Assembly: GCA_017652125.1 (NCBI GenBank)
Contig: JAGCBO010000058.1
Location: 1,409 to 65,408 of the forward strand
Source: Clostridia bacterium
GTDB taxonomy: Bacteria; Bacillota; Clostridia; Christensenellales; Aristaeellaceae
DNA: 64,000 nt
Direction: 5' to 3'
Every line of letters begins with the position of its first letter. Position 1 is the stretch's first letter. The translations under genes and the position numbers were made by a program. Below, piece after piece: positions 1 through 64,000 of the stretch. The notes under the pieces were generated by a model. That model had not been told where the DNA came from. It made no database searches and saw only the letters and a program-made list of their open reading frames with translations.

Positions 1-33
1 CTTCCGCAGGCCGCTTACCTGAATATACTTCAT
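1..33 (-). CDS. 5' end of a probable ABC transporter ATP-binding protein (runs off the window)
   Basis: GGAGG RBS then ATG at 33, reading MKYIQVSGLRK, a typical ABC ATPase N-terminus. Only 11 codons are visible. Confidence 0.5.
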   Translation of the reverse strand, partial: MKYIQVSGLRK

Positions 34-62
34 CCTTCGTTCCTCCGTATGGCATAAAGCAT

Positions 63-91
63 ATTTTACGTGATTCTCCCGGGCCCGTCAA
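63..91 (-). promoter_or_regulatory. sigma70/SigA-type promoter
   Basis: TTGACG-17 bp-TAAAAT on the minus strand, upstream of the ATG at 33. Confidence 0.55.
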
Positions 92-529
92 CCGGCCGGG
101 TTTCGGGTTTTCCCGGCTTTTCCGGCTTCTGCATCTCCTGAAGCATAAAGCTTCCTGACAGTGGGCTGGGGAGCCCATAAAATGACCATCGTCATCCGGG
201 GAACCCGCAAGAACGCGGACCGCAATCGTTGCTGACGGCCTGTTTTCCGGGATCACCTCGGTTGGCGGCCTTGGAATTGGCATTGTGATTGGCCTGGCGC
301 TGTACTTCCGGATGAAGAAAAGGAACACGATGAAGGAAGAAGCCGCTCAGAAAGACAATGTTGGCGCTGTGGATGGCGTTGAAGTCGAGCAGATCATTGC
401 GCCGGAGCATATGTACCGGTCAAATGACTGAACAGGCTGTAACGAAATGCAATTTGCCGCGACTGGTCGATGAGTGCAAAGGGATGACCTTGGCAGAGGC
501 GGAAGGAAGAAGCATTGGAAGCTGTCCGG

Positions 530-558
530 TTGAAAAAAACGCTGTTTTGATTTATGAT
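530..558 (+). promoter_or_regulatory. sigma70/SigA-type promoter
   Basis: TTGAAA-17 bp-TATGAT about 40 bp upstream of the ATG at 598. Confidence 0.55.
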
Positions 559-597
559 ACAGGGCGGAATCACCCATCTGTTCCGGAGGCATGCTGC

Positions 598-1575
598 ATG
601 AGAAAAAGGTTTAAGGTTCTGCTGGCCGTCCTGTCGCTGCTGGTGCTGAGCGCCTGCGCCGGTTCCCCCGCGCCGGACGCCGCTCGTGAAGCGGTGGTGC
701 TGGGCTTCAGCCAGCTGGGGGCGGAGAGCTCCTGGCGGATCGCCAATACAGCCAGCGTGAAGGCGGCGGCCGAAGAATACGGATTCGGTCTGATGGCGGA
801 GAACGCGAATCAGAAACAGGAGAAACAGATTGACGCCATCCGGTCCTTTATCGCCTACCGGGTGGATGTGATCGCCTTTTCTCCGATCGTGGAAACAGGC
901 TGGGATAACGTCCTCGCGGAAGCCCGGCAGGCGAAGATCCCGGTGATCCTGGTGGACCGGATGATCGACAGCCCGGACGAAAGCCTGTATACCGCTTTTG
1001 TCGGAGCGGATTTTTACGCGGAAGGCCGGCGGGCGGGGGAATATCTGCTGCGGAAGGCGGACGCCATTCACGCGGAGCATCTGCGCGTGGCAGAACTGTG
1101 CGGGACGCCGGAATCCACCCCGATGCGCGACCGTCAGCGGGGCTTTCTCGATGTGGTTGAAAAGGATGACCGGATCGAAATCCTGGAAAGCCTGAACGGC
1201 GACTTTCTGCGCAGCAAGGGCGAGGAATGCATGAAAACCCTGCTGGAAAAATACGGCGTCGGCGGGATCGACGTGATTTACAGCCATAATGACAGCATGA
1301 CGCTCGGCGCTCTGGATGTGCTGGAGCAGTCCGGAGCGGCTCCCGGCCGGGATATTCTGATGATTACGGTGGATGGGGAGAAGGAAGCGGTCGACGCGCT
1401 GAAGGCCGGAAAGATCAACTGCGTGGTTCAGTGTACGCCGGATCTGGGAAAGGATCTGATGGAGCTGGTCCGCGGGCTGAAGGAAGGCCGCGAGATCCCG
1501 CGGATCACCCATCCGCAGGAAGGCGTCTTCTGCGATTTTGATGATCTGACGGATCCGTCCGTAGAGGGGTTCTGA
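598..1575 (+). CDS. Sugar ABC substrate-binding lipoprotein, YtfQ/RbsB family (probably an accessory sensor for the adjacent TCS)
   Basis: GGAGG RBS, lipobox LSAC, motifs GFSQLGAESSWR, DVIAFSP and HNDSM; start reassigned from 358 to 598. Confidence 0.9.
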   Translation: MRKRFKVLLAVLSLLVLSACAGSPAPDAAREAVVLGFSQLGAESSWRIANTASVKAAAEEYGFGLMAENANQKQEKQIDAIRSFIAYRVDVIAFSPIVETGWDNVLAEARQAKIPVILVDRMIDSPDESLYTAFVGADFYAEGRRAGEYLLRKADAIHAEHLRVAELCGTPESTPMRDRQRGFLDVVEKDDRIEILESLNGDFLRSKGEECMKTLLEKYGVGGIDVIYSHNDSMTLGALDVLEQSGAAPGRDILMITVDGEKEAVDALKAGKINCVVQCTPDLGKDLMELVRGLKEGREIPRITHPQEGVFCDFDDLTDPSVEGF

Positions 1576-1608
1576 GGTGAGGGATTCTGAGTGGAGGGAT
1601 TCGGATGC
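1564..1608 (+). repeat. 3 x 15-bp degenerate tandem repeat
   Basis: gaggggttctgaggt / gagggattctgagtg / gagggattcggatgc, spanning the SBP stop and the kinase start. Confidence 0.75.
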
Positions 1609-3086
1609 GCAAAACGGGAGGGCAGACCAGTCTGCTCCGGCTGATCCGCCAGTTCACGACTTCGACGACGGTTCTCCTGACGCTGCCGGTGCTGATCGGC
1701 CTGGTGACCGTGGTGATCTACAGCAGCCGGACCAGCGCGATTCTGCGGCGGATGAACGCCGCGGCGGAGCTGAAGCCGGTGGTGGAAACCTCTCTGGCGG
1801 AGGATCTGTTCTCCGTGGCCGCCGGCCGGGTATCCTATGAAAAGAGCGGGGTGGAAACCCGTCTGGAAAGGACGAACGCCGCGCTCGACGCGCTGCTGGC
1901 GGAGACGGACGGAAACGGCCATCTGCAGCTGACGGTCGCCCGGCGGACCATGGATACGCTGGCCCAGTATGCGCACAGAATCCGGGACGGGATGGCCGGG
2001 GGAGAACCGATCTCCGAAATGGAGACCGTGGTGGATGAAGTCCGGAATGTCGGCCGCCTGATCGCGGATATGATTGATTCCTTTGTGGCGGAGGAAATCC
2101 GGAACGCCGGCATTGCCGGCTCCCGGCTGGAAAAAATCGTCTGGGGCGCGGCCGCGATGGAAGGGATCCTGCTGATTGCCGCCTGGTGGTACAGCCGGGC
2201 TGCTTTCCTGAAGCTGACGGGAGAAATTTCGACCGCTCTGCAGCGCATGGAAGGAACGGTCCGGCGCATCGCGGAGGGCCATTTCCGCGACCGCGTGCGG
2301 AATATCCATGTGGAGGAAATGCAGGAGCTGGCGGATCAGATCAATCTGATGGCGGTCCGCCTGGAGGCGCTGCTGGAGCAGACCAAACGGAATCAGGATC
2401 ATCTGGCCAAGGCGGAGCTGCGCACGCTGCAGGCGCAGATTAACCCTCATTTTCTCTATAACACCCTGGATACCATCGTCTGGCAGGCGGAAGGCGGAAA
2501 CGGGCCGGCCGTGGTACAGCTGACCCGGAGCCTGAGCGATTTCTTCCGGATCAGTCTTTCCTCCGGGGCGGACTGGATTCCGGTGACGCAGGAGCTGCAG
2601 CATGTGTCCGCCTATCTGAGCATTCAGAAGACCCGGTACCGGGATATTCTGGATTATGAGGTGGATCATCCGGAAGGGCTGGATTCCACCTATATGCTGA
2701 AGCTGCTTTTGCATCCTCTGGTGGAAAACGCGCTCTACCACGGAATCAAGGCAAAGCGCGGCGGCGGGCGGATTTCGGTCCGCCTGCGCCAGGAAACGGG
2801 CCTGCTGATCTTCACGGTGGCGGATACCGGGAAGGGTATGTCTCCGGAGCAGCTCTCCGCCGTGCAGGCGATGCTGAGCAGCGGCCAGCCGACGGTTCAG
2901 GCCGCCCTGGAACCCGGACGGAGCGGATTCGGGCTGCGCAATGTGCATATGCGCATCCGCCTGTATTACGGGAAGGAAAAGGGCCTGCGCATTCAGTCCG
3001 GCCCCGCCGGAACGGAGGTTTCCTTTACGATTCCGATCCGTACAAGAGAGGAGATCAATCATGACGAACGTGTTTCTCGTGGATGA
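1605..3086 (+). CDS. Sensor histidine kinase, YesM/LytS family
   Basis: Two TM segments, HAMP, LQAQINPHFLYNTL, PLVENALYHG, DTGKG and GFGLRNV motifs. Confidence 0.93.
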   Translation: MRKTGGQTSLLRLIRQFTTSTTVLLTLPVLIGLVTVVIYSSRTSAILRRMNAAAELKPVVETSLAEDLFSVAAGRVSYEKSGVETRLERTNAALDALLAETDGNGHLQLTVARRTMDTLAQYAHRIRDGMAGGEPISEMETVVDEVRNVGRLIADMIDSFVAEEIRNAGIAGSRLEKIVWGAAAMEGILLIAAWWYSRAAFLKLTGEISTALQRMEGTVRRIAEGHFRDRVRNIHVEEMQELADQINLMAVRLEALLEQTKRNQDHLAKAELRTLQAQINPHFLYNTLDTIVWQAEGGNGPAVVQLTRSLSDFFRISLSSGADWIPVTQELQHVSAYLSIQKTRYRDILDYEVDHPEGLDSTYMLKLLLHPLVENALYHGIKAKRGGGRISVRLRQETGLLIFTVADTGKGMSPEQLSAVQAMLSSGQPTVQAALEPGRSGFGLRNVHMRIRLYYGKEKGLRIQSGPAGTEVSFTIPIRTREEINHDERVSRG

Positions 3087-4335
3087 TGAGATCGCGATCC
3101 GTGAAAACCTGAGAAATTCTTTTCCCTGGGAGGAGAACGGCTGCCAGCTGGTCGGGGAGGCTCCGGACGGGGAAATGGCGCTGCCCATGCTGCGGGATCT
3201 GAACACGGAAATCCTGCTGACGGATATCCGCATGCCCTTTATGGACGGGATGAAATTATGCGAAGAGGTTCAGCGAACCATGCCCTGGGTGGAAAGAATT
3301 ATCCTGAGCGGGCATGATGATTTCGACTATGCGCGAAAAGCGATGAACCTCGGCGTGCGGGAGTATCTGCTGAAGCCGGTGACCGCCGGCGAGCTGGCGG
3401 CTGCGCTGGACCGGGCGCGGGGCCGGATCGAGGAGCGCAAAAGGGAACGGGATAATCTGACGCATCTCCGGGAGCGCCTGCTCAGCGGCAATGCCTTTAT
3501 GAAGGACAAACTGCTGGCTTCCCTGTTCACGGAGGAGGGGGACCCGGCGGATGACGACGCGGTGATGACCCAGCTGCGGAAACTGGGGCTGAATCTGTCC
3601 GCGCCCTGCTATGTGGTGCTGGATATCAGCTTTGAGGCCGACGGAGACCGCCGCATGGCCTGCCGAAGCGCCCTGGCCGCGCTGGCGGAGCTGAGCCGGG
3701 GCACGGTGTTTATCTGTTCCGGCGCAAAGGGAGCCCGGGCGCTGGTGCTGGGGGATCACCCGGAGGACGCGGAGGAACGGGCGTATTCCTTTGCCAGCTC
3801 CGCGATGCATCTGCCCGAGCTGGAGGCGGAGGAGCATCTGCTGATCGCGATCGGGGAAACGGTGGAGGATTTCCACGCGCTTCGCCAGAGCATGCGAAGC
3901 GCCCGGCATCTGCGCCATCTGCAGACCGCCAGCGGCCCGGCGCCGAGATCCATTATCGGAGGAAGCTCCCGGGGCGGAGGATACGGGGATCATGCCGTCG
4001 GGAAGGCAAGGCTCTATCTGGAGGAGCATTTCAGCGATCCCAATCTGATGCTGCAGGACGCGGCGGAAGCGGTTCATCTGAGCCAGAGCCATCTCAGCAC
4101 GATTTTTTCGCAGGAAACCGGCGTAACCTTTACCCAGTACCTGACCGCCCTGCGCATGGCCAAGGCCCGGGAGCTGCTGGAAAATTCCGGCCTGCGGAGC
4201 AGCCAGATTGCCCAGGACGTCGGATATAACGATGCTCATTACTTCAGCTATCTTTTTAAAAAGTCCACGGGGATGACCCCCAGCGAGTACCGCCGGGAAA
4301 GGGAAGCGGCAAAAAAAATTCAACCGGAATCGTAA
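3061..4335 (+). CDS. Response regulator, YesN family (REC + AraC HTH)
   Basis: MTNVFLVDDE, LLTDIRMP, YLLKP, C-terminal GYNDAHYFSYLFKKSTGMTPSEYR. Confidence 0.93.
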   Translation: MTNVFLVDDEIAIRENLRNSFPWEENGCQLVGEAPDGEMALPMLRDLNTEILLTDIRMPFMDGMKLCEEVQRTMPWVERIILSGHDDFDYARKAMNLGVREYLLKPVTAGELAAALDRARGRIEERKRERDNLTHLRERLLSGNAFMKDKLLASLFTEEGDPADDDAVMTQLRKLGLNLSAPCYVVLDISFEADGDRRMACRSALAALAELSRGTVFICSGAKGARALVLGDHPEDAEERAYSFASSAMHLPELEAEEHLLIAIGETVEDFHALRQSMRSARHLRHLQTASGPAPRSIIGGSSRGGGYGDHAVGKARLYLEEHFSDPNLMLQDAAEAVHLSQSHLSTIFSQETGVTFTQYLTALRMAKARELLENSGLRSSQIAQDVGYNDAHYFSYLFKKSTGMTPSEYRREREAAKKIQPES

Positions 4336-4488
4336 AATATTCTACAATAGACCCGGAGCACAGCTGTAAAAAACGGAAAAATTCCCACCAAAACCGAAAT
4401 CCTCTGTATTTTCATGATCCCGGAATCCGCATATAATAGGATCATCAGATGGCAGGAATGCCAAAATAAAAAAACGGAGGAAAGAACC

Positions 4489-5460
4489 ATGAAGAAAATC
4501 GTTGCTCTGGTACTCGCTCTGGCGATGATCCTGACCATGTCCGCGGCTCTGGCTGACGGAATCAAGGTCGGCATCATCAACCTGGATCCCGCTGAATCCG
4601 GATATCGTGAGGCGAACGTGAAGGATCTGCAGAACACCTTCACCGCCGAGAACGGCTATGACGCCACCTTCATCACGGCTCCCACCGCTGACAAGCAGCT
4701 GGAAGCGGCCAACACCCTGATCAACTCCGAAGTGAAGTACCTGCTGGTCTCCGCTGCGGAAGCGACCGGCTGGGACGATGTGCTGGCGGCCGCGCAGGAA
4801 GCCGGCGTCAAGGTCTTCCTGTTTGACCGGATGATCGATTGCGATCCGAGCCTCTACACCGCCGCGGTCGTGTCCGACATGGCCAAGGAAGGCGAGACGG
4901 CTGTGGCCTGGCTGGAGAGCCTGGGTCTGGAAGAGTACAAGATCCTGCACATTCAGGGACAGCTGGGCAGCGCCGCTCAGATCGGCCGCTCCACCGCCCT
5001 GCAGAACAAGTGCGCCGCGGATGACAAGTGGACCATCGTTCGGGAAGGAACCGGCGGAGACAGCTGGGATCCCAACGAAGCCCGGAAGATCGCTGAAGCG
5101 GCCCTGAACGCCGGCGAAGACTTCAACATCGTTTACGCTGAGAACGACGGCATGGCGGACGGCGTGGTTGCCGCTCTGGACGCTGCCGGAAAGACCCACG
5201 GCGTGGATAAGGACATCATCATCATGGGCTTTGACTGCAACAAGTGGGCCCTGCGGAAGCTGCTGGCCGGCGAGTGGAACTACGACGGACAGTGCAGCCC
5301 CTTCCAGGCTGGCGTCATCGACGGCATGATCAAGAAGCTGGAAGCCGGAGAAGCGATCGAAGGCCTGAACGAGCTGAACCAGATCATCTCCGAGGAGAAG
5401 GGCTTTGATGCCCGGACCATCACCGAGGATGACATCAATACCTACGGCCTGGGTGAATAA
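4489..5460 (+). CDS. Sugar ABC substrate-binding protein, YtfQ-like (galactofuranose-type)
   Basis: GGAGG RBS, signal peptide ending AALA, AESGYR, FDRMID, YAENDGMA. Confidence 0.9.
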   Translation: MKKIVALVLALAMILTMSAALADGIKVGIINLDPAESGYREANVKDLQNTFTAENGYDATFITAPTADKQLEAANTLINSEVKYLLVSAAEATGWDDVLAAAQEAGVKVFLFDRMIDCDPSLYTAAVVSDMAKEGETAVAWLESLGLEEYKILHIQGQLGSAAQIGRSTALQNKCAADDKWTIVREGTGGDSWDPNEARKIAEAALNAGEDFNIVYAENDGMADGVVAALDAAGKTHGVDKDIIIMGFDCNKWALRKLLAGEWNYDGQCSPFQAGVIDGMIKKLEAGEAIEGLNELNQIISEEKGFDARTITEDDINTYGLGE

Positions 5461-5495
5461 TCCGAATTTGATTCTGATCGGATGAGGTAAGACTG

Positions 5496-5544
5496 GCGCG
5501 GTGTGGAGCGTGGAACAATCCGCGATTCACACCGCGCTCTTTTT
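5496..5544 (+). terminator. Intra-operon stem-loop after the SBP gene (partial terminator or mRNA stabiliser)
   Basis: gcgcggtgtg...cacaccgcgc stem followed by tcttttt. Confidence 0.55.
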
Positions 5545-5559
5545 GAAAGGAGATTCAGG

Positions 5560-7068
5560 ATGCAGGACGGAATCGTATTGACCATGCGGGGAATCTATAA
5601 AAGCTTTCCGGGCGTGCGGGCACTGCAGAACGTGGATTTTACCCTGCGGAAGGGAGAGATTCACGCCCTGATGGGAGAAAACGGCGCCGGCAAATCCACG
5701 CTGATTAAGGTGCTGACCGGCGTATACGAGAAGGATGCCGGCGAGATCCGCGTGGAAGGCCAGGACGGCCCTGCTGACATCCGGTCTCCTCAGGACGCGC
5801 AGAATATCGGCATCAGTACGGTGTATCAGGAAATCACGCTGTGCCCGAATCTTTCTGTGGCGGAAAACATGTTCATCGGGCGGGACAAGGGCGTCGGAGT
5901 CCGCTGGAAGGACATGGAAAAGAAGGCGGGCGATCTGCTGAAAAGCCTGGGCATTCCGGCCCGGCCGAAACAGCAGCTGAGCTCCTGCTCCATTGCGGTG
6001 CAGCAGATGGTGGCGATTGCCCGGGCGGTGGATGCCGACTGCAAGGTGCTGATCCTGGACGAACCCACTTCCTCCCTGGATGACAAGGAAGTGGAGATGC
6101 TTTTCGGCCTCATGCGGGATCTGAAGAGCCGGGGCGTGGGTATCATCTTTGTGACGCACTTCCTGGAGCAGGTTTATGCGGTCAGCGACCGGATTACGGT
6201 GCTGCGGAACGGCGAGCTGGTCGGGGAGTTTGAAGTGCAGAGCCTGCCGCAGGTGGAGCTGGTTTCCGCGATGATGGGCCACGCGCTGGCGGAGCTGAGC
6301 GATCTGGATAAGCAGGGGAGCAGCGACGCTCTTTCCGGAGAGGCTTTCTATGAAGCCAGCGGCCTGAGCTCGGCGGAGGCCCGGCCCTTCGATTTCCGGA
6401 TCGCAAAGGGCGAAGTGAACGGGTTTACCGGCCTGCTGGGCTCCGGCCGGAGCGAGAGCGTCCGCGCGATTTTCGCGGCGGATCATGTCACGGGCGGCCA
6501 TGTGAAGGTGAACGGAAAGCCGGTGAATATTTCCAAACCGGTTCAGGCCATGAAAGCCGGAATCGGATACCTTCCGGAGGACCGGAAGAGGGACGGCATT
6601 ATTGCGGATCTGAGCGTCCGGGAGAATATCATTCTGGCGCTGCAGGTGATGAAGGGCTTTTTCCATCCGCTGAGCCGGAAGGAAGAGGAAGCCTTCGCGG
6701 ATGAATACATCAAAACCCTGGAGATCAAAACCGCCAGCCAGGAGACGCCGATTAAGAGCCTGAGCGGCGGCAATCAGCAGAAGGTGATTCTGGCCCGGTG
6801 GCTTCTGACGCATCCGCAGTATCTGATCCTGGACGAACCGACCCGGGGCATTGATGTCGGAACCAAAACGGAAATTCAGCGGCTGGTGCTGAAGCTTGCC
6901 GAGGAAGGCATGTCCGTTACCTTTATCAGCAGCGAAATTGAGGAAATGCTCCGGACCTGCAGCCGGCTGATTGTCATGCGGGACCGGAAAATCGTCGGGG
7001 AGCTGACCGGAGATCAGCTGAATCAGGACACGGTGATGAAGACCATTGCGGGAGGTGAGCAGGCATGA
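5560..7068 (+). CDS. Monosaccharide ABC transporter ATP-binding protein (YtfR/RbsA-like, two NBDs)
   Basis: GENGAGKST Walker A, ILDEPT twice, LSGGNQQK. Confidence 0.95.
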   Translation: MQDGIVLTMRGIYKSFPGVRALQNVDFTLRKGEIHALMGENGAGKSTLIKVLTGVYEKDAGEIRVEGQDGPADIRSPQDAQNIGISTVYQEITLCPNLSVAENMFIGRDKGVGVRWKDMEKKAGDLLKSLGIPARPKQQLSSCSIAVQQMVAIARAVDADCKVLILDEPTSSLDDKEVEMLFGLMRDLKSRGVGIIFVTHFLEQVYAVSDRITVLRNGELVGEFEVQSLPQVELVSAMMGHALAELSDLDKQGSSDALSGEAFYEASGLSSAEARPFDFRIAKGEVNGFTGLLGSGRSESVRAIFAADHVTGGHVKVNGKPVNISKPVQAMKAGIGYLPEDRKRDGIIADLSVRENIILALQVMKGFFHPLSRKEEEAFADEYIKTLEIKTASQETPIKSLSGGNQQKVILARWLLTHPQYLILDEPTRGIDVGTKTEIQRLVLKLAEEGMSVTFISSEIEEMLRTCSRLIVMRDRKIVGELTGDQLNQDTVMKTIAGGEQA

Positions 7069-8138
7069 CGGGAAAACGCAGAAAAGGCGGCGTCCTCTCG
7101 GATCTGATGATTCCGCTGATCGCGATCGGAATTCTGATCCTGTTTAATCTGATCCGGGATCCGGGCTTTTTCAGTATCAGTCTGTCGACCAATAACAGCG
7201 GCAACGCGGTTCTGACGGGCAACCTGATCAGTATTATTGACAGCGCGAGCGAGCTGGCGATTATCGCCATGGGCATGACGCTGGTGACCGCCGCGACCGG
7301 CGGTCAGGATATCAGCGTCGGCGCGGTCGGCGCGATTACAGGCAGCGTTTTTGTTCAGGTGCTGAAAGGCAGCGGGGATATCACGGCGGGTACGGTGGTG
7401 CTCGGCTTCCTGGCCTGCTGCCTGGTGACGGTTCTGTTTACGAGCTTTAACGGCGTGCTGGTCGCGTTTTTCCGGATCCAGCCCATGATTGCGACGCTGA
7501 TCCTGTTTTCCTGCGGCCGGAGTATCGCCTACTGGATTACCGGCAGCGCGACGCCGCAGCTGGAAAGCCCGATTATCAAGGCGATGGGCATGACCATTCC
7601 GGGCATCCCGGTTCCGACGCCCATTTTCATGGTGATTCTGGTGGGACTCCTGCTGCTGCTTTTCTTTAAGACCAGCAATATCCGGCTCTATACGGAAAGC
7701 GTGGGAATCAATCAGGGAGCCAGCCGGCTGAACGGCATCAATCCGACCCTGATCAAGCTGCTGAGCTTCATCGTTCTGGGAGTCTGCGTGGCGGTAGCCG
7801 GTGTGATCAGCACCTGCCGTCTCGGTCAGGTGAGCCATAAAACGCTGCTGATCGATATTGAAATGGACGCGATTCTCGCGGTGGCGATCGGCGGAAACAG
7901 CCTCGGCGGAGGCCGCTTCCGTCTCAGCGGAAGTATTCTGGGCGCCTATATCATTCAGATGCTGACCACGACGCTGTACGCGATGAGCGTGGCTCCGGCG
8001 AACGTGAAAGCCTATAAAGCCATCGTGATTATTCTCATCGTGGTGGCCGGATCCCCCGTGATCAAGACGGCGCTCTCCTCGTTCTGGCACCGGCTGAAGA
8101 ATAACCGGGCCGGAGCCGTCAGCAGGGAGGTGAACTGA
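7065..8138 (+). CDS. Monosaccharide ABC permease (YtfT-like)
   Basis: GGQDISVG, EMDAILAVAIGG, multiple TM helices. Confidence 0.92.
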   Translation: MTGKRRKGGVLSDLMIPLIAIGILILFNLIRDPGFFSISLSTNNSGNAVLTGNLISIIDSASELAIIAMGMTLVTAATGGQDISVGAVGAITGSVFVQVLKGSGDITAGTVVLGFLACCLVTVLFTSFNGVLVAFFRIQPMIATLILFSCGRSIAYWITGSATPQLESPIIKAMGMTIPGIPVPTPIFMVILVGLLLLLFFKTSNIRLYTESVGINQGASRLNGINPTLIKLLSFIVLGVCVAVAGVISTCRLGQVSHKTLLIDIEMDAILAVAIGGNSLGGGRFRLSGSILGAYIIQMLTTTLYAMSVAPANVKAYKAIVIILIVVAGSPVIKTALSSFWHRLKNNRAGAVSREVN

Positions 8139-8139
8139 C

Positions 8140-9201
8140 ATGAAACGCAGAGAACCTTTCACGGACAGTCAGCTCCTGATGAGCATCGCTATCGGAATCT
8201 TTGTCGTCATGTACGGCGCGGCCATGATTTTCATGGGCGGAGGTTTTCTCAAATTCCAGCAGTTCTTTGACCTGCTGAATGACAACGCCGCGCTGATTAT
8301 CGTCAGCTGCGCGCTGAGCATTGTCATGATCGGCGGCGGTATCAATATCAGCGTCGGCGGCGTGATCGGACTGACCGTCATGAGCTGCGCCCTGTACCTG
8401 AACGGGACCGGGATCGAAAGCGCGTTCGGAAGCACGGCCATGGCGCTGCTTCTGTCCCTCGGAATCGGCCTGGCCTTCGGCGTCGGTCAGGGCTTCCTGA
8501 TCAGCTATCTGGATATTCAGCCTTTCATTGTGACGCTGGCCGGCATGTTCCTTTCCCGGGGCCTGACGACCATGCTGTCCATTAATCCCGTGAAGGTGAC
8601 GCACGCCGCTTTCCTGGACGTGGCCAAAACCAAGCTGCAGATTCCGTTCCTGGGCTATACGGCGCAGAACGGAAATCTGATTCCGGCCAAGCTGGAAACC
8701 GGGGCGATTATCGCGCTGTGCGTGGTGATCCTCAGCGCGCTCATGCTGAAATACACCCGGCTGGGGCGCCATACCTACGCGCTGGGCGGCAATCAGCAGA
8801 GCAGTCTGATGCTGGGCATCAATGTGAGAAGAACCCGTTTCCTCACCTATGTGATCAGCGGTCTGCTGAGCGGACTGGCCGGCTTTGCTTTCCTGATGCA
8901 TAAACCGGCGGGCAATTCCAGCGTGGCGGCCCGGATGGAAATGGACGCGATCGCGGCTTCGATTATCGGCGGCACGCTGCTGACCGGCGGTGTCGGCAAT
9001 GTCATCGGAACCTTCTTCGGAGCGCTGATTCTGGCGACCATTCAGAAGATCATCGGTCTGAGTCCCCTGAACGAGAGCTGGTGGCAGGAAATGGCCAGCG
9101 GCGCGATGCTGGCGCTGTTCATCCTGCTGCAGAGCGTGGTGCTGAGCAACAGGGGCAAAAAGGCGGAAAACGCCGGAAAAATGAAGCTGAAAAAAGAATA
9201 G
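8140..9201 (+). CDS. Monosaccharide ABC permease (YjfF-like)
   Basis: GGINISVG, QPFIVTLAGMF, EMDAIAASIIGG. Confidence 0.92.
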   Translation: MKRREPFTDSQLLMSIAIGIFVVMYGAAMIFMGGGFLKFQQFFDLLNDNAALIIVSCALSIVMIGGGINISVGGVIGLTVMSCALYLNGTGIESAFGSTAMALLLSLGIGLAFGVGQGFLISYLDIQPFIVTLAGMFLSRGLTTMLSINPVKVTHAAFLDVAKTKLQIPFLGYTAQNGNLIPAKLETGAIIALCVVILSALMLKYTRLGRHTYALGGNQQSSLMLGINVRRTRFLTYVISGLLSGLAGFAFLMHKPAGNSSVAARMEMDAIAASIIGGTLLTGGVGNVIGTFFGALILATIQKIIGLSPLNESWWQEMASGAMLALFILLQSVVLSNRGKKAENAGKMKLKKE

Positions 9202-9225
9202 GCCGGCGAAGCCGGCAGTTGAAAA

Positions 9226-9256
9226 CGAGCCCTCAGGTCCAAGGCCTGAGGGCTCG
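9226..9256. terminator. Hairpin terminator between convergent genes
   Basis: cgagccctcagg-7 nt-cctgagggctcg; T-run follows on the minus strand. Confidence 0.7.
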
Positions 9257-9262
9257 CGGCGT

Positions 9263-10216
9263 TTACAGAAGGGGAAGCAGTTCGGCCCGGACGCCGTCCA
9301 TCCGCGGATCGGATAAACCGAAATCCATTTCCCGGTAGCTCCAGGCGCAGCGGGAGATGCCGTACCGTTCAAAGGTATCATGGATCATCCGGAACCATTT
9401 CACCGTATCCTCCGGGGCGGCCCGGTCAATCACTCCGTATTCCCCGCAGTAAAGCTCGGCGCCGTTTTTCCGGGCGGCTTCCAGGGCCGGAGCAAACAGT
9501 TTGTCAAAATAATCCTCCGGGATGGCCGCCTCATCGAAGGAGAGGCGGAAGGCCGTATCCATCTCCGGCACCCAGGGCGCGCCCTGATGGGTAAAGCGCA
9601 GCGGCTCGTAACAGTGGAAATTGTAAATCACCCGGTCGTCCGCGGGGGGATTGAGCGCCGGAACCGCGTGAGCGCTGTTGTTATGATATCCGCCGACCAG
9701 GATCAGATGCTTCGGAGCGATCGCCCGGATCCGCCGGATGCAGGTATCCGCCACCCGGTTCCAGGTGTCCATGAACGCCGGATCCGTGACCTCGTTCAGC
9801 AGCTCGAAGGCGATGTGATCCGGGCTTCCCGCGCAGCGGGACGCGATCTGCTCCCAGAGACGGTAAAAACGCTCCTGATAGCGCTCGCTGCTGAAAAAAC
9901 CCGTTTCCTGTTCATCGGCGTCGAAGGAGAACCCCGCGGTCTTATGCAGGTCAATGACCAGATTCAGCCCGTTTTTCCGGCACCATTCCGCCGCCCGGTT
10001 GATCCGGTCAAACCCGTCCGTCCGCCAGGCTTTTCCGTCGGCCTCTTCCAGTATGTTATAATCCACCGGAAGGCGGACATGATCCAGCCCCCATTCGGCG
10101 ATCCGGGCGAAATCCTCCTCCCGGATAAAGCCGTTTAACCTCTCTTCCGAATAATCGCACTGACTCATCCAGCCGCCCAGGTTCACTCCCCGGGTGAAAC
10201 CCAGCTCTTTCAGCAT
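9263..10216 (-). CDS. Glycoside hydrolase family 5 (CelC-like endoglucanase/cellodextrinase), no signal peptide
   Basis: GVNLGGWMSQ, HVRLP, ELLNE (acid/base), FHCY, CGEYG (nucleophile). Confidence 0.92.
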   Translation of the reverse strand: MLKELGFTRGVNLGGWMSQCDYSEERLNGFIREEDFARIAEWGLDHVRLPVDYNILEEADGKAWRTDGFDRINRAAEWCRKNGLNLVIDLHKTAGFSFDADEQETGFFSSERYQERFYRLWEQIASRCAGSPDHIAFELLNEVTDPAFMDTWNRVADTCIRRIRAIAPKHLILVGGYHNNSAHAVPALNPPADDRVIYNFHCYEPLRFTHQGAPWVPEMDTAFRLSFDEAAIPEDYFDKLFAPALEAARKNGAELYCGEYGVIDRAAPEDTVKWFRMIHDTFERYGISRCAWSYREMDFGLSDPRMDGVRAELLPLL

Positions 10217-10273
10217 AACCGTTTCCTCCGTTTTTTCTTCATCATATCAGATCCGGACATCCGCGGCAAGCGT

Positions 10274-11503
10274 TTACGATTTACTGCCGTTTCCGCTTTG
10301 CGTGTTCTGAGCGCTCCGGGAGCCTTTCCGGACCATAAAGGCCCGCATGACTTTGGCGGCCGTCCGGTACGGGAAGGGCAGCAGCGCCCTGTCCGCCTCC
10401 TTCAGCTTTTCCCGGATGGCGATGGACTGGGGACAGTGCTTCTCGCACTGCCCGCAGCCGACGCACTGGGAAGCGAAAGCCGGCGTCTTCGTCAGCGCGA
10501 CGGTCTGCATGAACTGCTTCCGTCCGTCGAGTTTGGATTCCGTGTACATGGTGTTGTAGCTGGCAAATATTCCGGGAATATCCACCCCCTTCGGACAGGG
10601 CATGCAGTACCGGCAGCCGGTGCAGCCGACCTTCTCGTGAGCCTGGATGGATTGCTTCACCGTATTCAGCAGGGCAAAATCCGATTCCGTGAAGGCTCCG
10701 GCTTCCGCCTGATCGGCGGTCCGGGTATTCTCGGCCACCATTTCCACGGAGTTCATGCCCGACAGCACCACGGTAACTTCCGGCTGATTGTACAGCCAGC
10801 GGAAAGCCCATTCCGCCGGCGTCCACTTCCGTTCGTGGTTCTCCATGGCTTTCCGGGCGTCCGCCGGCAGCATGCTGACCAGTTTTCCGCCCCGGAGGGG
10901 CTCCATGATGATCACGGGGATGCCCCGGGCCGCGGCGGCCTTCAGGCCGATGGCGCCGGCCTGCGTGGTTTCGTCCATATAGTTGTACTGAATCTGGCAG
11001 AAGTCCCAGTCCCAGGCGTTCAGCACCTTCAGAAACTGATCGGAGTTTCCGTGGAAGGAAAAACCGATGTTCCGGATGGCGCCGGAAGCCTTCTTTTCCT
11101 GAATCCACTCCGGCAGGCCCAGAGCGACCAGCCGGTCCCACTGCGCGGAGTCGGTCACATGATGCATCAGGTAATAATCAATATGATCCGTCCGGAGGCG
11201 GGAGAGCTCTTCCCGGAAGATTTTTTCGGCTCCCTCCGTGCTTTTGATCATGTACTGGGGCAGCTTGGTGGCGATCAGCACCTGATCCCGCAGGTGATTC
11301 CGCTCCAGAACGGCGCCGAGAAGCGCTTCGCTGCCCGGATAAATATAGGCGGTATCGTAATAATTCACGCCCGCGTGCCAGGCGGCCAGAATTTCCTTTT
11401 CCGCCTTTTCCAGATCCAGGCTCGTGCCTTTGCGGGAAAAACGCATGCATCCGTAGCCAAGGACGGACAGATCCTGCCCGTATCGGTCTTTGCGGTATTT
11501 CAT
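10274..11503 (-). CDS. Aldo/keto reductase with C-terminal 4Fe-4S dicluster domain
   Basis: LGYGCMR, YDTAYIY, MEPLRGG, CTGCRYCMPC and CVGCGQCEKHC. Confidence 0.92.
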   Translation of the reverse strand: MKYRKDRYGQDLSVLGYGCMRFSRKGTSLDLEKAEKEILAAWHAGVNYYDTAYIYPGSEALLGAVLERNHLRDQVLIATKLPQYMIKSTEGAEKIFREELSRLRTDHIDYYLMHHVTDSAQWDRLVALGLPEWIQEKKASGAIRNIGFSFHGNSDQFLKVLNAWDWDFCQIQYNYMDETTQAGAIGLKAAAARGIPVIIMEPLRGGKLVSMLPADARKAMENHERKWTPAEWAFRWLYNQPEVTVVLSGMNSVEMVAENTRTADQAEAGAFTESDFALLNTVKQSIQAHEKVGCTGCRYCMPCPKGVDIPGIFASYNTMYTESKLDGRKQFMQTVALTKTPAFASQCVGCGQCEKHCPQSIAIREKLKEADRALLPFPYRTAAKVMRAFMVRKGSRSAQNTQSGNGSKS

Positions 11504-11627
11504 AGAGCCATCCTTTCCGGCCGGGCCGTTCGGAGGCCCGCCGCCTTTGATTTCTTTGCTTTTTCCGTGAGAAGATTAGCATATTTCCGCATGCAGGGCA
11601 AGAGCGATCTGAAATCACCGAATTGAC

Positions 11628-11648
11628 ACATTTTCTTTAAGAAAATGT
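11628..11648. promoter_or_regulatory. Perfect 21-bp palindrome, candidate operator
   Basis: ACATTTTCTT-T-AAGAAAATGT in a divergent intergenic region. Confidence 0.5.
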
Positions 11649-11668
11649 AAAAATTAGCCCCGCAGTAT

Positions 11669-11698
11669 TTGACATGTCGTGACTTCCTATGGTAAAAT
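11669..11698 (+). promoter_or_regulatory. sigma70/SigA-type promoter
   Basis: TTGACA-18 bp-TAAAAT with TG extension. Confidence 0.6.
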
Positions 11699-11752
11699 CT
11701 TTTCAGATTCCTTCCGGGAATGTTAAGATTCTTGTATGGGAGATGAAATGAT

Positions 11753-13009
11753 TTGAAAAAATTACTGAGCCTTCTGCTGATAGCAGTCATTCTTCTGGGT
11801 TCTGCTTCCGCAATGGAAAGCGGGAAAATCGTCATCAAGGGTACAGAAAAGCGGAATATTTCCGTTCATGCCACCGGCGATAATACGGTCGAAGCGGGCA
11901 TCAGCCCCACCACCGGTGAGAATCTGGCCGAGCTCGCCGCCACGCTGCAGCTCCCCGCGACCTTTGGCGGAATGATCAAGACCGGGAAATACTATCCCGT
12001 TCTGGTTCAGATCTCCAACCCCAACGGCGGCATCGGGCAGAACGCTCCCTGGTTTGCGTCCTACTGCGACGTCATGTATGAGACGATGCTGAGCGGCGAC
12101 GGGATTACCCGTCATACGGCGGTGTTCAATAACGCGCTGCCGGAGATGGTGGGGCCGCTGCGGAGCATCCGGACCCATCACCTGGCGATTCAGGCGGAAT
12201 GGAACTGCCCCTATTTCTTCCATGGCAAGCAGGATATGTATGTGGACCCGCTGATGATCGAGCTGAATAAAGCCCGGCCGGGAACGACCTACAGCCGTAA
12301 GCTGAATACCGTGGGAATCCTGTATAACGGAACCGACGGCAATTCAAAGCCCTACAAGTCCGGCGACCGCCATTTCCGCGTCAACAAGACGCAGATTGAC
12401 GCGCCGAACAACGCCGGCTACAAGCTGGCGGAGATCGTGAAGGAAGTTTCCCCCGCGGACTGGGAGTTCAACAACCACGCCTATGTCTTCACGGACAATC
12501 TGCCCCTGGGCGGAGACGACGCTTCCTTTATCTATGTGAACTGGCAGCAGGCGGTGAACAACAGCCGTCTGGAATACGATCCGGAAGCGAATGTGTATGA
12601 GCGCTATGTCTACCTGCCGGATAACAGCAACCGTTCCGCCCTGTATGACGAACTGACGCTGAGCAATCCGCAGCTGGTGAACCGGGACAAATCCGGTGAA
12701 GGCACGTTCACCTTTGAGATCGAGCACGGCAACCCCATCACCTTTACCAACGTGATCGTCCAGTATGTGACCATCGACTGGGACGGGCAGGGAACCAAGT
12801 TCTTCCCGGCCGGAAAGAAGGACGGCACCGGCAACGCGGACTACTTCATGGGCGGCAAGCATTATCAGGGCGTATGGAAGCGGAGCAGCATCTTTGACCG
12901 GACGGTGTTCTACGGTCCGGACGGATATGAGATGCCCCTGCTGCGCGGAAAAACGCTGATTATCATGATGGATACGAAGCAGAATCGCAGCGTGAGCTAT
13001 GATCCGTAA
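11753..13009 (+). CDS. Secreted DUF3048 (YerB-like) protein
   Basis: TTG start, signal peptide, SPTTG, VQISN, DVMYE..GITR, GPLRSIR, G.W.R, PLLRGKT motifs. Confidence 0.8.
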   Translation: MKKLLSLLLIAVILLGSASAMESGKIVIKGTEKRNISVHATGDNTVEAGISPTTGENLAELAATLQLPATFGGMIKTGKYYPVLVQISNPNGGIGQNAPWFASYCDVMYETMLSGDGITRHTAVFNNALPEMVGPLRSIRTHHLAIQAEWNCPYFFHGKQDMYVDPLMIELNKARPGTTYSRKLNTVGILYNGTDGNSKPYKSGDRHFRVNKTQIDAPNNAGYKLAEIVKEVSPADWEFNNHAYVFTDNLPLGGDDASFIYVNWQQAVNNSRLEYDPEANVYERYVYLPDNSNRSALYDELTLSNPQLVNRDKSGEGTFTFEIEHGNPITFTNVIVQYVTIDWDGQGTKFFPAGKKDGTGNADYFMGGKHYQGVWKRSSIFDRTVFYGPDGYEMPLLRGKTLIIMMDTKQNRSVSYDP

Positions 13010-13041
13010 GAGAGAAACTGTCGGTCGAAAGGGTGTTTCGC

Positions 13042-13734
13042 GTGGGTAAGAAGATTCTGCTGGTGGATGATGAGCCTCTGATCCTGAAGGGCCTGAAGTA
13101 TACCCTTGAGCAGGAAGGCTATGAAACGGATAGCGCCATGGACGGCGAAGAGGCGCTGGCCAAATTCGATGCCGGCTGCTTTGACCTGATTCTGCTGGAT
13201 GTGATGCTGCCGAAGATGGATGGAATCGCGGTCTGTCAGCGGATCCGGGAGACCAGCGATGTTCCCATCATCATGCTGACGGCCAAGGGCGAGGATATGG
13301 ATAAGATTCTGGGCCTGGAATATGGCGCGGATGATTATATGACCAAGCCTTTCAACATTCTGGAGGTCAAGGCCCGGATCAAGACCATTTTCCGCCGGGT
13401 TTCCGGCGGCGGCACGCAGCAGGAACAGCGGGTGGTGCGCGTTCACGATATGGAAGTGAACCTGGTCAAGCGCAACGTGATCCTGGGCGGACGGGATGTC
13501 AAGCTTACCGCAAAGGAATTTGATCTTCTGCAGATGTTTGTAACCAACCGGGGAACGGTTTTCAGCCGGGAGCAAATGCTGGAAAACGTATGGAAATACG
13601 ATTATGCCGGGGATGCGCGGACGGTGGATGTGCATATCCGGCGCCTGAGGGAGAAGATCGAGCGGGATACCTCCAAACCTGAATTCATCTTCACCAAATG
13701 GGGAGTGGGTTACTATTTCACGGACCAGGATTAA
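13042..13734 (+). CDS. OmpR/PhoB-family response regulator (WalR/MtrA-like)
   Basis: ILLVDDE, LLDVMLP, GADDYMTKPF, RTVDVHIRRLREKIE, TKWGVGY; GTG start behind GAAAGGG. Confidence 0.95.
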   Translation: MGKKILLVDDEPLILKGLKYTLEQEGYETDSAMDGEEALAKFDAGCFDLILLDVMLPKMDGIAVCQRIRETSDVPIIMLTAKGEDMDKILGLEYGADDYMTKPFNILEVKARIKTIFRRVSGGGTQQEQRVVRVHDMEVNLVKRNVILGGRDVKLTAKEFDLLQMFVTNRGTVFSREQMLENVWKYDYAGDARTVDVHIRRLREKIERDTSKPEFIFTKWGVGYYFTDQD

Positions 13735-13792
13735 AGAACGGTTTTTCGGGGCCAGCATCAGGTGGGAAATCCTGCTGGCCTTTTTTGTCGTT

Positions 13793-15181
13793 GTGGGCGT
13801 TTCCTTCGGCGTGGCGGCGACCATCCTGACGGATGTGGTCCGGGATTTTCTGTTTGAACAGAGAACCCGGGAGGATGATCAGATGACCGGCCGCGTGGCG
13901 GAAGCGGTGGCTTCCGATCTGGACGGGCTGTCCGTGGACAGCCTGAACCGCACGCTGCAGAGCAACGCGGAAGCGATGGAGGGGCGGCTCATGGTGCTGG
14001 ATCCGGACGGAAAGGTTCAGTTTGATACCTTTGGCACGCTTTGCGGGCGCCGGCTGGATCTGGAGGAAGTGCTGCAGGTGCTGACGGCCGGCAAAGTGGA
14101 GGCCTACGGGATTTATACGCCGGGCCGGGAAACGGTGGAGCGGATGAGCGGGGAGACCGGCGCGGAATACCTGGCTTACTGCGTCCGGGAGATCCGGATC
14201 GGCGAAAGGCGGCTGGGAGCGATTCTGTTTGTCAGCCGGATCCAGGGTCTGATGGACTCCATGAACACCGTTCAGTGGAAGCTGGTCACGGTTTTCATGA
14301 TTATTGTGATCGTTGCGCTGGTTCTCGCGCTGATCATCAGCCAGGTGGTGACCAAGCCCATCATGGACCTGAACCGGACCATGAGAAAGATGGGAAAAGG
14401 CGACCTGAGCGCCCGGGCAGAGATCCGGGGCAGCGGCGAAATGCGGGAACTGGCGCAGACCTATAATACCATGGCGGCCCAGCTGGAAAACCTGGACAAA
14501 ACGAGAAATCAGTTCGTATCCAACGCGAGCCATGAGCTGAAAACGCCCCTGGCCACCATGAAAATCATGCTGGAAACCCTGATGTATCAGCCGGATATGC
14601 CCCAGGAGCTCCGGCGGGAGTTCATGGAGGATATGAACCATGAGATCGACCGGCTGACGGGGATTATTACGGATCTGCTGACGCTGACGCGGACGGATGC
14701 GCAGGCGATGGAGCTGAAGAAGACCTCCGTGGATCTGTCGGATCTGACGGAGGAGATTGTGCGGCTGCTGAGCCCGGCGGCCAAACAGCGGGGCCAGACC
14801 CTGACCTGCGAGGTGGAAAAGGGGCTGACCATGATGGGAGACCGGGACCGGCTGCATCAGGTGTTCTCCAATCTGACGGACAACGCGATCAAATATACGC
14901 CGGACGGAGGAAAAATTCATATTGCGCTGCATCTGGACGGAAACGAGCTGGTCTGGCGCGTGCGGGATAACGGCGTGGGAATTCCGCCGGAGGACCAGGA
15001 CCATGTGTTTGAACGGTTTTACCGGGTGGACAAAGCCCGGAGCCGGGAAACCGGCGGCACGGGTCTCGGTCTGAGCATCGTCCGTCAGCTGGTCACGCTG
15101 CATGGGGGCACGGTCACGGTCCGGTCGGATCCGGGACAGGGCTCCGAGTTTATCGTGCGGCTGCCCCGGGAAGGAGCGTGA
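13793..15181 (+). CDS. HAMP-containing sensor histidine kinase (true start probably upstream, see findings)
   Basis: FVSNASHELKTPL, NAIKYT, DNGVG, FERFYRVDKARSR, GTGLGL. Confidence 0.93.
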   Translation: MGVSFGVAATILTDVVRDFLFEQRTREDDQMTGRVAEAVASDLDGLSVDSLNRTLQSNAEAMEGRLMVLDPDGKVQFDTFGTLCGRRLDLEEVLQVLTAGKVEAYGIYTPGRETVERMSGETGAEYLAYCVREIRIGERRLGAILFVSRIQGLMDSMNTVQWKLVTVFMIIVIVALVLALIISQVVTKPIMDLNRTMRKMGKGDLSARAEIRGSGEMRELAQTYNTMAAQLENLDKTRNQFVSNASHELKTPLATMKIMLETLMYQPDMPQELRREFMEDMNHEIDRLTGIITDLLTLTRTDAQAMELKKTSVDLSDLTEEIVRLLSPAAKQRGQTLTCEVEKGLTMMGDRDRLHQVFSNLTDNAIKYTPDGGKIHIALHLDGNELVWRVRDNGVGIPPEDQDHVFERFYRVDKARSRETGGTGLGLSIVRQLVTLHGGTVTVRSDPGQGSEFIVRLPREGA

Positions 15182-15185
15182 TGAC

Positions 15186-16724
15186 ATGAAGCGTTTTCAG
15201 CGGAAAATCGGCTGTCTGCTGGCGGTCCTGATTCTGCTGCCCGCCCTGACCGGCTGCACGCGGGTCCGGGAGGAAGAGCGGGAACCCGCGCCGGCGCTTT
15301 CCATGCCGGAAGTGCCCTGGGCTGCGCCGGACGGGGACGGAGTCGTGGGGCAGGAACGGATCGCCATGCTTTATCTGAACGGAAGCGGCAGCCTGCAGAT
15401 GATCCCCCGGGAGATCACGCTCCCGGTTGCGGAGCTGCATGATCTGGTCAAAACCCTGGTCACGGTGCTGCTGAATTATCCGATGGACAGTGACATTACG
15501 CCCTGGGGCGGGGAACGGACGATCACCCTGTACGGGAATCAGCCGGTGGAGGTCAGCGGCAGCATCTGCACCGTCAACCTGGGAACGGCCGCGCTGCAGC
15601 TTGGATCATCGGAGTTTTATCAGATGTGCGTGGGCCTGGCCACCACGCTCTGCTCCCTGGATGAAATCAGCTTTGTGAATGTGCTGGTGGCGGATCAGAG
15701 CGTAGGGCTGGATGTCAGCGGTACGCTGCCCATGGGCAGCCTGACCGGCCATCCGGATGAAAACCTGCCCGTGCTCTGGGAGCAGATGGAAGCGAAACGG
15801 GTCCCGCTGGGAGAGGATGCTTCCCAGATCCCGCTGAGCGCCATGGCCACCCTGTATTATCCGCTGACGGACGGGCAGGGGATCGGCTGTGAAAACCGCA
15901 TTCTGAACTTTGGGGGCCAGACGCCCCGCCAGCTGGCGCTGGAGCTTCTGCAGGCAATCGGCGACGTGCGGAAAAACCAGATCGGGTCGGCCGATCTGCC
16001 GGATCTGGCCGGCGTGATGAGCTATGACCCGCTGACCAGCGAACTGACGGAGGGAGGAAAGCTGGTCACCCTGTCCTTCCGGCGGGAGATTGACGGGCTG
16101 CTGGAAGCCTGGCAGACGGATCTGCCCAGCCTGGCGGCAGCGGTGACCATGACGCTGACCACCTTTATGCCCGGCGTCAGCGCTGTCAGCTTCCGGGTGG
16201 AGGACACGCCCCTGACGGAGCTGAGCGGCGCGCCGGGACAGGTGACCGCGCTGGGCGGCCTTTTCCGCAGAAGCATGTTTCAGTCCTGGCTCCGGGGAAG
16301 CGCGGTGGTCTATTTTTCCAGAGACGGAAAACTGAAGGCCTGCCAGCGCCCGATGAACCGGCAGCGGACCGGAACGCCCAGAGCCCTGCTGACGGAGCTG
16401 ATGAACGGACCGACGGCCCGGGAAAAGGCGGGCGGACTGGAAGCCTCCATGCCGCCGGAGCTTCGGGAGGATGATATCCTGGGCATCGCCGCGGCCGGGG
16501 ACACCCTGCTGATCAATCTGTCGGAGAGCTTTCGCTCCTCGATTCAGGCCTGGGGCCGGGATCGGGAGGCGGCGCTGTGCTACAGCATGATCAATACCCT
16601 GGGACTGAACTGCAGAATGAGCCGGATCTGCTTCTTCTTTGAGGGAAAACAGGAGGAATATATCGCCGGGGATATCTACTGGGCCGGGGAGTTCCTGTAC
16701 AATCCGGAGCTTGGGAAAAACTGA
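15186..16724 (+). CDS. Lipoprotein with GerMN domains
   Basis: Lipobox LTGC; repeated GerMN-like segments (ELMNGP..INLSESF..SMINTL..I.FFFEG). Confidence 0.75.
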   Translation: MKRFQRKIGCLLAVLILLPALTGCTRVREEEREPAPALSMPEVPWAAPDGDGVVGQERIAMLYLNGSGSLQMIPREITLPVAELHDLVKTLVTVLLNYPMDSDITPWGGERTITLYGNQPVEVSGSICTVNLGTAALQLGSSEFYQMCVGLATTLCSLDEISFVNVLVADQSVGLDVSGTLPMGSLTGHPDENLPVLWEQMEAKRVPLGEDASQIPLSAMATLYYPLTDGQGIGCENRILNFGGQTPRQLALELLQAIGDVRKNQIGSADLPDLAGVMSYDPLTSELTEGGKLVTLSFRREIDGLLEAWQTDLPSLAAAVTMTLTTFMPGVSAVSFRVEDTPLTELSGAPGQVTALGGLFRRSMFQSWLRGSAVVYFSRDGKLKACQRPMNRQRTGTPRALLTELMNGPTAREKAGGLEASMPPELREDDILGIAAAGDTLLINLSESFRSSIQAWGRDREAALCYSMINTLGLNCRMSRICFFFEGKQEEYIAGDIYWAGEFLYNPELGKN

Positions 16725-16849
16725 GTTCAGGGAAGCGGAGTTCTGGAAAACGAAGCTCCGGAAAAAATGTGATTTGTTAACACTGCGTTCATACTCCTGT
16801 CAAATTGGCCTTCTATACTGCAGCTGAAACCGAAAGGAGGTTATCGAAA

Positions 16850-18187
16850 ATGACTGGAACATTCAGAAAACACGTATTGGTTTATATCGCGATGGCCCTG
16901 GTTCTCGCCCTGACGGTGACCGCGGTGGCGGTCTTCCGCGGGACAGGCGCCGCGAGCGCTGAAACGGTGGTGCTGACCTCTCCCTTCACGGAAGCGGTGG
17001 CCAAGGTCCGGGACAGCGTCGTGGGCGTGAACAATTATCAGCTGGTTTCTTCCTATTCCAACGGCGGCAATGATTATTACAGCCCCTGGGACTACTTCTT
17101 CTATGGGTACGGATATCCGAACAGCCGGGGCAACGGCCGGGGGAACGGCTCCCAGGACAGCTCCAGGGAAGTGCAGAGCGGCAGCGGTTCCGGCGTCGTG
17201 GTGGCGAAGGAATATGTGCTGACCAACTATCATGTGGTGGATCACGCCAGCAGCCTGAAGGTTTCCGTTCTGAAGGACGGGGATACGGAAGCGACCCTGT
17301 ATGACGCCACCGTGGCGGCTGCGGATGAGAACAAGGATGTGGCGGTGCTGTATGTGCCGGGCCTGCCTCTGAATCCGGTGGAGCTGGGCGACAGCGATCA
17401 GCTGGTCGTGGGCGACTGGGCGATCTGCATCGGCAATCCGGGCAACGGAGCCGGCTCCATTATGACCGGTACCGTCACCGCGGGCATCATTTCCGCTCTG
17501 GACCGGGAGGTTGATTCCGGAAGCACGTCCACGGATCCCTACGGCCGGAAAGTGAAGACGAAGAACAAGATGATCCAGACGGACGCGGCCATCAACAATG
17601 GCAACAGCGGCGGCGGCATGTTCAACACGGCGGGCCAGCTGGTGGGAATCCCCAACATGAAGTACAGCGGAACCCGTTCCTCCATGAGCGCCCTGGGCAT
17701 TGAAAACATCGGCCTGTGCATCCCGATTAACGAGGCGAAGGACGTGATTGAGCAGGCGCTGAACGCGGAAGCCGCTCAGCCGGAAACGCAGAACACGGAG
17801 AACACGGAGAACGAGGGGGATGCATCCTCCAGCGCTATGTTCGGCAAGCCCCGCCTGGGTGTTTCCGTAACAACCTTCAACGGCGCGGAAATGACGAACG
17901 GTGTTCTGCCCAACGGCGTCTATATCCTCTCGGTGGAACAGGGAGGCCCCGCGGAAGCGGCCGGCCTGCTGCCCGGAGACATTATTCTGGAAGCCAATGG
18001 CACGGTGACCCCCACCTTTGAGGATATGTCCGCTGTCCTGCTGACCCTGAAGGAAGGGGATACGGTCAGCCTGAAGATCTGGCGGCCGGATCTGGTGGAG
18101 GATGCCTCTCAGGGCCAGATTTCCACCACCGGAAAGGATCTGGATATTCAGGTGGTACTGAAGGTGCTGGACGCGGTAGCCCAGTAA
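16850..18187 (+). CDS. htrA: HtrA/DegP-family serine protease (trypsin + PDZ)
   Basis: AAAGGAGG RBS, N-terminal TM, TNYHV, DVAVL, IQTDAAINNGNSGG, PDZ GPAEAAGL.PGDII. Confidence 0.92.
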   Translation: MTGTFRKHVLVYIAMALVLALTVTAVAVFRGTGAASAETVVLTSPFTEAVAKVRDSVVGVNNYQLVSSYSNGGNDYYSPWDYFFYGYGYPNSRGNGRGNGSQDSSREVQSGSGSGVVVAKEYVLTNYHVVDHASSLKVSVLKDGDTEATLYDATVAAADENKDVAVLYVPGLPLNPVELGDSDQLVVGDWAICIGNPGNGAGSIMTGTVTAGIISALDREVDSGSTSTDPYGRKVKTKNKMIQTDAAINNGNSGGGMFNTAGQLVGIPNMKYSGTRSSMSALGIENIGLCIPINEAKDVIEQALNAEAAQPETQNTENTENEGDASSSAMFGKPRLGVSVTTFNGAEMTNGVLPNGVYILSVEQGGPAEAAGLLPGDIILEANGTVTPTFEDMSAVLLTLKEGDTVSLKIWRPDLVEDASQGQISTTGKDLDIQVVLKVLDAVAQ

Positions 18188-18219
18188 CCCCGCGAAACGG
18201 GAAAGAAGAATAAATAAAT

Positions 18220-18252
18220 AGGAAGACGCCGGCACGATGCCGGCGTCTTCCT
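18220..18252. terminator. Hairpin between convergent genes
   Basis: aggaagacgccggca-cga-tgccggcgtcttcct, a perfect 15-bp stem. Confidence 0.8.
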
Positions 18253-18259
18253 TCTAAGA

Positions 18260-19615
18260 TCAGGGATCGCTGCGCTTGGAATAGTCGCCGCCGGGGGCGC
18301 AGCGGTAATACACGGTTCCGGGGGTCAGCTGAACGCCGTCCTTGGCAAAGAGCTCGTCAATGGTCAGCAGCATATAGCCCTGTTCTTCGGCATAGCGGGC
18401 AATCCGGCGGGCGGATTCCGCGGTGTTGGGCTTGATATCGTGGCAGAGAATGATATCGCCGTCCCGAAGCTTGCTGCGGACCTTGCTCATGACCTGGCCG
18501 GAACTGATTCCGCGCCAGTCATAGGTATCCAGGCTCCACTGGATGAAAGCCCAGTCCACGCCGGATGAGACCATGCGCGGATACAGCCCTCCGGGCACCC
18601 GGTCGTAGCGTACCGGAATGCCGATGACCTTGTTCATCGCGGCGTTGACCTGTCCCGGCATCGCTTTCAGCTGGCTTCCGGAAATCTTGCGCACATCCCC
18701 GTGGTGCCAGTTGTGGCTGGCAACCGCGTGCCCCTCGTCATGCTCCCGCTGCACCAGCCAGAAGTAATCCTCCACCCGGTTCCCGATGACAAAGAAGGTT
18801 CCCCGGGCGCCGGTTTCCATCAGGGCGGTCAGCACGTTGGCGGTATTGGTATTGACCGGCCCGTCGTCGAAGGTCAGGGCGCAGGTTTTGTAGTAGCGCA
18901 GGTTATCGGTTTCCTCATAGGCCTTCGGCGTCATCCAGCCCTGAATTTCGGGATAATAAAAGGGAACCTCCATCAGGGTCTGCCGCTCCGGATAGAGCGC
19001 CGAGGCAGGAAAATGCAGCACCAGGCTCATCCCGTGGAGGGTGAAGGGCGTGCCGGCCAGAGCGCCGGGGGTACACAGAGCGCTCAGCGCGGAGGGATCC
19101 GGTTCAGCGTCCGGCCAGTACGCGGTCAGCGTATCCCGGACCCGCTGCTCCACAAAGTTCCAGGCATCCACGTCATCCCCGAAGATATCGGTCAGCGTCA
19201 CGGGAGCGCCGGTTTCCATGTCATAGGTGCGGGTGGTGAAGCGCTGACCCGTGACCTTCCGGTGATAGGTCGTCCTCGCCTGAATCAGGAAGGAGAGCCA
19301 GTGCAGCCCGGTGCGGCTGTAGCGGATTTCCACGTCCAGCCGGCTGTTGCCGCCGGTCGCGTTGGCGGCGGCGGGAAGGCCCTCGCCCAGCTCTTCGGCC
19401 CAGGCTTTGGCAATGCCGTTGATTTCTTCCGTCACCGGATCCAGGGCGGTCTGCACCTGCCACAGGCGGACGACGGAGCGGTTCGCGTTTTTGGTGTCCG
19501 TATACGAATTCTTTACTTTATGGCAGTCCTGCAGCGGTTCCGCCGCCGCGGCGCTCAGGGACAGCAGGGACAGAAGCATACTCAGCACCAGCAGTGCGCA
19601 GAGCAGTTTTTTCAT
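18260..19615 (-). CDS. Secreted polysaccharide/peptidoglycan deacetylase (CE4, NodB domain) with N-terminal PdaC-like region
   Basis: Signal peptide, TFDDGP, HNWHH, RVPGG, DTYDW, LCHD. Confidence 0.9.
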   Translation of the reverse strand: MKKLLCALLVLSMLLSLLSLSAAAAEPLQDCHKVKNSYTDTKNANRSVVRLWQVQTALDPVTEEINGIAKAWAEELGEGLPAAANATGGNSRLDVEIRYSRTGLHWLSFLIQARTTYHRKVTGQRFTTRTYDMETGAPVTLTDIFGDDVDAWNFVEQRVRDTLTAYWPDAEPDPSALSALCTPGALAGTPFTLHGMSLVLHFPASALYPERQTLMEVPFYYPEIQGWMTPKAYEETDNLRYYKTCALTFDDGPVNTNTANVLTALMETGARGTFFVIGNRVEDYFWLVQREHDEGHAVASHNWHHGDVRKISGSQLKAMPGQVNAAMNKVIGIPVRYDRVPGGLYPRMVSSGVDWAFIQWSLDTYDWRGISSGQVMSKVRSKLRDGDIILCHDIKPNTAESARRIARYAEEQGYMLLTIDELFAKDGVQLTPGTVYYRCAPGGDYSKRSDP

Positions 19616-19685
19616 GGAGAACCTCCCATCCGGTAAAATTCTTCTGAATCATACACTGAAGCAGGGAAAAATGCAAACGCGGGAA

Positions 19686-19714
19686 TTGAATAATTCCGTC
19701 AGATACAGTATAAT
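19686..19714 (+). promoter_or_regulatory. sigma70/SigA-type promoter
   Basis: TTGAAT-17 bp-TATAAT. Confidence 0.6.
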
Positions 19715-19764
19715 TGAAAAAGAGAAGCGCCGTGCACAGGCATGGCAAAAAGGAGGATGAAGCA

Positions 19765-21216
19765 ATGAACAGTGTATTGGCTGTCCTGACGGCTCTGGTA
19801 ATGGTTTTCTCCGGGCTCGCCGGGATGACGTCGAAAATGGAAGCTCCGATTACGATCGAGAGTACCGCCTCGATTCAGATGGATACGGTGAATGCCCTGC
19901 TGGATGATGTGATTGAAATCCGGTCGGCTGAGATCAGCCCGGAGTACAGGGAAGCGTACGTCGAGCTCATGCAGGAGCAGACGCAGAAGGCCCGGGGGAT
20001 CCTCGCGCTGGCCGCCACGCTGATCAATCAGGTCTCCGCCCGGTATGTGGTGGATCAGGGTTATCTCGAAGGCGGCCTCTATGCCAACGGTGAAGCGCTG
20101 CTGAACGGCGCCGCCCTGGCCGATGCAAAGGGGATTACCCTGGTTTCCAGTCTTCTGGGGAATACCGCGCTGACGCTGAGCGGAGCGGATGCGCAGGAAA
20201 TTCTGAAGACCGGTCTGGAAGAGCTGAAAAAGCTGTTCTCCGGTCTGACCATCGGCGGGCAGGCAGTCACCCCGGCGACCATTCCGCAGCTGGATCCCGA
20301 GGCGCTGGCCGCGGTGATGAACGAAATGACCGCTGAAATAACCCAGGGGATCATGTCGAAGATGGGGGCGCCGGAAGCCGGCACCTTTGTCGTGGACGAT
20401 ATGCAGTTCGCCATGCGCGTGCCCTTCAACATTTCGGAGAAGGAAGTCAAGCTGATAGCGCTGAAAGCGGTGAAAAAGGCCCTGGACAGCGAAGCAGCCC
20501 AGAAGCTGCTGAAGGCGATTCCGCAGGCGGAGCAGCTGACCGCGAAGATTGACGAGAAGCTGGCCGAAGTGGAAGTCTGGGCGGACGATCAGCCGATTTA
20601 TGCCTATGTCTATACGACAGAGGATCAGAAAGCCTCCTATTTCCATGTCAAACGGCATGAATCGGAGATGGCGGCCTGCCTGGGCTTCGGTGTGATCGGC
20701 GAAGAGATGGTGATCAACGCTTCTTCCGGAGTCAACCATAAAGACGTCCGCGTGACCGCGGTCTTCAACAAGGACGGCGCCCTCATTTCAGCGGAAAAGC
20801 CGATGGCCAACGAACAGAAGGCGACCTTCAATATGCAGGTCCAGGGGACGAAGCTGAACGCGAATCTGGAAATCCCGCTGCCGACGGGCAAGTCTGTCGT
20901 CGCGACGGCTGTGGCGGACAATACCGGAACGCAGGAAACGGTGACATACGGCGGGAACGAACTGGCTTCCCAGACGGTCCGGATTCTGACCGGCGGGAAG
21001 GTTGAGCGGCTGACGGAAGGCAAGACGGACAGCTTTGATCTGGCGAGCCTGCTCAAGGATGAAAGCGGCGAAACCATGAAGACGCTGACCACCAAGCTGA
21101 CCAGCGGCGCGCTGACCCTGATGGCGAAAATGATGTCCCTGGTCGGAACAGAGGAAAACGCGAAGACGCTGGTGGATCTGATTCCCGCGGGAGCGTTCGC
21201 GCCTTCTTCCAACTGA
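19765..21216 (+). CDS. Hypothetical exported/membrane-anchored protein
   Basis: AAGGAGG RBS, hydrophobic N-terminus, host-like codon bias, no recognisable motif. Confidence 0.8.
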   Translation: MNSVLAVLTALVMVFSGLAGMTSKMEAPITIESTASIQMDTVNALLDDVIEIRSAEISPEYREAYVELMQEQTQKARGILALAATLINQVSARYVVDQGYLEGGLYANGEALLNGAALADAKGITLVSSLLGNTALTLSGADAQEILKTGLEELKKLFSGLTIGGQAVTPATIPQLDPEALAAVMNEMTAEITQGIMSKMGAPEAGTFVVDDMQFAMRVPFNISEKEVKLIALKAVKKALDSEAAQKLLKAIPQAEQLTAKIDEKLAEVEVWADDQPIYAYVYTTEDQKASYFHVKRHESEMAACLGFGVIGEEMVINASSGVNHKDVRVTAVFNKDGALISAEKPMANEQKATFNMQVQGTKLNANLEIPLPTGKSVVATAVADNTGTQETVTYGGNELASQTVRILTGGKVERLTEGKTDSFDLASLLKDESGETMKTLTTKLTSGALTLMAKMMSLVGTEENAKTLVDLIPAGAFAPSSN

Positions 21217-21263
21217 TCGGGAAATAAGGATCTGCTCCGTTTATTTTCGGAAAAGATCCTGAG

Positions 21264-21313
21264 AAAAAGGCTGTGAGGCCCGGGATTTCCTCCCGGCTTC
21301 ACAGCCTTTTTTT
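21264..21313. terminator. Bidirectional rho-independent terminator
   Basis: aaaaaggctgtgagg...cttcacagccttttttt. Confidence 0.8.
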
Positions 21314-21365
21314 GTCAGAAATCAATTCGCAGAAAAAGCAATTCGTCAAAAATCAGTCCGGAAAA

Positions 21366-22202
21366 TCAGCCGGCGCCGTTCTCCAGGGCGGCCCGCATTT
21401 TTTCACAGTATTCCGCTTCTTTCTCAGCGGTATATTTTCCGGCCAGGAACAGAGGCAGCGCCTCATCCCGGAAGGTCTGCCAGCAGGCGGCTTCCTTGCC
21501 GGGGATGATCGGATAGAACAGCGCCCCGGCCTCGTGGGCGGCCACAGCGTCCTGATTGGCGTCCCCGACCATCAGCACACAGACGGCTCCGCTCAGAGAC
21601 ATGGCTTTTTTCAGCTGATCGGGCTTCAGCCCGTCCTCCTGCCCCATCATGATATCCACATGGCGCATCAGACCGCCGAAGACCCAGTCCTTTTCCAGCT
21701 CTTCCCGGGAGGCCGCGGAGATCACGGCCACCGCGGCGCCCTTGCCGGCCTCCTTCAGCGCTTCCTGCACGCCGTCATACGGCATCAGGCCTTCGCAGGC
21801 CCGGGCGATCAGCACGTTGGAGCGGATGGACCAGGCCAGCACCTTGCTCAGCGCGGCGGAGGGATGACTGGTCATCCAGTCCTGCAGGGAGAAGGTGGAA
21901 TACCGGGTTGCATTGCGGACATATTCCCGCAGCGGCTCCAGATTCGGAAGCTCCGGTTCGTCGGGATAGATTTTCTCCAGCTGCTCAAAGGTTTCCAGCA
22001 AAGCGGGAAAGCGGTTGGTCCCCCGCAGATCGGAGTAAAGGTTCACCTGTTTATAGATGTCCACAAAGGTGCGGGCCACATCCTCCTCCATGGTCCAGAT
22101 TTCCAGGGCGGCGGGAATAAAGGCTTCCAGGTGCTTATGATTGACGCTGTCAAAGGCTGTGCCGTCGGAATCAACGCCCAGCAAAAAGCGGGATGGGATC
22201 AT
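21366..22202 (-). CDS. HAD-superfamily hydrolase (phosphatase)
   Basis: DSDGT motif I, ISAA motif II, K, VGDANQD motif IV; GAGGAGG RBS before ATG at 22202. Confidence 0.88.
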   Translation of the reverse strand: MIPSRFLLGVDSDGTAFDSVNHKHLEAFIPAALEIWTMEEDVARTFVDIYKQVNLYSDLRGTNRFPALLETFEQLEKIYPDEPELPNLEPLREYVRNATRYSTFSLQDWMTSHPSAALSKVLAWSIRSNVLIARACEGLMPYDGVQEALKEAGKGAAVAVISAASREELEKDWVFGGLMRHVDIMMGQEDGLKPDQLKKAMSLSGAVCVLMVGDANQDAVAAHEAGALFYPIIPGKEAACWQTFRDEALPLFLAGKYTAEKEAEYCEKMRAALENGAG

Positions 22203-22405
22203 GCTCTTCCTCCTCTGTGACAGTAAGATATGAAATTCCGTGCCGACTAAGCAGATTATACCGGTTTTCAGGGGGAATAGCAAGCTTTTCCTTTGCCGGG
22301 AAGTCTTGAAGAACGGGCGGAAGTATGATAAAGTAAAGCGTATCCGAATACAAAAAAATCAGAAAGCGCCCGCTCCGCCGGGCCGGAAAGAAGGATAGAA
22401 AAACG

Positions 22406-22882
22406 ATGAAAAAAAGAATGATTGCTTTACTCGTTCTGCTCGCGATGGTTCTGAGCGCGGCCTGCGGTCTGGCGGAAGCCGGAGAGGGGGAGAACCTGAT
22501 CGGCCGCTGGGATGCGACGGCGGAAAGTCTGGCGGCCGTGCTGGAGCTGCCCGAAGGCCACGGTCAGGCGATGACCGTCGCGATTGCCCGCCAGGGGGAT
22601 TTCTTTGACATTCAGATGGAATGGACGCTGAGCCCCGCGGAGCGGATCAGCTGGGTGCTTTCGGGCAGCTATGATCCCGCGAATGAAGAGCTTTTCGGCT
22701 TCGGCACCAAAACCCGGCTGGGGCTGGACGCGTCCGGAGAGGTGATTTCCGCCTCGGTCGAAAACGATGAGGTCAACGCGGAATTCTATCTCGATGAAAA
22801 CGGGAAGCTGACCTGGTGGGACAGCGAGGAAGGCCTGGAGGGCATCCTCTTTGAAAAAGCGGTCATGGAAACGGCGGAATAA
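22406..22882 (+). CDS. Small acidic secreted hypothetical protein
   Basis: Signal peptide MKKRMIALLVLL..., beta-rich acidic mature region. Confidence 0.75.
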   Translation: MKKRMIALLVLLAMVLSAACGLAEAGEGENLIGRWDATAESLAAVLELPEGHGQAMTVAIARQGDFFDIQMEWTLSPAERISWVLSGSYDPANEELFGFGTKTRLGLDASGEVISASVENDEVNAEFYLDENGKLTWWDSEEGLEGILFEKAVMETAE

Positions 22883-22924
22883 GGACATTGGAATAAGAAC
22901 AGCGGACTGAGCGGAGGCATAAGC

Positions 22925-23896
22925 ATGGAACCGATCCGGGTGAATCTGTGGGAAGAGGGAGAATATACCTATCCCGCGGCCTTTGGATTCCGGCCGAATC
23001 TGCGGCTGTATCTGCATGAGGATGACGAGGTGCGCCCCTGCGTACTGGTCATTCCGGGCGGAGGATACCGCTATGTTTCCCCTTCGGAAGGGGAGATCGT
23101 TGCCAGGTGCTTTTTTGATAAAGGCTATCAGACCCTGGTGGGCACCTATACGGTGAACTGCGGGGATCTTGCTCCGCTGAAAACACAGCCTCTGCAGGAT
23201 CTGGCCAGAATGGTCCGCGTGATCCGGAAAAATGCCGCGGCCTGGCGGGTGAATCCTTCCGGGATCGTGCTGTGCGGTTTTTCCGCCGGGGCTCACGCCT
23301 GCGGTTCTCTCTGCGTCTTCTGGAAAGAGGTCCGGGAGGAGAATGACGGCTATGCTTCCTTCTCCTGCCGGCCGGACGGGGCTATTCTGTCTTACCCCGT
23401 GATCACTTCCGGGCCCAGCGCCCATCGGGATTCGTTCGTTGCCCTGCTGGGGGCTTCGGCGGGCCCGGAGGAGCTGTGGAAGATGAGCCTGGAATGCCAG
23501 GTCACCCCGGATACGCCTCCTGTTTTCCTGTGGCAGACCGCCAACGACGGATCGGTGCCGGTGGAGAACAGCTACCTGATGGCGCAGGCGCTGAAGGCAG
23601 CCGGCGTTCCCTTTTCACACCATGTATTTCCCAGGGGGCAGCATGGGCTGTCTCTGTCCAACCGGGACTGGGAGGAACGCAACTTCGGCGAACCCTATAC
23701 GCTGGAGCAGAGCCGGCTGACCGCCGAAGCGGCGCTGAGGGGAGAGGTACAGCTTCCTCCCCGGGGGCAGGAAATGCTGGCCGGATTCCTTCACCCGGAC
23801 AGCCCGCCGGCGACGAAATGGACCAATATTCCGGTCCGGGAAGCGGCGGTCTGGCCGGATCTCGCTGACTGCTGGATGCAGGAGAACATCACATAA
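22925..23896 (+). CDS. Alpha/beta hydrolase (acetyl/feruloyl esterase-like)
   Basis: PGGGY, GFSAG nucleophile elbow, DGSVP, HGL. Confidence 0.9.
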   Translation: MEPIRVNLWEEGEYTYPAAFGFRPNLRLYLHEDDEVRPCVLVIPGGGYRYVSPSEGEIVARCFFDKGYQTLVGTYTVNCGDLAPLKTQPLQDLARMVRVIRKNAAAWRVNPSGIVLCGFSAGAHACGSLCVFWKEVREENDGYASFSCRPDGAILSYPVITSGPSAHRDSFVALLGASAGPEELWKMSLECQVTPDTPPVFLWQTANDGSVPVENSYLMAQALKAAGVPFSHHVFPRGQHGLSLSNRDWEERNFGEPYTLEQSRLTAEAALRGEVQLPPRGQEMLAGFLHPDSPPATKWTNIPVREAAVWPDLADCWMQENIT

Positions 23897-23902
23897 GTTA
23901 GG

Positions 23903-24559
23903 GTGGTTCAATTGATCTATCAGTGGGAATGCAGACAGCTCTGGCAGTATTTCGACGCCGGGAGCCGGGCAGTGGAGCGCAATTCGGAAGAAATCGCAAA
24001 GCTGGAGCCGGAAACCCGGCGGGAATTGCTGACCCGTATTTCCCGGGCGATCGATCAGTACATTCTTGACTTTCAGGGAACTCCCGAGGAATTCTGCCGG
24101 CTGGTGGGGACGGCGGTGAATGATCTGTACCGGACAGCGGACCGCCTTTCCCGTTACACGGAGCGGCAGCAGGCCTATCTGGCCGCGACGGCCCGGCCGA
24201 TGATGGATGCGCTGAAAAAAAGAGGGATCACCGTTCATTTTGCCACGATGAACGGCATGGCGGCCGGGCGGCCGAAATCCGATATCCTGATCGCCCGGAA
24301 GTTCTGGAATGACTGCGGTTTTTTCTTTTTCGAGACGGTTTCCTATCCGGACCGGAAGATTGCGCTGCGGCATATGGCGGGCAAACTGAAGGAAATCGGA
24401 AAAGTCAGTTATGTGATGATGATTCCCGACGGAAACAAGACGGAGTTCAGGCCTTTTTATGAATCGGTCGGCAGTCAGGGAATCATGAGCTTTTTTAAAA
24501 GCCAGCCGCCGGAGGACGGGACGTACAAAGCGTATCCGTTCCGTCCGGCGAATGCGTGA
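23903..24559 (+). CDS. Hypothetical cytoplasmic protein
   Basis: 218-codon ORF directly after the esterase, plausible composition, start uncertain. Confidence 0.65.
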   Translation: MVQLIYQWECRQLWQYFDAGSRAVERNSEEIAKLEPETRRELLTRISRAIDQYILDFQGTPEEFCRLVGTAVNDLYRTADRLSRYTERQQAYLAATARPMMDALKKRGITVHFATMNGMAAGRPKSDILIARKFWNDCGFFFFETVSYPDRKIALRHMAGKLKEIGKVSYVMMIPDGNKTEFRPFYESVGSQGIMSFFKSQPPEDGTYKAYPFRPANA

Positions 24560-24562
24560 GGA

Positions 24563-25246
24563 TCAGGGCAGGGATACGGCTCCCACGGGAACGAAGGTGA
24601 AGGTCACGGTCCAGACGGCTTCCTTTCCGTTTTTGTTGACCGCGGTCAGCGTCTGCCCGACGGAAAAGCCGTGGACGATTTCTTCGGCGACGGGCGTATA
24701 GACGGTTCCGAGAGTGCCGGAAGCCTGGGCTTTGGCGCTTTTGCTCTTCAGGCCGGAAAAGAGGGTGAAGGGTACGTCCGGCGCGAGGGTGACGGTCAGC
24801 CCCTTCTCCGGCAGAAGCAGGCCGTTGACTTCAAACAGCCGGGACCAGGTTTTTCCCAGCCCGTGATAGTCCTTGCAGACAGCGGTGACGGAGGCGTTCA
24901 TCATGACGGCTTCCCCGCTGGCTGAGGCGGCCTGAATCCGTTCCTCATCCGCCACGCTGAGATATTCCGCCAGGATATATCCGCTGCCCCCGGAACAGGA
25001 AACGGCATACCAGGCGGCGCCGTTTCCGTCTTCTTCCGTCCCTGTGACGGTGACCCGGTCCCCGAGGGAAAGCTTACCGATCCGCTCCGCGCCGGAGCGG
25101 GGGCCGCGCCGCAGGTTGACGGAGGCATGATTCACCACGCCGCGGGCGGGAAAGGACAGGGCGGCGGCGGACGAAACGGAAACAAGAACCATCAGCAGGA
25201 CGGCCAGCCGGCAGAAGGCTGAAAAAGAATACCGGAACGGTTTCAT
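24563..25246 (-). CDS. Secreted SH3b-domain protein
   Basis: AAGGAGG RBS, signal peptide, VNLRRGP..L.GD.V..W..V..GYI..EYL pattern. Confidence 0.82.
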   Translation of the reverse strand: MKPFRYSFSAFCRLAVLLMVLVSVSSAAALSFPARGVVNHASVNLRRGPRSGAERIGKLSLGDRVTVTGTEEDGNGAAWYAVSCSGGSGYILAEYLSVADEERIQAASASGEAVMMNASVTAVCKDYHGLGKTWSRLFEVNGLLLPEKGLTVTLAPDVPFTLFSGLKSKSAKAQASGTLGTVYTPVAEEIVHGFSVGQTLTAVNKNGKEAVWTVTFTFVPVGAVSLP

Positions 25247-25382
25247 GAGGCTCCTCCTTCTCCGCAAAACAGACGACCTGCGCTGCCTGCGGACAGGCTT
25301 ATTGTACCATGGACGTTTCGGAGTGTAAATCAGAGGATCCGCCGGAAAAGGAGGATCCGGTACAGGGGGTTGACAGGGAAAA

Positions 25383-26186
25383 ATGAATGAGGACCGGTTT
25401 GAACTGACGGTGCTCGGAACACGGGGATCGATGGCGGTATCAGGCCCTGAATACGCGATCTTTGGCGGCGCCACATCCTGCTATCAGATCCGGGCCGGGA
25501 AGGAAACGATTTTCCTGGACGGAGGCAGCGGACTGGCCTGCGCACAGGCGGATTTTCCGCATCCGCCGGTGGTTTTTCTGAGCCATCTGCATCTGGATCA
25601 TCTGATGGGACTGGGCATGTATTCCCGGCTGTCCGCGCGCGGGAAATATACGGAAATCGCTGTTCCCGTGCGGAATGGGGAGGATCCGGCCGCGCTGCTG
25701 GACGGGCTGTATTCACCGCCTTACTGGCCGCTGAAGCTGACGAAGTATGCGGGGGATGTACGGATCGTTCCGCTGCGGCTGCCTGTATCCGTCGGGGAGT
25801 TGCTCGTGGACGGGCTGCTGGGCTGTCATCCGGGGGACTGTGAGATCTTCCGGGTTTCCTGGCGGGGGCGGTCTCTGGTGTATATGACGGATTATGAGCC
25901 CGGGGAGCTGACGGAAGAGGAAGCCATTGCCTTTGCAAAGGGTGCGGACTGGATTCTGTATGACGGACAGTATACGGAGCGGGAGTATCTGGGGAAAAAA
26001 GGATTCGGCCATTCCACAGCGGAGTGCGGCCTGCGTTTCATGCGGCAGTGCGGCGCCGGCCATATGCTGATTATCCATCATGATCCGCTCAGTACGGACG
26101 AGGAACTGCTGCGGCGGGAAGCTGCTCTGGGGCTGCCGGAAGTCCGTTACGCGCGGCAGGGGGATGTGATCCGGATCGACGGCTGA
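25383..26186 (+). CDS. MBL-fold metallo-hydrolase (RNase Z/phosphodiesterase-like)
   Basis: LGTRGS, HLHLDH, TDYE, DGQY, GHST, HHDP. Confidence 0.9.
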   Translation: MNEDRFELTVLGTRGSMAVSGPEYAIFGGATSCYQIRAGKETIFLDGGSGLACAQADFPHPPVVFLSHLHLDHLMGLGMYSRLSARGKYTEIAVPVRNGEDPAALLDGLYSPPYWPLKLTKYAGDVRIVPLRLPVSVGELLVDGLLGCHPGDCEIFRVSWRGRSLVYMTDYEPGELTEEEAIAFAKGADWILYDGQYTEREYLGKKGFGHSTAECGLRFMRQCGAGHMLIIHHDPLSTDEELLRREAALGLPEVRYARQGDVIRIDG

Positions 26187-26256
26187 ACCGGAGACAGACA
26201 GGGAGTCAGGCGGGCGGGCATCGTCCGCCCGGAAATACACAGAGGAGGGACTTCGG

Positions 26257-27342
26257 ATGGAACACGGGAATCCGCTGCTGAAAAAGAATTCGGGAAAGAA
26301 ATTTATTACCATGGGGGAGATCATGCTGCGGCTGACGCCTCCGAATTACGATAAAATCCGCATGACCAATTCCTTTGAAGCCTCCTACGGCGGCAGCGAG
26401 GCGAATATCGCGCTGGCGCTGGCCAGTCTGGGGGTGGATGCCACCTTCTTTACGGTGGTGCCGAACAATTCCCTCGGAAAGAGCGCGATCCGCAGCCTGC
26501 GGTCGGGCGACGTGCACTGCACTCCGGTGATCCTTTCCACCCCGGAACAGACGCCGACCCACCGTCTGGGAACCTATTATCTGGAAACCGGCTTCGGTAT
26601 CCGGGCCAGCAAGGTGATCTATGACCGGAAGCATTCCGCACTGACGGAATATGATTTTTCAGGCTATGATCTGAAGGATCTGCTGTGCGAGTTTGACTGG
26701 CTGCATCTTTCCGGCATTACGCCGGCGCTGTCGCCTTCCTGTGCCGATCTGATCCTGGATATGCTCAGAACCGCGAAGGAGCTGGGGCTGACGGTCTCCT
26801 TTGACGGCAATTTCCGTTCCGCCCTCTGGACCTGGGAGGAAGCGAGAGATTACTGTACACGCTGCCTGCCCTATGTGGACGTGCTTCTGGGAATCGAACC
26901 CTATCATCTGTGGAAGGACGAGGAGGATCACAGCAGGGGAGACTGGAAGGACGGCGTGCCGCTGCAGCCGGATTATGAGCAGCAGGACGAGGTCTTTCAG
27001 CAGTTTGTCCGGCGGTATCCCAATCTGAAGTGCATTGCCCGCCATGTGCGGTATGCCCATTCCGGATCGGAAAACAGCCTGAAGGCCTTTATGTGGTATG
27101 AGGGCCATACCTTTGAGAGCAAACAGTTTACCTTCACCATTCTGGACCGGGTCGGCGGCGGCGATGCTTTTGCTTCCGGGCTGATCTACGCAATGATGAA
27201 GGGGGATAAGCCGATGGATATCCTGAATTTCGCCGTCGCGTCTTCGGTCATCAAGCATACGATTCACGGGGACGCAAACATAACGGATGACGCTTCCGCC
27301 ATCCGCAATCTGATGAATATGAATTATGATATCAAGCGGTAA
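26257..27342 (+). CDS. kdgK: PfkB-family sugar kinase, 2-keto-3-deoxygluconate kinase-like
   Basis: GEIMLRL, GGSEAN, LSGITPAL, DRVGGGDAF. Confidence 0.82.
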   Translation: MEHGNPLLKKNSGKKFITMGEIMLRLTPPNYDKIRMTNSFEASYGGSEANIALALASLGVDATFFTVVPNNSLGKSAIRSLRSGDVHCTPVILSTPEQTPTHRLGTYYLETGFGIRASKVIYDRKHSALTEYDFSGYDLKDLLCEFDWLHLSGITPALSPSCADLILDMLRTAKELGLTVSFDGNFRSALWTWEEARDYCTRCLPYVDVLLGIEPYHLWKDEEDHSRGDWKDGVPLQPDYEQQDEVFQQFVRRYPNLKCIARHVRYAHSGSENSLKAFMWYEGHTFESKQFTFTILDRVGGGDAFASGLIYAMMKGDKPMDILNFAVASSVIKHTIHGDANITDDASAIRNLMNMNYDIKR

Positions 27343-27369
27343 ACACGGACCGCCGGTCAGTCAGCTTCA

Positions 27370-27395
27370 GGGGCCGTCATGGACGGCCCTTTTTT
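27370..27395. repeat. Left copy of a 26-bp direct repeat (terminator hairpin)
   Basis: ggggccgtcatggacggccctttttt, identical to 35042-35067. Confidence 0.9.
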
Positions 27396-27534
27396 ATATC
27401 CGGCGCATATCATTTCTGTCCTCGGAACGACGGTCATCCCGCAGGCGATTATACAATATTCTTATTCCATTCAGCTTGGAACAACTCAAACGAAATCAAA
27501 AGAATCATCTATGTTGGTTACCTGTTCTCCTTTT

Positions 27535-28485
27535 TCAGAGGCGCTGCTCCACTTCTTCCAGGGATGGCACACTGGTAATGCCACCGTGCTTTTGGGTGGA
27601 CAAGCTGGCCGCTGTGCAGGCGAAACTGACGATTGCTTTCAGTTCATCCTCTGTCAGGTCGGCGGGAGCCTTGCCGCATTTCAGAAAGCGGCTCATGGCG
27701 CTTCCGCCGAAAATATCCCCGGCGCCGGTGGTGTCCACCACATGAATGCCGGACGGACTGTGGACCGTAACACGGCAGTTTCTTGTGGCAGCGTAGCATC
27801 CCTTCGGCCCCAGCGTCGCATAAACTAGCGATACACCATATTCCCAGAGTAATTTCTCCGCGCCAGCCTCCGGAATCAAGCCCCAAAGCCATTCGATTTC
27901 TTCATCGCTGATTTTGACGATATCCGCTTGGTTCAGGCTCCATTCGATGGCTGCCTTTGCGTCCTCTTCACTTTTCCACAATGGTTTGCGAAGGTTGGGA
28001 TCCACACTGATCAGCAGGCCGTGCTGTTTTGCCAGTTCTACAGCCTGGCGGGTTGCGCAGGCAGCGGGTTCATCCGTCAGGGATAGGGTGCCGAAATGGA
28101 ATACCCTGGAATCCGCGATCAGGCTTTCATCGATATCTCCCGGTTTTAAGCAGGTATCCGCGCCGGGTTTCCGGGCAAAACTGAAATCCCTGTTGCCGTT
28201 GGCATCCAGTGAAACGAAGGCGAGGGTGGTAAAAACATCAGGATCCGAAAGCACATTCTTCGTTTCGATCCCCGCACTTTGCAGGGTTTTAATCAGCAGG
28301 CGGCCGAAAAGATCATCTCCCACCTTACCAATCATGGCGGTTTTACAGCCGTACCTGTTCAGCGCGGCCAGAAAATTACCGGGTGCGCCGCCGGGATTTG
28401 CCGCAAGGGTCGGATAGCCCGCATCGTTTACGGAGTTTGGTGCAAAGTCAATCAGCAGTTCTCCCACAGCAACGACATCATACAT
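27535..28485 (-). CDS. Fructokinase (PfkB family)
   Basis: GELLIDF, PGGAPGN, DPNLR, DTTGAGD; GGAGAGG RBS. Confidence 0.88.
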   Translation of the reverse strand: MYDVVAVGELLIDFAPNSVNDAGYPTLAANPGGAPGNFLAALNRYGCKTAMIGKVGDDLFGRLLIKTLQSAGIETKNVLSDPDVFTTLAFVSLDANGNRDFSFARKPGADTCLKPGDIDESLIADSRVFHFGTLSLTDEPAACATRQAVELAKQHGLLISVDPNLRKPLWKSEEDAKAAIEWSLNQADIVKISDEEIEWLWGLIPEAGAEKLLWEYGVSLVYATLGPKGCYAATRNCRVTVHSPSGIHVVDTTGAGDIFGGSAMSRFLKCGKAPADLTEDELKAIVSFACTAASLSTQKHGGITSVPSLEEVEQRL

Positions 28486-28498
28486 GAAATCCTCTCCT

Positions 28499-29488
28499 TT
28501 ATTCTTTCGTTGTGCCGCCATAAGCATATTTGACCGGCAGGCATATCAGGGATGGCACATTGGAAAAATCCCTGGTAAGCACCGTGTTTACACAGGTCTC
28601 AGCGATTTCCCGGACAGGCTGTACAATGGTTGAAACAATCATTTCCTGTTCGCCGAACATCCGGCTTCCGTCAAATCCGATTACCTGTACATCTTCCGGC
28701 ACGCGGACGTTCATCTTCCGCAGGATGCGGATGATTTTCCAGGCAAGGGAATCCGTACCGACAAAAAGACCGTCGAGGGACATCCTGCCGTGTTCCAGAT
28801 GACGGGTCAGGAATTCCTCGAATTTTTCAAAGGGCTCGCTGTCTTCCAGGCATATCACTTCAAAAGGGAGCCCCATCTCCACACAGGCGCTGACAAAACC
28901 GTCCCTCCGTTTGCTGGGCTCGTTGGTAATTGCTGATCCGGTCCGCATGAACGCCACATTCGTGCAACCGAGTTCTTTCAGTTTCCGGGCGGCAAGATAT
29001 CCTCCGCCGAAGTTGTCCGACGACACGCACGGAACCGAACTGGAAAAGAACCGGTCGATGGTGACAAAAGGAATTCCCTCCGGAATGACCAGACTGGGAT
29101 GATAGGTAAGGGCAATAATCCCATCCACCCGGTTGTGCTGGGCAAGCTGGATAAATTCCGGCTCCCGGTCCCTGTCATATTCGGTGAAGCAGAGCATCAT
29201 TTTGTAATTATGCTTTTCCAGTGCAATGTTGATATGGTATACCAGCATGCTGAAAAAAGGATTAATTGTATTTGGAATGATGACCGCGACGGTATTTGTG
29301 CGATCCGTACGCAGTGCCCGGCCGCTGGGGTTATACCGGTAGCCCAGCTTCCGGATTGCTTCGTTTACCTTTTCCCTGAACTCTTTCCCGACCGGCTCCC
29401 CGTTGACTACACGGGAAACGGTACCCAGTGCGACACCAGCTTCACGGGCTACATCAGCCATCGTAGGGCTTTTGTTTTCTTTTGGCAT
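28499..29488 (-). CDS. LacI-family transcriptional repressor (ScrR-like)
   Basis: TMADVAREAGVALGTVSRVVN HTH, VPEDVQVIGFDG, TIVQP. Confidence 0.93.
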   Translation of the reverse strand: MPKENKSPTMADVAREAGVALGTVSRVVNGEPVGKEFREKVNEAIRKLGYRYNPSGRALRTDRTNTVAVIIPNTINPFFSMLVYHINIALEKHNYKMMLCFTEYDRDREPEFIQLAQHNRVDGIIALTYHPSLVIPEGIPFVTIDRFFSSSVPCVSSDNFGGGYLAARKLKELGCTNVAFMRTGSAITNEPSKRRDGFVSACVEMGLPFEVICLEDSEPFEKFEEFLTRHLEHGRMSLDGLFVGTDSLAWKIIRILRKMNVRVPEDVQVIGFDGSRMFGEQEMIVSTIVQPVREIAETCVNTVLTRDFSNVPSLICLPVKYAYGGTTKE

Positions 29489-29521
29489 ATCGTTCACCTC
29501 TGCGTTGCCTTTTCATGAATT

Positions 29522-29550
29522 ATTATAATCGTTTCATGAAATAAAGTCAA
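29522..29550 (-). promoter_or_regulatory. Promoter of the LacI regulator, with overlapping LacI-type operator
   Basis: TTGACT-17 bp-TATAAT; spacer contains ATGAAACGATTAT. Confidence 0.7.
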
Positions 29551-29630
29551 TCAGAATTGTTTGTAAATTAAAAAGTTAGTATATTGGAAAAGCATTGGAA
29601 AAGCATAACAGTTTTTTCATTATTTACGGG

Positions 29631-29686
29631 TTGACATACATGAAAATCTATGATATTTTTGCTATAGATTCATATAACGTTTCATT
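29631..29686 (+). promoter_or_regulatory. Promoter of the ABC operon plus downstream LacI-type operator
   Basis: TTGACA-17 bp-TATTTT (TG-extended); ATATAACGTTTCAT at about 29672-29685. Confidence 0.6.
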
Positions 29687-29722
29687 CCATCTACCGGATC
29701 ATTTCAGACAGGAGGAATGCTT

Positions 29723-30649
29723 ATGACTTCAGCCGCTGTCCCGCGAAAGCCGCTTCGTAAGAATCTGGGCCGGCGATTTGCGGACCACTGGCAGCTGTAC
29801 GTGCTGTTGCTGATCCCGGTGATCATCACCATCGTGTACAAGTATGGTCCCATGTACGGTATCCAGATTGCTTTCCGTAATTACAATCCAGGCCTTGGCA
29901 TCACAGAAAGTCCCTGGGTGGGCTGGAAGTGGTTCGAACGCTTTTTCCGCGCTCCGAACTTCGACCGGATGCTGTGGAATACTGTCAAGCTGAGCGTTTT
30001 CGGTTTACTGTGGGGTTTCCCGGTGCCTATTATCCTGAGCCTGGTACTGAACCAGCTGCGGTTCAAACGGCTTAAGCGCACTACGCAGACCGTCATCTAC
30101 GCACCGCATTTCATTTCTACCATGGTTATCTGCGGTATGCTGCGCATCTTCCTGTCTCCCTCCGGCGGTCTGATTAACCTGATTGCCGGTACAAACATCG
30201 ATTTCCTGACGGAAGCAGGCGCGTTCCGCACCATTTACGTTGCAAGCGGAATCTGGCAGGAAGCCGGCTGGGGTACCATTATTTACCTGGCCACGCTGAG
30301 CAGCATCGACACTTCACTGTATGAAGCTGCCAAGGTAGACGGCGCCAGCGTGTTTCAACGCATCCTGCACATCGATATTCCCTGCCTTCTGCCCATGATC
30401 ATTCTGCAGCTTATCCTGAGCGCTTCCGGCATTATGAACGTCGGTTTTGAAAAAGCATATCTGCTCCAGACCGACCTGAACCGCGCGACCAGTGATATCA
30501 TCGCAATTTACGTGTATGAGCAGGGTATCGTCAGCGCCCGGTATGAACTGGGAACTGCCGTTGGCCTGTTCAATACGGCCATTAATATTGTGCTGCTTGT
30601 GATCGTCAACCGGATTGCAAAAAAATTCGGCGATGTCAACTTTGTGTAA
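29723..30649 (+). CDS. Oligosaccharide ABC permease (LplB-like)
   Basis: YGPMYGIQIAF, PHFIS, LYEAAKVDGA EAA loop. Confidence 0.93.
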   Translation: MTSAAVPRKPLRKNLGRRFADHWQLYVLLLIPVIITIVYKYGPMYGIQIAFRNYNPGLGITESPWVGWKWFERFFRAPNFDRMLWNTVKLSVFGLLWGFPVPIILSLVLNQLRFKRLKRTTQTVIYAPHFISTMVICGMLRIFLSPSGGLINLIAGTNIDFLTEAGAFRTIYVASGIWQEAGWGTIIYLATLSSIDTSLYEAAKVDGASVFQRILHIDIPCLLPMIILQLILSASGIMNVGFEKAYLLQTDLNRATSDIIAIYVYEQGIVSARYELGTAVGLFNTAINIVLLVIVNRIAKKFGDVNFV

Positions 30650-30668
30650 GAGGGGAGGGAAAAAAGAT

Positions 30669-31580
30669 ATGTCTGTCATTTCCAGAAGAAATCAGGGCAA
30701 GCTGGGTGGCTTCAGCGACCGTACCAGCGATATCATTCTGATCGTTTTTTCCCTGATTATCCTTTTAATTGTAGCATATCCGCTGTATTACGTGCTGATT
30801 GCATCCTTGTCCGATCCATATGATGTATATGCGGGCAAAACTTTCCTGCTGCCGAGCCAGTTTACATTGGAAGGCTACAAGGCGGTATTCGCCGAGCCCA
30901 ATATCGTGCGTGGCTATGGTAACAGCATCCTGTATACTGTATTGGGTACGATTTACTCCGTGGCTCTGATTTACCTGGTTGGTTATCCGCTGTCTGTGCC
31001 GACTTTGCCAGGTAAAAAGCTGATCAGTATCTTCTTCATTATCACCATGTACTTTGGCGGCGGCTTGATCCCTACCTACCTGATTGTGCAGAAAACAGGC
31101 ATCATGCAGACTTTCTGGGCTATGTTCCTGCCCGGAGGCGTAGCGGTCAGCAATGCGATCATTGCCCGAAACTACTTTGAAAACAGCATTCCCGGCGCAT
31201 TGAAAGAAGCGGCCAGCATCGACGGAGCTTCCCACTTCCGCATCTTCTTCTCCATGATCATTCCGCTGTCCATGCCCATTCTGTCCGTAATGGTGATTTT
31301 CTCCATGGTAGCCTACTGGAACGAATGGTTCACCGCCCTGATTTACATGACCAACGAGCAGGCTCCGCTGCCCCTGGTGCTGCGCAATATCCTGATCAAG
31401 TCCTCCGCATCGGCAAGCCAGGCCAGCATGATTTCCGGCGGTTACGCGGAACTGAACAAAATGACCGAAATGATCAAGTTCTCTTCCATCATTGTGGCAG
31501 CCGCTCCCATGCTGATCGCCTATCCCTTCGTGCAGAAGTACTTCGAAAAGGGACTCATGGCAGGCGCGGTCAAAGGTTAA
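30669..31580 (+). CDS. Oligosaccharide ABC permease (LplC/YtcP-like)
   Basis: MYFGGGLIPTY, EAASIDGA, YPFVQKYF..G.VKG. Confidence 0.93.
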   Translation: MSVISRRNQGKLGGFSDRTSDIILIVFSLIILLIVAYPLYYVLIASLSDPYDVYAGKTFLLPSQFTLEGYKAVFAEPNIVRGYGNSILYTVLGTIYSVALIYLVGYPLSVPTLPGKKLISIFFIITMYFGGGLIPTYLIVQKTGIMQTFWAMFLPGGVAVSNAIIARNYFENSIPGALKEAASIDGASHFRIFFSMIIPLSMPILSVMVIFSMVAYWNEWFTALIYMTNEQAPLPLVLRNILIKSSASASQASMISGGYAELNKMTEMIKFSSIIVAAAPMLIAYPFVQKYFEKGLMAGAVKG

Positions 31581-31652
31581 TGCTCCCAATCCTCTGTTTC
31601 TGAGCGCAGGGTTGCGCTTTACAATTACCAACATATAAAAAGGAGGTTTCCC

Positions 31653-33269
31653 ATGAAAAAGATCGTATCTCTGATTTTGGCTGTTATCATGCTGATGGCC
31701 CTGATACCAGCTGCCTCTGCTGAGCAGACCGAATTTAACATCCTGAGCGGCATTTCTGCTTTGTCCGGCGGCTATGACAACAATGAAGTGCTTAATGCCA
31801 TGCAGGAGCAAGTCGGCATTAAGATCACCTGGGACACCTGGTCTGACAGCCTGGGTGAGGTGGTTGGCACGCGTATCAGCGGCAACGCCGCCAGCAAGAC
31901 TCCAATCGATGCCTTCCAGGCCTGCGGTTTCAGCAACTTTGATCTGATGCGCTACGGCTCTGCCGGCACCTTCATTGATCTGACCCCCTACATCACCCCC
32001 GAAGTAATGCCGAACCTGGCCGGCATTCTGGACGCACATCCCGAAATCAGGGCCGCTATTACCATGAGCGACGGCAAAATCTACGGCCTCCCCGCAGGTG
32101 AGCAGATGGGTACCGCCGGTATCGGCCGCGAAAAGGATTATTCCATCTTCTCCGTGCCCCAGTTTGCCATGATCAACAAGGTATGGCTTGATGATCTGGG
32201 ACTGGCTATTCCCACCACCCTCGATGAACTGCACGACGTACTGGTGGCTTTCAAAGAGAACGACATGTCCGCAAAGATCTACGGCAATGACGCTGGTTCC
32301 ACCATTCCCATGAGCACCGGTTTCGACGAGTGGTGCTGGGGTCAGAACGTGTTCTATGCCGGCTTCGGCTTTACCAACTGGCCCAATGACGTTTGCATGG
32401 ACCTTACTGTAAATCAGGATGGCGTGGTCAACTTCGTTTCCGATGATGACAATTACCGCGCTGCTGTGACCTACTTCCATGACTGGTACGCTGATGGCCT
32501 GATGGATCTGGAAATGTTCTCCCAGGATACCAACCAGCTGATCGCCAAGTGCACCGGCGGCCGCGTGGGTGTTGCTACTTGGTGGGAAATCAACGAAATC
32601 ATGGGACCGCACGCTGCCGACTACGTGTATCTGCCCATCCTCAACGGTCCCGACGGAACCAGCAATGTCACCCTGCGCACAGGCGGCGCCATCAATGCCG
32701 GCCAGCTGTCCATCACCGCCCAGTGTCAGGATCCTGCCAAGCTGCTTTCCTTCTATGACCTGTGGTACATCGGTGAAAACGTAATGCAGCTGCAGTATGG
32801 TCCCATCGGTGTGTTCTTTACCGAGAAGAATGAAAAAGGCCAGTGGAAGTCCATCACCGACGAGGACGCCCGCGCCAAGTTTAACAAGTCCTCCGGCGAA
32901 CTCAAGAGTCAGAGCGAAGTGGCTGGCCCGAAACTGATTCTTTCCCAGTACTACAATGACGTCTGGGAAATGGAAGCCCGTGCTCAGGAACGCTTGGCTG
33001 ATACCTATGACTACTGGTTCACCTTCGTAAAGGATTTCAGCTTCTATCCCCAGGACTGCGTATTCACCGAAGCTGAACTGGATGATCTTGACTTCTACCG
33101 TGGTGATTTTGAAAGTGCCGTGAAAGAGCAGGAAGCTCTGTGGATCAAGAACGGTGGACCTACCGACGAAGAATGGGAAGCCTACAAGGCAACTCTGGAG
33201 CGCTGCGGCTTGAGCACTCTGCTGGATATCTATCAGACGGTGTACGACCGCTATGTTGCTGCCAAGTAA
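31653..33269 (+). CDS. Oligosaccharide ABC substrate-binding protein
   Basis: AAGGAGG RBS, signal peptide, DGKIYGLP, INKVWLDDLGL.PTTLDEL. Confidence 0.93.
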   Translation: MKKIVSLILAVIMLMALIPAASAEQTEFNILSGISALSGGYDNNEVLNAMQEQVGIKITWDTWSDSLGEVVGTRISGNAASKTPIDAFQACGFSNFDLMRYGSAGTFIDLTPYITPEVMPNLAGILDAHPEIRAAITMSDGKIYGLPAGEQMGTAGIGREKDYSIFSVPQFAMINKVWLDDLGLAIPTTLDELHDVLVAFKENDMSAKIYGNDAGSTIPMSTGFDEWCWGQNVFYAGFGFTNWPNDVCMDLTVNQDGVVNFVSDDDNYRAAVTYFHDWYADGLMDLEMFSQDTNQLIAKCTGGRVGVATWWEINEIMGPHAADYVYLPILNGPDGTSNVTLRTGGAINAGQLSITAQCQDPAKLLSFYDLWYIGENVMQLQYGPIGVFFTEKNEKGQWKSITDEDARAKFNKSSGELKSQSEVAGPKLILSQYYNDVWEMEARAQERLADTYDYWFTFVKDFSFYPQDCVFTEAELDDLDFYRGDFESAVKEQEALWIKNGGPTDEEWEAYKATLERCGLSTLLDIYQTVYDRYVAAK

Positions 33270-33299
33270 TCCCAACAGCAAGACTTGAAACGTAAAACG

Positions 33300-33330
33300 C
33301 CGGGAGCCGGAATACCGGCTCCCGGTTTTC
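33300..33330 (+). terminator. Stem-loop after the SBP gene
   Basis: ccgggagccgg-aata-ccggctcccgg-tttt. Confidence 0.75.
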
Positions 33331-33365
33331 CCTGTTGTTAAATTTGATTCCGGGAGGTTTTTCCT

Positions 33366-34847
33366 ATGAGCATTAACCCCATGCCCCTTGAACGGGTCAG
33401 AGAATATGAACGGGAAAGGGCGATCCGGCTGCCTGCGGACGAACGCTCCCTCTTTCACCTGACTCCGCTCGTCGGATGGATGAATGATCCCAACGGATTT
33501 TGCTTCTACAAGGGGCAATTTCATCTGTTTTATCAATATTATCCTTTTTCCCGCTCGTGGGGGCCTATGCACTGGGGTCATGCCGTAACAACGGATTTGC
33601 TTCACTGGACGTACATGCCCTGCGCGCTTGCGCCTGACACGGCAGCGGATGCTGGCGGCTGCTTCTCCGGCAGCGCCGTGCCTATGCCGGACGGCAGGCT
33701 TATGCTTTTCTACACGGGGGTGCAGCCTGCAGGAACTTTCCGCCGGGAGACTCAGACGCAGTGTATCGCCATCGGAGACGGCACCGATTTTGAGAAATCC
33801 ATGTTGAATCCTGTGATTCGCCACGCTCATCTGCCTGCAGGGTACAGTGCTTTTGATTTCCGGGATCCCAAGGCCTGGCGGGAAGCCGACGGTACATTCC
33901 GTATGGCAGTGGCCAACAGGCATGAGGAACGGCAGGGCGCGATTCTGCTGATGAAAAGCCGGGACGGTGTGGACTGGCAGTTCGCGGGTGAAATCGACGC
34001 AAGCTGCAGCGAGTACGGGCGCATGTGGGAATGTCCGGATTTTTTCAGACTGGACGGAACACAGGTCCTGCTGGTCAGCCCGCAGGAGATGCATGCCCGG
34101 GAGGAATTCCACGCTGGCTACGGCACCGTGGCGTTCCTGGGAGACTTTGACGAATTGGAATGCCGTTTTGAGCGCAGAAACATCCAGCCAGTGGACCACG
34201 GCCTGACCTTTTATGCGCCTCAGACTACACTGGCCCCGGACGGAAGGCGCATCATGATCGGCTGGATGGACAACTGGGAAACCTGCAAAGAAGCTCCGCG
34301 GCGCCATCCCTGGTATGGTCAGATGACTGTACCGCGGGAGCTCTTTATCCGCGACGGCCGCCTCTGCCAGCATCCTGTCCGGGAAATGGAATCCATTTGG
34401 CTGGACACGGTCCGTCATGAACGGATTACAGTCCAGGATTCCGTATCATTGGAGGGAGTGCGGGGCAGACTCATGGATATGACCGTTACCCTGTATCCAG
34501 ATGGTTCAGGCTGCCGGCGCTTTACCCTGCATGTGGCGGAAGACGGTTCCCGCTATGTCCAGATCCGCTGTGACCTCGCGCGGGGCGAACTCGTTTTCGA
34601 CCGCAGCCACGGCGGTTCCCACCGGGATATTGCGCATACCCGCCACGTCCCGGCAGAAGTACGGGACGGAAAACTGGTTCTGCGCCTGCTGATGGATAAG
34701 GAAAGTATTGAACTTTTCATCAACGACGGTGAACGGGTTGTAACCTCCCTGATTCCCACATCTCCGGAAGCGGATGGGATTACCTTCGCTGCCGATGCGG
34801 CGGTCACGCTGTCTGTTGAAGCCCATCATCTGAAATCTACTGTCTGA
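33366..34847 (+). CDS. GH32 beta-fructofuranosidase / sucrose-6-phosphate hydrolase
   Basis: WMNDPNG, HWGHA, FSGSA, FRDP, WECPD, FYAPQT. Confidence 0.95.
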   Translation: MSINPMPLERVREYERERAIRLPADERSLFHLTPLVGWMNDPNGFCFYKGQFHLFYQYYPFSRSWGPMHWGHAVTTDLLHWTYMPCALAPDTAADAGGCFSGSAVPMPDGRLMLFYTGVQPAGTFRRETQTQCIAIGDGTDFEKSMLNPVIRHAHLPAGYSAFDFRDPKAWREADGTFRMAVANRHEERQGAILLMKSRDGVDWQFAGEIDASCSEYGRMWECPDFFRLDGTQVLLVSPQEMHAREEFHAGYGTVAFLGDFDELECRFERRNIQPVDHGLTFYAPQTTLAPDGRRIMIGWMDNWETCKEAPRRHPWYGQMTVPRELFIRDGRLCQHPVREMESIWLDTVRHERITVQDSVSLEGVRGRLMDMTVTLYPDGSGCRRFTLHVAEDGSRYVQIRCDLARGELVFDRSHGGSHRDIAHTRHVPAEVRDGKLVLRLLMDKESIELFINDGERVVTSLIPTSPEADGITFAADAAVTLSVEAHHLKSTV

Positions 34848-34885
34848 TTTTCCTTTTCGCTGCCTGAAAGGGCTGCTTCCTGCCA

Positions 34886-34906
34886 AAATCCCTCAGAAAT
34901 CCCTCA
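34886..34906 (+). repeat. Tandem aaatccctca repeats, candidate integrase arm-type sites
   Basis: aaatccctca-g-aaatccctca about 110 bp from the tRNA remnant. Confidence 0.45.
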
Positions 34907-35013
34907 CCGTTTGGGATGGAATGGGAAAAACGAGGAGTGTTCAGAAACTTGAAAGCGTTGATATTAAACGATCTGGGAATATGGAGGAGAGGCGAGAATC
35001 ATACAACAACAAT

Positions 35014-35038
35014 TTCAAGTCCTGTTTCCCGCACACCA
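35014..35038 (+). other. tRNA 3'-end remnant (tRNA-Leu-like), candidate att site
   Basis: TTCAAGT-CCTGT-TTCCCGC-A-(CA)-CCA: T-loop, T-stem 3' strand, acceptor 3' strand and CCA; no 5' half is present. Confidence 0.65.
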
Positions 35039-36397
35039 GGGGGGGCCGTCATGGACGGCCCTTTTTTCGCGGGCGCGGCGAAACAGAACTCTCTGCCAGG
35101 GCAGGCCCCAGGCCAGCATGCCGGTCCACCCGGCTACGCAGGCCACTCCCACGCCGCCGATGCCCATGGTGGGAACCAGCAGCAGGGTCAGAATCACCCG
35201 GATGGAGATCTGCGTCAGGGATCCGAGCAGCGAGCTCTTCATGGCGCCCACTCCCCGGTAGTACCCCTGCAGTCCGTTGGAAAGATGGGGCAGCCAGTAA
35301 CAGAAACCGATGATATCGAAGTAATGGACTCCCAGGCTGATCATGACGTCCTCCGTCGTGAACAGGGACATGAGCGGACGGCGCAGGAGCAGAACCACCG
35401 CGCTGATACAGATTCCGGCCAGCAGCTCCAGCAGCATGCCCTTCCGGTAGCCCTCCTCCGTCCGGCCGTGATTGCCCGCGCCCTCATTCTGAGCGATGAA
35501 GGCGGTCATGGCGGAGGAGATGCTTCGCCCGGGCAGCAGGCCGATATCCTCGATTTTCCGTACGGCGCTGTAGGCGGCGGCCGCGGAAATGCCGAGGGTA
35601 TTGACGCTGCCCTGGATAATGATGTTTCCGATCGGCTGCGCGCACTGCTGCAGAGCGGTCAGGCTGCCGTAGGAAAGGGTTCTCCGGGCCAGTCTCCCGT
35701 TGATCCGCAGATGTTTCCAGGGAATACGCAGCTCGGGAACATTGCGGTTGACGTGCCGGATGCACAGGAGGGCGCTGATGCCCTGAGCCGCGGCGGTGGC
35801 CAGCGCCGCGCCGAGAACGCCCAGCCGGGCCCAGGCAACCAGCGCCAGGTCCAGCAGGATGTTGATCAGGCAGGAGACGATCAGAAACCGCACGGGAGTG
35901 CGGGCGTCCCCCACGCTGCGAAGCGCGGCGCCGTAGATATTGTAAAGGCAGGTGAAGGGCATCCCCAGGAAGATGATCCGCAGGTAGACGGATGCCTCAT
36001 CCAGCGCTTCCGGCTGTACGTTCATCAGCCGGAAAATCGCCGGAGCCAGGGGAAGGCCGGCCGCCATCACGATGGCGGCGAAGATCAGCCCCAGGCTGAG
36101 GGTGGTTGCCATCTCTTCCCTCAGCCGTTCCAGATCCCTGGCGCCGAAGAAATTGCCCATCAGCACGGAGGCGCCGATGCATACGCCGGATACTCCCAGG
36201 ATCAGAAGGTTCATGATCTGATCGCAGGTACCCACCGCGGCCAGGCTGGTGCTTCCGGCGAAACGGCCGATGACGATGGTGTCAACCATGTTGTAGGAAA
36301 GCTGAAACAGATTCCCGAGCATCAGCGGGATGGCGAATTGAATCAGCTGGTTCCGGATCCGGCCCTGGGTCAGATCGGTGGTATGACGGTGAGACAT
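35015..36397 (-). CDS. MATE-family efflux transporter
   Basis: DLTQG, YNMVDTIVIGRF, LRSVGDARTP, NILLD, QNEGA; about 12 TM helices. Confidence 0.93.
   Translation of the reverse strand: MSHRHTTDLTQGRIRNQLIQFAIPLMLGNLFQLSYNMVDTIVIGRFAGSTSLAAVGTCDQIMNLLILGVSGVCIGASVLMGNFFGARDLERLREEMATTLSLGLIFAAIVMAAGLPLAPAIFRLMNVQPEALDEASVYLRIIFLGMPFTCLYNIYGAALRSVGDARTPVRFLIVSCLINILLDLALVAWARLGVLGAALATAAAQGISALLCIRHVNRNVPELRIPWKHLRINGRLARRTLSYGSLTALQQCAQPIGNIIIQGSVNTLGISAAAAYSAVRKIEDIGLLPGRSISSAMTAFIAQNEGAGNHGRTEEGYRKGMLLELLAGICISAVVLLLRRPLMSLFTTEDVMISLGVHYFDIIGFCYWLPHLSNGLQGYYRGVGAMKSSLLGSLTQISIRVILTLLLVPTMGIGGVGVACVAGWTGMLAWGLPWQRVLFRRAREKRAVHDGPPWCAGNRT
35042..35067. repeat. Right copy of the 26-bp direct repeat
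   Basis: Identical to 27370-27395. Confidence 0.9.
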
Positions 36398-36433
36398 CTT
36401 TTCTCCTGTAATGCGTCGGAGGGTTCAGTCGGG

Positions 36434-39400
36434 TCAGTCGTAGTTCCGCCGGGGCAGTTCGATTCCGAATTCACGGGCGGTCTGCTCCAGAATATCCAGC
36501 GCGCGCTCAATCTGCTCCGGTTTATGCTCGCTGATGACGCAGAAACGAAGCCGGGCCTTGCCCTTGGGCACCGCCGGGTACATGGCCGGCGGTACGCTGA
36601 CCCCGCGCTTTTTCAGTTCGTTGGACAGAAGCCAGGCATCCTCGTCCTTGCCGACCAGCACGGGCAGCACGGCCGTCTCTCCCGCCAGGCAGATGTCCAG
36701 ATGGCGGCGCCGGGCGCTGTCTGCGAAGGAACGGATGGCGGTGCGCAGATGCTCCATGATTTCCGGGTGGGAACGCAGGGTCCGGATGGCGGCCAGCGAA
36801 CCCGCGGCCAGGGCGGGAGAAATGCCCACGGAGAAGACGAAGCCCGGCATGTTGTACCGCAGATAGTCGATCAGGCACTTTTTCCCGGCCAGATATCCGC
36901 CGCAGGTGCCCAGGCCCTTGGACAGCGTGCCGTATTTGATGTCGATGTCATTGCCGTCCAGGCCGAAATATTCATCCACGCCGCCGCCGGTTTTGCCGAT
37001 GACGCAGGCGCTGTGAGCTTCGTCCACCATCAGGAAACAGCCGTATTCCTTTTTGATCCGGACGAAGTCGGGAACCGGAGCGATGTCTCCGTCCATGCTG
37101 TAGGCGCCTTCGATGATGATCAGAACCTTTTCATAGAAGGCCCGCTGATTCTTCAGGATCGTTTCCAGAGCCTTCGGGTCGCTGTGGGGGAAGGGCCGGG
37201 AGGTCGCGTCGCTCAGTTTGCATCCCTGCTCGATGGAATTATGCGCCAGCGCGTCGTAGAGAATCAGATCCTTTTTGCCGCAGAAATTGCCGACGAAGGT
37301 GACGTTGGTGGAATGGCCGCCAACGCATACAATGGCATCCTCCGTGTGCTTCCAGTCGGCGATTTCGGCTTCCAGTTCCTTGTGGATCATCTTTTCGCCG
37401 GCCAGCAGGCGGCTTCCGCTGGCGCTGGTTCCGTATTTGTCGATCGCGGCCTTGGCGGCATCCTTGACCTCTTTCCGGCCGCTCATGCCGACATAGTTGT
37501 AGCTGCCGAATTCCAGAATCTCCCGGCCGTCCACAATTCCGGTGTCAAGCAGGGGGGATTCATGGGCGACAAAGTAGGGATTATCCCCTTTTCCGACCAG
37601 GGCGTTCTGCCGCTCGACGAAGTGCAGATATTCCGGCGTATCCTCAAAGCGGGTGATCGGCCGGACGGCAACCCGTTCCGCTGTCCGGCTTTCCGGCAGC
37701 GGCCCTTTCAGCAGCGCTTCAACGACCTGGGTCATTCCGTTGACCGTGGCGCACTGGCCGTACTCTTCGGCCGGAATGGTGATCCCCCATTCCTCTTCAG
37801 CCCGCAGAGCCATGGAGAGCACCTGCAGGCTGTCTCCCTGCAGATCGTCGATAAAGTGCGCGTTATCGTCGATTTCCCGTTCGGACAGCTCCAGCGCTTC
37901 CGCGTACAGCGCCCGGACCTTCTGCCGGATCTCATCGCTGACGGCGGCGGGGCTGTTCGTTCCCCGGACGGCGGCGACTTCGGCTCCGGCGCTGCGCTCA
38001 TGCAGATCCAGCTCCCGGTAGACCAGTTCCTTTTCGTCGTAGAGGCGTTTCAGTTCAATCCGTTTGACCTTGATCCCGCTGACGAGCGGCAGGGCGGTGG
38101 ATGTCACCAGCGCCCGGTCCAGCTGCGTATACAGGGGGAGCCGGCTGTTGGCGTCCGCGACCTGGGCGGCCAGGGTATCCAGGTAGGCCTGGTCGGTATA
38201 GTTTTCTCCGACGTTCATGACCAGCACGATGTCTTCGTTGCTGTCCCGGCGGTTCCTCCGGAAGCCGACCACACTGAGCTGCTCCACCCCTTTCAGCGAG
38301 GCGAAGGCATCCTCCATGTCGTCCGGATAGACGTTTTCCCCGGATTCATTGATGATGACATCCTTCAGACGGCCTTTGATATAGATCCGGCCGCTGTGGT
38401 CCATTTCGGCGATGTCTCCCGTGGGATACCATCCTCCGTCCAGCGTGTCGGGCGGAAGCAGGGAGCCGGAAACCAGGCGGCCGGAGTGGATGCCGGGCCC
38501 GCGAACCTGCAGCTCGCCGCCGCGGCTGTTTTCGCCTGACGGGGCGATCCGGTATTCCGCGGTGCCCAGGGCGGTTCCCACAGAGCCGTTCAGCCGGTAG
38601 TTCAGGCTCATGGCGTTTTCAAATCCGTTGATGGCGGTTTCGGTCATGCCGTAGCCCACGACGGTATAATATCCCAGTGAATTCAGCACTTTCAGGGTTT
38701 CCGCCGGGGCGTGGCTTCCGCCGAGAATCAGCACCTGCAGCTCCGTCCCCAGCAGGTTCTGATTGACTTTGGCAAAAACCTTTTTTTCCGCCCAGTTCAG
38801 CCCCGGGCCGGGAGCGATGCGCTGCAGTGCAAGACTCAGGGCGCTCATCAGGCGGAACTGGGTCTGCCTGCCGGCGGATTCCTTTTTCAGGCTCCGCTGC
38901 AGGGATTTGACCAGGCTGTTTCCGACCAGCGGCACGACCACGGTCATATGGGGCGGGAAGCGGCGGCATACCTTCTGGATGGATGAAGGGGTCCGGTCCG
39001 GAAGATAGACGCAGCTCATTCCCATAAAATGAGCCCAGATCACGCAGGCCATGAAGCCGAGCACGTGATGGAAGGGCAGGAAGCAAAGCATCCGGCGGCC
39101 GGTATTGTCTGAGCCGATGATCCTCGTGTTATTCCGGTGCACGGCGACGGATTTCAGCGCCTGCTCGCAGACCGCTTCGCCGCTGTAGGCAAAAATCCGG
39201 CTGCGGCCGGTGGTTCCGCTGGTGCACATGGCGACGTATTCACCCCAGACGGGAGTGAAACCGATAATCCTGGGGGCTTCCGTCACGGTTTTGTAGTCGA
39301 TCTGGCGCACGTTGCCGGCCAGCGCCCGCGGCTTTCGGGTGATGATGACCCGGCAGCCGGCCTCGTCCAGCAGACCCTGCAGCTGCCCGTCCTGCGCAGC

Positions 39401-39703
39401 CGCGTCCAGCAGCAGAGCGTTATGTCCGGAACGCATGACGCCCCAGAACAGGGAGGGCCATTCATAGCACGTATCCACGGCAATGGCAATCCAGCCGCCG
39501 TCGGGCGCCTGCGAATTCAGACAGGCGGCATAATCGTCGGCCCGCCGGGCCATTTCCGCGTAGGAACGGCTCATTTCCTGATCTCCGTTCAGCCACAGGG
39601 CGGCGGGCAGTTCACCGTAATCGCGGAGAACGGAGAACAGTTCTTCCAGTGTTTTGTTGGCTTCCAGACGGGCGCTGACGCTCAGGGCGTCCATGTTCCT
39701 CAT
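36434..39703 (-). CDS. Trifunctional fusion: acyl-adenylating (AMP-binding) domain - acyl carrier protein - PLP-dependent alpha-oxoamine synthase (AONS/SPT family)
   Basis: TSGTTG, GYGMTE, TGD, GRLKDVII, GENVYP; ACP DDLQGDSL; FGSYNYVG, HNS, DEAH, GTLSKGLG; AAGGAGG RBS before ATG at 39703. Confidence 0.9.
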   Translation of the reverse strand: MRNMDALSVSARLEANKTLEELFSVLRDYGELPAALWLNGDQEMSRSYAEMARRADDYAACLNSQAPDGGWIAIAVDTCYEWPSLFWGVMRSGHNALLLDAAAQDGQLQGLLDEAGCRVIITRKPRALAGNVRQIDYKTVTEAPRIIGFTPVWGEYVAMCTSGTTGRSRIFAYSGEAVCEQALKSVAVHRNNTRIIGSDNTGRRMLCFLPFHHVLGFMACVIWAHFMGMSCVYLPDRTPSSIQKVCRRFPPHMTVVVPLVGNSLVKSLQRSLKKESAGRQTQFRLMSALSLALQRIAPGPGLNWAEKKVFAKVNQNLLGTELQVLILGGSHAPAETLKVLNSLGYYTVVGYGMTETAINGFENAMSLNYRLNGSVGTALGTAEYRIAPSGENSRGGELQVRGPGIHSGRLVSGSLLPPDTLDGGWYPTGDIAEMDHSGRIYIKGRLKDVIINESGENVYPDDMEDAFASLKGVEQLSVVGFRRNRRDSNEDIVLVMNVGENYTDQAYLDTLAAQVADANSRLPLYTQLDRALVTSTALPLVSGIKVKRIELKRLYDEKELVYRELDLHERSAGAEVAAVRGTNSPAAVSDEIRQKVRALYAEALELSEREIDDNAHFIDDLQGDSLQVLSMALRAEEEWGITIPAEEYGQCATVNGMTQVVEALLKGPLPESRTAERVAVRPITRFEDTPEYLHFVERQNALVGKGDNPYFVAHESPLLDTGIVDGREILEFGSYNYVGMSGRKEVKDAAKAAIDKYGTSASGSRLLAGEKMIHKELEAEIADWKHTEDAIVCVGGHSTNVTFVGNFCGKKDLILYDALAHNSIEQGCKLSDATSRPFPHSDPKALETILKNQRAFYEKVLIIIEGAYSMDGDIAPVPDFVRIKKEYGCFLMVDEAHSACVIGKTGGGVDEYFGLDGNDIDIKYGTLSKGLGTCGGYLAGKKCLIDYLRYNMPGFVFSVGISPALAAGSLAAIRTLRSHPEIMEHLRTAIRSFADSARRRHLDICLAGETAVLPVLVGKDEDAWLLSNELKKRGVSVPPAMYPAVPKGKARLRFCVISEHKPEQIERALDILEQTAREFGIELPRRNYD

Positions 39704-39798
39704 TGAGGCCTCCTTCCTTTGTGCGAACCCGGCCGGAAGAAATAAGAAAAATAATAATAACGGATAAATGACCCACCGGCCGGCAGGCACATCAATAC

Positions 39799-39807
39799 AT
39801 TATAGCA
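39799..39807 (-). promoter_or_regulatory. Extended -10 promoter element of the fusion gene
   Basis: TGCTATAAT on the minus strand, about 95 bp upstream of the ATG. Confidence 0.55.
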
Positions 39808-40017
39808 CAGGCAAAATGAAAATACATCCATTTTCCGAATCTTTTCCCGCTTTGCCCGCGAAAAGTTCGTCATTTTCATGTGCTTGCAGGCAGGACGCGG
39901 CGCCTGCGGGGCACGGATGAAAGAACAGCGGGGAAGGGAACCTGGATCCCGGAAATTTACAAACGGCTGTTATTATGATATAGTCAGGACAGCAATCTCG
40001 AAGAAGGGGTGCTCATC

Positions 40018-42183
40018 ATGACAACGGAAAAGCTTCAGGCGCTGCTGGACAGTATGACAATCAGGGAAAAAGTCGGTCAGCTTGTGCAATGCAACGCAGG
40101 CCAGTTTATTCAGAACGACATGGAAATCACCGGCCCCGAGGGGGAGCTGCTTCCCGCGGAGGATCTGAACCGGGTGATGGGCAGCGTGCTGACTTTTGAG
40201 GATGCCGCTCAGGCCAAAGCGCTTCAGGACCGGCATCTGGCGGCGGATCCGAAAAAGATCCCGCTGCTCCTGATGCTGGACGTGATTCACGGGCTGCGGA
40301 CGACCTATCCGATTCCGCTGGCGATGGGCTGTTCCTTCGATGATGATCTGATGGCGGAATGCGCGGATATGGCCCGGAAGGAATCCGCCGTCTGCGGCGT
40401 GCATGTCACCTTCAATCCGATGGTGGATACCGCGCGGGACGCCCGCTGGGGCAGAATTCTCGAGACCAGTTCCGAAGAGCCCCTGCTGAACAGCCGCATG
40501 GGCGCGGCCGTGGTGAGGGCGACACAGGGGGAGGATCTGAGCCGCCCGGAGAATGTGGCCTGCTGCGTAAAGCATTTTGCCGCCTACGGCGCGCCGGAAG
40601 GCGGAAGAGACTACAATACGGTGGATCTGTCGGAGCGGACGCTGCGGGAGGCCTATCTTCCCGCGTATAAAGCCTGTCTGGATGCCGGCGCCCGGCTGAT
40701 TATGCCCTCCTTCAACGCGCTGAACGGTATTCCGTCCGTGGCGAACCGGTGGCTGATGAACAGGGTGCTGCGGGAGGAATGGGGCTTCAACGGCGTTGTG
40801 ATCAGCGACTATAACGCGGTGGGGGAACTGGTGACTCACGGCGTGGCGGAAAATCTGAAGGACGCGGTGCGGCTTTCCATGCTGGCCGGCTGCGATATTG
40901 ACATGGTCCGGAACGCCTACTACCTGTATCTGGAGGATCTGGTGCGGGACGGGGTTGTGCCGGAGGAGATGCTGGATCAGGCGGTCCTGCGGGTCCTGAA
41001 GCTGAAAAATGAGCTGGGTCTGTTTGAAAATCCGTATCACGGTGCGGATGAGGAGGCGGAAAAGAAGCTGTATCTGTGCCCGGCTCACCGTGAAATTGCC
41101 CGGCGGGCCGCGGAGGAAAGCGCGGTGCTGCTGAAAAACGAGGGGATTCTTCCGCTGAGCGACCGGATCCGTAAGGCGGCGCTGATCGGGCCCTTTGCGG
41201 ATGAGCGGCATCTGGTGGGCTTCTGGAGCCGCCCCGGGGCGTGGAAGGACGCGGTTACGCTGCCCGAAGGCATTCAGGCGCTGCTGCCGGATCTGGAGCT
41301 GATCATCGAGCGGGGCTGCGGCGCGGAAATCGGGGATACCGATGAGAGCGGGATCGACCGGGCGGTGGAGGCGGCCCGGAGCGCCGACGCGGTGATTCTG
41401 GCCCTGGGCGAACCGGAAAACGACAGCGGGGAAGGCCGGAGCCGCGCGACGCTGACGCTGCCCGGGCCGCAGATGACCCTGGCCAGGCGGGTGCTTGCCG
41501 CCAACCCGAATACGGCGGTGATTCTTTTCAACGGAAGACCGCTGGAGCTGACGGAACTGGATGAACTGGCGCCGGCGATTCTGGAAATGTGGTATCCCGG
41601 AACGGAGGCGGGGAACGCGGCCGCCAGGCTGCTCTTCGGGCGGGCGAATCCCTGCGGCAAGCTGTCGGCGGGTCTGCCCCGCAGCGTCGGGCAGTATCCC
41701 ATGCCCTATAACCGGATGAATACCGGCCGGCCGAAGCCGCAGCCGGATTCACAGGCCTTCCCCTTTACCAGCTGCTATCTGGATACGCCGAATCTGCCCC
41801 TGTATTCCTTCGGCCACGGGCTGAGCTACACAACCTTCTCCTATGAATCGCTGACGCTGGACCGCACTGTCATGCGGCCGGAGGAATCCGTCCGGGTGAC
41901 GATCCGGGTCCGGAATACAGGATCGGGAGCAGGAAAGGAAGTGGTCCAGCTGTACCTGCGGGATCCGGTTGCTTCCGTTGTACGGCCTGTGCAGCAGCTG
42001 ATTGATTACCGGAAGATCTCCCTGGAGCCGGGAGAAGTGAAGGAGGTCGCCTTCACCGTGACGGAAGAGCAGCTGCGCTTCTGGGATTTCGACTGCAGCT
42101 TCCGTTCGGAACCCGGAACTTTTGAGCTTTCGACGGGTTACGCGGATCATCTGCTGCTGACCCGGACCTTTGTCCTGCAGTAA
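40018..42183 (+). CDS. GH3 beta-glucosidase (BglX-like), cytoplasmic
   Basis: DVIHG, RDARWGR, KHF, ISDY nucleophile, VLLKN, GEGRSR, FGHGLSY, C-terminal Fn3-like EVVQLY. Confidence 0.95.
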   Translation: MTTEKLQALLDSMTIREKVGQLVQCNAGQFIQNDMEITGPEGELLPAEDLNRVMGSVLTFEDAAQAKALQDRHLAADPKKIPLLLMLDVIHGLRTTYPIPLAMGCSFDDDLMAECADMARKESAVCGVHVTFNPMVDTARDARWGRILETSSEEPLLNSRMGAAVVRATQGEDLSRPENVACCVKHFAAYGAPEGGRDYNTVDLSERTLREAYLPAYKACLDAGARLIMPSFNALNGIPSVANRWLMNRVLREEWGFNGVVISDYNAVGELVTHGVAENLKDAVRLSMLAGCDIDMVRNAYYLYLEDLVRDGVVPEEMLDQAVLRVLKLKNELGLFENPYHGADEEAEKKLYLCPAHREIARRAAEESAVLLKNEGILPLSDRIRKAALIGPFADERHLVGFWSRPGAWKDAVTLPEGIQALLPDLELIIERGCGAEIGDTDESGIDRAVEAARSADAVILALGEPENDSGEGRSRATLTLPGPQMTLARRVLAANPNTAVILFNGRPLELTELDELAPAILEMWYPGTEAGNAAARLLFGRANPCGKLSAGLPRSVGQYPMPYNRMNTGRPKPQPDSQAFPFTSCYLDTPNLPLYSFGHGLSYTTFSYESLTLDRTVMRPEESVRVTIRVRNTGSGAGKEVVQLYLRDPVASVVRPVQQLIDYRKISLEPGEVKEVAFTVTEEQLRFWDFDCSFRSEPGTFELSTGYADHLLLTRTFVLQ

Positions 42184-42227
42184 AAAAAGACCGGCAGAGC
42201 GGAAGCCGCTGCCGGGAATCAAACGGA

Positions 42228-42260
42228 AAGGCAGCCGGCGGATCATCCGCCGGCTGCCTT
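42228..42260. terminator. Hairpin between convergent genes
   Basis: aaggcagccggcgga-tca-tccgccggctgcctt. Confidence 0.8.
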
Positions 42261-42281
42261 CTCATCAGAGAGCAGAAAGGA

Positions 42282-42941
42282 TTACGCCTTTTTGCTGTCC
42301 AGGAACTTGTATACCAGGGCCGCCGCCGCGCCGCCGACCAGGGGAGCCACCAGGAACACCCAGATGCCTTCCAGATTTCCGGCGATCAGAGCCGGGCCGA
42401 AGGAACGGGCGGGATTGACGGAAGTGCCGGTGAAGGGAATGCCCAGCAGGTGCACCAGCACCAGCGCGCCGCCGATGACCAGACCGGCCACGCTGCCGTT
42501 GGATTCCCGGGAGGTGACGCCCAGAATGGCGATGACGAAGACGAAGGTCAGGATGCACTCAATCCCGAAGCTCATCAGAGCGCTGCCGTTGTACAGCGCG
42601 TTGGTGCCGAGCTTCGCGGTATCCTTGACGATGAAGTTCAGCAGGGCCGCGCCGCCGATGGCGCCGGCGAACTGAGCAATCAGATATCCGCAGAAATCCT
42701 TCGCACTCATTTTGCCGCTGACCAGCATGGCGATGGAGACGGCGGGATTGATATGGCAGCCGAACACATTGCCGATGGAATAGGCCATCGCGACGATCAC
42801 AAGACCGAAGGCCAGCGCGGTGATCAGATGCCCCGCGGTCCCGTTGGCAGCCGTGCATTCCTGGCCGGCGACGCCGCAGGCGAACAGCACCAGGACCAGC
42901 GTGCCGATGAATTCAGCCGCATACTTTTTGAAGCTTCCCAT
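42282..42941 (-). CDS. aqpZ: Aquaporin (MIP family, AqpZ-type)
   Basis: AEFIGT, HINPA, SVNPARS; ar/R residues appear to be F-H-T-R. Confidence 0.88.
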   Translation of the reverse strand: MGSFKKYAAEFIGTLVLVLFACGVAGQECTAANGTAGHLITALAFGLVIVAMAYSIGNVFGCHINPAVSIAMLVSGKMSAKDFCGYLIAQFAGAIGGAALLNFIVKDTAKLGTNALYNGSALMSFGIECILTFVFVIAILGVTSRESNGSVAGLVIGGALVLVHLLGIPFTGTSVNPARSFGPALIAGNLEGIWVFLVAPLVGGAAAALVYKFLDSKKA

Positions 42942-43175
42942 AGTTTACTCCTCCTTTTATTTCGGGCTTTCAGTTTTCAGCCGCCGGTATTTTACAGCTG
43001 ATTGGCATTTTTTGCAATCCTGCCCTGCTGCCTGAACCGCGAAAAGAACCGGACCGCCTTTTTCCGGGGGAATCGTTTTTTTATGCAATTCCATCGTTTC
43101 TTCCTCTTGCGTTCCCTGCCGAAAAGTGCTATAACTTCCGCGCGGTTCAGGAAACCGCCTGAAAGGATTTGTACC

Positions 43176-44585
43176 ATGGCTCGTACGCTTACCCGGGATC
43201 TGACGGTGGGGAAACCCCTGAAGCTTGTTCTGACCTTTGCCGCGCCGCTTCTGTTCGGCGTTCTTTTTCAGCAGTTCTATTCCTTTGTGGATACCGCGAT
43301 CGTCGGCCGGTATCTGGGAGCGGACAAGCTGGCGGCTGTCGGAGCGACGGGCTCTGTGAACTTTCTGGTGATCGGTTTGTGCCTGGGGCTCTGCTCCGGC
43401 TTTGCCATTCCCGTGGCCCAGGCTTTCGGCGCGCGGGATGAGAGCGATGTGCGGCGGAACGTCTGGCACGCGGGGGTTCTCAGCGCGGTTCTGTCCCTGG
43501 TGTTCGCTGCGGCGGCGGTTCTTCTGTGCAAGCCGCTGCTGCGCCTGATGAATACGCCGGAGGAGATTCTGGAGGATTCCGCCGCTTACATCCGCATTAT
43601 CTTTGCGGCCATTCCCTGCTGCGTGCTGTACAACATGGCCAGCGGTATTCTCCGGTCCCTGGGGGACAGCCGGACGCCGGTGCTCTTCCTGATCATGGCC
43701 TCCCTGATCAATATCGTGCTGGATCTGTTCCTGATCCTGGTGGTAAAGATGGATGTGGCGGGAGCCGCGGTGGCGACCGCGGTCAGCCAGCTGCTGGCGG
43801 GAATCGGTTGCCTGATCGTGATGATCCGGCGCTTTCCGATTCTGCGGATGAAGCGGGAAGACCGGCAGTTTTCCCTGCCGGTGGCGAAAAAAATGCTGAC
43901 GATCGGCCTGCCGATGGGACTGCAGTTCTCCATTACGGCGATCGGCTCCGTGGTGGTTCAGTGGTCTGTCAACGGCCTGGGTGTGAACGCCGTCGCGGCG
44001 GTCAGCGCCGCCGGAAAGCTCAGCGCTTTCTTTGCCTGCGTGTTTGACGCGCTTTCCTCCACCATGGCGACCTTTGCGGGCCAGAATATCGGCGCCCGGA
44101 AGCTGGATCGGGTTCATGAGGGGCTGAAGGCGGCTTCTCTGGTGGGTGTTCTGTACTGTATCGGAGCGTTCGCGGTGGTGCTGCTGTTCACCCGTCCGCT
44201 GCTGAGCCTGTTTATTGATACGGCCGCGGCAAAAGAAGTAGCGGACATGGGAGTCCGCTACCTGACCATTAACGCAGCCTTTTATATTCCGCTTTTGTTT
44301 GTGAATATTGTCCGCCTGTCGATCCAGGGCATGGGCTTTACGCGGGTTGCCATGTTTGCCGGGCTGTTTGAGATGATTGCCCGTACGGCCGTCGCGCTGT
44401 TCCTGGTGCCTGTTCTGGGCTTTACCGGAGCCTGCCTGGCCAATCCGGCCGCCTGGATTGCCGCGGATCTTTTCCTGTTCCCCTGCTATTTCCGCACCAT
44501 GCGGACGCTGCGGATGAGGCTCATGCCGGACACCCATGAATACCGGGAGCCGGCAAAGCTTCATCTGCTGCGGCGCAGCGCCTGA
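43176..44585 (+). CDS. MATE-family efflux transporter
   Basis: DLTVG, YSFVDTAIVGR, LRSLGDSRTP, QNIGA. Confidence 0.93.
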   Translation: MARTLTRDLTVGKPLKLVLTFAAPLLFGVLFQQFYSFVDTAIVGRYLGADKLAAVGATGSVNFLVIGLCLGLCSGFAIPVAQAFGARDESDVRRNVWHAGVLSAVLSLVFAAAAVLLCKPLLRLMNTPEEILEDSAAYIRIIFAAIPCCVLYNMASGILRSLGDSRTPVLFLIMASLINIVLDLFLILVVKMDVAGAAVATAVSQLLAGIGCLIVMIRRFPILRMKREDRQFSLPVAKKMLTIGLPMGLQFSITAIGSVVVQWSVNGLGVNAVAAVSAAGKLSAFFACVFDALSSTMATFAGQNIGARKLDRVHEGLKAASLVGVLYCIGAFAVVLLFTRPLLSLFIDTAAAKEVADMGVRYLTINAAFYIPLLFVNIVRLSIQGMGFTRVAMFAGLFEMIARTAVALFLVPVLGFTGACLANPAAWIAADLFLFPCYFRTMRTLRMRLMPDTHEYREPAKLHLLRRSA

Positions 44586-44879
44586 TCAGCGTCCCATCCC
44601 GACGAAGGAGGTAGCGATCCATCCGGTAAGCGTCACGCCGTTTTTCTCGTAGCGGATTTGCACAAAATGACGATCGGAAGCCGGGTCGTATTCCACGCTG
44701 CCGAATGTGTCCACGATCGTACCGTTGACCAGGGAGTCCTGCCGGTTATGTGCGGCGGTAGTCGGCGTGCTGCGAACCTGCGCTTTATCGTTGGTGCCAG
44801 TTTTGATCGGCCGGCGAACTCCGCCGGAAACCTCATCCATCAGGCTGTCATCCAGTTCCACCATTTTCATTTCATCCAT
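44586..44879 (-). CDS. Small protein: double-glycine leader + SH3b-like domain
   Basis: GGAGG RBS; ELDDSLMDEVSGG leader; VRSTP..L.NG..V..V.I.Y..NG..GWI..FV. Confidence 0.75.
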   Translation of the reverse strand: MDEMKMVELDDSLMDEVSGGVRRPIKTGTNDKAQVRSTPTTAAHNRQDSLVNGTIVDTFGSVEYDPASDRHFVQIRYEKNGVTLTGWIATSFVGMGR

Positions 44880-45204
44880 TTCTGTTCCCTCCTGTATTCT
44901 TATCATTCACTCTGCTTCCAGCCCCTGCCGTGCAGTCTCATCCTTTGATACGCACGAAGCGGAAGGGATGGCAGGGCTTTTTGAAAAATCCGCGTAGAAA
45001 TTTTTTTTGCAAACGTAAATGCAAGGTCGGCGCTGTGTTTACTGATCCGGCTGATGCGGGCTTCCGGCCGTTCCTACCGGACCGCCTGCCGGGATTTCCG
45101 GTCCGGGCAGGCAGTTTTATATTGTCATGAAAAAATCAATATGGTATGATTTACAGGAATACAGCCGCCCTGTGATTGATTCTCTTCCGGGAGGAACAGC
45201 TGAA

Positions 45205-47751
45205 ATGAGCCGTCTGAAGACATCGTGGGTTGTCATGGCGAATGTGGCTCTGATCACTGCCTTGCTGGTTTTTGTCGCGCTTTTTTCCGGCCATGAGAGA
45301 CAGGAGAATTACAGGCACCAGGTGGAGCATTATGTCAATACGACCGTCGCCATGGAGCGGGTGACAGAGAACTACATGCTGGGAGAGCAGGAAATCTGCG
45401 ACAACTGGGCGCATTATATCAACAGCCGGGATCTGACCCTGGAGGATGCCGCGGCATACGTCCGGGTCACCCATGTGCGGGAGGCCATTTCCGCCCATCT
45501 GATCGACGCGGAAACTCTGGAAGGCTGGTCCACACGGCCGAAGCTGAACACAGAGAAGGATTATGCGGTTTCCTATGCGCGTCTGGGTCTGATCGGGGAC
45601 GGAGCCTGGATTTCGGATCCCGGTACGGCGATCAGCATTTCCCGGACCTATACGAATCCCATGAACGGCGAACAGTCTCTGGCTTTCTGCAACCGGATCA
45701 CGGTGTGGGACGCGGAAACAGCGGAGAAGAGGCCGGCGTATCTGCTGCGCATCGTGCCCACTTCCGAGCTGGTCAAGAAGTGGGTTTTCCCGCAGGAAAC
45801 CTATAAGCATGAAGAGTTTTCCATGATCGACGCGGAAGGAAACTATATTATCCGCGGCCGTTCCTTCAAGAATAACAGCTTCTTTGAGTTCTATAAATCC
45901 TATAACCAGCCGGGCGTTGAGGCGCAGCAGCAGCTGTTTGCGAAGATCCTGTCCGGAACGGATTCCTTTATCATGCTGAATTCCAGGGGGCAGGAGTGCA
46001 TCGTCGCGTATACCCCCGTTACTTCCACGAGGGGCTGGGTGCTGCTGAACTTCACGCCCGTCGCGGATCTGAACTCGGATACGGTGAACTGGCTGCTGCT
46101 GGGAGTGATGTCCGCCGGATTGCTGCTGCTCCTGGTGATGGACTTTCTGTATCTGAACTCCTTTAATAAGAAGCTTCAGGTCATGGCGAAGGAAGCGGAA
46201 TCCGCCAACCGGGCCAAAACTGATTTTCTGTCCGCCATGTCCCATGATATCCGGACCCCGATGAACGCGATCATCGGTCTGACCACGATTACCGAAAAGA
46301 ACCTGGGCGACCGGGAAGCGGTAGCGGAGAATCTGAGAAAGATCAGCCTGGCCGGCAATCATCTGCTGACGCTGGTCAATGATATCCTGGATATTTCCAA
46401 GGTGGAGAGCGGAAAGCTCAGCCTGACCCCGCTGACCTTTTCCATTGTGGAGACGGCGGATAACCTGGTGAATCTGTCTCAGCCCATGGTGAAGGAGAAA
46501 AAGATCGATTTCACCTTCCGCGTCAATCATATGATCCGGGAATACCTTTACGCGGATCAGCTGCGGCTGAATCAGATTTACATCAATATTCTTTCCAACG
46601 CGATCAAATATACGGAGCCCGGCGGCCGCGTCTCCGTGGATCTGCGGGAGGAAAGCAGTGACAGGGAAGGCTGCGTCCGGCTGATTTATATCGTTTCGGA
46701 TACCGGTATGGGCATGAGCCCTGAATTCATGAGCGAGATGTATCAGCCTTTCTCCCGGCAGACGGACAGCCGGGTCAACAGCATTCAGGGAACCGGGCTC
46801 GGGCTTGCGATTACCCGGCAGATGGTCGAGCTGATGAACGGAACCATCGACTGTCAGAGCGAAGTCGGAAAAGGGACCACATTCACCATTGCGCTGGATA
46901 TCCCTGCCGCGGAACAGCAGCCGGAGGAGATGCGGCTCGACGGTATCAGCGCCCTGATCGCGGACGACGACCCGGTTCTGCTGGATACCGCGGCGGAAGC
47001 GCTGGAATCGATGGGCGCTTGTGCGGACAGGGCGGAGAACGGGACGGAAGCCCTGGAGAAGATCCGGAGCCGGCATGCCGCGGAAAAGGATTACGACGTG
47101 ATCATTCTGGACTGGAAGATGCCTGGGATGGACGGCGTCGAGACCATCCGGCAGATCCGGACGACAGCGGAGAACCGGATTCCCATCCTGCTGACCTCCG
47201 CTTACGACTGGTCGGATATTGAGGATGAGGCGAAGAACGCGGGATCGGACGGTTTCATTGCCAAACCGCTGTTCCGCTCCAGGCTGTATGAGAAGATCAG
47301 CGGCCTGCTCCGGAATGAAGCGAAGCCTGCGGCGGAGGAGGAGAACTATTCCGACCTGGCGGGCATGCACATCCTGGTCGCCGAGGACAACGACATTAAC
47401 TGGGAGATCATTTCCGCCATGCTGGGCATGCTCGGAATCACGTCGGAACGGGCTGAGAACGGGCGAATCTGTGTCGACCGGATGGCGGAGGCCGCGGAAA
47501 ACCGCTATGATCTGATTTTCATGGATGTTCAGATGCCGGAAATGAACGGCCTGGACGCGACGCGGAATATCCGCAGCCTGGAAAACAAATGGGCCGCTTC
47601 CATTCCCATCATCGCCATGACGGCCAACGCCTTTTCCGAGGATATTGCAGAATGCAGGAAGGCCGGTATGGACGGCCATATTGCCAAACCTGTAGATCTG
47701 AAGCTTGTTGTTCATGAAATCCGCAGAATGAAGGAGGAAAGAAAGATATGA
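45205..47751 (+). CDS. Hybrid sensor histidine kinase with two receiver domains
   Basis: Two TM segments with an extracellular Cache-like region, FLSAMSHDIRTPMNAI, GTGLGL, REC motifs LDWKMP and MDVQMP. Confidence 0.93.
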   Translation: MSRLKTSWVVMANVALITALLVFVALFSGHERQENYRHQVEHYVNTTVAMERVTENYMLGEQEICDNWAHYINSRDLTLEDAAAYVRVTHVREAISAHLIDAETLEGWSTRPKLNTEKDYAVSYARLGLIGDGAWISDPGTAISISRTYTNPMNGEQSLAFCNRITVWDAETAEKRPAYLLRIVPTSELVKKWVFPQETYKHEEFSMIDAEGNYIIRGRSFKNNSFFEFYKSYNQPGVEAQQQLFAKILSGTDSFIMLNSRGQECIVAYTPVTSTRGWVLLNFTPVADLNSDTVNWLLLGVMSAGLLLLLVMDFLYLNSFNKKLQVMAKEAESANRAKTDFLSAMSHDIRTPMNAIIGLTTITEKNLGDREAVAENLRKISLAGNHLLTLVNDILDISKVESGKLSLTPLTFSIVETADNLVNLSQPMVKEKKIDFTFRVNHMIREYLYADQLRLNQIYINILSNAIKYTEPGGRVSVDLREESSDREGCVRLIYIVSDTGMGMSPEFMSEMYQPFSRQTDSRVNSIQGTGLGLAITRQMVELMNGTIDCQSEVGKGTTFTIALDIPAAEQQPEEMRLDGISALIADDDPVLLDTAAEALESMGACADRAENGTEALEKIRSRHAAEKDYDVIILDWKMPGMDGVETIRQIRTTAENRIPILLTSAYDWSDIEDEAKNAGSDGFIAKPLFRSRLYEKISGLLRNEAKPAAEEENYSDLAGMHILVAEDNDINWEIISAMLGMLGITSERAENGRICVDRMAEAAENRYDLIFMDVQMPEMNGLDATRNIRSLENKWAASIPIIAMTANAFSEDIAECRKAGMDGHIAKPVDLKLVVHEIRRMKEERKI

Positions 47752-49040
47752 AAAGAATGCTCCGCGTTGTTCTGGCCGCCCTGCTGATCATCGGATGGAC
47801 AGCCGGCCTTTTCTGCGCACAGGCGGAATCCTCCGGCGCGTTTCAGCCGAGACTGGATCCGGATACCGCCTGCGGGATCACGGTGATCGGAAACTATTCC
47901 AATTTTGAGGCGCTGGAAGCCGAATTCGACCGATTCAACGAGTTTTACCCTGAAGTGGAACTGAGCTATGTGAAACCGGACGATTACAACAATCTGCTCG
48001 GAACGGTGCTGGAAAGCAACAATGCCCCGAACATTTTCTTCTCCTTTCAGTGGATGTACGGGAACGGGAAGTATCAGCAGGTGTGTGATCATATGGAGGA
48101 TCTTTCGGATCCTCAGCTGGGGCTGGATCTGGACTGCCTGCGTCCCGGCCTGATGAGCTATGACGCGGACGGGCGTCTGATGATGGTGCCTGTTTTTGCC
48201 AGAAACTACGGCATGCTGGTGAACAACGATCTGTTTGAGAAGGAAGGTCTGCAGGTTCCCGCAACCTGGGAAGAGCTGCTGGCCGTGTGCGACGCCTTCC
48301 TCAGCAAAGGGTATGCCAGCCCGATGATGGGCTACAGCGCGTCTTCTTCCGGCTGCCTGATGAATACCCTGGTGTATCCGGAGGTCGTGGCGGCTCTCGC
48401 CGGCGATCCCGAGGGGCTCCGGGCCGCGAACGCGGGGGAAGCCTCCGCGGGCGAATGCATGCGCCGGGGGCTGGAGCAGATGATGCAGCTGATCGGGAAA
48501 GGCTATATCAATCTGGAAAAATGCAATGAAATCAGCGACAACTATACGCAGGTCATTCTCCGCTTCTTCGAGGGCGATGTGCCCATGATGATCTGCACGG
48601 GCGATACCGTGTCCGGGACCGGGAAACGGGAAAGCCAGTCCGCGGCGTTTTCCAAAGCGCCTTTCAGGTATTCCTTCGCGCCCGTTCCCCTGTCGGAAGC
48701 CGGAGGCTATTTCATTGACAGCCCCTCCATCCAGTTCTCTGTCAATAAAACCTGCGCGAATCTGGATATGACCAACGAGTTTATGCGCTTCCTGATCACG
48801 CCCCGGGAACTGAATGAGATGGCATCCGTGAAACGGCTGGTGACCCCGACAAAGGACCTGTCCTTCGACGCGGTGTACGCGCCGTTCGACCGGGTGCCCG
48901 CGGAGCGGATTCTGTGCCCGGAAATGATCGGCATTACGGATCCTCTGGCCGTGCAGGTCCGGAACGCGTCCTATCTGGCCGGAACCGGGGAGATCACCGT
49001 GGATGAGGCAGTCAGCAAATACGGTACCTTCCGGGACTGA
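47748..49040 (+). CDS. Carbohydrate-type ABC substrate-binding protein (orphan, coupled to the hybrid kinase)
   Basis: Signal peptide, F..YPEV, VNNDLFEKEGL.VP.TWEELL; ATGA overlap with the kinase stop. Confidence 0.88.
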   Translation: MKRMLRVVLAALLIIGWTAGLFCAQAESSGAFQPRLDPDTACGITVIGNYSNFEALEAEFDRFNEFYPEVELSYVKPDDYNNLLGTVLESNNAPNIFFSFQWMYGNGKYQQVCDHMEDLSDPQLGLDLDCLRPGLMSYDADGRLMMVPVFARNYGMLVNNDLFEKEGLQVPATWEELLAVCDAFLSKGYASPMMGYSASSSGCLMNTLVYPEVVAALAGDPEGLRAANAGEASAGECMRRGLEQMMQLIGKGYINLEKCNEISDNYTQVILRFFEGDVPMMICTGDTVSGTGKRESQSAAFSKAPFRYSFAPVPLSEAGGYFIDSPSIQFSVNKTCANLDMTNEFMRFLITPRELNEMASVKRLVTPTKDLSFDAVYAPFDRVPAERILCPEMIGITDPLAVQVRNASYLAGTGEITVDEAVSKYGTFRD

Positions 49041-49109
49041 TTTTCCCGGGCCGGAAAGGCGGCCGGGATTCAGACTCAGGAGAAACCGATGTGTACAGGG
49101 AGTACCGGA

Positions 49110-51308
49110 ATGAGAAAGGAAAGAAACGAGCACACCGCCGACCGTCTGTTCCGAAGCCGTCTGTTCAGACGTCTCTTTGCTTCCTATGTGATTCTGATTC
49201 TGGTCTTCCTGATCGGAGCCAGCGGCTGGTATCTGGTCAGCTATTCCCGGAACGAACGGGAGAGCCGGCTGGCTGGCGCGCGGCAGAGCGGCCATACCCT
49301 GGCGACGGAAGCCGACCGGACGATGCTGACGGCGAAAGCCCTCTGCAGCGCGGTGGACACCTCCGAAAGCTTCCGGAATCTGTATCAGACGATCATGATT
49401 GAGAAGACGGCGCCGGATTCCATGCAGCTTTACAGGACGCTGGGGGAACTGACCCGGATCAAGGCTTCGGCCGGGAACCTGGATGTCTATTCCGTTCTGC
49501 TCGGCTTTACGGGGGACCGGCGCCTCTACGCACCGGGAACGGTGATTCCGCTGAACCAGGAGCTGACGATGACGGCGCAGGGGACGCTGATCTCGGCGAC
49601 GAGCGCGGCGGAGCTTCTGAATCAGAGCATCTCCGCCAATATCATGATCAACAAACGCTTTCTGATCTACGCAGAACCGTATATGGATGTTTCCAATGGC
49701 TCCGCCAAGGGGGTCGTCCTGGTTCTGCTGGATCCGGACCGGCTCCGGGCGATGGCGGACGGCCTGATGGCTGCCATGAGCTTTCTGGAGGTCCGGAACG
49801 GTGCGATGACGGTTTATCAGAGCGGAGCCCCGGAGGAACAGGGGGAAATCCTCGAGATCGGCAGTCTGGTCAATCCCCGGGTGGTTTACCGGATGCAGAT
49901 CCGCGAGGCCGCGCTGCGGGCGCCGTTTCCGGTCAGCGTTTTTCTTCCGCTGCTTCTGCTGGCCGGCGTAGGCTGCGCGGGCATCCTGCTGATGTATCAG
50001 TTCCTGCGGATCCGTTATACGCCGATCGGCCGGATTACCCGGATGGTGAAGGAAGAGGAGCATACGGAAACGGATGACCTGGAGGATGTGATTCAGGGGA
50101 TCACGACCCTGATCAGTGAGAGAAACGGATACCGGGAGAAAATGATCACCATTTCTCCCTATGCCAGCCACGGCGCGCTGCATCAGCTGCTGAGCGGAAA
50201 TCTGGAGGGAAACGAAATCCAGGTGCTGCGTCAGGAGCAGTTCCTGGGCCTGCGGAACGGGTATTATATGGTCGGGCTGGTGAACCTTCACGGCGCCGGG
50301 GGCTCGGGGGAGCAGCGGTATCTGGATGCCAGAACCCTGACGGCCCGGGCGCTGGAAGAGCTGAACACCGAGGAAATGCCGATCGCCGTCTGTCCGAGGG
50401 ATCTGCAGAATCTTTATGTGGTGGTAAACGGAGACGATCCCGAGCGGATGACCGCGCTGTTTTACCGGATGCTGCCCGCGGCGGAGGAGGCGCTGGATGA
50501 CGGGGCGATGGCCGTGACCCTGGGAGTCAGCCGGCCCGGCACAGAGCTGGAGCTTTTGCGGAAAGCCTGCCTGGAAGCATCCGCCGCGCTGGAGAATATG
50601 ATCCTGGGCGGCCGGAAGAGCGTGTATTTCTACGAGGCGGGAATGACAGGGGAGAGCCGGGAATATGTGTTCCCGGGCGATCTGCGCCAGCGGATGGTAA
50701 AGGCCCTCCGGGAGGGCCAGGAGCAGGAGCTTTCCTCCCTGATGGACGGGCTGTGGGAGAAAAATTTCCGAAAGAAGAGCCTGAGCCCGGAAGCGGTGAG
50801 GCAGCTGGTGGATGATCTGCACGCGTGTGTGAACGGCGCGCTGGGAGAGATCAGCGAGCAGAGCACGACACACATCCGGGCGGAGAGAATCCGGGAGCCC
50901 GCAACGATCGAGGAGATTTTTGCCTACTACCGGTCGACGCTGACGGAAGCGCTGAAAGCCCGGCGGGAGATTGAAACCGGCAATCTGGCAGGGGAAGAGC
51001 TGGAGGCGGCCATCTGCGATTATGTCGTGTCCAACGCCCTGGATCCCGCGCTTTCCCTTTCCGCGGTGGCGGATCACTTCGGGGTTTCCGGAAAGATGGT
51101 CGGCAGCGTATGCAAAAACCGGACCGGGAAAACCTATCTTCAGATTGTTCATGACTGCAGGATTCAGGAATCGGTCCGCCTGCTGGAGGAGACGGATCTG
51201 AGCCTGGAGGAAATCTCGGAAAGATGCGGTTTCGGCAACGTGCTGACCTTCAGAAGGAATTTCAAGGCGGCCATGAACAGGAATCCCAGCGATTTTCGCA
51301 GGGAATAA
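49110..51308 (+). CDS. Membrane-spanning AraC-family regulator (YesS/YtdP-like)
   Basis: Two TM segments, C-terminal double HTH LSLSAVADHF...CGFGNVLTFRRNFK; alternative start at 49089. Confidence 0.88.
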   Translation: MRKERNEHTADRLFRSRLFRRLFASYVILILVFLIGASGWYLVSYSRNERESRLAGARQSGHTLATEADRTMLTAKALCSAVDTSESFRNLYQTIMIEKTAPDSMQLYRTLGELTRIKASAGNLDVYSVLLGFTGDRRLYAPGTVIPLNQELTMTAQGTLISATSAAELLNQSISANIMINKRFLIYAEPYMDVSNGSAKGVVLVLLDPDRLRAMADGLMAAMSFLEVRNGAMTVYQSGAPEEQGEILEIGSLVNPRVVYRMQIREAALRAPFPVSVFLPLLLLAGVGCAGILLMYQFLRIRYTPIGRITRMVKEEEHTETDDLEDVIQGITTLISERNGYREKMITISPYASHGALHQLLSGNLEGNEIQVLRQEQFLGLRNGYYMVGLVNLHGAGGSGEQRYLDARTLTARALEELNTEEMPIAVCPRDLQNLYVVVNGDDPERMTALFYRMLPAAEEALDDGAMAVTLGVSRPGTELELLRKACLEASAALENMILGGRKSVYFYEAGMTGESREYVFPGDLRQRMVKALREGQEQELSSLMDGLWEKNFRKKSLSPEAVRQLVDDLHACVNGALGEISEQSTTHIRAERIREPATIEEIFAYYRSTLTEALKARREIETGNLAGEELEAAICDYVVSNALDPALSLSAVADHFGVSGKMVGSVCKNRTGKTYLQIVHDCRIQESVRLLEETDLSLEEISERCGFGNVLTFRRNFKAAMNRNPSDFRRE

Positions 51309-51516
51309 ATGATGCATCAAATCCGGGAGCCTTTGAAACAGAAGGATTCCGGCGGTTCATACTTCAAAAAGTGCCCGGGAGGAAAATGATGCTTGCCCGG
51401 GCGCTTTCTTTTTTGTACCATTAACCCGAAAGATGTCGAATATGGTTCCGGTTCGGCCGGATAAGATAAAAGAAGCCGGGAAAAGCCGCCGGCGGATCGG
51501 GAGAGGGGGAAAAAGG

Positions 51517-52434
51517 ATGAAACGCTCCCTGGGGGAGAGGCTGAAGCGGGACAGGTACCTTCTGCTGATGTTCCTGCCGGTGCTGATCTACTATCTGGTC
51601 TTCTGCTATCTGCCGATGGTCGGAATCGTGATGGGCTTTGAGGATTACCGCATGGGCAGCGGCTTCGAGGGCCTGTTTACGAGCAAGTGGGTCGGACTGA
51701 AATGGTTCAATCAGTTTTTCTCCTCCGTTTTTGCCTGGCGGCTGATTCGCAATACCTTCCTTCTTTCCTTCTTTTCCCTGATCTTCGGTTTTCCGATTCC
51801 GATCATTTTCGCGGTCGCGATTACCCAGCTCCGGGCGAAGCGGTTTGCCAAGGCGGCGCAGGTGGTCACCTATCTGCCCTACTTTATCTCCACGGTCGTC
51901 GTGGTCGGTATGATGACCAATTTCCTTTCCCCGTCGAACGGGGTGATCAACCTGCTGATTCAGAAAATGGGCGGGAAGGCGATCAACTTCATGTCGGATC
52001 CGGCCTGGTTCCGTCCGCTGTATGTGATTTCCGGTTCCTGGCAGAGCTTCGGCTTCAACAGCATCATCTTTGTGGCGGCGATCATGGGGATCGATCCGGC
52101 GCTGTATGAGGCGATGGAGGTGGACGGAGCCAGCCGCTGGCAGCGGATCGTGCATCTGATCCTGCCCGGTATTTCGGAGACTGTCATCCTGCTGCTGATT
52201 ATGACCCTGGGCAATCTGCTGAACGTCGGCTTTGAGAAGGTGTATCTGATGTATTCTCCGGCCGTGTACGAAACGGGCGACGTGATTTCCACGTATGTGT
52301 ACCGGCAGGGCATTGAAAGCCATAAGTATGGCTATGCTTCAGCCGTCGGCCTGTTTTACTCGGCGGTCGGCTTCATCTTCGTCGTCACGTCCAACCATCT
52401 GTCCCGGAAGGTAACCGGATCTTCATTGTGGTAA
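51517..52434 (+). CDS. Oligosaccharide ABC permease (LplB-like)
   Basis: YLPMVGI, LPYFIS, LYEAMEVDGA, GFEKVYL. Confidence 0.93.
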   Translation: MKRSLGERLKRDRYLLLMFLPVLIYYLVFCYLPMVGIVMGFEDYRMGSGFEGLFTSKWVGLKWFNQFFSSVFAWRLIRNTFLLSFFSLIFGFPIPIIFAVAITQLRAKRFAKAAQVVTYLPYFISTVVVVGMMTNFLSPSNGVINLLIQKMGGKAINFMSDPAWFRPLYVISGSWQSFGFNSIIFVAAIMGIDPALYEAMEVDGASRWQRIVHLILPGISETVILLLIMTLGNLLNVGFEKVYLMYSPAVYETGDVISTYVYRQGIESHKYGYASAVGLFYSAVGFIFVVTSNHLSRKVTGSSLW

Positions 52435-52448
52435 GGGAGGAGCAGAGC

Positions 52449-53369
52449 ATGACAGCCAGGTCAAAGCGCGTATCGAATCCACATGCCTTCCGGACCGAAG
52501 GGGCCGGCGATAAGGCGCTGGATATCGTGATCTGGATTCTGGTGATTCTTGCGGTGCTGGTAACCGCGTATCCCTTCCTGTATGTGCTGTCCGTATCCAT
52601 CTCGGATGGAGCCGCGGTCGCGCGGGGGGATGTCCTGCTGCTTCCCAAAGGGTTTTCCCTGGACGCGTTCGGCATGGTGACTAAGTACGATCAGCTGTGG
52701 ATCAGCTACCGGAACACCTTTTTCTACACGGTGGCCGGAACCCTGATGAACATGGTGTTTACCTGCCTGGGCGCCTATCCGCTGTCGAAGAAGGATTTTT
52801 CCCTGCGCCGGCCGCTGAACTTTTTCGTGGTGTTCACCATGTACTTCAGCGGCGGACTGATTCCGACCTATATCGTGGTCACGGGGATCGGCCTGTACAA
52901 TACGCCGCTGGCGGTGATTCTGCCGGTCCTGGTCAGCACCTACAATATGATGATCTGCAGGAGCGCAATGTCCAGTGTTCCGCAGGATCTGTTCGAGAAC
53001 GCTTCCCTGGAAGGCGCCTCCGACTTTTATCAGCTGATCCATATCGCCATTCCGCTGATCAAGCCGACCCTGGCGGTGCTGACCCTCTACTACGCGGTGG
53101 CCCGATACAACGATTTCTTCAACGCCATGCTGTATCTGGGAGACAGCAATCTGCAGCCCCTGCAGATGTTCCTCAGACGGGTGCTGATCCTGTCTTCCAG
53201 CGAAGTGCTTCAGCAGGCGGGAACGGATGCCGCGGCCGCGGCCGCGCAGAACACCCTGAAGATCCGCTACGTCTGCATCGTGCTGGCGGCGGTGCCGATC
53301 TTCGCCATCACGCCCTTTGTCCAGAAGTATCTGGTGGCCGGCACCATGCTGGGCGCGGTGAAGGGATAA
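52449..53369 (+). CDS. Oligosaccharide ABC permease (LplC/YtcP-like)
   Basis: MYFSGGLIPTY, ENASLEGA, PFVQKY..G.VKG. Confidence 0.93.
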   Translation: MTARSKRVSNPHAFRTEGAGDKALDIVIWILVILAVLVTAYPFLYVLSVSISDGAAVARGDVLLLPKGFSLDAFGMVTKYDQLWISYRNTFFYTVAGTLMNMVFTCLGAYPLSKKDFSLRRPLNFFVVFTMYFSGGLIPTYIVVTGIGLYNTPLAVILPVLVSTYNMMICRSAMSSVPQDLFENASLEGASDFYQLIHIAIPLIKPTLAVLTLYYAVARYNDFFNAMLYLGDSNLQPLQMFLRRVLILSSSEVLQQAGTDAAAAAAQNTLKIRYVCIVLAAVPIFAITPFVQKYLVAGTMLGAVKG

Positions 53370-53427
53370 TCAAGGCTCTATGCGCCGATGAAGGCGCTTA
53401 AGCAAAAAGAGAAAGGAGAATACCCCT

Positions 53428-54978
53428 ATGAAGAAGACCCGTATCCTGTCCCTGGTTCTGGCGCTGATGATGCTGCTGGGCATCGCTTCCGCCGGATCCG
53501 CCGAGAGCCTGAACCTGGCGCAGCTGCCCCTGACCGATCAGGCGGGCGCGACCGTCAGCATTCTCGGCATGAACTCCTGGTACTCCACTGTTGACCTGAA
53601 GGACGCGCTCCTGCTGAAGGAAATCGCGGACCGGGCCGGAGTCACCATCGACTGGACCCTGATCGATCCCACCACCTATTCCGACACCGTGAGCCCCATG
53701 CTGGCCGCCGGTAAGGATCTGCCGGACATCCTGGAGATGCCCGACCTGGATCTGAACATGGATTATCTGAGCTCCGGGATGCTGGAGCCCCTGGACGAGC
53801 ATTTTGATCTGATGCCCAACTACGTGGCCTTCCTGGAGAAGAACCCCGACATCAAGGCCAGCCTGACGGCTGTGGACGGCCATATCTACTATGTGCCCCA
53901 GACCGTGGTAACCAACAACTATCAGCCCGTGCTGATGTACAACATGCCCTGGCTGGAGAAGCTGGGCCTGGAAGCCCCCAAGACGCTGGACGAGTTCGTG
54001 GCCTATCTGCGCAAGATCAAGGAAACGGATCTGAACGGCAACGGCGAGAACGATGAGATCCCCATGTCCATCCAGAACGCGTTCCTGCCCTATATGTTCG
54101 CTCCGGCCTTCGGCCTGGATCTGGTTTCCGGCTACTATGCGGACGATAACGGCGTCGTGCATTTCGCGGCTTACGAGAAGGACGCCTACAAAGCCTATCT
54201 GAGCTTCCTCCACGGCCTGTACGAGGAAGGCCTGCTGGAGCAGGAATTCACCTCCCTGAACCGCGACCAGATCACCGCCCGCTGCGCCAATGATCAGACC
54301 GGCGCCACCTTCGATTACAGCTGGCAGATGAGCAACCTGTACAGCGCGCAGTATCCGAACTATGACAAGACGGTCGGCATCATCGCCGGCGCGGCTCCCC
54401 TGAGCGGAGAACACGCGGGCTTCTATGTCGGCCGGAACCCCGTCAGCGGCATCTTCGGTATCAACGCGAAGAGCAATAACAAGGAGCTGGCCATCAAGTT
54501 CCTGGACTATGCCATGAGCGAAGAAGCGCAGGATCTGTATGTCTGGGGTATGGAAGGCCTGACCTATGAAATCGTGGACGGCGCCCGTCAGTATCTGCCC
54601 CGCTGCACCGAAGATACCATCTGGTATCAGGGCCTGGGCATCAACGCGCCGAACATGCCCTCCCAGCAGTCCACGCCCGCGACGGATGTGCTGCTGCCCA
54701 AGTGGCACGTAGAGAACGACCGGACCTTCGAAGAGCCCTTCATCCGCGCTCCGTATCCGACCGTTTACGCCACCGAAGAGGAAGCTTCCACTTCCAGCAT
54801 GTATCAGGTGGATATCGATACCTATGTCAACGAGTCCGCTGTGGCGTTCATCACCGGAACCAAGAACCTGGAAGCCGATTTCGACAATTACATCGCGACG
54901 CTGGAAAGCATGCAGATTGCCGAGATGCTGAAGGTTCGTCAGGCGCAGTATGACCGTTTCGCGGCCGCGCAGAAGTAA
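53428..54978 (+). CDS. Oligosaccharide ABC substrate-binding protein
   Basis: Signal peptide, DGHIYYVP, WLEKLGLEAPKTLDE, DLNGNGENDEIP. Confidence 0.93.
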   Translation: MKKTRILSLVLALMMLLGIASAGSAESLNLAQLPLTDQAGATVSILGMNSWYSTVDLKDALLLKEIADRAGVTIDWTLIDPTTYSDTVSPMLAAGKDLPDILEMPDLDLNMDYLSSGMLEPLDEHFDLMPNYVAFLEKNPDIKASLTAVDGHIYYVPQTVVTNNYQPVLMYNMPWLEKLGLEAPKTLDEFVAYLRKIKETDLNGNGENDEIPMSIQNAFLPYMFAPAFGLDLVSGYYADDNGVVHFAAYEKDAYKAYLSFLHGLYEEGLLEQEFTSLNRDQITARCANDQTGATFDYSWQMSNLYSAQYPNYDKTVGIIAGAAPLSGEHAGFYVGRNPVSGIFGINAKSNNKELAIKFLDYAMSEEAQDLYVWGMEGLTYEIVDGARQYLPRCTEDTIWYQGLGINAPNMPSQQSTPATDVLLPKWHVENDRTFEEPFIRAPYPTVYATEEEASTSSMYQVDIDTYVNESAVAFITGTKNLEADFDNYIATLESMQIAEMLKVRQAQYDRFAAAQK

Positions 54979-54988
54979 TCCCATGCAG

Positions 54989-55023
54989 AAAGGCCGCCGC
55001 ATCCATCATGCGGCGGCCTTTTT
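54989..55023 (+). terminator. Rho-independent terminator
   Basis: aaaggccgccgcat-ccatc-atgcggcggccttttt. Confidence 0.8.
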
Positions 55024-55083
55024 GCCTGACCGCGGGGAAAAGACCGGCAGGGATCCGGAAAAGAAGAGGATGGGGAGAGACAG

Positions 55084-56430
55084 ATGGAAGGATTACTGAG
55101 AAACCGGGTGCAGCGTTTTATCGACCGGCTGGCCGCTGACAGGGTGAATCTGCATGGATTCATCCTGTCAGCGGGCGGACAGATCAAGGCAAAAGCCTGT
55201 TACGCGCCGTTCCGGGAAGAACAGATGCATCGGATGTACTCCGTCAGCAAGACGATGGTCGGACTGGCGGTCGGCATGCTGGCGGAGGAGGGAAAGCTTT
55301 CCCTGGATCAGCCGGTTACGGATTTTTTTCAGGATCTGCTGCCGGAAAAGCCGGATGAAAGACTGCTGCGGCTGAAGATCCGGGATATGCTGCGGATGGC
55401 GACCTGCTACGAGCAGACCAGCTACCGGGAAGGGGTGGATGAGGACTGGACCCGTCCGTTTTTTACGGATACGCCTTCCCATGAACCCGGAACGGTTTTT
55501 CACTACGATACGGGCTGCTCGCAGGTGCTCAGTTCCCTGGTCCGCCGGCTGTCGGGGGAGGAAGTGATCGACTTTCTGAACCGGCGCCTGTTTGAGCCGC
55601 TGGGATGCCGGGATCCGCGGAAATGGCTGCGGGATCCCGCGGGGCAGTGCCAGGGCGGCACGGGCCTCTGCATGAGCCTGCGGGATCTTCATACCGTCGC
55701 CCGCTGCCTGATGGAAGGGGGCCGGGGACTGGTTCCGTCCTGGTATATCCGGGAGATGACCCGGAAGCAGATCGGAACCCTGATGCGGGAAAATGACGAG
55801 GAACGCTACGGCTACGGATGGCAGTGCTGGCAGACCCGGGCGGGCTGGGCCATGTACGGGATGGGCGGCCAGATGGTGATCGCCTGCCCGGAGCAGGATG
55901 CCCTTCTGTGCACGGTCGCGGATACACGGCTGGACAACTGGGGGATCCAGAAGCTGTACAACGCCTTTTTTGAGGAAATTGTTCCCGGTCTGGGACGGGA
56001 GGATATGGAGCCGGAAACCTGGAATCTGCAGGCTCTGTCGCTGACCAGCGATCCCTCCCTGGCGGTATCCGCCGCCGGTCCCTTCTTCTTTGAGCAGGGA
56101 AACCCGCTGGGGATGAAGTCGCTGGCGCTGGAAGGAAACCGGCTGAGCTGGGAAAACGCCGGCGGGAAGGCGGAGCTTGCCTTTGCCCCGGGCGGTCTGG
56201 CGGAAACGGACTGGCCCGGCCGGCCCGGAGTCCCGGCGCTGGCGGCGGCGGGATGGACGGAGGAGCCGGGACTGCTCCGGCTGCAGTGCCACGCGGTCGG
56301 GGATGCTCCCTGCGGCTTCGAGATGCTGCTGCTGTTCCGGAAGGACAGCGTCACCCTGCAGGCCCGGCGTTCCTGGGATCCGCTCACGGAGGGGTATGAA
56401 GGGGTCGCCACCGGAAGGCTCCGGGAATAG
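55084..56430 (+). CDS. Serine hydrolase, beta-lactamase class C/esterase family (cytoplasmic)
   Basis: SVSK SxxK motif, PGTVFHY, LFEPLG, YGYGW, GMGGQ. Confidence 0.88.
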   Translation: MEGLLRNRVQRFIDRLAADRVNLHGFILSAGGQIKAKACYAPFREEQMHRMYSVSKTMVGLAVGMLAEEGKLSLDQPVTDFFQDLLPEKPDERLLRLKIRDMLRMATCYEQTSYREGVDEDWTRPFFTDTPSHEPGTVFHYDTGCSQVLSSLVRRLSGEEVIDFLNRRLFEPLGCRDPRKWLRDPAGQCQGGTGLCMSLRDLHTVARCLMEGGRGLVPSWYIREMTRKQIGTLMRENDEERYGYGWQCWQTRAGWAMYGMGGQMVIACPEQDALLCTVADTRLDNWGIQKLYNAFFEEIVPGLGREDMEPETWNLQALSLTSDPSLAVSAAGPFFFEQGNPLGMKSLALEGNRLSWENAGGKAELAFAPGGLAETDWPGRPGVPALAAAGWTEEPGLLRLQCHAVGDAPCGFEMLLLFRKDSVTLQARRSWDPLTEGYEGVATGRLRE

Positions 56431-56464
56431 TTCGTACTTTTTATGTTCTCCCTTTCTGAACCGA

Positions 56465-56493
56465 TTGACGGGATCAAAGCGGAAAGCTATGAT
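56465..56493 (+). promoter_or_regulatory. sigma70/SigA-type promoter
   Basis: TTGACG-17 bp-TATGAT (overlapping TGATATAAT). Confidence 0.65.
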
Positions 56494-56499
56494 ATAATA

Positions 56500-56544
56500 C
56501 AAAGAGCAAAGGCGTCTTTGAGGCAGTTCCTCGGAGACGCTTTT
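56500..56544 (+). promoter_or_regulatory. Leader attenuator: hexaloop hairpin overlapping a terminator hairpin
   Basis: CAAAGA(G)C-AAAGGC-GTCTTTG competes with AAAGGCGTCTTTGAGG-CAGTT-CCTCGGAGACGCTTTT. Confidence 0.55.
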
Positions 56545-56575
56545 GAGGTTTCGGATACGGGAGGCTGAACGTAGA

Positions 56576-58168
56576 ATGAAGAAACGGATCTGGTTGCTGG
56601 TGCCGCTGATGATCACAGGAAGCGCAATGGCGGAGGAATCCGGCGGATTTATGGATGGCGTGGCGAAGGTCAACGACGCGGTGAACGGTGTGGTCTGGGG
56701 CGTCCCCGCCCTGGTGCTGCTGGCCTTTGTGGGAATCCTGATGACGGTGCTGACCAAAGTGTTTCAGGTGACGCATTTCGGACACTGGATCAAAAAGACC
56801 ATCGGAGCCGTTTTCAGCGATAAGCATGTAACGAACCATACGTCGGACCGGAGCATTTCCCAGTTCCAGTCCCTGTGCACCGCGCTGGCGGCCACGGTGG
56901 GGACCGGCAACATCGTGGGCGTGGCCGGCGCGATTATGGTCGGCGGTCCGGGCGCGGTCTTCTGGATGTGGGTCATGGCCTTCCTGGGCATGATGACCAA
57001 CTATTCCGAGAATGTGCTGGGCATTTTTTACCGCCGGAAGAATTCCCGGGGTGAATGGTCCGGCGGAGCGATGTACTATCTGAGGGACGGCCTCGGCGCC
57101 AGAAAGGGCGGGAAAACCGTCGGAAAGGTGCTGGCCTGGCTGTTCTCCCTGTTCTGCCTGCTGGCTGCCTTCGGCATCGGCAATATGACCCAGGTCAATT
57201 CCATATCCGGCAATATGGAGACGGTTTTCGGCGTGCCGACCTGGGTGACCGGTGTGGTCATCATGCTCCTGGTGGGGCTGGTGGTCGTCGGCGGCCTGAA
57301 GCGGATCGCGGCCGTGACGGAGAAGATTGTTCCCTTTATGGTGATCCTGTACATGATCGGCACCATTGTGATTTTTGTGATGAACATCCATCAGTTCGGC
57401 GCGGTGTTCTCCTCCATTTTCCGGGGCGCTTTCGCGGTTCAGGCGGCAACGGGCGGCGTAGTCGGTTACGGTATCCGGCTGGCCATTGAACAGGGGATGA
57501 AACGGGGCGTCTTCTCCAACGAGGCCGGTCTGGGCTCCTCGGTCATGGTGCATTCCAACTCCAATGTGAAGGAGCCGGTCAAGCAGGGCATGTGGGGCAT
57601 CTTTGAGGTGTTTGCGGATACGATCGTGGTATGCACCCTGACCGCCTTCGCCGTGCTTTCTTCCGGACTGGTGAATCTGGAAACCGGAGTTACGGCGGCG
57701 GAGTATGTGACCCGCGCGGGGGAAACCATTACCCTGACGAAGGCCAATCTGGTTTCTTCCGTATTTAATATGCGGTTCGGCTTTGTCGGATCGGCATTTA
57801 TCGCGATTTCCATCATGCTGTTCGCGTTTTCCACGGTGCTGGGCTGGAGCCACTACGGCACCAAGGCCTGCGAATACCTGCTGGGGGAAAAGCGGACGAT
57901 TCCGTACCGCATCCTGTTTGTGCTCCTGGTTTTCGGCGGAGCGGTGATGGGGGACAACCTGGCCTGGTCTCTTGCGGATACCTTTAACGGGCTGATGATG
58001 ATTCCCAACCTGATCGGCGTCATCGCGCTGTCCGGCGTGGTGATGAAAATCACGAAAAACTATGTGAACCGGACAATGAAGGGATCAAAGGAGGCTCCGA
58101 TGTATTCCGCCTTCCCGGAGGTTCAGCGGGAGCAGGAGCTGGCGCCGGATCCCTCGGAAGGAAACTGA
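56576..58168 (+). CDS. Alanine/glycine:cation symporter (AGCS family)
   Basis: ALAATVGTGNI, GGPGAVFWMW, GGAMYY, RGVFSNEAGLGS, DTIVVCTLT. Confidence 0.95.
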   Translation: MKKRIWLLVPLMITGSAMAEESGGFMDGVAKVNDAVNGVVWGVPALVLLAFVGILMTVLTKVFQVTHFGHWIKKTIGAVFSDKHVTNHTSDRSISQFQSLCTALAATVGTGNIVGVAGAIMVGGPGAVFWMWVMAFLGMMTNYSENVLGIFYRRKNSRGEWSGGAMYYLRDGLGARKGGKTVGKVLAWLFSLFCLLAAFGIGNMTQVNSISGNMETVFGVPTWVTGVVIMLLVGLVVVGGLKRIAAVTEKIVPFMVILYMIGTIVIFVMNIHQFGAVFSSIFRGAFAVQAATGGVVGYGIRLAIEQGMKRGVFSNEAGLGSSVMVHSNSNVKEPVKQGMWGIFEVFADTIVVCTLTAFAVLSSGLVNLETGVTAAEYVTRAGETITLTKANLVSSVFNMRFGFVGSAFIAISIMLFAFSTVLGWSHYGTKACEYLLGEKRTIPYRILFVLLVFGGAVMGDNLAWSLADTFNGLMMIPNLIGVIALSGVVMKITKNYVNRTMKGSKEAPMYSAFPEVQREQELAPDPSEGN

Positions 58169-58210
58169 GCAATAAAAACAAAAAAAAGACAAAGGCCAGC
58201 TGAAACATCA

Positions 58211-58239
58211 TTGACGCAGAATTCCGGTTCATTTATAAT
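58211..58239 (+). promoter_or_regulatory. sigma70/SigA-type promoter of the opp operon
   Basis: TTGACG-17 bp-TATAAT. Confidence 0.7.
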
Positions 58240-58337
58240 ATTAAGACGTTTTCATCAGAATGTGCCGCGCAGCCGCCGGATGCCGTTCCGGCGTTTGCCG
58301 GTTCCTGAAAAGACGCAGCAGAAGCGGGAGTGTGTTC

Positions 58338-59264
58338 ATGAGTTCAAAAATGCTGACCTATATCCTCAAAAGGTTTCTGATGGCCTTGCTGACGATTTTT
58401 CTGGTCATCGCGATCACCTTTTTTGTGATGCACGCGATTCCGGCGTCCCCCTTTTCTTCGGAGAAGGCCAAGAGCGACGCGGTGATCGCGGCTCTGGAGG
58501 CGAAGTACGGCTTTGATAAGCCGGTTACCGTTCAGTTCTGGAACTATCTGGTGAATATTCTGCACGGGGATTTCGGCTTATCCACAGGCTGGGTCGGCAA
58601 TACCGTGATAGAGCTCATCATGGGCGGGTTTTCCTATTCGGCGAGAATCGGGTTTACGGCCGGCGTGATCGCGATTGTTCTGGGGGTGATTCTCGGATCG
58701 GTCGCGGCGCTTCGCAGGGATAAATTTCTGGATAAAATCATACAGGTGATCACGACGGCTCTGGTTTCCATGCCGTCCTTCGTCATGGCGACGATTCTGC
58801 TGCTGGTTTTCGCCCTTCAGCTGAACTGGCTCCCGTCTCTGGGAAATCAGCCGGGCGGTCTGGTGCTGCCGATCATTTCCCTGAGCCTGTATCCGATGGC
58901 CTATGTGACCAAGCTGCAGCGCTCTTCCTTGCTGGACGTACTCGGGCAGGATTATATCCGTACCGCCCGGGCAAAAGGGGTCAGCAATACCGGCGTGATT
59001 TTCAGGCACGCGCTGAAGAACACGCTGACGCCGGTCATTACCTACGCCGGCCCGATGATGGCCTATATTCTGACCGGATCCATGGTGGTGGAAAACATTT
59101 TCTCTGTCCCCGGTCTGGGCCGCCTGTTCACCAACAGCATGCTGCGGACGGATTACATGATGATCATGGGCGTTACGATTTTCCTGGCCACGATGATCAT
59201 CCTCATGAACTTTCTGGGAGATATTCTGTACAAGGTCGTGGATCCCAGAATCGATCTGAGCTGA
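58338..59264 (+). CDS. oppB: Oligopeptide ABC permease
   Basis: YGFDKP, GDFG.S, QDYIRTARAKG, HALKN, VENIFSVPGLG, DPRI. Confidence 0.93.
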   Translation: MSSKMLTYILKRFLMALLTIFLVIAITFFVMHAIPASPFSSEKAKSDAVIAALEAKYGFDKPVTVQFWNYLVNILHGDFGLSTGWVGNTVIELIMGGFSYSARIGFTAGVIAIVLGVILGSVAALRRDKFLDKIIQVITTALVSMPSFVMATILLLVFALQLNWLPSLGNQPGGLVLPIISLSLYPMAYVTKLQRSSLLDVLGQDYIRTARAKGVSNTGVIFRHALKNTLTPVITYAGPMMAYILTGSMVVENIFSVPGLGRLFTNSMLRTDYMMIMGVTIFLATMIILMNFLGDILYKVVDPRIDLS

Positions 59265-59291
59265 CAGGACAGCGGCGGAGGAAAGGAAAAG

Positions 59292-60335
59292 ATGGCAGAA
59301 AAAAAGAAATTCAAAAATCCCCTGAGCCTGCAGATTGATCCGGCTCTGTTTGAAACCGCGACGGACGAGGAAAAAGCGCAGCAGGTTACGATGCGGGAAT
59401 CGGTATCCTTTATGAAGGATGCCATGCGGCGGCTGCGGAAGAATAAAATGGCGATGGTTTCCCTGTGCGTGATCGTGCTGATCGCGCTGATTGCCTTCAT
59501 CGTACCGACGTTCTATCCCTACACCTATACCAAGCAGGATGTTACGGCGCAGAACCTGGCTCCTTTTCAGTATTCCGCCAAGGAGCAGATGAAAATCGAC
59601 AAAGGGCAGAACGTTTTTCCGCATATTATGGGAACGGATAACCTCGGGCGGGATTACGCGATCCGGGTGATCTACGGGACGCGGATCTCGCTGCTGGTCG
59701 GGATCTTCTCCGCGCTGATCGTTATCGTGATCGGTATTCTCTACGGTTCCGTTTCCGGCTATTTCGGCGGCAAGGTGGACATGGTCATGATGCGGATCGT
59801 GGATATTATCTATTCCCTGCCCGATGTGCTGATTGTGATTCTGCTCTCCGTGGCGATCAAGGACTGGGTGGCCGGCTCCAAAAGCGAGCTGATTGCCCGC
59901 CTGGGCGCCGGCATGGTCAGCATCTTTATTGTATTCGGTCTTCTGTACTGGGTCAGCATGGCCCGGCAGGTGCGGGGGCAGATTCTGTCCATCAAGGAGC
60001 AGGAATATGTGCTGGCTTCCCGGGCGATCGGATCCGGGCCCTTCTGGATTATCCGGAAGCACATGATTCCCAACTGCGTGTCCGTCATCATCATTATCGC
60101 GGCCATGCAGATCCCCAGCGCCATATTTACGGAGAGCTTCCTGAGCTTCCTGGGGCTGGGCGTGTCTGTTCCCATGCCGTCTCTGGGATCCCTGGCTTCC
60201 GACGCGAGATCGGCGCTGCGCTCCTATCCCTATCAGCTGATCTTTCCGGCCCTGTCCATCTTCCTGATTGTTCTTTCCTTCAATCTGCTGGGCAACGGTC
60301 TGCGGGACGCGTTTGATCCCAAGCTGAGAAACTGA
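59292..60335 (+). CDS. oppC: Oligopeptide ABC permease
   Basis: HIMGTDNLGRD, GTRISL, EYVLASRAIG, ESFLSFLGLG, GLRDAFDP. Confidence 0.93.
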   Translation: MAEKKKFKNPLSLQIDPALFETATDEEKAQQVTMRESVSFMKDAMRRLRKNKMAMVSLCVIVLIALIAFIVPTFYPYTYTKQDVTAQNLAPFQYSAKEQMKIDKGQNVFPHIMGTDNLGRDYAIRVIYGTRISLLVGIFSALIVIVIGILYGSVSGYFGGKVDMVMMRIVDIIYSLPDVLIVILLSVAIKDWVAGSKSELIARLGAGMVSIFIVFGLLYWVSMARQVRGQILSIKEQEYVLASRAIGSGPFWIIRKHMIPNCVSVIIIIAAMQIPSAIFTESFLSFLGLGVSVPMPSLGSLASDARSALRSYPYQLIFPALSIFLIVLSFNLLGNGLRDAFDPKLRN

Positions 60336-60354
60336 TGAAAGGAGGATCCGACAG

Positions 60355-61368
60355 ATGAGTTTGCTCGAGGTACGCGATCTGCACACATCCTTCTTTACGA
60401 CGGCGGGCGAGGTCAAAGCCGTCAACGGGCTCAGCTTTTCCCTGGACGAGGGGAAGGTTCTGGGCATTGTGGGGGAGAGCGGTTCCGGGAAATCGGTGAC
60501 GGCTTATTCCATTCTGCAGATTCTGACCCATCCCGGGAAAATTGTTTCCGGTTCGATTAAGTTTAACGGCACGGAGCTGGTGGGCAAGAGCGACGAGGAG
60601 ATGCGGAAAATCCGCGGGAATAATATCTCCATTATCTTTCAGGATCCCATGACGTCGCTGAATCCCACCTATACGATTGGCCGCCAGCTGATGGAGGCGA
60701 TCCTGCTGCATACGGACCGGAACAGGCAGGAGGCTCGGGAGCGGGCGCTGGAAATGCTGCAGCTGGTGAATGTAAACGAGCCGAAGAAGCGGCTGGAGCA
60801 GTATCCGTATGAGCTGTCCGGCGGCATGCGCCAGCGGGTGATGATTGCCATGGCGCTGGCCTGCGAGCCGGATATCCTGATCGCGGATGAACCTACGACC
60901 GCCCTGGATGTGACCATTCAGGCCCAGATTCTGGAGCTGATGCAGGATCTTCAGAAAAAACTGGGAATGGCGATTATCATGATCACCCATGATCTGGGCG
61001 TGGTGGCCCAGCTCTGCGACGAGGTGATTGTCATGTACGCCGGATCCGTCTGCGAACGGGGAACGGCGGACGCAATTTTCTATCATCCCGCCCATGAATA
61101 CACCAGGGGACTGATGCGTTCCATTCCCCGGGATGAAAACAACGGGATGCGTCTGCAGCCGATTACCGGAACGCCGATCGATCTGCTGAACATGCCGGCC
61201 GGCTGCCCTTTCGCGCCCCGGTGCGACCGGGCGATGAAGATCTGCCTGCAGAAAAAAGCCGAGGAGATATGGATCGGGGAGGATCATATTTCGGGCTGCT
61301 GGCTGAACGTGAAGGATCTTCTGGAGCGGGGAATTGACACTGCGGAAGGAGTCGGCGGGGATGAGTGA
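60355..61368 (+). CDS. oppD: Oligopeptide ABC ATP-binding protein
   Basis: [44 protein letters not shown]. Confidence 0.95.
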
Positions 61369-62341
61369 AAAAAGCACGCTGGTGGAAGTAAAGGGCCTGA
61401 AGGAATACTTCGATATCAACGTCGGTTTTTTCAGGACGAAACCCCTGAAGGCGGTGGACGACGTTTCCTTCTCCATCCGCAAGGGGGAGACGCTCGGCCT
61501 GGTCGGGGAATCCGGCTGCGGCAAGACAACGGTCGGCCGGACGATGCTGTATCTGTATCAGCCGACTGCGGGCGAGATTTATTTTGGCGGTGAAAAAATC
61601 GAGGGAAAGGAATCCCTGAAGCGCTACCGGCGCAAGGCGCAGATGGTTTTTCAGGATCCCTATTCCTCGCTGAATCCCCGGATGACGGTGGGGGATATCG
61701 TGGCGGAACCGCTGGATGTGCACCGCCTGTATCAGAACAGGGCGGAACGAAACGAGCGGGTCATTCAGCTGCTGGATCTGGTCGGCCTGAACAGCGAGCA
61801 CGCTTCCCGTTATGCGCATGAGTTTTCCGGCGGCCAGCGGCAGCGGATCGGGATTGCCCGGGCGCTGGCGGTTAACCCGGAATTCATCGTCTGCGATGAA
61901 CCGGTTTCCGCGCTGGATGTTTCCATCCAGGCCCAGGTGATCAACATGTTTGATGATCTGCAGGACCGGCTGGGGCTGACCTATCTGTTTATCGCGCATG
62001 ATCTGCTGGTGGTTCGCCATATTTCGGACCGGATCGCGGTCATGTACCTGGGCAAGATGGTGGAGCTTGCGGATGCGGAGGAGATTTATCATCATCCGCT
62101 GCATCCCTATTCCCGGTCCCTGCTGAGCGCCGTGCCGCTGCCGGATCCCAAAGCGGCCCGGGCGAACAAAAGGATCGCGCTGTCCGGCGATATTCCCAGC
62201 CCGCTGAACGCTCCGTCCGGCTGTCCCTTCAGAACCCGCTGCCCCTACGCGGCGGAGATCTGCAGCGGGAGCATGCCGGAATTTAAGGAGGCGGAAAGCG
62301 GTCATTATGTGGCCTGCCACCGCCTGGCGGAAATCGGCTGA
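61361..62341 (+). CDS. oppF: Oligopeptide ABC ATP-binding protein
   Basis: [34 protein letters not shown]. Confidence 0.95.
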
Positions 62342-62415
62342 CCCGCTTTACTGACCCGGTTCATTGATACGGGAAACCGTATTATATGATAATATTTTTG
62401 AAGGAGGAACCCCTC

Positions 62416-64000
62416 ATGAAAAAGCTTTTGGCTCTTGTGCTGGCTCTGACCATGGTGATGGGTCTGTTCTCCTTTGCCTCCGCGGAAGCGGAAGGCAAGG
62501 TGATCAGCCTGTTCCTGGGCGGCGGCACTCCCCTGTCCATGGATCCGGCGCTGAACAGCGCGTCCGCCGGCTCCAATATCATCCGTTCCGCGTTCGCGGG
62601 ACTGACCGGCTTCCAGTATAACGCTCAGGGAGATCCGGAAATGGCCCCTGAAGTGGCGGAATCCTACACGATTTCCGAAGACGGCCTGACCTATTCCTTC
62701 GTTCTGCGGGAAGGCCTGAAATGGTCGGACGGCGCTGACTGCACCGCCTCTCAGATCAAGGCTTCCTGGGAGCGGGCCGCCTCTGCCGAGCTGGGCGCGT
62801 ACTACGGCTTCCTGTACGATGTGATCTCCCGGAAGGAAGACGGCTCTCTGGATATCGATGTGGATGACGCCGCCCGTACCTTCGTGGTGCATCTGCCCCA
62901 GCCCTGCGCTTACTTCCTGGATCTGTGCGCGTTTGTTCCCTTCTATCCGGTGCGGGTGGATCTGGCGGACAACGAGGGCATCTGGGCGACCAAGCCGGAA
63001 AGCTATGTCGGCCTGGGCGCTTTCAAAATGACCGAATACTCTGTGGACGACAAGATCGTGTTCGAGAAGAATCCCTACTACTGGAACGCGGACGCGGTGA
63101 AGCTGGGCGGCCTGATCTTCTATCTGTCCGAGGACAACACGGCCATCCTGACGGCTTACGAAAACAACACGGTGGAATACATCCAGTCCATCTCCTCTTC
63201 TGAATTCGAACGGCTGAACGCCACCTATCCCGGCGAACTGGAGTTCTATCCGACGCAGGGTACCTACTATGTCCTGTTCAATGTTTACAAGGATCTGAGC
63301 CCCGTGGCCAAGCAGCTGACCGTGCAGGAGCAGAGCAAAGCCCGCTTCGCGCTGGGACAGCTGATCAACCGCTATGAAGTGGTGACCTATGTGACTAAGG
63401 GCGGCGAAGTTGCCGCTACCGGTTTCTTCCCGGTCGGCCTGTCCGACGGCCTGCATGCCGACGTTCGCGGCGCGGAAGGCTACGGCGTATGGTATACCGG
63501 AACCAACGAACTGTCCGATGTGAATCCCGATCTGACCAAGGATCAGGTTGAAGCGCTGCAGACGCTGGTGGATCTGGGCTATCCCTACACCGGAACCATC
63601 GAGGGCGGAGACATTACCTTCACCGATTTCCCCTCCATCGAATTCGCCTTCAACACCAGCGGAAACAACGCGGCCATCATCCAGTACGTACAGGAAACCT
63701 GGAACCGCTTCGGCATCACCGGCGTGGTCAACCAGGAAGCCTGGGCGACGCTGCAGACCAAGCTGAAGGCCGGCGACGCGGAAGCGGCCCGGATGGGTTG
63801 GGTTGCGGACTTTAACGACGTCGTGAACTTCCTGGAGATCTTCATCTCCGCTTCCGGCAACAACTATCCGCGGCTGGGCCGTGATATCGGCGACTACAAG
63901 CGGAACAGCGAAGTGACCAAGGATGCCGGCGTGGGCGCCTACTGGGGCGAAAACGGCGACAAGACCTGGGCCGAAGCGTACGACGCCGTGGTGGACGCCG
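62416..64000 (+). CDS. oppA: Oligopeptide ABC substrate-binding protein (3' end outside the window)
   Basis: AAGGAGG RBS, MKKLLALVLALTMVMGLFSFASA, MDPA, SEDGLTYSFVLREGLKWSDG, KNPYYW, RMGWVADF; frame open to the window end. Confidence 0.9.
   Translation, partial: MKKLLALVLALTMVMGLFSFASAEAEGKVISLFLGGGTPLSMDPALNSASAGSNIIRSAFAGLTGFQYNAQGDPEMAPEVAESYTISEDGLTYSFVLREGLKWSDGADCTASQIKASWERAASAELGAYYGFLYDVISRKEDGSLDIDVDDAARTFVVHLPQPCAYFLDLCAFVPFYPVRVDLADNEGIWATKPESYVGLGAFKMTEYSVDDKIVFEKNPYYWNADAVKLGGLIFYLSEDNTAILTAYENNTVEYIQSISSSEFERLNATYPGELEFYPTQGTYYVLFNVYKDLSPVAKQLTVQEQSKARFALGQLINRYEVVTYVTKGGEVAATGFFPVGLSDGLHADVRGAEGYGVWYTGTNELSDVNPDLTKDQVEALQTLVDLGYPYTGTIEGGDITFTDFPSIEFAFNTSGNNAAIIQYVQETWNRFGITGVVNQEAWATLQTKLKAGDAEAARMGWVADFNDVVNFLEIFISASGNNYPRLGRDIGDYKRNSEVTKDAGVGAYWGENGDKTWAEAYDAVVDA

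Follow-up and report, generated by a model that had tools for sequence, protein, structure and literature searches.

A fused acyl ligase, carrier protein and alpha-oxoamine synthase in a Clostridia bacterium: a candidate self-loading serine palmitoyltransferase

The fusion gene and its neighbours

The window analyzed here is a stretch of 64,000 nucleotides from a Clostridia bacterium. Near its middle, on the minus strand, lies a gene (P0001) that joins a ligase, a carrier protein and a PLP-dependent synthase in one chain, followed by a transporter gene:

36434..39703, minus strand: fusion gene P0001, 1089 aa; acid-adenylating ligase, acyl carrier protein and PLP alpha-oxoamine synthase
39709..39715, minus strand: AAGGAGG, a ribosome-binding site that backs the ATG start at 39703
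38024..39703, minus strand: ANL adenylation domain (aa 1-560) of predicted acyl-ACP synthetase function, resembling acyl-CoA ligases and not FAALs
37724..37924, minus strand: carrier domain, aa 594-660; PF00550 39.7 bits, cut-off 20.8
37829-37831, minus strand: phosphopantetheine site S625, invariant in 22/22 homologues
36437..37660, minus strand: alpha-oxoamine synthase domain, aa 682-1089; its sister group is the PKS/FAAL-linked SgaB/RkpG clade
36917-36919, minus strand: PLP lysine K929; the other key synthase residues are H821, D894, H897, S764, V959 and R1053
35015..36397, minus strand: co-oriented MATE-family transporter gene encoding 460 aa, judged outside the pathway; scores 196.6 bits with TIGR00797 (cut-off 147.4)

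The P0001 reading frame (39703..36434, 1089 aa) is open throughout, with zero internal stops, and GGAGG lies 5 nt upstream of its ATG. Pfam recovers AMP-binding (residues 33-408, E = 1e-36), AMP-binding_C_3 (448-536), PP-binding (594-660, E = 6e-10) and Aminotran_1_2 (728-1071, E = 6e-44), which is the three-module architecture and order that the initial annotation had described. Every motif quoted there is present: TSGTTG (161-166), GYGMTE (350-355), TGD (428-430), GRLKD (444-448) and K545 in the ligase, DLQGDSL with S625 in the carrier, and GSYNY (733-737), HNS (821-823), DEAH (894-897) and GTLSK with K929 in the synthase. The catalytic residues are intact, and S625, K929, D894, R765, R1053, D430 and K545 are unchanged across an alignment of 22 homologues. 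All three Pfam domains occur in one chain in 118 of the 120 best homologues (55-97% identity), so the fusion is not an assembly artefact.

Within the genus, 39 of 54 genomes have a full-length member of the P0001 family and 9 of 54 have just the condensing domain; several of these genomes are assembled into one or two contigs. The fusion is thus near-core and single-copy in the genus, and it is whole in 29 of the 31 genomes of the order that have a P0001-type synthase, counts in which related genomes are not independent samples. Scans of the 64-kb window for tRNA and Rfam families gave zero matches, and promoter and terminator scans at the locus gave results near chance. P0001 looks like a housekeeping lipid gene rather than a secondary-metabolite cassette.

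The MATE gene begins 36 bp past the P0001 stop on the same strand (36397..35015), as first described, and no terminator-like site was found in the gap. This spacing favours a cassette in which the fusion and the MATE make and export an aminoketone signal or secondary metabolite, as CqsA might, and so does a 71%-identical MATE directly upstream of the synthase-only gene of genome G021. Conservation argues otherwise: a MATE adjoins the full-length fusion in 3 of 39 genus cases, any MATE match lies near just 1 of 60 wider loci, and for 33 of the 39 full-length fusions the genome has no MATE of at least 65% identity. The CqsA model also reaches 154.7 bits against a cut-off of 428, and the fusion gene is single-copy and near-core. 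We therefore consider such a cassette very improbable; the suggested export of the P0001 product by the MATE is not supported, and the MATE was rejected as a pathway member on conservation. The upstream GH3 gene was rejected as a partner as well, being adjacent in just 2 of 20 loci. DegV fatty-acid-binding genes occur in 7 of 68 P0001-family loci, a point in favour of the SPT reading of P0001. No bio gene, reductase or acyltransferase is recognised among the flanking ORFs, in agreement with the initial annotation.

Ligase and carrier domains

In PDB sequence searches the ligase matches FadD13, MatB and MenE. Its predicted structure (pLDDT 88.9) matches solved folds at 15-23% identity, the nearest including MenE, MatB and aryl-acid ligases, and therefore the chain length of the acid is not fixed. 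Fold searches with the whole P0001 model and with the ligase domain confirmed the families and named neither acid nor acceptor; a long-chain acyl-ACP synthetase role, with the carrier rather than CoA as acceptor, is a prediction. No FAAL model appears among the best 25 of 105 model matches to P0001, two FAAL-type ligases give short matches only, and similarity to the FAAL-type enzyme encoded at the E. coli SPT locus spans just 70 residues. By these comparisons the ligase appears to fall outside the FAAL type seen in AasR and in FAAL-ACP-synthase proteins. The host genome has two PPTase genes.

P0147 has the same ligase-carrier module (39.9% identity) in fusion with a condensation domain, and ligase-carrier-only genes exist, one pair adjoining an acyltransferase gene and an MFS gene. 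G320 and G182 carry the whole fusion at a syntenic site where G199, G305 and G055 have ligase and carrier only; these last three have an SPT-like gene elsewhere in the genome, an arrangement that counts in favour of an SPT role for P0001. The P0147 fusion and the ligase-carrier-only genes are what one would expect if the ligase-carrier were chiefly a general scavenger of fatty acids for membrane lipid synthesis, with the condensing domain a separable add-on fed from other acyl pools. The apparent decayed synthase remnants in which P0155 and P0257 terminate, the synthase-only genes of nine genus genomes, and the failure to find a ketoacyl synthase in G000 or G021 fit this explanation too; fabF/H/D/K/Z gave no match in G000. 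It is opposed by how often the fusion is intact (39 of the 54 genomes of the genus; 29 of the 31 in the order that have a P0001-type synthase), and by G001, G002 and G269, which hold FabF-type ketoacyl synthase genes and the fusion together. We regard scavenging as an improbable main role, and it would alter acyl flow more than product. Fatty-acid auxotrophy was likewise rejected as a general reason for the fusion, on the same three genomes.

Family placement of the condensing domain

The C-terminal domain belongs to the alpha-oxoamine synthase family: K929, H821, D894/H897 and R1053 align with SmSPT and KBL, and its predicted model matches ThAOS, SPT and KBL in fold searches. In the phylogeny that the initial annotation had proposed, the P0001-family domains form one clade (support 97/99), which joins the PKS/FAAL-linked synthases, P0271 and RkpG-like P0272 among them (support 96/96), as sister to the SgaB/RkpG clade, not nested within it, and stands apart from BioF, KBL, ALAS and an 11-row clade of canonical SPTs. 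Identity is 44.8% to P0271, 31-35% to Bacteroidota and proteobacterial SPTs and 28-33% to BioF. Canonical SPT identity was rejected: P0001 lies outside the SPT clade and misses all three NCBIfam SPT cut-offs (CFB 285 bits of 640, AlphaP 222.6 of 670, BetaP 269.5 of 500). KBL, ALAS and CqsA were rejected at 285/460, 229.8/338.6 and 154.7/428 bits against their cut-offs.

The closest characterised condensing enzyme is PfSgaB of the SgaABC locus of Pseudomonas fluorescens MYb115 (PMC12134224); the sister clade includes its close relative P0271 as well as RkpG-like synthases. PfSgaB is a proven SPT, making 3-ketodihydrosphinganines with serine preferred almost exclusively over alanine and glycine, in a pathway that includes an SDR and ends in free sphinganines (PMC12134224). 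P0271, whose gene sits behind a type I PKS gene, agrees with the printed PfSgaB sequence motif for motif when compared by eye, and the P0001 domain shares about 45% identity with this close relative and the same pocket motifs. SgaB stands alone as a protein and is supplied by an iterative PKS, whereas the P0001 domain is fused to ligase and carrier with no PKS gene recognised in the flanking ORFs; no type I PKS was recognised among the window ORFs, and PF00109 had no match in G000 (84% complete). We counted against an SPT reading of P0001 that its family is sister to the SgaB clade, not inside it, and that only one characterised member of that clade was found.

The top NCBIfam model for P0001 is bioF (TIGR00858, 337.8 bits), as it would be for a biotin-pathway fusion of BioW-like ligase, carrier and BioF converting pimelate and alanine to 8-amino-7-oxononanoate. 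That score lies under the cut-off of 426, however, and P0271, the PfSgaB relative, is likewise topped by bioF (332.5 bits). The P0001 domain falls outside the BioF clade, and neither bioD nor bioB was found above cut-off in any of five genomes of the genus, of which four are 93-99% complete. By model cut-off, clade and genome bio genes P0001 is not BioF, and a biotin fusion, which the initial annotation had listed among the outcomes that would refute it, is exceedingly unlikely.

Cysteate acyl-ACP transferases (SulA, capnine) are recognised by a Lys 30 residues past the PLP lysine (PMC9304779); P0001 has V959 there, as PfSgaB does, and a capnine/cysteate synthase reading was rejected. Position 764 is Ser in P0001, the Ser of SPT (SpSPT S102), where ThAOS has V79 (residue comparison with PMC11906848). 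ALAS has Thr and KBL Val at this position; because E. coli BioF also has Ser there, S764 fails to single out serine as the substrate. RedL-type relatives use glycine.

The reductase partner and the predicted pathway

The host genome encodes a KdsR-like SDR, P0273, on a different contig outside the window. Its best NCBIfam model is KdsR (NF049977, 217.6 bits, cut-off 400); partner SDRs score 215-232 bits, below 400, and are the best such match in five of five genomes. By this cut-off P0273 would not be assigned to KdsR itself. The neighbourhood survey revealed a recurring partner, which the MATE (near 1 of 60 loci) is not: the SDR lies within 700 bp of a P0001-family gene in 25 of 60 loci and is present in 51 of 54 genus genomes. 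The SDR was also counted across 301 genomes of the order: 25 of the 31 with a fusion-type synthase have it, as do 61 of the 84 with only an SPT-like gene and 29 of the 186 with neither; where present, it adjoins the fusion-type synthase in 7 of 25 and the SPT-like gene in 39 of 61. The P0273 family is thereby linked genomically to SPT-type genes. The SDR stands beside the fusion as it does beside SPT-like genes, and thus the fusion fills a slot held elsewhere by SPT.

The SDR is also found in G071 and G284, where neither fusion nor SPT-like gene was matched. Generic rhizobial SDRs reach 36-39% identity to P0273, a plasmid search with P0273 returned generic SDRs and no decisive orthologue, and the KdsR-like partner here shows only about 30% identity to the SDR of the Pseudomonas locus. 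The sub-threshold score, the similarity to generic rhizobial SDRs, the lack of adjacency at this locus and the two genomes with the SDR alone were counted against the SPT reading. In Bacteroides, where SPT is paired with KdsR (BT_0972; PMC9278070), an SDR reduces 3-ketosphinganine; P0273 has this family as its best model but scores under its cut-off, the P0001 synthase is in another clade, and no bCerS-like gene was found in the genus.

A single bCerS query found no match in 35 genus genomes, whereas it matches 143 of 301 order genomes; the genus may contain a diverged or unrelated N-acylase beyond its reach. The bCerS result (0/35) and the synthase-only genes in nine genus genomes were counted against the SPT reading, as was an SPT-like Nostoc enzyme that formed no ketosphinganine when tested (PMC8895605).

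We infer that P0001 is probably a self-loading serine palmitoyltransferase whose product, 3-ketosphinganine, would be converted to sphinganine by the unlinked KdsR-like reductase. The ligase domain would activate a free fatty acid, presumably long-chain; the acyl group would be loaded onto the protein's own phosphopantetheine arm; the PLP domain would condense it with an amino acid, most likely serine, releasing 3-ketosphinganine; and P0273 would reduce this to sphinganine. Unless an unrelated acylase exists, the pathway in the genus would end in a long-chain base, free or head-group-modified, and not in a bCerS-made ceramide. The enzyme logic of the initial annotation (activation, loading of its own carrier, decarboxylative condensation) and its guess at a sphingoid-type product are supported and strengthened by the SgaB sister clade, the failed biotin reading and the KdsR-like reductase; its MATE export is not supported.

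Alternatively, with the self-loading chemistry and the reductase unchanged, the acid might be an unusual one or the amino acid a different small one (alanine or glycine), and the products would then be 1-deoxy-type bases or some other amino-alcohol lipid. No residue examined separates serine from alanine, BioF sharing the Ser at the S764 position; the P0001 family forms its own clade, the genus yielded no bCerS-like gene, and a ligase 15-23% identical to any solved fold leaves room for an unusual acid. Yet the nearest characterised relative, PfSgaB, rejects both alanine and glycine, canonical SPT-like genes have the same reductase family as their partner, and P0001 has Ser where ALAS has Thr and KBL Val. 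We judge this outcome unlikely, but worth keeping in mind.

As a self-loading SPT, P0001 would do in one protein what AasR, AcpR and SPT do in three in Caulobacter, E. coli BL21 and Sphingomonas (PMC9386255), where a free fatty acid reaches the PLP condensing enzyme by way of a dedicated carrier. Those bacteria differ in using bCerS and CerR, their SPTs belong to another clade, and the E. coli SPT locus encodes a FAAL-type ligase (NF006624); the two systems are likely convergent. Microscilla, Blastopirellula and Synechococcus have A-CP-PLP2 proteins with the identical domain order, which were catalogued in 2013 with no product known for them (PMC3870968, Table 2). Six sister-clade stand-ins for these (P0157, P0173, P0188, P0206, P0219 and P0228), of the same length and A-carrier-synthase layout, carry an AMP-dom_DIP2-like C-terminal model that is missing in the P0001 family, and align with P0001 only from about residue 390. 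Clostridial fatty-acid-amide pathways, as described in PMC10871352, also pair A and carrier domains in Clostridia to give fatty-acyl conjugates; by that description, their stand-alone A, T and C domains form an amide bond through a condensation domain, not a decarboxylative C-C bond.

The three-domain layout itself is therefore already catalogued (PMC3870968), while an A-carrier-synthase fusion with this ligase type and host group was not found in print. A literature search covering mainly openly available papers turned up no work on this fusion and none on sphingolipids in the order. Sphingolipids in bacteria have been described as largely confined to Bacteroidota and some Proteobacteria (PMC10191378), and are predicted for a few Actinobacteria according to work cited in PMC12134224.

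If our reading is right, the route escapes SPT models, with bioF as the top automatic model. A single polypeptide needing a fatty acid, ATP and an amino acid would be simple to assay and could serve as a CoA-free biocatalyst for long-chain aminoketones. The chances seem to us evenly balanced that Christensenellales-type Clostridia of gut, rumen and digester form a large unrecognised group of sphingolipid producers, in which interchangeable entry enzymes (a Bacteroidota-like SPT, or a single-chain acyl-ACP synthetase, carrier and SgaB-type synthase) stand beside one KdsR-like reductase and, in the bCerS-lacking genus, yield a free or head-group-bearing sphingoid base from scavenged fatty acids. 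Bacterial sphingolipids influence host immunity and lipid metabolism, and the known producers of sphingoid bases would then gain an order of Clostridia that is widespread in gut and rumen.

Architecture and distribution of the fusion

The fusion gene lies on the minus strand, running from an ATG at 39703, preceded by AAGGAGG, to a stop ending at 36434. Translation and the Pfam matches below bear out the three-module reading frame of about 1089 aa proposed in the initial annotation (P0001, 1089 aa); each motif quoted there was found in the protein, and the co-oriented MATE gene 36 bp downstream is likewise present, its product passing TIGR00797.

Pfam domains of the fusion protein
aa 33-408: AMP-binding
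aa 448-536: AMP-binding C-terminal subdomain
aa 594-660: PP-binding
aa 728-1071: Aminotran_1_2

The catalytic residues are intact, and key residues are invariant or almost so among 22 homologues with identity as low as 38%. The three domains share a single chain in 118 of the 120 best homologues, indicating that the fusion is real. Its synthase domain is the sole alpha-oxoamine synthase found in the window's genome (84% complete).

The full fusion is present in 39 of 54 genomes of the genus (66-100% identity). Another 9 have just the synthase domain and 2 have a fragment; the 4 without any match are 58-77% complete. The synthase-only form is ∼63% identical (L023, L024 and L025, from G020, G021 and G016), and a close ligase domain was not found in those synthase-only genomes of the genus that were searched. 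At the level of the order, a fusion-type synthase (E < 1e-120) was found in 31 of 301 genomes, and in 29 of the 31 the ligase domain accompanies it. An even draw of 300 genomes from the class gave 2 matches, both from the window's own family, so the fusion is not a general clostridial trait. Record titles, taken from the best 80 of the 591 confirmed stretches, name Christensenellales, Candidatus Limiplasma, Oscillospiraceae, Mageeibacillus, Clostridium and Tissierellia and, in a handful of cases, bins of Bacteroidales, Treponema and Planctomycetota; the full fusions in bins of these last three groups (L060, L064, L065, L081, L082) may reflect transfer or mis-binning.

The condensing domain

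The condensing domain reached no NCBIfam cut-off; its top model is bioF, as it is for P0271, a relative of the Pseudomonas fluorescens SPT, PfSgaB. A biotin-pathway fusion is nevertheless extremely unlikely, since neither bioD nor bioB was found over cut-off in any of five genomes of the genus, where control searches were positive. In a maximum-likelihood tree of 59 rows, midpoint-rooted and with few reference rows, the fusion family forms a single clade (support 97/99), sister to PKS/FAAL-linked synthases (joint support 96/96) and apart from BioF, KBL, ALAS and 11 SPT rows. On plasmids, the domain's best matches (42-48%) are either type I PKS proteins or the products of genes that follow PKS genes in capsule-type loci. 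One Bacillus plasmid locus (L041:9665-11149) combines a sister-clade synthase with a glycosyltransferase, a methyltransferase, a ketoacyl synthase and a PPTase.

P0271 falls in the sister clade and agrees motif by motif, compared by eye only, with the printed sequence of PfSgaB. That enzyme builds an aldimine with serine, produces 3-ketodihydrosphinganines and makes hardly any use of alanine and glycine (PMC12134224). Fusion residue S764 aligns with the selectivity position of alpha-oxoamine synthases, which is occupied by Ser in SPT and in E. coli BioF, by Val in KBL and by Thr in ALAS (PMC11906848), and V959 stands where cysteate enzymes carry Lys (a criterion from PMC9304779).

Partner genes and neighbours

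A reductase is a recurring partner of the fusion. When the neighbours at 68 fusion loci were clustered, an SDR cluster appeared at 27 loci and DegV at 7. The copy in the window's genome is:

G000:C251:522-1349 (L122:519-1349): P0273, KdsR-like SDR, unlinked to the fusion in this genome

P0273 is 59% identical to SDR copies adjoining the fusion elsewhere; generic SDRs show 36-39% in a plasmid search. Of 60 loci searched with P0273, 25 have a homologue within 700 bp of the fusion; 1.2 kb of sequence to either side was available at just 44 of the 60. Among NCBIfam models P0273 scores best with NF049977 (3-ketodihydrosphingosine reductase), reaching 217.6 bits where the cut-off is 400; the same model is top for three fusion-adjacent copies (180-320 bits), and the P0273-type SDR is its top match in 5/5 genomes (215-232 bits versus 97-114 for the next). 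This SDR is near-core in the genus (51/54). In the order it is found in 25 of the 31 fusion-type genomes, in 61 of the 84 that have an SPT-like gene but no fusion-type one (the SPT-like class being set by our own E-value cut) and in 29 of the 186 lacking both; it adjoins the fusion-type gene in 7/25 and the SPT-like gene in 39/61; we give no p-value because these related genomes are not independent samples. Two points caution against making too much of this SDR: the identity that generic SDRs reach with P0273, and its presence in G071 and G284 without either synthase type.

In G110 a GNAT protein is encoded near the fusion. It is a homologue of YghO, which adjoins the E. coli SPT locus, and has Bacteroides homologues at 44-46% identity; we take it to be bCerS-like, that is, a ceramide synthase-type N-acyltransferase. 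As a query it gave a strong match in 19 and a weak match in 6 of the 31 fusion-type genomes of the order, and none in 35 genomes of the window's genus, where the pathway would end at the long-chain base, attach a head group in the manner of P. fluorescens, or rely on another acylase.

Stand-alone SPT-like genes in many genomes of the order group with Bacteroidota SPT (L029:842-2023, L030:8255-9418 and L168-L171, from G040, G029, G196, G258, G084 and G282). Six of the 84 were placed in a tree, all beside Bacteroidota SPTs, and two scored 561 and 532 against a cut-off of 640. A bCerS-like gene is present in 65 of the 84 SPT-like-only genomes, and the canonical sphingolipid set is apparently complete in these Clostridia.

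The MATE gene beside the fusion is incidental, and its proposed role as pathway exporter did not hold up. A MATE of ≥65% identity was found in 14 of 54 genomes of the genus; just 6 full-fusion genomes (of 39) have one, and the two genes adjoin each other in 3. Any MATE match lies near 1 of 60 wider fusion-family loci, and clustering of the 68 loci gave no MATE cluster in three or more. Among the first 20 loci, three have the MATE gene next to the fusion and at least 12 have as convergent neighbour a gene we recognise as mnmG. In G021 the MATE gene sits immediately upstream of the gene for the lone synthase domain. That the fusion makes a MATE-exported signal is highly improbable. Further features of the window are:

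28499-34847: LacI-like regulator, sugar ABC transporter and GH32 hydrolase, converging on the MATE gene
43002-44585 (+): second MATE gene
44586-44906 (-): 106-aa ORF without Pfam match

The first region has lower GC (50-55%; GC3 0.64-0.68 versus 0.78) and was possibly acquired. The start of the 106-aa ORF resembles what we take to be a double-glycine leader pattern.

Proposed fatty-acid activation and pathway

The ligase model is a confident ANL fold (pLDDT 88.9). Its closest solved relatives (FadD13, MatB, MenE and aryl-acid ligases) are only 15-23% identical, and FAAL-type ligases give short matching stretches only, so the acid substrate is assigned from context; use of a different amino acid or acid by the fusion is somewhat unlikely. 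The ligase-carrier module is mobile: in P0147 it is joined to a condensation domain, and at one syntenic site G320 and G182 have the whole fusion, G199, G305 and G055 the ligase-carrier part alone; an SPT-like gene lies elsewhere in each of the latter three genomes. We consider it improbable that this part serves chiefly for scavenging.

Ligase-carrier didomain genes without the synthase also occur at L153, L154, L155 and L158-L160 and in P0155 and P0257; some adjoin an acyltransferase and an MFS gene, and some carry at their end what appear to be degraded remains of the synthase. PPTase genes, including a second one, are present in the window's genome. Long reading frames of this genome (the largest 4022 aa; contigs C164, C47, C218, C181, C160, C14, C45, C31 and C168) contain many carrier domains and are likely NRPS genes; four relatives have 3-4 carrier matches each.

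The analysis shows the domain architecture, the intact catalytic residues, the clade and the pattern of partner genes; the reaction steps are inferred. In the proposed scheme, the ligase domain would convert a fatty acid and ATP to acyl-AMP, the acyl group would pass as a thioester to carrier residue S625, the PLP domain would join it to serine with release of CO2 and 3-ketosphinganine, and P0273 would then reduce this product. We hold the scheme as a whole to be probable, with moderate confidence. The same logic is already known from the three separate proteins AasR-AcpR-SPT (PMC9386255), and the A-carrier-synthase domain order has been catalogued, with no product given, for Microscilla, Blastopirellula and Synechococcus (PMC3870968). 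No study of the fusion appeared in the literature searched, and the homologue table of PMC12134224 may list Bacillota. Three things are new: the fusion of a non-FAAL ligase with an SgaB-sister synthase, the link to a KdsR-like reductase, and the group of hosts. Searches of the window's whole genome gave no match to fabF, fabH, fabD, fabK or fabZ, and a ketoacyl synthase was not found in G021 (97% complete); some members of the genus may depend on outside fatty acids.
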